Below, piece by piece: positions 1 to 64,000 of a DNA stretch of 64,000 nt. The stretch lies in the NCBI GenBank assembly GCA_002269645.1, contig NIVC01000255.1:620001-684000 (forward strand). The letters run 5' to 3'. Under the pieces are notes generated by a model. The model was not told the DNA's origin, did no database searches, and was given only the letters and a program-made list of their open reading frames with translations. Source of the DNA: Macrostomum lignano. Taxonomy: Eukaryota. Position 1 is the first letter of the stretch, and every line of letters begins with the position of its first letter. The position numbers and the translations under genes are program-made.

Positions 1-121
1 GACCGTCAAGAAATTCTGATTCGCTCTCGTTCTTATTGTACTTTAACTTTTAGGGTAAAAGTACAAAAAAAGTGTTTTTTTCAGGTCGAAAATAAGGCTT
101 TTTTAACTTTGCTTTACCGCA

Positions 122-329
122 GCGAAAAGTTCCGGGAGAGAGGCACTTACCAACAACCGCTTCGATTTCAGCAGCAATGTGATTTTTGTTGAGCTTGGTC
201 GGTAGAATCGGGTGTCGGAGACCAAATTAAAGAGCTTGCTGTTCAGACGGACTCAGTTTGTAGCTAGAGATGTTAGTGATGGCCTGTGGGAAACTCCTGT
301 TGGTGTGTTGCTTTTCAAGCCATAGGTTT
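122..329 (-). mobile_element. Penelope-like element, N-terminal ORF fragment (continues 5715-5925 after removing the LINE)
   Basis: The minus strand reads ...MTKLEKKLQNLWL|EKQHTNRSFPQAITNISSYKLSPSEQQAL*FGLRHPILP across the LINE insertion site in one frame. The NLSSYxLSxxE..AL.xGL pattern is typical of the region upstream of the Penelope RT. One internal stop. Confidence 0.7.
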
Positions 330-741
330 GGGGGGCAAACGGCAACTTAAACCGAGGGACTCTGTGACATCCGCCAGCTTTTCGTTTTTCGAGGAGGCTC
401 TTCCCCCTCCTTTTCGTTCCGGCCTGGCGTGGAAGCGGCTAGCTTCCTCGTCTTGGTCTGCTGGTGGGGGACGGATCCCCCCTGCTGCTTTTTTGCGGGG
501 CAGGTGGCTGCTAAGTAGTTGGCTGCTGGCTAAGCGCCAACTACCCATCGACAGCCCTTAGTTGCAACTGGTACCACACGGGTTCTCGAGGGCCGCTCTT
601 GTGGGGGAGGGCTCGGGCGTCGGCTGTCAACTCGACCTGGCGCCTGTGTCCCAAGCCCGCAGCCGGCCTCCCGCCCCCTGATCTTGCAGAGTGTGGACCG
701 GGGGCCTGCCGGAGCCTCGCCTGGGAGCAATCCTGGGATAA

Positions 742-5620
<4,879 letters not shown>

Positions 5621-5714
5621 TCCTTGTGCTCTTTTACCTTGGGGTTGCGATAGGGGCCTCGCGGCCTATTCGCGGCGCCTGCGCCCCCCGTCAGTAGTAA
5701 GTAAGTAAGTAAGT

Positions 5715-5925
5715 AAGCCATAGGTTTTGGAGCTTCTTTTCTAGCTTGGTCATTTCTGCGGCAATGTTCTGGCTAGTCTTGTTGATGAGGTGGCATAGGA
5801 CAGAGAAAGTGATGAGACCAAGTCTAGGTCTTAGGTTATCTTTTAAACCTCGAATTTGACTCTGCAGGGTCTGATGTTTGCGGCGATTGAGTTTAAGTTG
5901 CTTTCGAATAAGTGTTTCGTGTTGC
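5715..5925 (-). mobile_element. Penelope-like element, upstream part of the inverted N-terminal fragment
   Basis: Reads QHETLIRKQLKLNRRKHQTLQSQIRGLKDNLRPRLGLITFSVLCHLINKTSQNIAAEMTKLEKKLQNLWL, in frame with 122-316. Confidence 0.65.
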
Positions 5926-6406
5926 TAGTGTTGCTATGAGATTCACGAAACACGTCGTCTCTGACAAAATCGCCAATCAGCCTAGCGCTAAAGCCGATCA
6001 CATCGATCTCAACGAACCAACTCTTGTCCTCCCTTTCTTTGGCTATCCTTATCAACTTTTCAAAAATAAAATCTGCAAATTATTCCGCAACTCGCTTAAT
6101 TGCAACGTCCGTGTCATCTTTCGTTCTGCTAAGGTTGGCAACTTTGTCGGTCAGTTGAAGTCAACAGGTGTTCCCTGGGGCCTGTGCTATAAAACAAGGA
6201 GTCAGGAGCTAGGAGTAAGGAGTGAGGAGTGTCCTAAGTCAAGGAGTAATCGTGAATTGCGTTCAATAAACACCAGGAGCAAAGAGTTCATTTAGGAGTT
6301 GCGTTAGAAGTGCAAGCTAGGAGTGGATTCCAAGGAGAATGGAATGTTACGTAATTTTTCTAGGAGTGCTAGGTGTGAGCGTGCTATACATACAACACTC
6401 TTAAAA

Positions 6407-7407
6407 ATGCACACCTTAAGAAGTTCTCCGAAGGAGTAGCTCTTCAGTGTAGTTAGCCATCAATGCAGCCATCACAAAGTTTTATTTGTTAGGGAAGTAT
6501 TCGCGCGCAAAGACGTCTTGTTTGGTTCGTTTTCAAGCATATTAACGAAACAAGTAAAAATTGAGGCATGGAAGGCTGCGATTGAAGCATGCCGATAGCA
6601 ACACGGCTTTGATCCGACGCCTCCGAAGAAGGACTGGAAGTATGTAAGAGACAAGGTGTGGGGAAATCTGAAGAGCAATGTCTGGGTGAGTCTGTTAGTA
6701 CACAATGCTTATTGTTGACGAATATAAATTGTTATGAAAATTAGTTACGCACTATCTAAAGCCATAACTGTAGATTTAATTAAATAACTTAGAAGCGCAG
6801 ACTATGGAGGAAATAATGGCGTAACTCTCCATGCCTCATACCTACTCGTCACGGTGGTTCAGAATAATTAAATACTAATACTGTTTTTCATTTCTAGGCA
6901 AAAAGGGACAAATTCCAACAAACTGGCGCCGAGGGTAAATCAGCAGCCAAGTGGATGGAGTTGGAAGCCGTTGTACTAGACACTATTGGCCGCGATTCGC
7001 CAACCGTTGAAGGTCTGGATGTGCCGGAGAGTGTCGAGGAACAGACTAGGCAGAAGCAACAGCTCAGCGGTAAGGCCGTCTCAACGGAAATGACTGCTAA
7101 TGCGTCGCAAAGTGAAATTTCCGAGCGACCAACTGCGAAGACAGTTACGAGTACATCTCGGATTGGTTGTAAGCGACAGCAGACTTCCCGAGATGACTAC
7201 GACGAGGAGTTTCGCCAGCTAAAAGTTACAAGACTGCGCTTGGACATTCGTGAAGCGGAGCTGCGCTGCCAGAACTTGGAGCTGAAGAACGAAAAACTGA
7301 TAAGAAAATTGCAATCTGCAGTGCAATTGCCGACTCCCAACGATGACCCCGAACAGCTAGCAGCCAGTTTGTTTGCATATGACAGTTGGAACATGCAATC
7401 GAAGTAG
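6407..7407 (+). pseudogene. Harbinger Myb/SANT-like DNA-binding protein gene; exons 6407-6685 and 6898-7407; two premature TAG stops in exon 1
   Basis: KDVLFGSF...KIEAW...DWKYVRDKVWGNLK, then after a GT-AG intron AKRDKFQQTGAEG...ELEAVVLDTIG..SPTVEGL. This is the usual Myb_DNA-bind_5-like layout. Confidence 0.75.
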
Positions 7408-7915
7408 TAGACTTTTTACTCTACTATGAAATGAAACAGAATGAAAATCTAAACAGGCATTGCTGAGAACAGTTTGATATGTACTGTGTGTGTCGAGGGA
7501 TACAAGCGCATCTCATCCTACAAACGCATGTTTAACATTTACGTTTAGCTGGTGTTCCTTGCATACTTTTTTCTCTTTACCGAGTAAATACATGGTATTG
7601 TTTAATGAAAAGCAGTCAACCGAGTGATTGACGCGCATTTATGTAATCAATTATAGCCTTATCCTGTGAGTTAGCCTGCCCATCGGCCAAGCAGTCAATG
7701 AAGATGGAATAGGTTTGTTGGTGCTCAAAAATATATTTCATGGATGAATACATTCGAATATGCTTCTGTAGAAAGGCTTTGTTGCGCTTTGTTGCATGCT
7801 TGTCTAATGTCAAACGAACTAAGTTTGTCTAATTTAGAGGAATTTAGTTTTCATCGTTGAAGTTTGAAGTACGCTCGTATAAGAAAATGTTCTACATCTA
7901 AAACAGCAAACACGT

Positions 7916-9084
7916 CTAGAAAAGTTGCACGATTTGGTTTCGTCGGTTATTGTTGTCAACCACAATGCCATCCTGGTCGTCGTCCATGGTGTCCAGCAGT
8001 TGTGCAGGAGCTTCGAGTTCGAGGTACGGCTGCCTATTTTGAAGCGCCAGGTTGTGCAGCACGACACAGCACCGAAAAATATTTGCAGCGAAAATTGGTC
8101 GAACCTGCAGTGGACGCAGTAGACAACGCAATCGCTGCTTAAGAATGCCGATGGTGCATTCTACGATGCTTCTTGTGGCCTTGTGGGCCTCATTGAAACG
8201 GCGCTCCTGATCACTCTGTGGATTCAACAGCGGTGTAATGAGGTAGTCGTCGTTCCAGTAGCCGGAGTCTGCAAAAAGAAGGCCGCCAGGAACAGGACGC
8301 CATCCGCTTCTTAGACGCTGGGCGACGTGCGAATTGCGAAAAACTCTGGCATCGCTTACCGCACCCGGCCATCTAGCAGTCGCGAAGTAGATTTTGTAAT
8401 CAGGGCCACAGACAAGCATGGCGTTGATGGAATGGCGACCATGGCGGTTGAAATATTGCTCTTCATTTATCGCTGGTCGAAAAATCTCAATGTGCGTTCC
8501 GTCCACACAGCCGATCACGCACGGGAAGTTGGCTGTCAAGTTTTTGTTACAGACAACTGAATAGAACGACAATAAATCAAGACTCACGTATAGCCGTACA
8601 AAATACTACTATGAGCGTACTTTAAAGTATTCCTATTTATAGACATCGTTTTACACTCACCTCTGGCTTGAAATCCCTCAACAACTGCTTGAAAATCGGT
8701 AGGAAATTGAACGACATCAAAGTATATAGTGTCATTTACCGCCGCGACAAATCGATGAACTGTGTTAAACACAGTACTCTTTGAGACGCCATGAGCATCA
8801 CCAACTACTTTGTAGTCCGCTCCGGTAGCTAGGAAACGAATTGATAGCCTGACGTGCTGCTCGGGTGTCAATGCATGGTTCCGACGAGAAGGATGTTCAA
8901 TAAGATGCCGAATTCTTTCAGTGAGATGAGAAAGCTGCTGCTCTGTTAGCCTAAAGCGAGATTGCGTTTCCAAATCGCCCTCAAAGAAGTTTATTCGTTC
9001 TTTGAAGCGTCTGGGTCGACGAACTTCGCGTTCGAAGTCAGAATCTGAGTCAGAAAGCATTATACTCCTAGGAACTCTGTGCAT
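7916..9084 (-). CDS. Harbinger DDE transposase (HARBI1-like, about 346 aa); exons 9084-8661 and 8532-7916
   Basis: Motifs SRFRL, LRFLATG-like SIRFLATG, GVSKSTV, FPCVIGCVDGTH, FNRHGRHSINAMLVC, WPGAVSDARVF, ADSGY, VECTIGILKQR. A phase-1 GT-AG intron gives an open frame. Confidence 0.9.
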
Positions 9085-9910
9085 CAAATTCGGCCCTTGA
9101 ACTCTTGACTAGGAGTAGAAGGGCGGAGCAATTTCTTACTTGTTTATTGAACGTGCACGCCTAGAAATGGCTCCTAGCTGTTCTAAAAACACTCCTTACT
9201 CCTTGCAAAAACTCCTAGGTTTATTGAACACTACATACTTTAATTAGCACTCCTAAGTTCATTTAGGAGACTCCTTGGCTGATTAAGAGTCTCCTTACTC
9301 CTAGCTAGGACTCCTAGTGTTTATTGAACAGAAAAACTGACTAGGAGCAAGGAGCTAGGATGCTCTTGAAGAATTAGGAGTCAAGAGTGTTTTATAGCAC
9401 AGGCCCCTGTACTCTTCGTGCTGGTGTCGTTTATCAGTTCAACTGCTCTGATGACCAGAGCGTCTCCTACGTGGGGAAGACAAAAAGGCACCTGCACACT
9501 AGAATCAGGGAGCACTGGCTGAAACCGTCGGCTATCCAAAACCATCTCTTAGAGTGTAATAGTTGCTCCAACTGCAAACCCAAGGAGCGTTTCAACGTCA
9601 TTGATCAATGTTCTTTTGACTCCAAACTCCAGATACTTGAAGCGCTGTACATTAAAGCGCATTCCCCCAACCTCAACATTCAACTCCAACACAGTGGCGA
9701 GGGACAAGTTCTCCGTGTGTTCTGAGGGAGGGGGAATGCGCTGTACATTATATACTTCTAACTACGAGCTATATCGCTATCATTCCGTCCCTAAACTTTG
9801 CCTCTCGACTTTTGTACTAACAAACCTGTACTTCAAATATTGATTGAATTTACACCCCAAAATTTTGTATTTATTTACTGCCGATCTCACTTGTTTCTTT
9901 CGCTCAAAAA

Positions 9911-9951
9911 TAAACCTGAAGATGCACAGTATCGTGCGAAACGCGTCGTTC
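9911..9951 (+). ncRNA. Minimal type I hammerhead ribozyme motif in the Penelope 3' end
   Basis: AAAC-CTGAAGA(9916-9922)-T-GCAC agtatc GTGC-GAAA-CGCGTC-GTT: conserved core, 4-bp stem II, palindromic ACGCGT stem III, GUC cleavage triplet. Sits about 190 nt after the GIY-YIG stop. Confidence 0.75.
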
Positions 9952-10794
9952 AATCAAATTAATTTAATGTTGATTTTTGCCTTACTATTCATCTTACTTG
10001 CCAAGCAAGCAAATTTACCTGAAATTTAGTCGAGTGTGGTGTCAAATTGTAGCCCATCGGATGCCCAATGAAACGACGCAAGACACTCTAGAAAAACCCC
10101 TGTTAACAGGTACTTTTTACCTGTGAATTAAAAAACGGCCCTATTGGGGGTACAAACTTCGAAGTCGAAAAAAAGAATTTTTGCGGACCGATTTTTCTGC
10201 ATTTTCAATATTGTTTAGCCGAACAGCTGAAGTTACACCGGTCATACGCCATTATGGCTGGAAAATTCGTATTTTTGAGAAAATTGGCTCCAAATTTCGA
10301 GGCCATTTTTAGGCAAACTTTGGGCATACTTTTGCTAATAACTCTGCATTGGCAAGGCCTAGAGACTCAAGTTTGGTGTCTAAAAACAGCAATATGGATG
10401 CACTATGCAACTAAATCAGTTTAGAATGCTGATTTTTAGTTTAACAGGTCTCAATACCTGTTTGATTACCTCTCGGAACAGGTGAAAATGCATAATTCGG
10501 CGCCGAGCAGCTGCAAAAATTGTTAATATAGTTTGAAAATGCGTTAGATAAATGCGTTTTGATGTTGTGGGTGTAACAACATGCGACTTGCATTTTTAGG
10601 TGAAGGCGTTGCGATGCAGTGAGCAGAAAGGTGTGAAAAAGCAGCAAAAATGGTAGAAATGGCTGCTATTAGCGATTTTCGATATAAAAGGCGTGTACTG
10701 TAGGCCTATCTGGTAAGCAATTTGTGGCTCAGTGGCTAAGCTAGTTGCCTAATATTGAGTGCTCCCCACACTCGGCGAGCCCCCCCTCCCACAT

Positions 10795-10965
10795 TACGCA
10801 ACCCCTATCCAACAACAACCTTAACAACAACAACCCCGACCTAACAACAACCCTAACAAGCCCTACCCAACAACAACCCCTACCCAACAACAACATCAAC
10901 CCTTTTAACAACCCCTACTTAACAAACAACAACCCCCTTAACAACCTTTACTACACAACAACCAA
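10795..10965 (+). repeat. AAC/AACCC-rich low-complexity tract
   Basis: Directly visible (caacaacaac, acccta) runs. Confidence 0.7.
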
Positions 10966-12422
10966 CGTGGATACTCCGCTTAAACCAAGTGGCTAATTGG
11001 CCCTCACACCATGTTTGAGTTTTACGTCCTATAAATACTCTAGTGGTACTTGGTGGGATAGCCTGCTGCACGAGACCGTCTCGTCGAGACTGAATTGTGC
11101 GCTATTTAATTTGGATATTTGGCGTAAGGTATTTAAGATTTGGAAATATTGGGCACTAAGATGTATTTCAGTAGTAAATATATACCTGCAATTTATATAT
11201 GTTTTATAAGTATTTTTATTAATTAATCTAAACAGTTATGTATAAACTTTGTTTAAATTAAATTATAATTATAGCCTACTACGCTTCTTAGTTCTTCATA
11301 TATCATAGCCATAAAAGATAAGAACACAATATAGCTTCTTAATTAGTTCTTAATTTGGGTTAAATAAATTGGTCATAGCCATGGCCAATATTAGGCAATA
11401 TTAGACAGCACCTAGACAATATTAGGTGCTCTAAGATCTTAACATTTATCCGCCTCCGCCGTATCTATATTGTGCATATCTTGCGCTTTTGTATCCCCTA
11501 ACCACCGTCTCGATTGAGTGCCAGCTTCAATAGCTAATTCATCCATTATCAAACCTGTATATTTTTGTATTACAAGTTTTTAATAAGTAAATATATGCGT
11601 ATTTGAATTTTACAAACTAAAGTAAATTACATCTGAAGAAATAAAACCCCAATGTTGTTCTACCAAATCCCCAAATGTTTGAATACGTTTCATGAGAATA
11701 GAGGTACAACTTACACAAAAAAGTTTGAAGCCATACACAAATAATGGGTATGCCATTTTCCTTGCCGACGCGTTAAGATTCCTGCGGGGTGATGTAGGGC
11801 ATTATGTATTTTACATGGACAATACTGCACACAGAACGAATCGGAAAGAATAAACATTAGGGCTCCTTGGATTCCTCGTTATTCACGTAATTAGTTATTA
11901 TATTACTAATGAATAATGAAGGAATACTAACATGCGAAATGAATTCACTGAAGCTCGTGCACATGCGACAACGTATAGCCTACCGTATATGCGCGACAAA
12001 GGGTCTACTGTTTGTTTTACCGCAGTAGTTCTGCGGGTATATAAATACCGCGCGCACCAATTTGAATCCCCGAGCTCTTGCATTGGCTCTCGTTTGCCTT
12101 GCATCTTAGCCCGGACTGTGCTCCAATATAGTTCTTATTGTGTTGTGTCGGCCCGGCCCGTAGTGCCTGATAATTACCTTAGTTCATGGCTAGTGATTAG
12201 TACTCAATATGAGTCTTAGTTTGAGCAAAGCTCCTAAGCATTGAGATCAGTTAAATAAGCCTGAATCTTAGCTCTAAAAAACTGTGTTTAGTAAGGGCAC
12301 AGGAGGTCGAGCTTATATTTGTGTTTTGTTAATCAATTAATTGTTAAGTCTTTTATTATTTCTGCTGGTGCGCTAGTTTATTTATTTATTCAATTATCGT
12401 TCAATAATTGGTTCAACGTTAA

Positions 12423-12839
12423 CGTTCAACAATAATCGTTCAACAAGGACAAAAGGCGGTTATTCTCGACCGCTGCCTCGGGTCGGCTCGAGCATTTCAA
12501 GACGTACTACACCGTCAAGGCTCACTGTCTGACGCCGAATGGCCGATTTCTCAGCGCCAACTAGCCGTCCTCGAAGCGACTGGGGTGCCCTTTACCGGCG
12601 CGAACATGACCCTTATTTACTTGCGCATTGAACCCGAGTTGGCCATTCAGCGCATAGCCCAGCGCGGACGCACCGGTGAGGAGACGGGCATCTACCTGGA
12701 CTATCTACGATCACTAGACGAGACGTTTACACGCCACTACCAGGACTACTCGAGCGTGCACGCGATTCTAATCCGGTCGGATACATCTACGACTGATCTA
12801 GCCTATCTTGTTGGTGGCATCATTCGGCGTGAGCTCTGA
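12423..12839 (+). pseudogene. Deoxynucleoside kinase (dNK/TK2 family) fragment lacking the N-terminal P-loop
   Basis: ILDRCLGSARAF..LHRQGSL...LIYLRIEPELAIQRIAQRGRTGEETGIYLDYLRSL mirrors the dNK ERS..SAR.F and LIIYLR.SPE...RI..R.R.EE...L.YL motifs. In-frame stop at 12420, and no GxxGxGKS upstream. Confidence 0.82.
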
Positions 12840-12949
12840 CATTCTCTTGATAATAACGACCTACTGTAGTACACCTGCATAAATTCAAAAGATTCTCTAA
12901 AGTAGAAAAAATACCGCCTACCAAGACCCGCGACGAAGGCAAAATTTCC

Positions 12950-14333
12950 ATGCGTACCCAACGATTTTTTTGTTTATCACGCTGCTACTTAAAACGCCTA
13001 ATGCAGCGTCTAGACATCACGAGCTTCAATCAGCTGATAAGCGAAGATCTGCGCGATAAAATCAAACTTGGACAGTTTGTCCTACTCGATTCTAAAACAA
13101 ACCGTGTTTGCGCTTGAAAAAGTCGGTAATTTTTTAATTACCCGCCGTTTCCAGCAGATCGTAGACGGTGGGATGCACCAACAGCTGACCTCTAACAGGC
13201 AGTCCACAAAAAAATTGGACTGCAAGTTCAATGGGGCCGAAGGCCGAATATTACGTGAAGCTTGTTGACCGCCGAGAGGAAGAGCTGCTCACAGGCGAGC
13301 AGATTACAGCAGTCTTTCAGATAAAAGACGCTGTGCTGGCAGAAGGGAGATCAACCAAGAACAGGTAAGTTAAATTTTTCCCAATGCTTTTTATGTCGAG
13401 TTATAAAAGTTTTATCGCGCTTAATATGACACTGGCATTCAAAATGGCACTAGGATAAATATCCTAGCATTCAATTGCACTGGCATTCAATATGGCACTG
13501 GGATTCAAAATGACACTGGCATTCAATATGGCACTGGGATTCAAAATGGCACTAGGATAAATATGGCGCTGGCATTCAAAATGGCACTAGGATAAATATG
13601 GCGCTGGCATTCAAAATGGCACTAGGATAAATATGGCACTGGGATTCAAAATGGCACTGGCATTCAATATGGCACTGGGAGTCAAAATGGCACTGGCATT
13701 AAAAATGGCACAAGGATAAATATGGCGCTGGTATTCAGAATGGCATTGCAAATTTTATTAGCTCAGAAATTACAGAAATCTAACACAGCTCAGAAAATTA
13801 CCTCTAAATAAATAAATACCTCTAATTCCATCCGCACAGGACGTTGGCATGGTTATCTGTTTTGGTGATGGAAATGCCAACCGCCAAGGCGTAGCCTCGA
13901 CCTGCCTCATCTCTGAGGCCCGGCGCTGGCTCAAAGCACCTAACGAGCCGTTAAAGGTGCAAAGTCACAAGTCCAACGCCAAGCATGGGTCGGCCTGGGC
14001 TAGCGTCGACCCTGCTGCGACCTGCTCATGCAACTGCTGGCCCAGCGCTTCGCTGAGCGTCCAAAGGACGATGACCTGGCGCTCGTGTTTCCTTACAGGT
14101 ATTTTGATAGACTTTTATCAATATCGAGAAAGATATTCTACTCTGCTCAGGAACGTTACCGTTTCAAAGTTTCGGCAATGGTTGGAAGTCTGTCAAACTG
14201 CTCTGCGGAGGAACAGCGGCTCATGGCTGACCACCAGAATCATACCGAAGGTGTGCAGCGCCAATTTTACCAGGTAAAATCGCTAAATTTGCTAAATAAT
14301 TGTCACAGAAGACTTCTGAAACGACAAAAATGA
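12950..14333 (+). pseudogene. Degenerate tyrosine-recombinase-like gene with an intron (13365-13839) and several frameshifts
   Basis: Ordered catalytic-like motifs: GNANRQGV (R), KVQSHKS..KHGSA (K), RYRFKVSA (R), MADHQNHTEGVQRQFYQ (H...Y). Donor CAG|GTAAGT and acceptor CACAG. Confidence 0.6.
13426..13745. repeat. About 19-bp minisatellite (AAATGGCACTGGCATTC / ATATGGCACTAGGATA variants) inside the YR-like intron
   Basis: Directly visible tandem units. Confidence 0.85.
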
Positions 14334-14512
14334 CATTTTAAGCGTAAAATTGGATGCCTTAGCAACTAAATAATCCTGAATAAAAACTAAATTCAATACA
14401 CTGAATAGCTGCATATAACATAGGTTCAGTCATTAAAGCTGCGCATTTGAACCCTTGCACCAATGTACGAATGTAGTTTACATCATTATGAGTATTATAT
14501 CGCCTAGCTAGA

Positions 14513-14869
14513 AAGCGACCGCCAGCTCGAGCTCCAGCCGATAGTGCAGCCAAGCGTCAGAAAATTTAACCTGGATCGCTTGTACTAGGTTACTGGCCAA
14601 CAGATGGAGAAAACTGGTGGCCGGCGATGGTTTGCCTACCCCGGCGCGGAATAAACTGCACCAAGGGCTTCTGCTCGAAGAAAATTCACGTGCAATTTTT
14701 CGATGAGCCTCCTTCTAGCGCGTGGCTACACCAGTGGCAGTTCGCCAGCGGAACAGAGGCGGCTCCAAAAAATGCTTCTAAACAGCTCTACCAAGCTTAT
14801 TAACGCATGGCAGAGGCCAGCAAATTGGGACTTGACTACCGCCTAGAAACTGTACTATCAAAAATGTAA
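14513..14869 (+). pseudogene. PWWP-domain coding segment with two in-frame stops (missed by the ORF track)
   Basis: KRPPARAPADSAAKRQKI*PGSLVLGYWPTDGENWWPAMVCLP...KIHVQFFDEPPSSAWL...LYQAY*RMAEA. WWPAMV and HVQFFD..S.AW are diagnostic of PWWP. Confidence 0.8.
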
Positions 14870-15834
14870 TCTTGTAAAGCTGCAATGTGAATGCTTATAC
14901 TATACTACGCTTATCTATGCTGTCCGTCAAAACTTCCGGAACCCTTGCTACGATGTCTTCTAGCGGACATAATTTCAGTCCGTTTCAATTGTAACTTGAT
15001 TCAAATGAAAGCTGCGGATCTCAGCTCCATGATGTGGTCAAGAAAAAGTTTATTCGAAGGAGTGTGTGAACAGGCCAGTGTTATGTACATAAAGCTGATA
15101 GAGCCCTGACCAGTCAACTTGGATTCGTCCCAATGAGTCAGACCCAACGCTTTGTACTATTCTGCTTTTAGGGATAGCCTAGCCCCGCGCAATACGCCTG
15201 GATCCACTCGAGCACACAGAGACTCCGCGCCTGTAACTATTCGATCAGCGTAACGCCGCCGCCAGTAACACGCCAGTAAACCCAGCTAACATGCTACCAC
15301 CCGGCAGGCATCCCCCTCATCAACGGACCTTGGGAAGTAGGATGGATTTCGCCTACCCGGGTTGGCACTTTCCTACCTTCTCCCCATTCTCTGTTCATGC
15401 TGGGGGTCCCTCTGTGGCAGTCAACTGCCGGTTCTGCCCAGTGTCTAGCGTCTGTTGAATCATCATCAACCCCACTTCTTAGCCTTTTTTCAATTAGGAG
15501 GTCTGCGGTTCCCCCAACTTCTCCCCCCCCCGCGCCCCGTTATAAAGACCGACCTTCAGTCTCCCTCTACATCGTTCCCTCCCAAAGCTCCCAGCTTCAC
15601 TAAATCAGCCGTCCGCTAGCTTTACACCTTAATTTCAATATTCTGCAATCGTCCACCAACATGTATTCTCCGACGAGCTACGCCGCTTTCTGATCCCAAC
15701 TCCGAGACCGCGAACCCCTATGGCTACCTATCTCCAACCTACCTGATCATCTCCATCACCTCTCGCTAGCCCCCAATTCTAATTCCATCTGCACCTTTCG
15801 TTTAATCCCGGAGGTTGATCCTTACGATTTTAGT

Positions 15835-16371
15835 TTGTCCAGCCCTATCTTCAATTTTCCGTTCCCCTTTTACCATCTTCGCCACCATTACCAAGCCGTT
15901 GCCCAAATCGTCCACTCGGCTTGTGGTGACACCGTGTTAGACCAGGACGATGAGGAAGAATTGGCGCGCTTAGACAAGAGCGATCTGCGAATCCTAGACG
16001 GACTGTTGTCCTGGTACGCCCTACTCCCGGCGAACACCACCCGGAGGTCTGAGCGCGCCATCCAGAATACTGTAACCTACATCTTGAGAGGCTCGAATGA
16101 TAAGCCGACGGCCCTCTACCTGATGGCTCGCCTCCTGACAAGGTTGCCGAACCTACGCACCTTCGTCTGGAGAGTCGTTTTGGACTACCAAGAGCTCGCA
16201 CCCCTCCTTCACTTGGAGCTGGTGGTCGCGGGCACACGCCCGGATCAACTGGCTAAGGATAATGAAGCTCTTCGCTCCTACGTCGCCGTCGACATCGGTT
16301 CACTCGCCAAGCCGCCCTTCTCCCCGCCCAGCCTAGCTCACCTGACCCAAATGGCCTTCCACCATACGTGA
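15835..16371 (+). CDS. Orphan helical ORF (178 aa), no family recognised
   Basis: Stop-free, protein-like composition, but has a TTG start and no recognisable motif. Confidence 0.3.
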   Translation: MSSPIFNFPFPFYHLRHHYQAVAQIVHSACGDTVLDQDDEEELARLDKSDLRILDGLLSWYALLPANTTRRSERAIQNTVTYILRGSNDKPTALYLMARLLTRLPNLRTFVWRVVLDYQELAPLLHLELVVAGTRPDQLAKDNEALRSYVAVDIGSLAKPPFSPPSLAHLTQMAFHHT

Positions 16372-16954
16372 AGAGTTACTAGGGGTTTCCCCCTCCACGA
16401 AAACCTCTGCAGCCAGGTGGAAAAACTCCCGCCCGCCTACCGCCGCCTGCTTGTCGGCTCATACCAGTCCCGCGTTGACGTCCTTAAACACTTTTAAATA
16501 CCTTTACTGACACCGCTATATTATTATACTACTTTAACTTTAATATTCTACTCCAAATAATTTTCCAATTATAAGTGCAACGAATTTTATCTCGCTCTCT
16601 CAGTAGCGGTCTCACAAAATTGATAAAATAAAAACACAAAAAATATAGACCGCCTTTCTTCGTTCTGTCCTTTTTCTCTTTTTATCAACGACGCTTGACA
16701 CAGAGGGCTACTAGTAGCATAGAGAGTAAAAACGTGGGCCCACGTGAAGCCACCCAGCTGTGGCGGCCACTAATTCGGTAGTGGCACTCAGTCGTTAACC
16801 CGGCCACACAAGCTGTGCCCGAAGAGCTGGTCGGAGATCGCAAATCGGCGATTCCGGTTAAAAGGTCGCACAAGCTGCGACGGTCGCCCTGTCGCAACAT
16901 TCATTCCTGGCTGGCAACTCATTATACATCACAGTTCGTGCACCGAACTCACGT

Positions 16955-17125
16955 AATAAGCCCACAAACGCACCTGTAGCACCCGCTATATCGTCACGAA
17001 ATAAGCCCACAAACGCACCTGTGGCACCCGCTATATCGTCTCGCAATAAGCCCACAAACGCACCTGTGGCACCCGCTATATCGTCTCGCAATAAGCCCAC
17101 AAACGCACCTGTGGCACCCGTCGTA
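16955..17125. repeat. 45-bp tandem repeat (about 3.7 copies); minus strand encodes GATGAFVGLLRDDIA units
   Basis: AATAAGCCCACAAACGCACCTGTGGCACCCGCTATATCGTCTCGC repeated. Confidence 0.9.
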
Positions 17126-17656
17126 CCGTTTCCTAGCAAGCCCACACCGTAGTCTGTGGCCCTGTCGTATAGCCTATTTTGCAATAGATGCTCGTATTCG
17201 TTTACAAAGAAGTCTACAGGCTCTACAGCCTACAATTTTGATCAATACGCTGATACGCACATATTCTGTTTGATTATCGTCTGATACTACTTAAGCAGTA
17301 GTCACTCGTGTACATACATGTTAGAATTCTCATTACACGTCATACCGATATTACAAAATGATGACCAAAGGGATAGTCTAGATAAACACGACCCAGATGC
17401 TATAATGCTTCTTTTGATAGCAGGATCCTGTATGCTCTTACGCTCTGGCCGACGAGCAGCATCACAATCCCCTACAGCTAAATCGCGCAAATTGCAACGA
17501 AACCCAGCGCCACCCGCTGATACAGACCAAGCACTTGACAGCACAACCTCGAGTACCCGACGACTTTCCGGCTCTACTCCCGACGTAACTACTTCACCAA
17601 CTGCTTGGCCCTCTGGTTATTCACCACCAGCCTATATGCTTGTACCGGAAATCAGC

Positions 17657-18560
17657 ATGGACGCCAACCAGCTGCAAGAGCTCATCCAAAACCTTACACA
17701 GCAACAACAGCTGCAGCAACAGCAACAACTACAACAGCTTGGTGCCGCGCAGCCAGCCCAAAGACCAACGTCTTCAGTATCATCATCGACGATCAACGAA
17801 ATCCGCGAAGCCCTGAAGGATATCGATCAACTGCACGGCTTCATGGAGTTTGACCTGGCCACCCGCACTTTCAACTTGGATGATGATACTAAGCTTCGAA
17901 TTTTCCCGCGATTCTTAAACGATTTGTTCAAAATCTAATTCTTCAATTTAATGCCCGCGCAACAAGGTACCTACACGGGCATGCTTGAGCACATGCGTGC
18001 CCGCATTCCAGAGCTGACAAACGGATCAACCTCACTTCTGCAAAAAATTGCAAATCGAAGACAGCAGCCCGGCGAATCGTTCACTCAATACTTCAGCGAC
18101 GTCTGCAAAAAAACTACGCACGGTCTATCCCGCCATCGCATCGGAACCAATTCCCGACGGCCTCAACGAACCACCCAACCAGGCTGTAATCCGCCAACGG
18201 GACAATGACTTCACAACGACACTGATTCCAAACATTCTAAACGGGACGTTACCCTACATTCGCCGAGAACTGATGCGCATCCCAATCCAAACGGAACAAG
18301 AATTACTGAGCCAGGCCATCTGAGCAGAACAAATTGGAGATAATACTAAAGCCACAGCCTCCACCGAAATGGCCGAGCTCACAAAGCGGCTAGCCGCCCT
18401 AGAATCCGGAAACCAGACTACAAAACCCACACTTGCCGCTGTCCAGACGCCTATGCCTCAACCACCTAGACAACCTTCCAGTCGCAAATGTTACAACTGC
18501 AACAAGGTCGGCCACATTGCCAAAGACTGCCGTCAAATGAGATTTGACCAGAACCCTTAA
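17657..18560 (+). pseudogene. gag: Ty3/gypsy-type gag relic with CCHC zinc knuckle; no pol follows
   Basis: MDANQLQELIQ..., RRQQPGESFTQY (QxPGES capsid motif), CYNCNKVGHIAKDC. Broken by stops and a frameshift. Confidence 0.75.
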
Positions 18561-18879
18561 CGGCAGCACTCACAATCACCTTCGACTCGTGGGATTGAGA
18601 AAAAGTACTGCAAATTCCACCGCACAACATCTCACGATACCAGAGAATGCTGCGCAATCAAATATCAACACAACAAAATCAATATCAACAAAAATTCCTA
18701 TGGACCAAACAGATCGAACGGAAGCCACTCACGATTGCCGTCACCGCGAGCTCCAGCCGCCTCGCTGAACGCCCTACAGGTCGTGACGACAAGCGCACCC
18801 CCCAGTACTGAACTTAATACTTAAGTACTGAAGTATTAGGTGGTTAAAATAGAAATAAGCTATAAGCTAATAGAAATAT

Positions 18880-21800
18880 AAGCCCAGTGGGCTGCATTAT
18901 TAGGTCGGAAACGTCCAACTCCTGATAGTGCCAATAAGGAGCCACTTGGAAAAAAGGTCTAAAACTACACGACCAACAGTCAAGGACACCCACTTCTGCC
19001 TGGACTGTCTAAAAAAAGCCAGCCTGAGAGCCATAGCCAAATTTATCGAAATGATGCTCCTCATTGTAAGCGGCATTGTGCACGACATCATAAGGAAGTA
19101 CAAAGTGATTCTGCCCAGACTGCCCTGACTTTTGCTCGTGCAGATGCACCCCAAGTCCGTGTTCTGCTAGCTGTGTGGCATAAGCCTCAACCTGAAGTTG
19201 CATTGGAGCAGCAGCAGGCTGATAATGAGCGGCCATGGAGTGATGTCGAGCTTTCTTCTTCAGCAGCAGCATTAGAGGCCTCAGCAGAGCTACAACTACT
19301 TGAAGCAGAGCATGAACAGTTGGCTATAACATCAGAGGCAGAGCAAGAGCTGGTGGTGCCCCAGGTTCTGGAGTCAACAGTTCTGAGAGTTAATGTGAAT
19401 CAGGACACATCTCGAAGTCGGCTTCACAAGAGCATGTTAAAGCTGACACCCATCATTGAGCAGGCTCCAAATTTAGAAGATTGCATTGAGCAGCCAAGTG
19501 CATCAACTCCTATGTTGGCAACTGTCAATCGCAAAGTTGACATGCTAATCACCATCATGCAAAACATGGCCCTGAGTGGTGGGATTGGAGGCACTGGCTC
19601 AGCAGCACATAGTAATAACCAACCTACTGATGCAACTGGTGGGTTTAAAACTATGTCTGACCTACTAAAACACAAGTACTTGGCTGCTAGACGATGTGGG
19701 GACGACACAATACTATTGTGTCCCCTGTTTCCGCTTCATCCGAATTAAGGAGAAGGAGGACTTCATCTTCTCTGGACAGTTGCCTGCGTTGGAAATTAAA
19801 GCTAAGCTGTAAGTTAAGCTATGTCTATTAAATGGGATCCCCAATTGCAATCCCAAAATTCCCAGATGCCAGTTAATTAAAAAATTATATATTTTTCTTC
19901 GTTTACTTCCTACAGCAATGTGTCACCTAAATCTACCGGTTCAATTGGCACTGGCCTGCTGATCACAAAGGACCGAATGACAAAGGCGTTTGCTGGTGAA
20001 GCTGAGTATTCTAGACTACACTATGAAGTCAGCTGCCACATGTCTGGCGTTACCGGCAAGTCGCACGCAGAAGCCATCCAGAAGTTCGAAGCTAATGTAG
20101 TGACCGAAAACCACAATGCAAAGGTGGTGCGGACTTTGATGCGCACTTCGGCCACTGACATCGAGCTAGCTGCAGCAGGGCGCCACTTCGAGACTCTCGT
20201 TTGCCTACTGTCTGCATCTGATGCTGAAGTGGGCAACAGAGGACATGGACGGTATGTATATAATGATGTACATGTTGTACTTGTACTTTACCAACCCCAA
20301 CCAAATTTGTTAGCTTGGGAGAGCACTGCTTGGGCGCCCCGTAGGTAGTAGAGGTCCCCCGGCCACTGCCTTCAGTGTCCTACTTTTGCTGGTATTAAAA
20401 ATTCCTTTACATCACAATACTTTCTGCAGAGACTTCTGCTTGGAAATCTGGCAGTTGCTTGAGGTCTGCCTTGACCGAATGACGGCCGATTTTCTAAAGG
20501 TACCTCTGCAGTCAACTGGACGTCCACCATGTCTCGCCCTTACCTGCGATAAAAGCACGCCAGGCCGTGTTACTAATCAGGCTGTAATGCTACTGGCTAG
20601 GCAAGTTTATTTGTTTTCTAATAAAAAATTGTTATTTATTTTTTTAAGTTCTCATTCGACAATAATCATTCTTTCATATCTGAAAATACAATGAAACGTA
20701 ATCTCATCTTTTATCTGCAGAGGTGACTCGGGACATTCGATGGCCATTCCTGGTGGTGCCCCGGCAGTGTACGACTCCGACATGGACGGTAGTGGAGCTG
20801 TTCTTGTGCAGCGGCTCTTTGATGGTCTGGCTCGCTTTAAGCTACCTATCGGCCAATTGGTTGGTGTCGTTGCCGACGGGCAATATCAGACGGGCCCATT
20901 CCGGCATGCGATGAATGAAAAATTGTCCAGTGGGCGTGGCGGTGCTGCAGTTCTGGATGTGCCCATCAGCTGGGATGCTGCCCACTTCCTAAATCTGGCT
21001 GTCACAGATGATTGTGATAGCGATGACGGGCACTATCTGCGGCAGTTTATCAAGAGAGCCAACAACTTTGCTCATTTGTTTGGTCGTGGTCGTGGTTACG
21101 CTACGTTGCAGGTATTTATAATTACTGAATAATCAAGATTCTTTCTTTCTTTTCTTTGCTTTCTTTTCTTAGCAAAAAGATGTTTTCTTATAATACAAAA
21201 CATAACTCAGTTTACAACTAATTATGATACCCAGGCAGTCTCGAAAAAGGGAGCCCGCGCTATCTCCCACTTTGCAACTCAACGCTTTGTGAGCTCTGCG
21301 ATGTCCCAGTGGGAGACTATTCTAGCGTCATTAAACAAGCTGCACGCTGCTTTTTGGAAAGAGAACCTGAACTGCGCTTTTGACAAGACACTGCAGTATG
21401 AAATGTTTGGATACGATTTTGTCTTCGACTTGCTATGTCTACTAGACTTGCTAGGTCCAATTAAGTAAGTTCACTGCTGTGCAAACTATTTTTAGTTTTT
21501 AGTAACTGCATCAAATGCTCTGGACTCTGACTTTCTTTGTGGATATTTAAGCTCTTTTCGCCATTTCTTATGCAGTTACAAACCCTTTTGACACAGGGCT
21601 CTGATGGAAATGGCGCAGAACCTCCAGCTTCCTCACTGGAAGGTCCAGGTGCACTGGAATACTGTTGCTAGTTTTCTCGAGCGGCAGGCCGAGCAATTCC
21701 ATGTCTCGGACTACCCGAGAGGATCAACCTGCTGCGAACGCTTCTACTGTTAATTCTTGCGGCAGACGAATTCGGTCGTTTCAGTGGACTGCTCGAGACC

Positions 21801-23050
21801 CTTCGGTAGCTACAATTAAAAAATGTGCTAATGCAAATTTGACACGAAGATCCTGATCCTCCCAAACTAGCTAGAATCATCATTTTTTCGCTTAGGACAT
21901 GCATGAGAACATATCTCAACTAGCTCACGCTCTGCACAGTGCTCTAGCTTACCGCATGGAAAAAGCCACTGACGCAGATCTTCTGGACTGCATCTGCCTC
22001 GACGCTGAACGTGCCATTCGCTGTATAGCCTCAGCGGATTCCGAGGCCAAGATGGAAGAGACGAGTCAGGCGCCTGCCTGTCGGCAGCTCGTCAGGGCAG
22101 CGGCAAAGTTTCCGCATCTTGCTGACCTTGACCCACGTGTCAGCCGGAATTATGTTGCTTCCTACATGGACACAATCCAGCATGTAATTTTGTCTGGCGA
22201 AGGTCGAGACGGCTGGTTGAACCCCGTCATTGAAGGGCCTATTGACGAAATTTCTCTGGCTCCACCACGCGGTCCCGCCGACATATCTCTTCGGCTAACC
22301 TGTGCAACTGCCACTGGTCAGGTGGAGTGTACCATGGACAAAGCTGCATTCTACCGCGCATTTTACTCGACTTCGAGCATCTTTTAGCAGGCTGGACAGC
22401 AAACCTGCGATCTGTTGGATTTTGCGCTCAACCGCGATGGGACTGGTAATCCAATTTACCTTGTATATTAAACTGTTCAGGGTAACAAATTATTTACAAA
22501 GTATAAGCCAATTATAGCTAGGTCTAACACATTGTACCAGTAACTTTAATGAGTATGTGCATTATATTTATGCATGCATGCAGTTTTAGCTCAAAGGTTA
22601 CACCCAGTAACATTGTACTTGTATCTGGTACAGTATCTAGTTCAGTACAGCATCTTGTATGTACATTTGAAGTAGGCATTCATATCCAAGTACTTTTGCA
22701 TCCCCAAATTTATAGAGGCCATTGTAGAGTCATTCTATGCAACCATGCGGTCGCAGCAGCAGCAGGGGCCTCAGTCATTTAGCACGTTGCAGCTTTGGGC
22801 CAAGCTGCAATGGATGCTGCCCCCAGTTGGCAGCAATGCTCTCGAGTGGTTCCTCGATATTGCAGTAAAGCTTTATTATAAGGGGGACACTACACGCGGA
22901 ATTCGGCTCCACTTCCAGCCATTCTTCGAGGATGCTTCAAGGACAAAAAGTATTCAACTAGCAAGGTTGTCAACAAGCGACTGGACCAGCTGTCAAGCTG
23001 CTGCTTCATTGGCGGCAACTGAAGGACCTGGCCAATCATGTGCATGACTA
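18880..23050 (+). pseudogene. Multi-exon hAT-superfamily transposase pseudogene (ZNF862/KIAA1586-like); termini not identified
   Basis: Exon fragments: YYCVPCF...EVSCHMSG..GKSH (TTF-like Zn finger), EVGNRGHG, LTCDKST...TNQAV, VADGQY...SWDAAHFLNLAVTD, ATQRFVSS, DFVFDLLCLLDLLGPI, STSKVV. Several GT-AG boundaries, plus stops and frameshifts. Confidence 0.7.
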
Positions 23051-23986
23051 CTTTAACTTGATTCCATTGTTTTCATATGCCTGTGCGGCTTTGTTGAGCA
23101 AAGCCAGCGTACATAGGAACATAGTGAATAAAATAGGTTCTGTATAAAAATTCACTTAAATTAGCTTGACAAAGGCGGTAGCACATTAGCCTGGGGTTGG
23201 CGCACAGTTGGTAGGCTGACATACACTTTGTTGGTAGGCTGGCGTACACTTCGAAATTCCCAGAAAATGCTTCTAGCATACAAGAAGAACCATCCGCAAT
23301 ATGGTGTTGCTGTTGCAATTGCAATGTAATGTACATAAACATTGGTATTTTTAGGAATTTGCACAATAATTTAAAAATGGAATTTATGTTAGAAATACAT
23401 TCACTTTAACAAAATATATTCCCATCTATTGTTCTATAGAATAATATAGTAATAAAATATAATATAATATAATATAATAATTATAGTATATAGTGTACTA
23501 TTGGTATCTTGGAGTTGGAAACTATTCAACTTTTCATTGAATAGTTTTGAAATAGGAAATTTGTACTTGTAAGTGGCATACAGTTAGGGAAGGCAAAAAA
23601 TTTGGCGTACATTGGCGTACAAACTGTGGATCTATCAAGTTTTAGTTTGGCATACACCCTGCCATGATCTGGACTATGGATTAAGAAAGCTTGCATACAT
23701 TTAAAATTCTGTTTATTTGTTGGCGTACAACTAAAAATTCAATGAAAATGTGTCCGGCATACATAGAAAACCTTCCGCAATATGGCCTTTTCCGAATTTA
23801 ATTCCAGCGTGTACATATGCCATTTCCACTTTCCTAACTATGGCTTGTTAGTAATAAGTAACAATATATTTGCGCACACATTAAGAAATAACTTTATATA
23901 AGTTAAGACTATTTAAAATTGATGGTATTAGCATTGGGATTACAATTAAGTTCTATAAATTTAGCCTTTCTTGAATATGCTACTAG

Positions 23987-24430
23987 TGTAGCAGGTGAGT
24001 TGCCACGTATAAACTTGAACTTGACATTTGGAATATTTTTGCATGAGCATGGTGCATGCTGTGTTTCCCAAATTTTGGAATCACATCACTCCCATTGCGG
24101 GATTTGATTATACCCATTTCATGTGTTTAACTTGCTACTTGAGTTTTCTGGTTGTCTCTATTGTTAGTTTTCTAGTTGTTTTAGTTTGTTTCATTTAGTT
24201 GCCTTCTCCGTCTTATCTGAGTAGTGTCGAGTCATATTTATCTTTAATATTCAGCCTGCTTAATAAACTTTAATAAACTTCATTAACTAATATTTATTCA
24301 CTACTCCAAAGCCATAGTATTTCTTGAGTCATTTGCTCGTAGGGCGTATAATAACCAAAGATCTTATCTCAAAGAAAGCTCTGAGACTCATTTGTTCCGT
24401 AATACATAAATTACAGTGGTGGCAACAACT
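23987..24430 (+). mobile_element. Possible LTR fragment ending TTACA followed by a PBS-like TGGTGGCA
   Basis: TGT start, AATAAA signals, ...TTACA-G-TGGTGGCAAC. No partner LTR or pol in the window. Confidence 0.25.
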
Positions 24431-25854
24431 ACCCTACTAAAAGTAACTAGCTCAACAAATTGACGCATTAATTTATGGAGCCAGAAATCTCCAATGTTTC
24501 ATTGCTTTGAACGACTGCGCTGCTAATGACCACTCTGCTATGATTATGAGAACCTGGCTGTCAGAGTAAAACAAGAGAAGAAATTTTGTTGTGATTCATC
24601 TGCGCGATTTCCAGCTTCATTTGAGCGAACCTATCGTTGGCAGTAATTCAAACAAGGAATCTGCCCTACCTCACTGGTGTCAGCGAATTTCAAAAAAAAC
24701 CAACCAATTTCCAAGAAAACTTTTCTATCCCCACCTCACTAGTGGTAGGATTTAATACCCAAAATAGAAAAATTGCCAAGTTTGATATAATATAATTAGG
24801 CCTATAACTTAGTCTTGTTTACAACTGCCCTGGTCACAGCAATAGAATTATTGTAGAATTTTTCATTAGCAACTTTGAGAACTTTTAGGCCCCTACATTT
24901 GTATTCTAGTGAATGAGTCAAAATGATATATTATTTTATTAAATAAAATAAAAAGTTAGGTCTACTATAAAACTTTCAAAAACTCACTAATAAAGTCTTG
25001 AAGTCTGGACTATATTTTTGATGGAATATTTATTATGATGTAAGATTTATAATATCTACTTAACATTGATACCATGATGGTATTAATGTTTATTGAAATA
25101 AAATTATAAATACATAAAAACAAGTAAATTAATGAGGTGTAAACTTACCCTTTTTAGCCTTTTATTTTCATTGAAATGAACAAGTTTAATAAAAACTTTT
25201 GATTTGTTCTTTTGTACTAAAAGCAATAAAACAAATTAGAACTCTTTCAAAGCCTCTAGATAGCTTGAAAAGTAAGATCTAGTAATCTATCTAGTTTAGA
25301 TAGGCTTATTTTGGGTTAGGGGTTAGGCCCTTAGGGTATCTAGGCGATAGGCCGGTGCGTGGTCATTTCGTCTGCCGTCAGACGAAACGACTTTTTAAGA
25401 AAAAAGTTAAGGTAGAGCTTTATAGCTAGTAAAGCTAGTTTTTTTTATTTTAATACTGCAAGTCGTGCAAAAAAAGATAAAGTAGGATGTCAGTTTTCTA
25501 AGCGTAATTTTGTTTATCGCAATATTTTAAAGATTTATCAATTTTAAGCATCCGTTAAAAAAGAACTTAAATTATGCAGGATGGAAGCTGCAATTACGAA
25601 TATTGAAGGCAGAGGCAGAGTTCATTGTTGAATAAAATTGGCTGGCTGTTATGAGCATTGTTATGACCCCATCCAATGATGATGCATTTTCATTATGAAC
25701 AATTATTCAGCTTACAAAATTTATATAACAAACAAAAATTTAGTATACGTGTATGTATATACGGTGTATACTACGGGTCCCTTTGGGAAAATATTTTTTA
25801 TATGCTTCTAACGTAATGAGTTTGTTATCTTCCCTATAAGAACTTTTAAGATAT

Positions 25855-26478
25855 TGTGACAGTGTGATTCGTAGAAACGCGTGTATCGTATTTCTTTATT
25901 TTCATATGCATACCGTGCTACTACTGTATTCTTTCATTTATTTTAACAATATTCGTACGTATTATTATCGCGCTATTTTTACTGTTAATTGCTTTGTTTT
26001 TGTAGCCTCGTATGCATTTATTCTATTATTTGTATTTCATTCATATCGTTATTATTTATCGTAAAGTAGTTCTACCAATGTACATGTACTGACGTATGTT
26101 ATTCTTGCATGATATATTTATCGATTGATTTGTACATGTACATTGCGCGCCGCGTGGGGGGTTTGTCTGGGTTTTGGATTAGGGTCGCTGTTGTTTGTTA
26201 TCTGTTTACCTTACCAATTAAATATACGCTTGCAGCCAGCCGCCGCTCTCCCCCTTCTCTCCTGAGTTTTCGCTCCGCTTCTCGCGGGCCCCTTAGCCGT
26301 CGCATTCAATTGCTTTAGTCGCACTAAAATTAAGCAGCTACCAATCAAAACCTAACCTTCAATTCAACATACCAAATCTGAATCTGCAATTTACGCTAAG
26401 GGAAGTCGGCTACTGGCTCTAGATTATCAAATTTAACCGCTACACAAACTGCACGTCTTCCTGCCTTTATTCGTCACA
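25855..26478 (+). repeat. 5' LTR (624 bp)
   Basis: TG...CA ends with 6-bp inverted termini; partial copy at 34374-34520. Confidence 0.88.
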
Positions 26479-26484
26479 TAAATT

Positions 26485-26501
26485 TGGAAGTCCCACCGAG
26501 A
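26485..26501 (+). promoter_or_regulatory. Primer-binding site complementary to tRNA-Gln
   Basis: TGGAAGTCCCACCGAGA versus TGGAGGTCCCACCGAGA, the reverse complement of the metazoan tRNA-Gln 3' end (one mismatch). Confidence 0.75.
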
Positions 26502-26571
26502 CTCAACTCGACCCGCACGGCTCCTCGGAGGTCTTAGATCACCCATCTGCCTATTTTCGTTGTTATTTGTG

Positions 26572-26820
26572 GCCATCTGCAACGTTCTGCGACGATCTGC
26601 GACGATCTGCAGCGATCTGCGACGATCTGCGGCGATCTGCGACGATCTGCGGCGATCTGTGGCGATCTGCGACGTTCTGCGGCGATCTGCGGCGATCTGC
26701 AACGATCTACGGCGATCTGCAGCAATCTGCGGCGATCTGAGACCATCTGCGGCGATCTGCAGCGACCTGCGACGATTTCTGGCGATCCGCGGTGAGCTGA
26801 GGCGATCTGCTATCTGCAAG
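26572..26820. repeat. 10-bp CpG-rich tandem array (GCGGCGATCT/GCGACGATCT, about 25 copies) in the gypsy leader
   Basis: Directly visible between the PBS and gag. Confidence 0.9.
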
Positions 26821-27147
26821 TGGCCCAAAGACGATCTACATCGGCCGGAGCGATCTGCACATCGGCCGAGACGCAGTCTGCATCCGCCAGAGGCCATCTA
26901 CGACTGTCCGAGCGACGATACCAGCTAAGCCCGCAATCACGTTTCGTAAACCGGTATGAATCCCTCTGTGTGTGTCTTTTAGGGCTCTTGTCTGGCAGGT
27001 TAGCATTTGGTTTGCGTGATTTTAGTTTAGATTCTTTAGGCTGGGCATTAGGTCCTGCCAGACACTGTGTGCTTTTGCTTTTGTTCTTCTCTCGTTTTCC
27101 GCTTTCTCTCTCTTTCTTGCTGCCTTCTCTTCGTTGCCGAGCCGATC

Positions 27148-27618
27148 ATGAGTGACCGCGAGGACAGGGGTGCCACTGCTGGCTCTCCAAATCCAGCCGC
27201 TTCTGCTCAGGAAAGAAAGTTTGTGTCAAGTAACACTACAGACTCAGAGTCACTTCTTGCTAGTACCATTGCCGCACTGCACCGGTTGTTAGAAAATCAA
27301 TTCTCAAGAGAGTCCCGTTCTCAATCGTTCTACCAGAGTCAACAGAAGGAAACAGCTACAGGCATTAAGCTTCGGCCGCCACCGTTGTTCACTTGCACCA
27401 CGAAGTTTGATGCCTGGGAAGCTCAGTTCAATGCCTACATTGAAGCTCATAGGGTTCCTCACTTTCAACAGACTTCAGTCCTGCTGTCCCTTCTGGCACC
27501 AGAATGCCAGGAGTACTTTCTAAATAACAATCTCACGGACCAGACCTGTGAAGAGGCACTGAAGTCTATGAGAGCGCGTTACACTGACTCTAACGTTAGG
27601 GAGAAACTAGCAATCTAG
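27148..27618 (+). pseudogene. gag: Gypsy gag N-terminal part, interrupted at 27620
   Basis: KLRPPPLFTCTTKFDAWEAQFNAYIEAH...LLSLLAPECQ...RARY is capsid-like. It ends at the 420-bp insertion. Confidence 0.75.
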
Positions 27619-27620
27619 CG

Positions 27621-28040
27621 CCCCCCTTCGGGGTGGCCAATAAGCAAGGGACGAATCCTTTAAAATGAAAAAAAAATTCTTAGGGAGGGGGGCTAGGAAT
27701 CGAATTCTCATTTTAATTCCAGGCTTATGTACCAATAAAACATGTTTGTGCAGAATTTTATAACAGACATTGAAATTCAACCATACTTGCCTTCTTTCAG
27801 AGCTACTTCTACCAGTATGCTTCAGTACGCTACCAGTACCCTTGTAAGCCTTGACATGTCAGCAATCCCCCCCCACAAGCCTTAACATATCAACTCCCCC
27901 CTTGACATCTCAGCGATGCTCCCATAAGCCTTGAAATCTTAAAAAATCTGTCTACTTTCTAACCCTAACCCTAACCCTAAAGCATTGAAATTTCAGTAAT
28001 TCTCTCTAAGAGTCTATAGCACTACTACAGCATTATAGCG
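27621..28040. mobile_element. 420-bp insertion in gag carrying about 30-bp minisatellite units and (TAACCC)3
   Basis: Bounded by a TAGCG direct repeat (27616-27620 and 28036-28040). The units AGCCTTGACATCTCAGC also occur at 39085-39275. Confidence 0.55.
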
Positions 28041-28069
28041 ATTCCCTGCAAGCCTCGACATCGTAGGGC

Positions 28070-31000
28070 TTGCAGGCTGTAGCGAGGCTGTGCCATGGCA
28101 TTCGGGATAAGGTGCTCGCAGAAAAACTCTTGCTTTGTAGCAGTGATGCAGGGGTGAGTGATGAGTCTAGTGGGGCAAAGGCTAAGACTGTCCCGTCTGC
28201 CGAGTTGGTTAAGAAGGCCAAGGAGATCGTTGGTATTCAGCAACTTCTGCAACCCGCTCCAAACTCCTCTGCGAATATCCGTGTCCTTGAAACCGAGAAG
28301 GCGTCTCTGGAGGCAAGAGTACAAGAGCTAGAGAGACTCCTTCGACTCCAGAACCAGGCTGGAGTTTCCAAGCCTGTTGCTGTCAACCAACCACAACCAT
28401 CTAACAAGTCAATCCAAAATTCAAACCAACGCAAGCCACATAACAAGCACAAGAATAAACAACCGCCAAATCACGGGGCAACTCAGCAATTTGGTACAGC
28501 GGTGTCCAGATCAAGGAAATGCTACAGGTGCGGTGGTGAGGACCATTTCATTGCCGACTGTCCCATCACACCATCACCTCCAATAGCCCACCAGACCGCT
28601 GCTAAGAGTCATCCTCCAAATAATCAGGCCCAGCATATGTCGGAGGTTGGTTCAATTGTTTCCTGGAAGGGGAACTTCGGGTTCATTCAATCAGAACAAC
28701 TTCCCGACCAGCTCTTCTTTCACCGTGGTGAGCTGTCTGAATCCTTGAACCGTTCGGCTGACCAGCACCAACTCGTGGGCACAAGAGTCCAATTCCATCG
28801 GAAAATTGACTCTGGCAAGAAGCGCGATCAGGCTTGTGGGGTAAGGCCAATTCCATCGATCAATCAGACGCATTTAGGCCAAACTAGTTCCGATGAGCCT
28901 GCGGTGGATTCCAGCTTCTTTGTCCAGTTGCGAATCGGGGACAACCAAGTCATGGCTTGCCTTGACTCGGGGGCAAACGCCAGCGTGATGGGGAAGCAAG
29001 CCATGGAGAGACTGGTTGAAGCCGATCCGATCAACAACATCTTTTCGCCAGCGCACAAAGACGCAAAGGCAACGGCTTTCAACGGGTCCACCACCCAGAT
29101 TTTAGGCTCTTTGCGCTGCGAAGTTGAACTAGGCAAGATTAAAAAGCATCACGTTTTCCTTGTGACCGAAGAATCCACTGCTGAATCGCTCTTAGGTATT
29201 GATTTCCTCCGTGGTTTCCAGGTGCTGCTGGATTTCACCTGTGGCCAGGTACTCGTGGCCGGTGGAGCAGTGCCTGTGATCGAGGGCGATAAGGGGGTGT
29301 TTCGCATACGCCGTGTATTGGCTGCTTGTACCTCTGAGCTACCACCTCACTCGGAAACCCTAGTGCCGAGTCGAGTGATTGACACTGTGCCAAACCTGAG
29401 TGGCACAGTCTCCTCTAAACTTTTCAATACAGACTCAGAATTTTTTGTAGCTAGGTCAGTGGATAGAGTCAGCCCGACAAATCACGTGTTAGTCCGATTG
29501 CTAAATAGTAGCGATCAACCAGCTAGGATTGAGCGTGACCAAGAGATTGCATCTTTTCAAGAGCTTGGTCATGGAGAAGTTGTAGTACCAACTGCTTTGT
29601 CTGAGAAGGATTTTTCCATAGACAACTGCAATCTCCTCAACAGTAAGCTTTCAAGATTACCACCACCAGAAAAAGGTACAGCAGAATGGCTTGTGAAACA
29701 GTTCCGACTCGACCAGTCCAGTCTGACTCCAAATCAATTAGCCCTAACTTTGCGCATGCTTAATTACTTTTTAAGCCAGATCTCACAGGATGATAGTGAT
29801 CTCGGTCGCACAAAGCTACATGAAATGTCAATCGATCTGATTGAGAAGGACAGTCGTCCGGTTCTGCTCGCTTCGAGGAGAACAACTCCAGCTCAAAACG
29901 AGTTTTTAGATCAACATATTAGTCAATTGCTTAAGCAGGATGTAATTGAAGAGTGTGATTCAGACTGGGTATCGCCGATAGTGTTAGTTAAGAAGAAAGA
30001 TGGGTCTCAGAGACTATGTATTGACTACCGAGCTGTAAACAAGTTAATTAGACCGTGTAGTTTTCCTTTGCCATTAATTGAGGAGTCGTTTGACAGCCTG
30101 GCTGGTTCTTCGGTGTTCAGCAGCCTTGATTTAACCTCTGCCTATTGGCAGGTGGGAATCAAAGAAGAAGACAGAGATTTTACAGCTTTCTCTTGTCCAC
30201 AGGGCACGTTTCGTTGGAAAGTAATACCATTCGGAATCAAAACAGCCCCAGCGAATTTCGCTAAATTAATGCACAAGGTATTTCAGCCATTGCTTATGAA
30301 AGTTAGCCTAATTTACCTCGATGATATAATAATAAAAGCACAGAATAATGACCAAATGATCGCGCACCTAGCGCTGGTGCTTTGGCAACTTCGCAAGGCC
30401 AATCTGAAGATTAAACCTGCGAAGTGTGAGCTGTTTAAAGACAGAGTTAAGTTCTTAGGGTTCATAGTCTCGTCTAACGGTATCGAAGCCGACCCAGCCA
30501 AGACTCGAGCAGTCCAAGAGTGGTGTAGACCGAATGACAAGAAACAGTTAATGGCGTTTCTTGGCTTTTCCAACTATTATAGGGAATTCGTACAACGATT
30601 CTCAGTTATTGCCACGCCGCTGTACGCGCTGGCTAAAGGTTCGGAAAAGTTCGTGTGGTTAGAACGCCACGAACGCGCATTCCAAGAACTCAAGCGCTGT
30701 TTGTGCAACCCACCGGTATTAGCGTATCCGGACTTGTCTCCCGACAGTCGTGGGTTCGTGCTCGACTGCGACAGTTCACTTGAAGGAGTTGGCGTCGTGC
30801 TATCTCAGATTGGCCCAGATGGGTCAGAACAAGTCGTTGCGTACGCATCTAAGAAATTTTCACAGAGTCAGTCGAACTATTGCGCAACCATGCGCGAGTT
30901 ACTAGGGTTAGTACTCATGCTAGAACACTTTCGTACATATCTGTTAGATCGACCTTTCACAGTCAGAGTGGATGCCGCAGCCCTGCAGTGGCTTCATTCT

Positions 31001-33462
31001 AAGAAACATGCCACAGGCATGCTCGCGCAGTGGCTCGCGACCATAGATTTGTACGAATTCAAGATCGAACAGTCAGCTCTTGAAAGAGTCGGAGAATACG
31101 ACTTTGAGGTCCAGTACCGGCCAGGGAAAGACCATGTGGCGGCAGATATGCTGAGCCGAAATCCTCGCTTTCGTGCCGATCACTTCGACTGTCCGTCATG
31201 CAGCATGGTACCTGAATTTCAAGAGAAATTTAAAAGCGAGAGGGCTAAAAAGTCAGCATCAGTTAACATCAGAAGGCAACAAGTTGACGCCGCAGTGCAA
31301 TGCTCTGTAGCGACGTATGTTGCCAGACAGACTCGCCTGTCACGAGCTGTCACAATATCGAAACAGTAGTAACATCAGCCTGTCAAACCGAGAAATTCAC
31401 AAGCAACACATCAACACAGTGCACATTTTTCACTACAGTTCCGGTCACAGAGGCCGCTGTCGAAGCGACAATGCCAATCGAAACGTCTCGACTAGCAGTC
31501 AGGGTAGCTGAAGTCGAACAATCGGCATCCAGCGAATCCTCAGTCGAGTCAGTTGACCCGGAACTAGAATGGGCACGTGAATCACAAGAGACTTGCGTTG
31601 ACATCGCTCAGCTGATCGATTGCGTGCAGGGCCGTACAGAAAAGCCTCCTAAGGCTAGCCTGCAGAGTTGCAGTCGTGAAGTTAGAATATTGTGGTCGCT
31701 GTTCGATGAACTGAAAGTCGAAAATGGGCTCTTATATCACCTTAAGCCGAAAAAGAACAAAAAATCAGTCAATAAGCTGTTAGTGATTCCAGAGACCGCA
31801 GATGTTGTCGAGTTGATGTCAAAATACCACCGACAGCTCAATCACTGCGGAATCACAAAAACCCTGACAGCTATTCGATCTCGTTTCGCCATCGCTGACC
31901 TAGAAACCTATGTCAAGGGAATCATAGCTGAGTGTGACGTCTGCGCCAGAACAAAAAAGTCAAAACTGAAGCATAAAGCCCCGCTGCAGCCCGAACTCTC
32001 GGGCTACCCGAACCAGGTGGTCCATGTCGATCACGCAGGCCCGTTTCCCGAGCAAGCAGGATATAAGTACTTGCTTGTAATGGTTGACCGATTTTCGGGT
32101 TTTGTAGAGGTCATTCCCGTAGCCGATGTTTCAGCGGAAACGACTGCAGTCAATATCCTGACCGAATGGATCGCGAGATACGGGTGCATGGAACAGATAG
32201 TCTCGGACAACGGTACAGCCTTGTCAACAGCACCGTATCTGAGCTCACTCGACTTCTCGAGGTGGACATGGCGCGTGTCACAGCACGACGTCCGCAAGCG
32301 AACGGGAAGGTTGAGCGAATGATACAGACAGTTAAAGGTCAGATTCGTGCTATTTGCTTGGATCGGCAGTTCGATTGGCCTCTTGCAGCCCGGCTAGCAG
32401 CTCTCTCGATTCGGGCAACAGTCGCCGAATCCACCGGATTTTCTCCCGCAAAGATCTTTTTTGGACACGGATTATCTGGTTCATAATCCACCAGTTCAAG
32501 ATAGGTACAGACCTGAACTGTATGCACATTATCTGCACCAGACGCTCGTTGAGGTATCAGCGGCTGCGCGCCATGCCCGTGGAAAGGCCCAAGAGCGCCA
32601 AAAGCGCTACTATGACCGCAGCGCGCTGAACTCTAACTTCGAGATAGGCGATCTTGTATGGGTTCTCAACGCCGACCATCGTGGCCTCGACAGTGCTGTC
32701 TGGTTTGGACCATACAAGGTGTTGCAAAAGATTTCGGAGAGGAATTACAGACTCATTCCAGAATTCGCTAGAATAAATCCTTTGGAGCGCATTCCCAACC
32801 CGTCTCACAATGTGTACAATGTCGATCGGATGAAGCGCTGTGTGCGCAAACAGCCTTATGAAGATGTTGTGGACAGGTACGGGACTCGCATGCCAGCCAG
32901 AATGCCGTCGTCAAGAGTAGGCTTGCGAGGAGACGACCAGTCTACCTGGTTGTCTTCGTGCTCCATCAACGGTTCCAATCAAAGTGCTGCGACTCAACCG
33001 CTCCAGGTATCAGAAAGTGCGTCATCAACGCTTGTGGATGAGTCCCAGCAGGTTACCACAGTTGCCACTCCCGACCTGCCAGTTGCAGTGCCACCACCGC
33101 CGATGGAGCCCTTGGAAGGAGAGGCGGGAGTAATCGATGAAGGTGATCCGCACGAGGTTTCGAACGGTAAACAGAGTGGCAGAGCTGTGTTCGATGAAAA
33201 TGGCGATCTGTTGGAGGAGGCGGCAGAAGATGTCACCGAGGAGCAAGCTCCGGCTGAAGGCAGTCCCGTTAGAGGGGAAGCCAGTATGCCGGTAGAAGCC
33301 ATCGAGGATCCTGACAGTGAGACCACGATGGAAGCTGTCGCTCCACAAGAACAGATTGACGCCATTTCCTTGCCTCAATCGACACAGACGACTAGATCCG
33401 GAAGGATTGTTACCAAACCGGCACGTTTTCGAAATTTTCTAGCACAGCTATTTAATAAATAA
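28070..33462 (+). CDS. pol: Gypsy Gag-Pol remainder: CCHC knuckle, cold-shock domain, aspartic protease, RT, RNase H, integrase (frameshifts near 31330, 32222, 32465)
   Basis: CYRCGGEDHFIADC (28520-28561); GNFGFI...QLFFH (28637-28852); LDSGA (28961); LCIDYRAVN, DLTSAYWQ, PFGIKTAP, YLDD; LDCDSS..GVGVVLSQ; H..NHCG...CDVC; VHVDH, SDNG, NGKVER; GPY. Confidence 0.92.
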
Positions 33463-35971
33463 AAATCGATCGCAACTCGCTCGGACCGGGTAAAATTAAT
33501 ACTCAGAAAATATTCCTTTAAAAACGCATAAAAACTAATATAATTCTCACAAAAAATAAAATAAACGGTTGTTCCAAGATAACAAAGTACAGAGTTCATA
33601 CATCATCAGTTCATACATGTAGTTTACGGTCCTAGAGTTTAGTTAATTTGCATCGTCATTCAATCGCGTGTCGTCTGTACTTAAGTAGCGCTTGTCGGTC
33701 TTTAGCGCGTTTTCTGCCGCCGTTGTCAAGCCTGTGTGGCTGTGCAGAGCACCATAGGGTCTCTGTTCGTCTGGTTCCGAGGTCGGTTCCGGCGCCGTTG
33801 ATCGGCGTGCCCTTGCGGTCGTTCTTGATCGGTCCTCGGCTGGGTTCGTGTTTGTGCGCGGACCTGAGCTCGCCTCCGGGCTTGCTCGAATTCTTTTCCC
33901 GTTTCTCTCGTGCTCCGTTTGCTTGGTGGTTCTGGGTTGCTAGGTGCGCCCTGTTTCGTCTCGCTTTGGGCTGTTCTCTTAGTCATAGGGTGTGCCTGTG
34001 CCGGTTTTGCGTCTCGTGATTTGCTTTGCAGTGTTTTGAGTTGGTTTGCGACACCTTTGATATTTCCTATAATTAATCATTGTGAGTACTTTAATTCGGC
34101 TCGAACTCGTTGCACCAAATATTGTTCAATATTTTGAAATGCGAGAAGCATTCCTTTGACAAATATCTATTTTAATTCCTGTTCGTTCCAATGCTTTGTG
34201 TATTTTTCAATATTTTCATCCGAAACTGATGCCAACAATAATTGAACTCGCATGTAAAATATTTTGTTCGTTATTTTCGGAATAAGTTTTTGTTACTATT
34301 TTTTTTCGTCGCTGTTCGATATATTCGTATTTTCTGTTCTTCGTTTTTCAGTATTTTTTAGTAGAGGGGCGGGTGTGACAGTGTGATTCGTAGAAGCGTG
34401 TATCGTATTTCTTTATTTTCATATGCATACCGTACTACTACTGTATTCTTTCATTTATTTTAACAATATTCGTACGTATTATTATCGCGCTATTTTTACT
34501 GTTAATTGCTTTGTTTTTGTGTGCAAGTGCCAGCCGACGTCACTGCACTTTTTGTGTGCCAAACTCGAGGCAAAAGTTTCATATAATACTAAAAGTAGGT
34601 AGCCCTTTGCTCTGACTCGATCTAAGGTGTTTAGGATTGCGGATTAAGTGAGAAAGTTAAATCTAGAAGTTAAAGACTTGGCGTTTTCTTTCTTTTTCGC
34701 AATGCCAGCTGAGATGAGCGGCTAGATCTAGAGGCAGAGGTCACAGTGGACCGGAAGCGGCACAGTTCCCAGTCAATCAGTCGATCTCGGAAATCACGAT
34801 AAGAATGCAAATCAAGTGTCAGACTGGCACTTTCGTGCAGTCTCAGGCAGCTAATTAAAGCGGCTAAACAAATTTAAATATTAGTCTAACGGTCTCCAAA
34901 AGTAACAATGCATCTACATCAACGCTATCTGTCGACGTGTTCACACATTTAGTGCCAAAAGCGTGCAGTCACGTGTACTGATACATGTACTTCTGGGAAT
35001 TGGTAATGAAATAGTACATTTAGTAGTGTATAGAGGCTCACCAGCGCATGAACCCCCTGCAAAAGTCGTCTCTGTCCCTGCATGGCCATGCGATCTTAGT
35101 CCCAGCAGCGTCCCTTCTATTCGGCTATGACTTCGAGATTTAAACAGCTAAAAGACACTAGATGGCAGGTAAGTACAGTGCCCCTCTAGTCGGAAGTCCG
35201 ATTTCGATAGCTCCGGTTTGGTGAGGACTGGTGGCAGCGGGTTAGTTAATCTGCGGATTAGCTAATCTCTACCTTTCAAATTCTCCCAGCTTGTCTCTCG
35301 CTGTCTTCTCTTAGCTATAGGACTTTGCTGCTGGCCCACAATCTAGCTACCATGGGGCTGACCATCTGACAGGAGTGAGAGGCCAGAGTTCTAAGCGATT
35401 CATTTCTGAGCTCTGAGGCCCGGAGCTACAGGCTTAAAAAAGCCGAACCCATCATATATATTTAATAAATATAGTTTGGACGGTACATTATTTGATTTCA
35501 CTTGCTTGGGCTGCAATAGTGTAGGTGCAGCTGGCCATGGGATCGTGGATTTAGGCACACAGGACAGGATGTATGAAAGCTCTCTGGGACCTGCTCTGCA
35601 CTACCTTGTTTTAGCCAGACTTTCAATTTACAATCTGCATGTATCTATAGCTAGTAGTACAATATGAATCAATGTATCTAAACAGGCATATGTTTCTTCT
35701 AGCTGTCTCTGTATTTTCATGTCTTCTTCTACCCCTGGCACCCACAGGACAGAATAAAGCTATTCTATCTGTTCTGGAACCCTCCATAATGTCTTCAGAT
35801 GCATGCAATTTGTCCTCAGTCAATAAACAAAGTTTACATGTTTCTATCAGCTTTGAGGACTTGTAAATTAAATGCACTTATAATTCTTTCTCTTATATTA
35901 TCGAATAAAAATGTGCGTAGACAAAATTATCGGAAATATTCGTCGCGCTACCCTACAGTACATGTATTACT

Positions 35972-36947
35972 GGGGATAGCGACGTTTGCCTGTGGGACGT
36001 TTGCCTGCGGGACGTTTGCCTGCGGGACGTTTGCCAGCTGACGTTTGCCTGCGGGACATTTGCCAGCTGACGTTTACCTGCGGGACGTTTGCCTGCGGGA
36101 CGTTTGCCAGCCAACATTAAGTCAGTGAGTAAAAAATTTGATACTGAAATATTCGCAGTTTAGCGGGTTAAAAAAAGTTTTTTTAATCCAACTTTTTGAC
36201 AGTTATTCGCATGTATAAAAGTTCAAAAACAAACTCTATACAAATTATGCAGTTCATCAATCTAACTTTTAGTTTAACAAAAATTTCTTTGAATGTGAAA
36301 ACATTATAAAGTTAACTTCTGACGGTTTTGTATCGCTTTTCCCAGTTTGAGATGTTTGATTTTTTACTTGCGAATGAAGACACAAATTTAAACGGGAATC
36401 TCCAGCGAGCCAATTAGTTTTGAGCAAATAAAAGAACGATAATTCTGGCTTATATATTTCCCAGTTCATTGGGAGATCCAAAAGTAAGCGAATTAATTCC
36501 AATGCAGCTTGTCGAGCGCACGCTGTCATGGCCAAACTCCGTTAAGCAGAGTTTGGCCTTTGAGTTAAGTATATATAGGCGAGACTAAGCCAATACCATA
36601 ATTGATGTCTCAGTCTTTCCATTTAGCTTGTAAACACTTAGCTTGTTTGGCCACTAAGATGGAAAGGGCCATTCCATGGCATACATAGACATCAACTGTG
36701 ACAATGGAAAGTCCTATTTTGTATTTTTACCTTCCTATTTGGGCAGACAAGAGCAATAGCTTCAATAAGCCTGAACAGTAGTTTGTTAGTAACCTGTATA
36801 TTTAATTGCAGTAGTAGGGAGCCAGGTGGAATTAGATTAGTGCTATGTCCACAGTTTTCAAATGCAAGTACATGTAAGCCTAGAGAGGGCATACTTCTTT
36901 AACCAATTGCCGCCTGCAAACGTCCGGCAGGCAAACGTCGTAGACCC
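35972..36947. mobile_element. MITE-like element with imperfect TIRs and a 15-bp GACGTTTGCCTGCGG array at the left end
   Basis: Left GGGATAGCGACGTTTGCCTG; right CAGGCAAACGTCGTAGACCC (13-bp perfect core). TSD not clean. Confidence 0.5.
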
Positions 36948-37244
36948 GTAGACTGTTAGATATGATAATGGAAGTGGTGGCCCTTAAAAGGGCCGTTTTA
37001 TTTTTTTAAATTTAAATAAAAAAGTATTGAGAATTGCCTAAATTTCATTAAGCCAATGAGCGAGGCTGAGTGAAAAATGCTTGCAACATTGCGTGATAGT
37101 TCTGGCGTTTATAATGAGTATTGGTGGAGCTACTGGTATGTCCTGCCCCTGTGAGCACTATTGGACCAGAATTTAAACAATTCTTTCTGTGACTTGAGAG
37201 ACAAACTTTGCTTTTAATTGCGATCACACTTATTTTAATTACAG

Positions 37245-37553
37245 TCTCTCTCCCTCTAATTGCCCTCTATATCACTCCATCTAGCTCGTAATTACTGTCT
37301 ATCCTATCTCTCCCTCTAATTGCCCTCTATCCTTCCCTCTAATTGCCCTCGATCCCTCCCTCGAATTGCCCTCTCTATCCCTCCCTCTAATTGCCCTCTA
37401 GCCCTCCCTCTAATTGCCCTCTAGCCCTCCCTCTAATTGCCCTCTAGCCCTCCCTCTAATTGCCTTCTATCCTTCCCTCTAATTGCCCTCTATCCCTCCC
37501 TCTAATTGCCCTCTAGCCCTCCCTCTAATTGCCCTCTAGCCCTCCCTCTAATT
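37245..37553. repeat. 22-bp pyrimidine-rich minisatellite (CCCTCCCTCTAATTGCCCTCTA)
   Basis: Directly visible tandem units. Confidence 0.9.
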
Positions 37554-37944
37554 GCCAGCTTCGCCTGTCTTCTGAGCCTCAATCTCTGGTCTTTCCTTAC
37601 TTCGCTTCCTTAATTACTTTTTGGATTTAGTCATTATTTATTAGTGTTTTTTTAATTAAAAATTTCTCTGTTTAAAATTCAAAATTGTTGCCTATGTTTA
37701 TTTAGTCCATCTGATATTCGGTTCCGTATAAACGAAGCCCGAAATCCATTTGTGTACAAGCAGATCCTATGTTTTAGTAGCTTCTGTCAGCACTAGCTCC
37801 ATAGCCTATTGTTGCCAATAGTGTGTTCAACTTACTTTAAATGCGAAGATATTACTTAAGTCCAAAATGACACCAGAGTGTGTCAGAATTGGTTAAACCA
37901 AACTATTATGTTAACGTTTAGCTAGTCACGTAACTTTAGCGAGA

Positions 37945-38197
37945 GGGGGCGCCAGCACCAGGGGGCGCCAGCACCAGGGGGCGCCAGCACCAGGGGGCGC
38001 CAGCACCAGGGGGCGCCAGCACCAGGGGGCGCCAGCACCAGGGGCGCCAGCACCAGGGGGCGCCAGCACCAGGGGGCGCCAGCACCAGGGGGGGCGCCAG
38101 CACCAGGGGGCGCCAGCACCAGGGGGCGCCAGCACCAGGGGGGGCGCCAGCACCAGGGGGCGCCAGCACCAGGGGGCGCCAGCACCAGGGGCGCCCA
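37945..38197. repeat. 16-bp GC-rich array GGGGGCGCCAGCACCA
   Basis: Directly visible; reverse-complement array at 42883-43066. Confidence 0.95.
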
Positions 38198-38541
38198 GTG
38201 CAAGCAATAGCTACCTGTACCGTATATGTATATGAAGTTGTAGCTAGGTAACACTGCATGCTAGGATCAGGGACTACTAAATAGAAGTTAATTGCTATCA
38301 CAGGTCCTACACGTAGTTCTCCTTGGATGAACACAGTATGGGCAGAGAAAAGTAAGAGCTGCTGCAGCTCACTCCCAGCTGTTTGGCATCTCTAGACTCT
38401 CTATTGTACCTTTCTCTCTACCCTCAGCCACTACAAATAGAGGAGTACACACCCCTCTAAAACTGTGTACAGTAACCGTTCTCGAAGTACACTTGCCTTC
38501 TGCTATAATACCAGTTAAAACAAAACTGACTGCTCTCACAG

Positions 38542-40001
38542 CCGATGCCACAAGTGCAGAAGAAAGCTATCTAGTAGGCTCTCGTATTGAATTCTCTGCA
38601 GACTGCACCATGCAGGCCGATCTGCAATGGCGCTGGACCTACAAGCCTCCGTCTGGCTCGGCGGTTCTCTGGCGCAGCGCCTGCGCAATCAGCGACTTGC
38701 CAGGACTTGACTGGCTGGTGCCTGACGCTGCTGAACACCGACTGGTCTACTTCTCATCTGCCGGGCTGCCCCAATGGGACTATCAGGTCCGACTGGGATT
38801 TGACTTCTCTCCTGCTGGAGTTTGTCAGGTGAGTTTTCCAGTTTCCAGGAAACATATATGAGTGCGGACCTGAATTAGAGACTAGTTTATGTATACCCCC
38901 CCTGAGGACATCGTCCCTTCCCAGGTCATCAAACCTTCACAAGACATCCCACGAGGGCATTGCACCTTCCATATGTATGCACAACGCATTAATTGGAATT
39001 TATTATAGTTTTAGAACTATTATATAGTAGCTAACAAAGAATGAAAAACATTTTTTTTAATAAACTACATGTCGCAGCTTCTGACCTCAGCCTTGACATC
39101 TCAGCAATTCTCCCTGTGAGCCTTGACATCTCAGTAATTCCCCCTGTAAGCCTTGACATCTCAGCAATTCTCCCTGTAAGCCTTAACATCTCTGCGATTC
39201 CCTTTGTAAGTTTTGGCATCTCAGCAATTCCCCCTGTGAGCCTAAAAATCTCTGCAATTCCCTCTGTATTCCCTAATATGTATGAATTTGTGCGCGTAGT
39301 TGAATTATTGTCTTTGCCCTCCCACACTCCTGTTCCCAATCAAGGTGACCAACCATGCGCTTTGGGTCACCGACTGGCGCCTCGGTCGCATCGAATGTCG
39401 CAGCGTTTTCGGCCACTCGCTGGGCCGCGCGCCGCCTCTGCCTGAAGGCGCCTGTCGCTCCCCAGCAGACATCTGCTCCACCAGGGAGGGCCACCTGCTG
39501 CTCACCGACCTGAGCTCCAGTAGGCTCTACAGACTCGACGCTGAAGGACGTCACTTGGCCACGATCGAGCTGGGCAAAGGCGACCGACCGTTAAGACCCA
39601 GCTACGTCGACTGTTGCCATGACAACGGCTTCATAGCCGTGTCAGACATTGAGAACGGCAGGGCCGCAGTGCTGAATCCACGAGGCGACCTTCTCGCCTT
39701 CCTGTGGGCCGCCAGCACCGAGGACGAGCCGCAGCAGCCATTCGGTCTGAGATTCGACGCCTCTGGACGTCACGTGCTGCTCTGCGACTCCGGCGCGCAC
39801 CGGGTGGCGCGGCACAGCCTGGAGGGCGCCTTCGTTGACGCGCCAATCAGCGGCGGGCAAATCAAGCCGGAATCTGCGGAGACCGCAGCCTGGAGACCGC
39901 GCGGCCTGGCCTGCAGCGGCTCGCCAGCCAACGGAATTTGCGTGGTCGCCGCAGGTAGCCAAGGACGCGACAGTCTGCACTGCTTCGGCAGGTTACCATG
40001 A
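38542..40001 (+). CDS. NHL-repeat / six-bladed beta-propeller protein, last two exons (38542-38828, 39345-40001); 5' exons unresolved
   Basis: LWVTDW..GRI, PADICST.EGHLLLTDLSSSRL, PSYVDC.HDNGFIAVSDIENGR, PFGLRFDASGRHVLLCDSGAHRV, PRGLAC. Phase-0 GT-AG junction. Confidence 0.8.
39085..39275. repeat. 30-bp intronic minisatellite (AGCCTTGACATCTCAGCAATTCTCCCTGT)
   Basis: Directly visible tandem units. Confidence 0.9.
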
Positions 40002-41561
40002 CAACTGACTCCAACAGGCAAACCATGCACTGCCTAATTAAGTTCCTAATTGTTCTCAGACTAACCTGCGTGTGAATTCAAGCTTATTGTACTCGTACAG
40101 CAAAACGTCATAAAGTCAAAGCAAAGAAGGTAAATCCGAACGATTTTTCGAAAAACCTTTAAATGCTGGCGTTTTAAGCAAAAAATTACACTATCAAATT
40201 TTTTTAGACGTAAAAATAGAAATATTTTCTGACTCATAAAAACAAAATGCTCATTAAAATGTATACTATACATCTTAATTTTTGCATAAAATTTAAAATA
40301 TTGAAGCGATAAAAGCTGACAATTCAGCTTAATTAAGACCAGCATTTGAAAATCAACGATAATGATTATCCATTCTTTCTTTGTCATAAAGAAACAATTT
40401 CTACTCGTATGTTGATCGTGTACCTTTTCGTGTAAAGCCATGATTTTTTTCAAACCTTTTTCTAGTAAACTTATTGTACTGTATTCTTACTCCGTAGTAT
40501 TATAGATCTAAACAAACATTATAACTGCTATATTTTATTTTTAAAAAGGGTTTTCTTTCGTTGTAATTTTAATTTTAACATTTATAACATGTTTTAGACG
40601 CATCCGGCTATCGATTACTTTATACTCGTACAAACTATTGTTTTGCGTTAAATTTCCGGTGTTAAATGAACAAACATTGTAAATCTGGATAAAATTATCC
40701 TCTTTTAGTGTTTAGTGTCTACTTATATATTCGAAGAGTAGTGCAGCTTGGTAATAAAACTTGTCCCGCCTCGTTTGCATTTTTATTTTATTCTAAATAG
40801 AATTGCTCTATATAGAGGTTCACTTTTATGAGTGGCGCACGCTTGGCATATTGGCGAGGCTATGCTAAAGCTGTTCTCTCAGGACAATGAAAAGAAAAAT
40901 GCAGAAAAAACGTACACTGCAGCGGAGCGAAGCGCTATTGCAAGGACCTCTGGATTCTTGGATTGGAAAAAACCCTAAAATAATCTTGCATCGGTTGGAT
41001 GTCCATCTAGACTCCAAAATTTACATGAATACTCATACAAGCATTCTCTCATATTCTACATGCGTTTTGGGGTTGGCCCTCATGTCTGGCAACCCAATGG
41101 GTCAATTTTGGCACAAAAACACCAAATTACCGTTGAGCTAATTCAACTCCCGGATCTTTCATCAGGATCCTTCAATATTATTCACTGGATTGCAGAGAAT
41201 TTGCTAGACTGATTTACTTATCGAACGGATCAAGTTCGTCTTTCAGTCCAGATCTCGCTGCATGAGGTCCATGGACATTATTTGCACTTCCAGCGAATTA
41301 CGGTCGGGGGTGTAGGGGTAGGCTAGGTTGGGGGCAGTAATTCAAAGAAGCCAACCGACCCTCCCACAATTCGCACAGCTTCGAACGAAATGAAAAGCAC
41401 ACTAAAATGCACCTCCATGCTCATCATCACCCGTATAGCTGCGCAGATGCATAAACAAAATTCTGGCCTGAGAGTAAAAAAACCAACGGAGTCCCTGGTA
41501 GCGGTTAGGCAGACTGTAGAAGAAGCTCTCTCGCTCTCAAAGCAGCAACAACGCTTCAGCA

Positions 41562-43316
41562 ATGCCAGACTTTGCAGCGGCAGAAGAGTCGCCTGCGGCA
41601 GGCGATTCGAACACATTCCGAGGCATCGAAGACATGACGGAGGAGCAGGTGAACGATATGAAGGAGGTGTTCGGTCTGTTTGACAAAGACAACTCTGGCT
41701 CCATCACTACTCAAGAGTTGGGAACTGTGATGCGAGCTCTGGGCCAGAATCCCACGGAGGCCGAGCTGCAGGACATGATTGGGGAGATCGACATCGATGG
41801 GAATGGGATTATTGATTTTGAGGAGTTCTGCATCCTCATGGGAAAGAGGATCAAGGATACGGACACGGAGGCGGAGCTCAAAGAGGCGTTCAGGGTGAGA
41901 AAAATTGCAATTCTGTGTTTGAGTACTGGCTAGGTATTTTGAGACTTGAATTGGAGCTTATGACTGGCGCTTAGTGACACTCAAATCGGCGCTTACTGAC
42001 ACTCAAATCAGGGTTTACTGACACTCAAATCAGGGCTTACTGACACTCAAATCAGGGCTTACTGACACTCCAATCAGTAGTGCTCACTGACACTCAAATC
42101 AGTAGTGCTCACTGTCACTCAAATCAGTAGTGCTCACTGTCACTCAAATCAGTAGTGCTCACTGTCACTCAAATCAGTAGTGCTCACTGTCACTCAAATC
42201 AGTAGTGCTCACTGTCACTCAAATCAGTAGTGCTCACTGTCACTCAAATCAGTAGTGCTCACTGTCACTCAAATCAGCGCTCACTGTCACTCAAATCAGT
42301 AGTGCTCACTGTCACTAAAATCAGTAGTGCTCACTGACACTCAACTCAGGGCTTACTGACACTCAACTCAGGGCTTACTGACACTCAACTCAGGGCTCAC
42401 TGACACTCAAATGGCAGTCAGGAAGACAATGAAAATTATTTTACAAGTTATTGATACAAAGTTTTTTATCTTCCATTGCTCATTTTCTTGAGTAAACAGC
42501 GAGAGTAACAATACTCTAGCAGTAATGCAGAGATGCTTGGGTATCTAATTAGAATTAAGTTTCAACGTGACATGAGTACGAAGTGCCAGTAAGCATTATT
42601 TGCGTAAATCATGCATCCTATGGTGCGAAGCAGATCAGCGTAAACGCGTCCGACTCAAGGCCGTTGTACACCCTGTGTGAGCGGGTGCACGAGTGTTGTG
42701 CCTGCGTACAGTATTGGCGCCCTTGAATGTGATCAGAAGTCAGCAGAATGGGCCGAATTGCAGTCAGCGCTGGTTGTAGAACGATGGCGCCATAGGCGCC
42801 TGCAGCCCTCGTGCAGCCCTCGTTAAAAAATTACATTCTGATTATTATAGAAAACTATAAAAATGGTAAACATTACTATATTGCTGGCGCCCCTGGTGCT
42901 GGCGCCCCTGGTGCTGGCGCCCCTGGTGCTGGCGCCCCTGGTGCTGGCGCCCCTGGTGCTGGCGCCCCTGGTGCTGGCGCCCCTGGTGCTGGCGCCCCTG
43001 GTGCTGGCGCCCCTGGTGCTGGCGCCCCTGGTGCTGGCGCCCCTGGTGCTGGCGCCCCTGGTGCTAAAGCTAAAGCGATATTGAATCAGTACACGGCGAT
43101 CTCGCACCTCAACCTGTATCCATATAATCAAATTGCCAGGTGTTCGACAAAGACGGCAACGGCTTCATCTCCCCTGCCGAGCTCAAGGCGGTGATGTGCA
43201 ACCTGGGCGAGAAACTCACCGATGAAGAGGTGGAAGAGATGATTAAAGAGGCCGACATGAACGGTGACGGAGAGATTGACTTCCAGGAGTTCATGGCCAT
43301 GATGGCCAAGCAATGA
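41562..43316 (+). CDS. Calmodulin-like EF-hand protein (169 aa); exons 41562-41894 and 43140-43316
   Basis: Four canonical EF loops [48 protein letters not shown]; [14 protein letters not shown]; [10 protein letters not shown]. Phase-0 intron joins EAFR|VFDKD. About 20-aa N-terminal extension. Confidence 0.93.
41975..42412. repeat. 22-25-bp intronic minisatellite (CACTCAAATCAGTAGTGCTCACTGT)
   Basis: Directly visible tandem units. Confidence 0.92.
42883..43066. repeat. 15-bp GC-rich array GCTGGCGCCCCTGGT (about 12 copies) in the calmodulin-like intron
   Basis: Directly visible. Confidence 0.95.
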
Positions 43317-43727
43317 GGGGCGCCTGGCCTGCGCCTTCTCCAAGAGGCTTGCATTTTATTGCTGCTGGGAATGACACTGCGAACTGAAATACAAGTTCAT
43401 AAAGTACTTTATATTCGCGATCTCTGCGTGTTTTAGTAATGCGATCTAATAATTTTTATTTACTGCAAATTCCAATTGTATCGTAAATTCGAAATGCAAA
43501 TTCAGTGTAAATTATGATTTCGCTTTTATATATTAGCATTGGGTAACTCGGGTTCACGTATTTTTAAGCTTTAATAAATTTCATGAGAATTTTTTTACAG
43601 GAGTCGCTCCAGAATGTCTCAGGAATGTCTTATCCGCCTTACAAGGGAATCTTTTGGGGGTATAAAAGAGATTTTTTCAACTGTGACGTTGACTTTTGTC
43701 TGTTGCTTGGAGGGGATTTCTTTCAGC

Positions 43728-44830
43728 CGCTCAGGAGAATTCTCCCAATTGCTCAGGAGAATTCTCTCAGTTGCTCAGGTGAATTCTCTCAGTTGCTTAG
43801 GAGAATTCTCTCAGTTGCTCAGGAGAATTCTCTCAGTTGCTCTGGAGAATTCTCTCAGTTGCTCAGGTGAATTCTCTCAGTTGCTCAGGTGAATTCTCTC
43901 AGTTGCTCAGGTGAATTCTCTCAGTTGCTCTGGAGAATTCTCTCAGTTGCTCTGGGGAATTCTCTCAGTTGCTTAGAGGAATTGTCTCAGTTGCTCAGGG
44001 GAATTCTCTCAGTTGCTCAGGAGAATTCTCTCAGTTGCTCTGGGGAATTCTCTCAGTTGCTTAGAGGAATTGTCTCAGTTGCTCAGGGGAATTCTCTCAG
44101 TTGCTCAGGGGAATTCTCTCAGTTGCTCAGGTGAATTCTCTCAGTTGCTTAGAGGAATTGTCTCAGTTGCTCAGGTGAATTCTCTCAGTTGCTCTGGAGA
44201 ATTCTCTCAGTTGCTCTGGGGAATTCTCTCAGTTGCTTAGAGGAATTGTCTCAGTTGCTCAGGGGAATTCTCTCAGTTGCTCAGGAGAATTCTCTCAGTT
44301 GCTCAGGAGAATTCTCTCAGTTGCTCAGGGGAATTCTCTCAGTTGCTTAGAGGAATTGTCTCAGTTGCTCAGGGGAATTCTCTCAGTTGCTCTGGGGAAT
44401 TCTCTCAGTTGCTCAGGAGAATTCTCTCAGTTGCTCTGGGGAATTCTCTCAGTTGCTTAGAGGAATTGTCTCAGTTGCTCAGGGGAATTCTCTCAGTTGC
44501 TCAGGAGAATTCTCTCAGTTGCTCAGGAGAATTCTCTCAGTTGCTCTGGGGAATTCTCTCAGTTGCTTAGGGGAATTGTCTCAGTTGCTCAGGGGAATTC
44601 TCTCAGTTGCTCAGGAGAATTCTCTCAGTTGCTCAGGAGAATTCTCTCAGTTGCTCTGGGGAATTCTCTCAGTTGCTTAGAGGAATTGTCTCAGTTGCTC
44701 AGGGGAATTCTCTCAGTTGCTCAGGAGAATTCTCTCAGTTGCTCAGGAGAATTCTCTCAGTTGCTCAGGGGAATTCTCTCAGTTGCTCAGGGGAATTCTC
44801 TCAGTTGGTGGAAGGGGAATTCTCACAGTT
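43728..44830. repeat. 22-bp satellite GAATTCTCTCAGTTGCTCAGGN (about 50 copies)
   Basis: Directly visible, with recurring variant units. Confidence 0.95.
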
Positions 44831-45385
44831 GGTGGAAGGGGAATTCAAGGAAGTCTCACTGGGGTACCCAGACGAAAGTTTGTAAAGTAAATAATAAAAG
44901 CACAAAAAACATTAGTTCAGGAAATCATATATGCAAGTAAAATTGAAAATCTGGATGGATAAAATATTTTTTTTGACAGTTTCATGGTCCATCGCAATCG
45001 AATTGAAACAAATAATAAAATCCAGAGTAAGCAGAGTTTATAGTAAAAAAAAAACAAATTTCAATTTTACTTAAAAGATTTTTTGTGTAAATATTACATA
45101 CAGATAACCAAAGCTATCACAAGTGTATCTACATCAGCCATGAGGCCATGAGAGCGTGTACCTGCCTGACCGCTTGTATGCATGTGCTCAGTAGCTCAGC
45201 GCGGAATGGGCAGGATAGTGTGCCCCAGGGTGTCCCACAGCATGATATAAGCACAGCTTTATTCTACTTTCTAAACTTACTCAATAAAATAAAATATAAA
45301 ACAATAAAGTTTTGAATGAGTTTCGGTTCGGTACAAAATCGGTATCTCTTTGGTAAGATTAACAAGACTGAACGTCAGCCTTCAG

Positions 45386-59557
<14,172 letters not shown>

Positions 59558-61060
59558 CTCAAATTTTAAGAAATTTTATTTCCGGAGAGCAGCTGCAGAA
59601 GAAGTTCGAAGTCCTTTATCCGTATTTTGAGTCTATGCTCACTTTTATAAATAATAGCTGTTGAGTTGAGACAGCGAGTTATAAATATACTATAGACATC
59701 CGGGACTTTACGAGAGACAGAATTATGCTTAAGGAGTATAAACAACGATAGTTCTAGAGAACAACTGTAGATGATAAATTACCCTGGCAGGATCCGCGAT
59801 TATAATTGTAGCCCGTAATTGCTATACAATTTTTTTACTGTAGGCTCCTACAGACAGTGTGTAGTGCGCATTAAGCGAGTTGCGAGTCCTGTAGCACCTA
59901 CCACTCTCCTAAATGCAACTACAAAAGAGAAAAAAGTATAGAAGTTTAGAGAGAAGATTTTCTTTTACTGGTAGCAAAGCTACTGATGTCATTTATTTGT
60001 AATATTATTTCAAATTCTGACGTATTTGTTATAAATACTAGTAGTCCGCCAGACAGGTCTCCGGGAGGTTAAAATGTACCTTAAGAAATTTTTAATTCAG
60101 AGCTAAATAAAATAGGGTTGTGTAGAAAAAATTGAAAAAATAGTAAATCTCTAAATTAAGCAACAAGCGCCTTGGGCAAACCTTAGTAGTCTTGAATAAC
60201 GGCAACGAAAAACATGATTTTCAATGTTAACAATTATAGCTCTTCTGTTTAAAAAATGAATAAGTAAATAATGTAGGCATTTAATTAAAAATCTCCAAAA
60301 GAGTTAAAATGAAATAAAATGAAAGAGCTGATTGACTCAATGTAATAATTAAACAATATTCTCTTTCTAAGGCCTTAAAAGGGCCGTTTTACATCTACCG
60401 TGACGACAACTATAAAACTATATCAATCACATCAAATCTATTCTAATGATTAGCTGTAGGCCAGGAATTATTGACATTTAAGTATGATAAATTCGAAAAC
60501 AATAGGAGCATAACAAAAGTTAGAAAACGAAAGATATTATTAAAATAAATATTTAAAAAGGAGCTTGGCATTTTGATATTAAGGTTTGTGGGCCCTTCAA
60601 AGGCCCGTTTTTAGTTGTAAAAATGAAACTATCCCTCTTTGTTCCCTATATTATTTTTAATGCTACACTTGTTCTTTTATCAACTTCTCATATTTAATTA
60701 GTTCTGTTTTGTTATAACTACAGATTTTTATTCCAATTTATGTACGATAGAATTATTTGTTTATTATGACACGAGCGACACCCAAAATATGAGGAAGATT
60801 GGATAGATAAGAAAATGGGATACTGGCAAGCAGATAAAGGAATAAAAACAAAGATAATTGGCAGTTGTTCTGAAACTTGTCCTCTGAAATAGCTATATGC
60901 GCCCTGACCCCGAAAAGGGCCGTTTTTGTTTTAGATAATTCCTTGCCAACTATCACTAATTTTTTCAGTGAATTGGTTTTCCTGCCTCTCACCAAAATAT
61001 TTTTTTCAGATCTCAATCTAGATACCATGGATTGAGAATCAATATCACTTTATCACTTTG

Positions 61061-64000
61061 TCAGAATTTGACAGCCACCAGTACAATAGCAACGAACTCG
61101 GCTACATTGACAACGGCTGTCACCGCGACACCGGCGATCAGTTCGGGCGTCCACTGGCTCTCCTGCTGCTCCGGCGCATCCGTCTTGTCCGACTCGTCGG
61201 TCCTGATTGGCGGCGGCTCAGTCTGGACGACTTCTTCGCCTCCAGCTTGAATAGCCGGATAAGTCAGGGCGCCGCCCATTGGAAATGACGGCTCCCCAGA
61301 CACGCCGGTGGTGGACACGGCGACTGCCGACAGGAAGAAGGTGACGTTGATGCGAATAGCGGTCAGGTTCTCCGGTCGAAGGTCGAACTGCAGTGGCCAA
61401 CCGGCCGGCTGGCCGGTAATCCGGCCGACCAGGGCGCAGGAGGAGAAGTTTGCTGTCAGCTGGTCGAATGAGTTCGACGCTCGGATCTCGTAGGCTGCCG
61501 CTGCGGGGTGCCGGGTGCATTTTGTCTCTTTTAGCTTCACTCTACACTTGATTTCTCTTGTTCATGTAAATTCCCCGTGTCTAATGTCACCTGTGTAATT
61601 CCCCGTGTCTAATGTCACCTGTAATTCCCGTGTCTAATATGATCTGTAATTCCCGTATCTAATGTCATCCCTACTCCCCCCGTGTCTAATGTCGCCCCTA
61701 ATTCCCCCCGTGTCTAATGTTGCCCCTAATTCCCCCTTGTGTCTAATGTTGCCCCTAATTCCCCCCGTGTCTAATGTTGCCCCTAATTCCCCCTTGTGTC
61801 TAATGTCATCCCTAATTCCCCCCCGTGTCTAATTTCGCCCCTAATTCCCCCAGTTTCTAAAGTCAGCTGTAATTCCCCAGTGTCAAAATTTGCCTCTAAT
61901 TCCGCAGTGTCTAAAGTCGCTTGTAATTCTTCCCTGCAATGTAATACCCCGCCGTAATTCACCACAAGTACATCCTGAAAGCCTGCATATTTAAACTCAG
62001 TTACGAGTACAATTTCACTCACGAACTCCTTGGTAGGCCTGGTTGCCAGGCGAGGTGAAGCGAACTTGAACGTACTGATGCTTCACCGAGCTTTCCACGG
62101 CCAGATCCGTGATGCGGCCCGGTGGCAGAGTCACTGGCGCTGAGGCCACATTTTCCACGCGAAACTTGCCAGCCGTAGACGTGCGACTTACGGGTGACGT
62201 CATCGTGACGGTCACTCCGTAGTCACCCTGCGAGGTCATTTTCTCGGGCAGAACGAGAGCCACGTAAATGCCATCGTTGGCCGTTAGGTCGGCACCTTTT
62301 TAAGGATTGCGCCAGTTTCAAACACTCATAGGGGAAGAAAACTCAAGCCCCTTCATCACCCTTCCTGGAACAGAAAAACTTCACTCACCGAGCCCGTCAT
62401 CTTTGAGCTGGACAGTGAAAGGAGACCCACTTGACGGCGCCACCATGGCCTCCAGAATGGCGCCCGTCAAAGGCGCGCTGTTGTTGGTCACGTAGGCGTA
62501 GATCTTCTGCACGCTGAACTGGTTCACCTGCGGAAAACTGGAGACTCGCAGCCAGGTGTCCAGCAGCACGGTGGAATTGGCGCTACCGGTTCCACCAATC
62601 ACGATAAGGCTGCCAGATGATGTACTTCGAGCGCGACGAATCAGGAGCTGATAGGAGTGGTTTTGAAGACTGTTAGACATGTGACTGTTAGAGACGGGGA
62701 CTGTTAGAGATGGGACTGTTAGAGATGGGACTGTTAGACAAGGGACTGTTAGACAAGGGACTGTTAGACACAGGACGTTAGACACGGGACTGTTAGACAT
62801 GGGACTGTTAGACACGGGCACTGCTAGACACAGGACTGTTAGAGATGGGACTGTTAGACACGGGACTGTTAGAGATGGGACTGTTAGATACGGGACTGTT
62901 AGACACTGGACTGTTAGACACGGGGCTGTTAGACACGGGACTGTTAGAGATGGGACTGTTAGATACGGGACTGTTAGACACGGGACTGTTAGACACGGGA
63001 CTGCTAGACACGGGACTGTTAGACACGGGACTGTTAGACACGGAGACTGGTAGACACGGTGACTGTTAGACACGGGACTGTTAGACACGGAGACTGTTAG
63101 ACACGGGACTGTTAAACACGGGACTGTTAGACACGGGGACTGTTAGACACGGGGACTGTTAGACACGGGGACTGTTAGACACGGAGACTGGTAGACACGG
63201 TGACTGTTAGACACGGGACTGTTAAACACGGGACTGTTAGACACGGGGACTGTTAGACACGGGACTGTTAGACACGGAGACTGGTAGACACGGGACTGTT
63301 AGACACGGGACTGTTAGACACGGAGACTGTTATACATGGGACTGTTAAACACGGGACTGTTAGACACGGGGACTGTTAGACACGGGGACTGTTAGACACG
63401 GAGACTGGTAGACACGGGACTGTTAGACACGGGACTGTTAGACACGGAGACTGTTAGACACGGGACTGTTAAACACGGGACTGTTAGACACGAGGACTGT
63501 TAGACACGGGACTGTTAGACACGGAGACTGCTAGACACGGGACTGTTAGACACGGGGACTGTTAGACACGGAGACTGTTAGACACGGGACTGTTAGACAC
63601 GGAGACTGTTAGACATGGGACTGTGTTAGACACCGGACACAGGCAGTTCTCACCAGTTCCTCGGCACTCCGTTTTCTTCTTCCACTAGTGCTGGCTCCTG
63701 TCAGCCACCAGTTCCAGGTCCCCGGCTGCTCATGTATTAAAATATAAAATCTTGAGAATTCTCATCTGAGCTTACGAAAAATTATGGTAATGAGAATTTA
63801 TAAGCTTCACTTACCACAACTTCATGCGGAGGGATCTTGATCACTATGGTGTTGACGGCTGTATCGATTTGGTACACACCGGGGTCGGGACTGAACCTGC
63901 CATAGACAGTCCCTGTAGGACTGGTAGCCGTGAAGTTCACCGTGGACAAAGTCGTACCTGGCAGGGAAATCATGAAGTACAGAATGTCCGTGTCCCCCAC
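61061..64000 (-). CDS. CLCA-like protein B, 3' part (5' end beyond the window); exons >64000-63815, 63725-63654, 62647-62389, 62295-62023, 61500-61061
   Basis: Exon structure and phases parallel gene A (273-nt exon in both). KDDGLGADLTANDGIY, PPGRITDL, C-terminal hydrophobic segment. Confidence 0.87.
61565..61935. repeat. About 28-30-bp minisatellite CCCCGTGTCTAATGTTGCCCCTAATT (CLCA-B last intron)
   Basis: Directly visible. Confidence 0.9.
62668..63632. repeat. 15-16-bp minisatellite GGGACTGTTAGACAC (CLCA-B intron)
   Basis: Directly visible. Confidence 0.95.

What the first reader, a model, noticed from the sequence alone, without database searches (positions are those of the whole stretch)
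12423..14869. Decayed dNK - tyrosine recombinase - PWWP cassette: candidate large YR-mobilised or virus-like element
Seen: three co-oriented, closely spaced relics (dNK 12423-12839, YR-like about 12950-14333 with a spliceosomal intron, PWWP 14513-14869) lie inside a TE island, all with stops or frameshifts. Established: dNKs are typical cargo of large DNA viruses, YRs integrate DNA circles (Cryptons, DIRS, viral integrases), and PWWP reads H3K36 methylation. Inference: this is a fragment of a large intron-containing DNA element or endogenous virus whose boundaries may span about 10.7-17.3 kb. It does not fit a standard TE superfamily.
Basis: partly seen in the sequence, partly recalled or inferred. 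Interest (0 to 1): 0.75.

Follow-up and report, generated by a model that had tools for sequence, protein, structure and literature searches.

The report
Fused relics of two mobile elements
The three broken genes are real but come from two different mobile elements, likely joined by an old deletion: the kinase is a scrap of a Polinton/Maverick virus-like element, and the recombinase plus PWWP domain belong to a separate Crypton-like DNA transposon family whose recombinase is predicted to carry its own chromatin-binding tail.

Summary
All three relics exist, but they are not one element. The dNK piece is the C-terminal part of a TBP-like+dNK gene of a ~21-kb Polinton/Maverick (AGTAGT termini, pPolB, ATPase, rve-chromo integrase, capsid). 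Among 72 genomic stretch sets, 12 hold this gene and 40 the recombinase; only the window holds both. The recombinase (YR fold supported) and PWWP belong to a separate multi-copy DNA transposon of about 6-9 kb with no RT or DDE gene. Its ends are G-runs of variable length, not a fixed target duplication, as expected for Crypton-type circle recombination. In three subfamilies GT-AG introns predict one zinc-finger-YR-PWWP protein; no RNA confirms this. The window copy is dead: 5'-truncated at 12979/12980, frameshifted, with a 1.69-kb internal deletion and no right end. The two near-identical copies elsewhere are duplicates of this same locus. The chimera is ordinary decay. The modest novelty is the YR-PWWP family itself: no Pfam YR or DUF3504 hit, and a non-autonomous derivative with 99-100% identical copies.

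The parts
10023..11390 (.). Unrelated multi-copy repeat; not part of either element
   Evidence: 79-89% matches in C2286, C662, C1636, C2395, none of which match the Polinton C362 or the YR element C46
11445..11632 (+). Non-coding scrap of the Polinton left arm
   Evidence: 75-90% to C273, C362, C297, C1391 about 1.5 kb inside the left TIR
11805..11857 (+). Second scrap of the Polinton left arm
   Evidence: 86-88% to the same copies, collinear
11858..12409 (.). Unrelated dispersed repeat
   Evidence: More than 20 hits at 73-91%; fetched copies do not match the Polinton
12449..12839 (+). C-terminal part of the Polinton TBP-like + deoxynucleoside kinase ORF; P-loop and TBP-like half missing
   Evidence: Pfam dNK 3.8e-15; 85% DNA identity to the 473-codon ORF of C362; that ORF hits TBP 8e-6 and dNK 7.8e-19
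12840..12979 (+). Polinton intergenic DNA after dNK
   Evidence: Continuous alignment to C362 up to 12979
12979..12980 (+). Fusion point between Polinton DNA and the middle of the YR gene; about 3 bp of microhomology
   Evidence: Genome hits split at query 580/581 into two contig sets; junction sequences compared
12980..13364 (+). Remainder of YR exon (core-binding domain); N-terminal zinc fingers lost; two frameshifts
   Evidence: 89-91% to C4637, C46, C2334; aligned to whole relatives
13365..13839 (+). GT-AG intron holding an 18/35-bp minisatellite (13423-13745)
   Evidence: same donor position in C46, C2334, C4637. Splicing is predicted, not shown
13840..14273 (+). YR catalytic exon (R, K, SKFR, H, Y motifs), several frameshifts
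   Evidence: the open orthologous exon of C2334 folds like XerA
14274..14499 (+). Start of the next intron
   Evidence: Phase-0 GT donor after FYQ, as in C2334
14500..14501 (+). About 1.69-kb internal deletion that removed a linker exon and the PWWP exon's acceptor
   Evidence: C46 oriented 11181 to 12868; the same 1687-bp skip stands in contigs of run X1
14500..14869 (+). End of the last exon with the MSH6/NSD-like PWWP domain; two premature stops
   Evidence: Pfam PWWP 1.9e-6; 92% to C46; best PDB sequence hit MSH6 PWWP, E 1.6e-6
14915..15102 (.). One arm of a high-copy inverted-repeat (MITE-like) element that cuts off the YR element's right end at 14918
   Evidence: Dozens of 188-bp hits, many as inverted pairs 0.4-0.7 kb apart; YR-element match stops at 14918
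15111..17670 (+). Separate repeat; in C4060/C2285 it lies about 6 kb upstream of a second, diverged dNK-bearing Polinton
   Evidence: 84-95% matches; pPolB, dUTPase, ATPase, penton, capsid and no YR in C2285. That it is part of that Polinton is not shown

Best explanation
The stretch is a dead chimera of two different mobile elements, a Polinton/Maverick fragment (11445-12979) and a Crypton-like recombinase transposon (12980-14918), likely fused by one deletion. SHOWN: each half matches its own family of copies, and the halves meet only at this locus. The Polinton carries its own rve-chromo integrase, pPolB, ATPase and capsid genes, with TBP-like+dNK and dUTPase as cargo. The second element has no RT, DDE or capsid gene; it holds a zinc-finger + core-binding + YR gene followed by a PWWP exon, and ends in G-runs. 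INFERRED MECHANISM of the living family: the YR excises the element as a circle by recombining its two G-run ends, then integrates it by crossover within 2-5 G of host DNA, so no fixed-length target duplication is left. Splicing is predicted to append the PWWP domain to the recombinase, where it would tether the enzyme to nucleosomes or DNA and bias site choice. INFERRED HISTORY of this locus: the YR element came to lie next to or inside a Polinton in a repeat-dense region; an end-joining deletion removed the right ~14 kb of the Polinton and the left part of the YR element; further deletions, frameshifts and a MITE-like insertion followed; the region was then duplicated.
For: Disjoint hit sets split at 12979/12980. 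dNK in 12 and YR in 40 of 72 stretch sets, both only in the window; all 11 other dNK sets have Polinton core genes; all 15 PWWP sets have YR. TIR-to-TIR Polintons C362 and C297 lack YR and PWWP. Gene set. The YR gene continues upstream in C46, C2334, C4637 with zinc fingers. C1950/C1205 share window flanks out to 41671 and differ by a 14-kb deletion from C255:618897 to 632850, so they are the same locus. Fold: model of a sister YR (pLDDT 84) has XerA on top (Z 12.5, 262 aligned, rmsd 13.7) and all 18 chains with Z>=8 are YR-superfamily or topoisomerase IB; the window subfamily's own exon gives XerA TM 0.58-0.60. Ends: 19 of 22 distinct left flanks have 4 or more G, three have 2-3; all 19 right ends read end in A plus 3 or more G, and 4 of 9 paired copies lack an identical 4-bp flank; the sister family has CCAT/CCCAT/CCCCAT direct repeats in 3 of 3 clean pairs. 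In-frame GT-AG paths from YR to PWWP in C2334, C527, C749.
Against: Foldseek E-values are weak (best 1.8e-3; 3.7e-2), and topoisomerase IB scores as high as XerA on the catalytic domain. The first His of H-x-x-R is replaced (S/T-x-F/Y-R). The genome search scores only top candidates, so copy sets are lower bounds, and stretches span only 10-40 kb. A second locus (C1167/C349) also has pPolB-like fragments of another family within 1-6 kb of a YR element. Five of the 9 end pairs were paired by orientation and distance without reading the interior. In C38 the splice path to PWWP could not be closed (a Gypsy integrase fragment lies between). One aromatic-cage position of MSH6-type PWWPs is Glu or His here (cage positions recalled), so H3K36me reading is doubtful. 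Three sister YR families (C903, C1545, C359) show no PWWP in the stretches held.
Confidence: 0.88

Rival explanations
1. One large YR-integrated virus-like element (a Polinton-like or midsize DNA virus using YR instead of rve integrase) once held dNK, YR and PWWP, and the window is its last internally deleted copy.
For: All pieces are co-oriented. The nearest Atlas clusters to the sister YR include viral ones, commonest Preplasmiviricota, one with Phage_integrase on 16% of members (score 0.96). A figure legend describes Meld19810 with YR plus adintovirus virion genes (PMC11071296). pPolB fragments lie beside a YR element at C1167/C349.
Against: The dNK donor has its own rve-chromo integrase and closes with a TIR without YR. 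The YR element has its own two ends 6-9 kb apart at many unrelated sites. The YR gene has spliceosomal introns, whereas intact Mavericks are reported intronless (PMC8097293). The junction cuts the YR ORF mid-domain.
Confidence: 0.05
2. The YR-PWWP element prefers Polintons or Polinton-rich heterochromatin as landing sites, so the adjacency is targeted nesting rather than chance before the deletion.
For: Window, C1167/C349 and C2344 (penton-like fragment about 7 kb upstream) put YR elements near Polinton-like debris; a chromatin-binding tail would give a means.
Against: Only 2 of 40 YR stretch sets hit a Polinton core protein. Flanks of the young derivative are mostly G-rich simple repeats. The window is full of many other TE kinds. 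No background rate was measured.
Confidence: 0.12
3. The PWWP is passive captured cargo or a separate small gene, not spliced to the recombinase.
For: No contig laid showed a splice joint from YR to PWWP was testable; PWWP is absent from three sister families; the C38 PWWP is very unlike the C46 one; the aromatic cage looks incomplete.
Against: PWWP is kept 1-2 kb downstream, same strand, in subfamilies whose YR exons are only about 45-73% identical; phase-compatible GT-AG paths exist in three of them.
Confidence: 0.25

Closest known systems
Polinton/Maverick (adintovirus-type) elements, for the dNK half
   Same: 5'-AGTAGT...ACTACT-3' termini and TIRs, about 21 kb, pPolB, packaging ATPase, penton-like ORF, rve integrase with chromodomain, double-jelly-roll capsid, protease-like ORF (definitions in PMC8097293 and PMC11071296 passages).
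   Different: All core genes on one strand in C362; cargo includes a TBP-like domain in one ORF with dNK, and a dUTPase. The window keeps only about 0.8 kb of it.
Crypton DNA transposons (CryptonF/S/A/I/V), for the YR half
   Same: YR as only enzyme, introns, no RT, short terminal direct repeats that look like microhomology rather than a TSD, non-autonomous derivatives (PMC3212892 and PMC13465315 passages). CryptonS termini are reported as TATGG; the sister family here reads ATGGGG on the minus strand.
   Different: Animal CryptonA/I are reported to have no C-terminal domain and no terminal repeats (PMC3212892 section 8); this family has N-terminal C2H2-type fingers, G-run ends and a predicted C-terminal PWWP. 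No DUF3504, GCR1_C or Phage_integrase Pfam hit at E<=1 for the catalytic part. CryptonV sequences could not be compared.
Tyrosine recombinases of Polinton-like viruses and virophages
   Same: Nearest Atlas feature neighbours include Preplasmiviricota clusters; PLVs commonly carry YR (PMC7805220 passages).
   Different: No alignment or tree supports descent; a scan of viral contigs with the sister YR found no relative; here the YR sits in a capsid-less, intron-bearing element.
Chromatin-guided integrases (chromodomain integrases; HIV integrase with LEDGF PWWP)
   Same: A chromatin-binding module coupled to the integrating enzyme (LEDGF role from abstracts; chromodomain analogy recalled).
   Different: Here a PWWP would be fused in cis to a tyrosine recombinase; binding and fusion are untested.

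Membership tests
Polinton/Maverick (donor of the dNK) | pPolB and rve integrase | tested here: met
   C362: DNA_pol_B_2 6.8e-21; rve 5.3e-7 (below gathering score) with Chromo 1.6e-5
Polinton/Maverick (donor of the dNK) | Capsid module: major and minor capsid, ATPase, protease | tested here: met
   440-aa ORF nearest to DJR-like clusters, score 0.98, PF21738 on 24-30% of members. ATPase, penton-like and protease-like ORFs named from motifs and position (recalled); no Pfam or PHROG hit for them
Polinton/Maverick (donor of the dNK) | TIRs with (AGT)2//(ACT)2 ends | tested here: met
   Both ends in C362 and C297, single ends in four more contigs
Polinton/Maverick (donor of the dNK) | 6-bp target site duplication | tested here: inconclusive
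   0 of 2 contigs with both ends show it, and both contain an N run; the left flank of C1431 equals the right flank of C362, which suggests mixed assembly of near-identical copies
   1 of 72 stretch sets, the window; C1950/C1205 are the same locus and lack the dNK
Crypton (YR half) | Tyrosine recombinase fold and catalytic residues | tested here: met
   first His of H-x-x-R replaced; scores moderate
Crypton (YR half) | No RT, no DDE transposase, no capsid inside the element | tested here: met
   ORF lists and tblastn of copies; the RT in C46/C321 belongs to an insertion absent from C2334
Crypton (YR half) | Short terminal direct repeats, no TSD, no true TIR | tested here: met
   G-runs of 2-6 at both ends; 4-6-bp repeats in the sister family. 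Short imperfect inverted motifs and inverted subterminal repeats do occur
Crypton (YR half) | Circular excision intermediate | not testable with these tools
   Needs circle-junction PCR or raw reads
CryptonA / DUF3504 | DUF3504-type YR, no C-terminal domain | tested here: not met
   No DUF3504 hit at E<=1 in any YR protein scanned; PWWP downstream
CryptonV | YR clade defined in Repbase; some families target microsatellites | not testable with these tools
   Only names and one sentence in print here; several young copies do sit in simple repeats
DIRS/Ngaro YR retrotransposon | RT/RNase H and split or inverted terminal repeats | tested here: not met
   No RT in C2334, C38, C73, C217, C359 elements

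The most novel reading that the evidence does not exclude
The YR half marks an undescribed, recently mobile clade of animal Crypton-like transposons whose recombinase comes from Polinton-like virus integrases, integrates circles at G-runs, and in one branch has gained its own PWWP chromatin reader: a tyrosine recombinase that steers itself by chromatin, with open-frame copies in a laboratory flatworm where Crypton transposition could be tested directly.
Probability: 0.3. Interest if true: 0.68.

Novelty: new variant of a known kind. Interest (0 to 1): 0.42.

Why it matters
The cassette as proposed does not exist, and that part is ordinary TE decay. What remains of value is the transposon family behind its right half. 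The circle-recombination model for Cryptons rests mostly on fungal genomics (PMC13465315 passages), and animal CryptonA/I were reported without terminal repeats or C-terminal domains (PMC3212892). Here many near-identical insertions give readable ends that fit crossover in a G-run, open-frame recombinases exist, and a PWWP tail is predicted. If confirmed it would be a testable animal Crypton-type system and an example of a chromatin reader fused to a tyrosine recombinase; searches found no paper describing that, though Repbase Reports and most subscription journals are outside the library.

Tried and rejected
Pfam and PHROGs do not recognise the YR (best Phage_int_SAM_1 E 0.49). PDB sequence searches found no YR. 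Homolog searches: none for the sister YR alone, none among longer proteins, one 99% match with the profile; only 4 distant unnamed relatives in the representative library, each a singleton on a 1.9-3.8-kb contig. Scans of viral contigs and metagenome contigs found no relative; these reach close relatives only. Expression: no RNA holder listed. Contigs of four runs each laid on C46 and C38 gave no joint between YR and PWWP exons; the YR exons were hardly covered in the guessed-RNA runs, so this says nothing either way. One GT-AG joint upstream of the C38 YR fits transcripts of the non-autonomous derivative. Rfam: 0 matches in 9900-17700. Rejected: C1950/C1205 as independent chimeric copies with RING cargo (the RING block lies 14 kb upstream in the window's own contig). 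Rejected: true TIR element with fixed TSD. Rejected: 10.7-17.3 kb as element bounds. Rejected: topoisomerase IB, since the model aligns to XerA, XerH and Cre over both core-binding and catalytic domains and a His precedes the Tyr. The pdb_via second look never ran. Linkage of 15111-17670 to the second Polinton was examined only at one duplicated locus (C4060/C2285) of six or so that hit. Earlier scan notes: none for this genome or sequence; three loosely related notes in other genomes were not used.

Full report
Setting. The window is G000:C255:620001-684000 of a 764-Mb assembly. A sister-family protein is 99% identical to an NCBI protein that its source labels Macrostomum lignano, so the host is very likely this flatworm. 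The region is dense in TE debris: non-LTR RT, Harbinger, Penelope-like GIY-YIG and Gypsy ORFs.

Observation. dNK (Pfam 3.8e-15) and PWWP (1.9e-6) are confirmed; the YR pieces get no Pfam hit. The intron 13365-13839 has GT and AG ends and holds a minisatellite. The dNK ORF is open but 5'-truncated. The YR exons carry several frameshifts and the PWWP exon two stops.

The pieces split into two families. A DNA search with 12400-13400 gave 35 matches. Apart from the window and two 99% copies, matches cover either query 50-580 or 581-1001, on different contigs. I fetched 10-40 kb around many hits and ran tblastn with 13 natural proteins. Of 72 stretch sets, 12 hold the dNK gene, 40 the YR, 15 a PWWP. 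dNK and YR co-occur only in the window. All 11 other dNK sets (10 contigs, one counted twice) hold Polinton core genes. All 15 PWWP sets hold YR. The sets were chosen from top-scored hits and include duplicates of one locus, so they are not a census.

The dNK donor is a Polinton/Maverick. In C362 a 473-codon ORF has a TBP-like domain (8e-6) and dNK (7.8e-19), followed by pPolB, dUTPase, an ATPase-like and a penton-like ORF, rve integrase with chromodomain, a 440-aa ORF and a protease-like ORF. The 440-aa ORF is nearest to double-jelly-roll clusters (score 0.98). Termini read AGTAGT...ACTACT, the commonest Maverick end motif (PMC8097293, passages). C362 and C297 span about 21 and 20 kb between TIRs with no YR or PWWP. 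Neither shows a 6-bp TSD, both contain an N run, and the left flank of C1431 equals the right flank of C362. The window keeps two left-arm scraps and the dNK tail at 76-90% identity.

The YR half is a separate element. In C46, C4637, C2334, C1433, C326 and C38 the YR gene runs on upstream of the window's junction into C2H2-type fingers, and 1.69 kb more lies between YR and PWWP. Four unnamed proteins and several in-genome sister families share the whole finger-plus-YR layout with R, K, x-x-x-R, H and Y conserved. A model of an intronless 750-codon sister (pLDDT 84) gives XerA, lambda Int, Tn1549 Int and Cre on top in Foldseek, best E 1.8e-3, and integrases in the viral library. In the wide search XerA leads (Z 12.5, 262 aligned, rmsd 13.7), and all 18 chains with Z>=8 are YR-superfamily proteins or topoisomerase IB. 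The open catalytic exon of the window's own subfamily (C2334) gives XerA at TM 0.58-0.60, E 3.7e-2. These scores are moderate, but consistent.

Ends and mechanism. The family's left end was read in 28 of 30 loci, giving 22 distinct flanks: 19 have four or more G before the first element bases, three have two or three. A non-autonomous derivative of about 9-17 kb, mostly a 118-bp satellite (about 105 copies in C4322), has 28 right-end matches at 97-100%. All 19 right ends that my motif found end in A plus three or more G; three fetched ends did not match the motif and were dropped. In 9 contigs with both ends the G-runs are 5/4, 5/4, 4/6, 4/4, 4/4, 2/4, 4/3, 4/3 and 3/3, so 4 of 9 lack an identical 4-bp flank. 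In C4878 the host tandem repeat resumes across the element with only GG shared. The interior was read for 4 of the 9. The intronless sister family (98-100% identical copies at unrelated sites) has 4-, 5- and 6-bp direct repeats in 3 of 3 clean pairs. This fits the Crypton model of circle excision and integration by microhomology (PMC3212892 passages; PMC13465315 passages). The circle itself is inferred.

PWWP. A profile from four element PWWPs hits 15 stretch sets, about eight distinct loci, always 1-2 kb downstream of YR on the same strand, and none in the C903, C1545 or C359 families. In C2334 a phase-0 and a phase-1 GT-AG intron lead from the catalytic Tyr exon through a 54-codon exon to a 437-codon exon whose only stop is terminal. 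In C527 and C749 one phase-0 intron does the same. In C38 I could not close the path. Both PWWP types are closest to MSH6, then NSD2/3 or LEDGF, but one cage aromatic (position recalled) is replaced. The fusion is therefore predicted, and H3K36me reading is uncertain. RNA data did not test it.

History of this locus. The junction joins Polinton intergenic DNA to mid-YR with about 3 bp of microhomology. The right end is cut at 14918 by one arm of a MITE-like repeat. C1950 and C1205 match the window at 97-99% from 12850 out to 41671, with gaps, and their left side matches C255 upstream of the window, so they are duplicates with a 14-kb deletion. The fusion happened once. The proposed 10.7-17.3 kb span comprises unrelated repeats; 15111-17670 lies upstream of a second dNK-bearing Polinton at C4060/C2285, which also lacks YR.

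Against my reading. pPolB-like fragments also flank a YR element at C1167/C349. The Atlas puts viral Preplasmiviricota clusters among the YR's nearest neighbours. A YR-bearing midsize virus with adintovirus virion genes is in print (PMC11071296, figure legend). These keep open a viral origin of the recombinase and a taste for Polinton-rich sites, but not a single dNK-YR-PWWP element.

Literature seen. Passages: PMC3212892 (plus section 8 whole), PMC13465315, PMC8869645, PMC11071296, PMC8097293, PMC7805220, PMC11244446, PMC4455052, PMC5753468. Listings and abstract starts only. No supplements were read; Additional file 1 of PMC3212892 and Repbase entries for CryptonV may already hold relatives. 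Searches for PWWP with tyrosine recombinase and for Crypton or Polinton in Macrostomum found no description of this family.

Verdict. Observation partly confirmed; single-element reading not supported; chimera of a known kind (Polinton) and a Crypton-like family that looks like a new variant. Confidence 0.88 for the chimera. Interest 0.42.

Noticed in passing
L014:3-1289 (minus), G000:C362: The Polinton carries a TATA-binding-protein-like domain in one open frame with the deoxynucleoside kinase (Pfam TBP 8e-6); the second subfamily (C4060/C2285) has both parts too. Unusual cargo for a Polinton by my recall; not searched in print.
   Followed up: partly
L213-L214 (G000:C4322:9419-24890) and about 28 similar loci: A very young non-autonomous derivative of the YR element, up to about 17 kb, made mostly of a 118-bp satellite. 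It implies recent YR activity and spreads satellite arrays around the genome. A spliced GT-AG joint in four runs fits its transcript.
   Followed up: partly
L096:4694-6943 (minus), G000:C903; also C73, C217, C33: Sister family of about 8.4 kb with an intronless open 750-codon zinc-finger-YR ORF, 98-100% identical at unrelated sites, no PWWP seen.
   Followed up: yes
L136 (G000:C359) and L139 (C1526): Another sister YR, a 1134-1143-codon open frame with long repeat tracts; right end not resolved.
   Followed up: partly
L263:6781-9123 (G000:C255:616781-619123), just left of the window: A multi-copy element with an rve integrase followed by two RING/zinc-finger ORFs, at least 13 copies at 98-100%; probably a Gypsy-type element with E3-ligase-like cargo.
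   Followed up: partly
L033-L034 (G000:C1391:127500-145500): Next to a Polinton lies a different virus-like block with D5-type primase-helicase, rve and phospholipase A2-like domains and a restriction-endonuclease-like ORF.
   Followed up: no
L024 (G000:C46, oriented 5328-8871): An Ngaro/DIRS-like RT + RNase H + YR retroelement is inserted in the left arm of the YR-PWWP element at this locus, absent from C2334.
   Followed up: partly
window 6898-9725: Harbinger-like transposase relics (7916-9108, minus; DDE_Tnp_4 8.6e-34) and a Penelope-like GIY-YIG tail (9378-9725) left of the finding.
   Followed up: no
window 11445-17670 and G000:C255:613653-614272: Three Polinton-related fragments lie in the same orientation within about 25 kb, as in a TE trap or piRNA-cluster-like region; speculation, untested.
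   Followed up: no
window 39300-41933 and 47795-49636: Host-like genes: an NHL-repeat-like ORF, a calmodulin-like ORF, and a C-type-lectin-like ORF with a repeat tail on the minus strand (names from recall of motifs).
   Followed up: no
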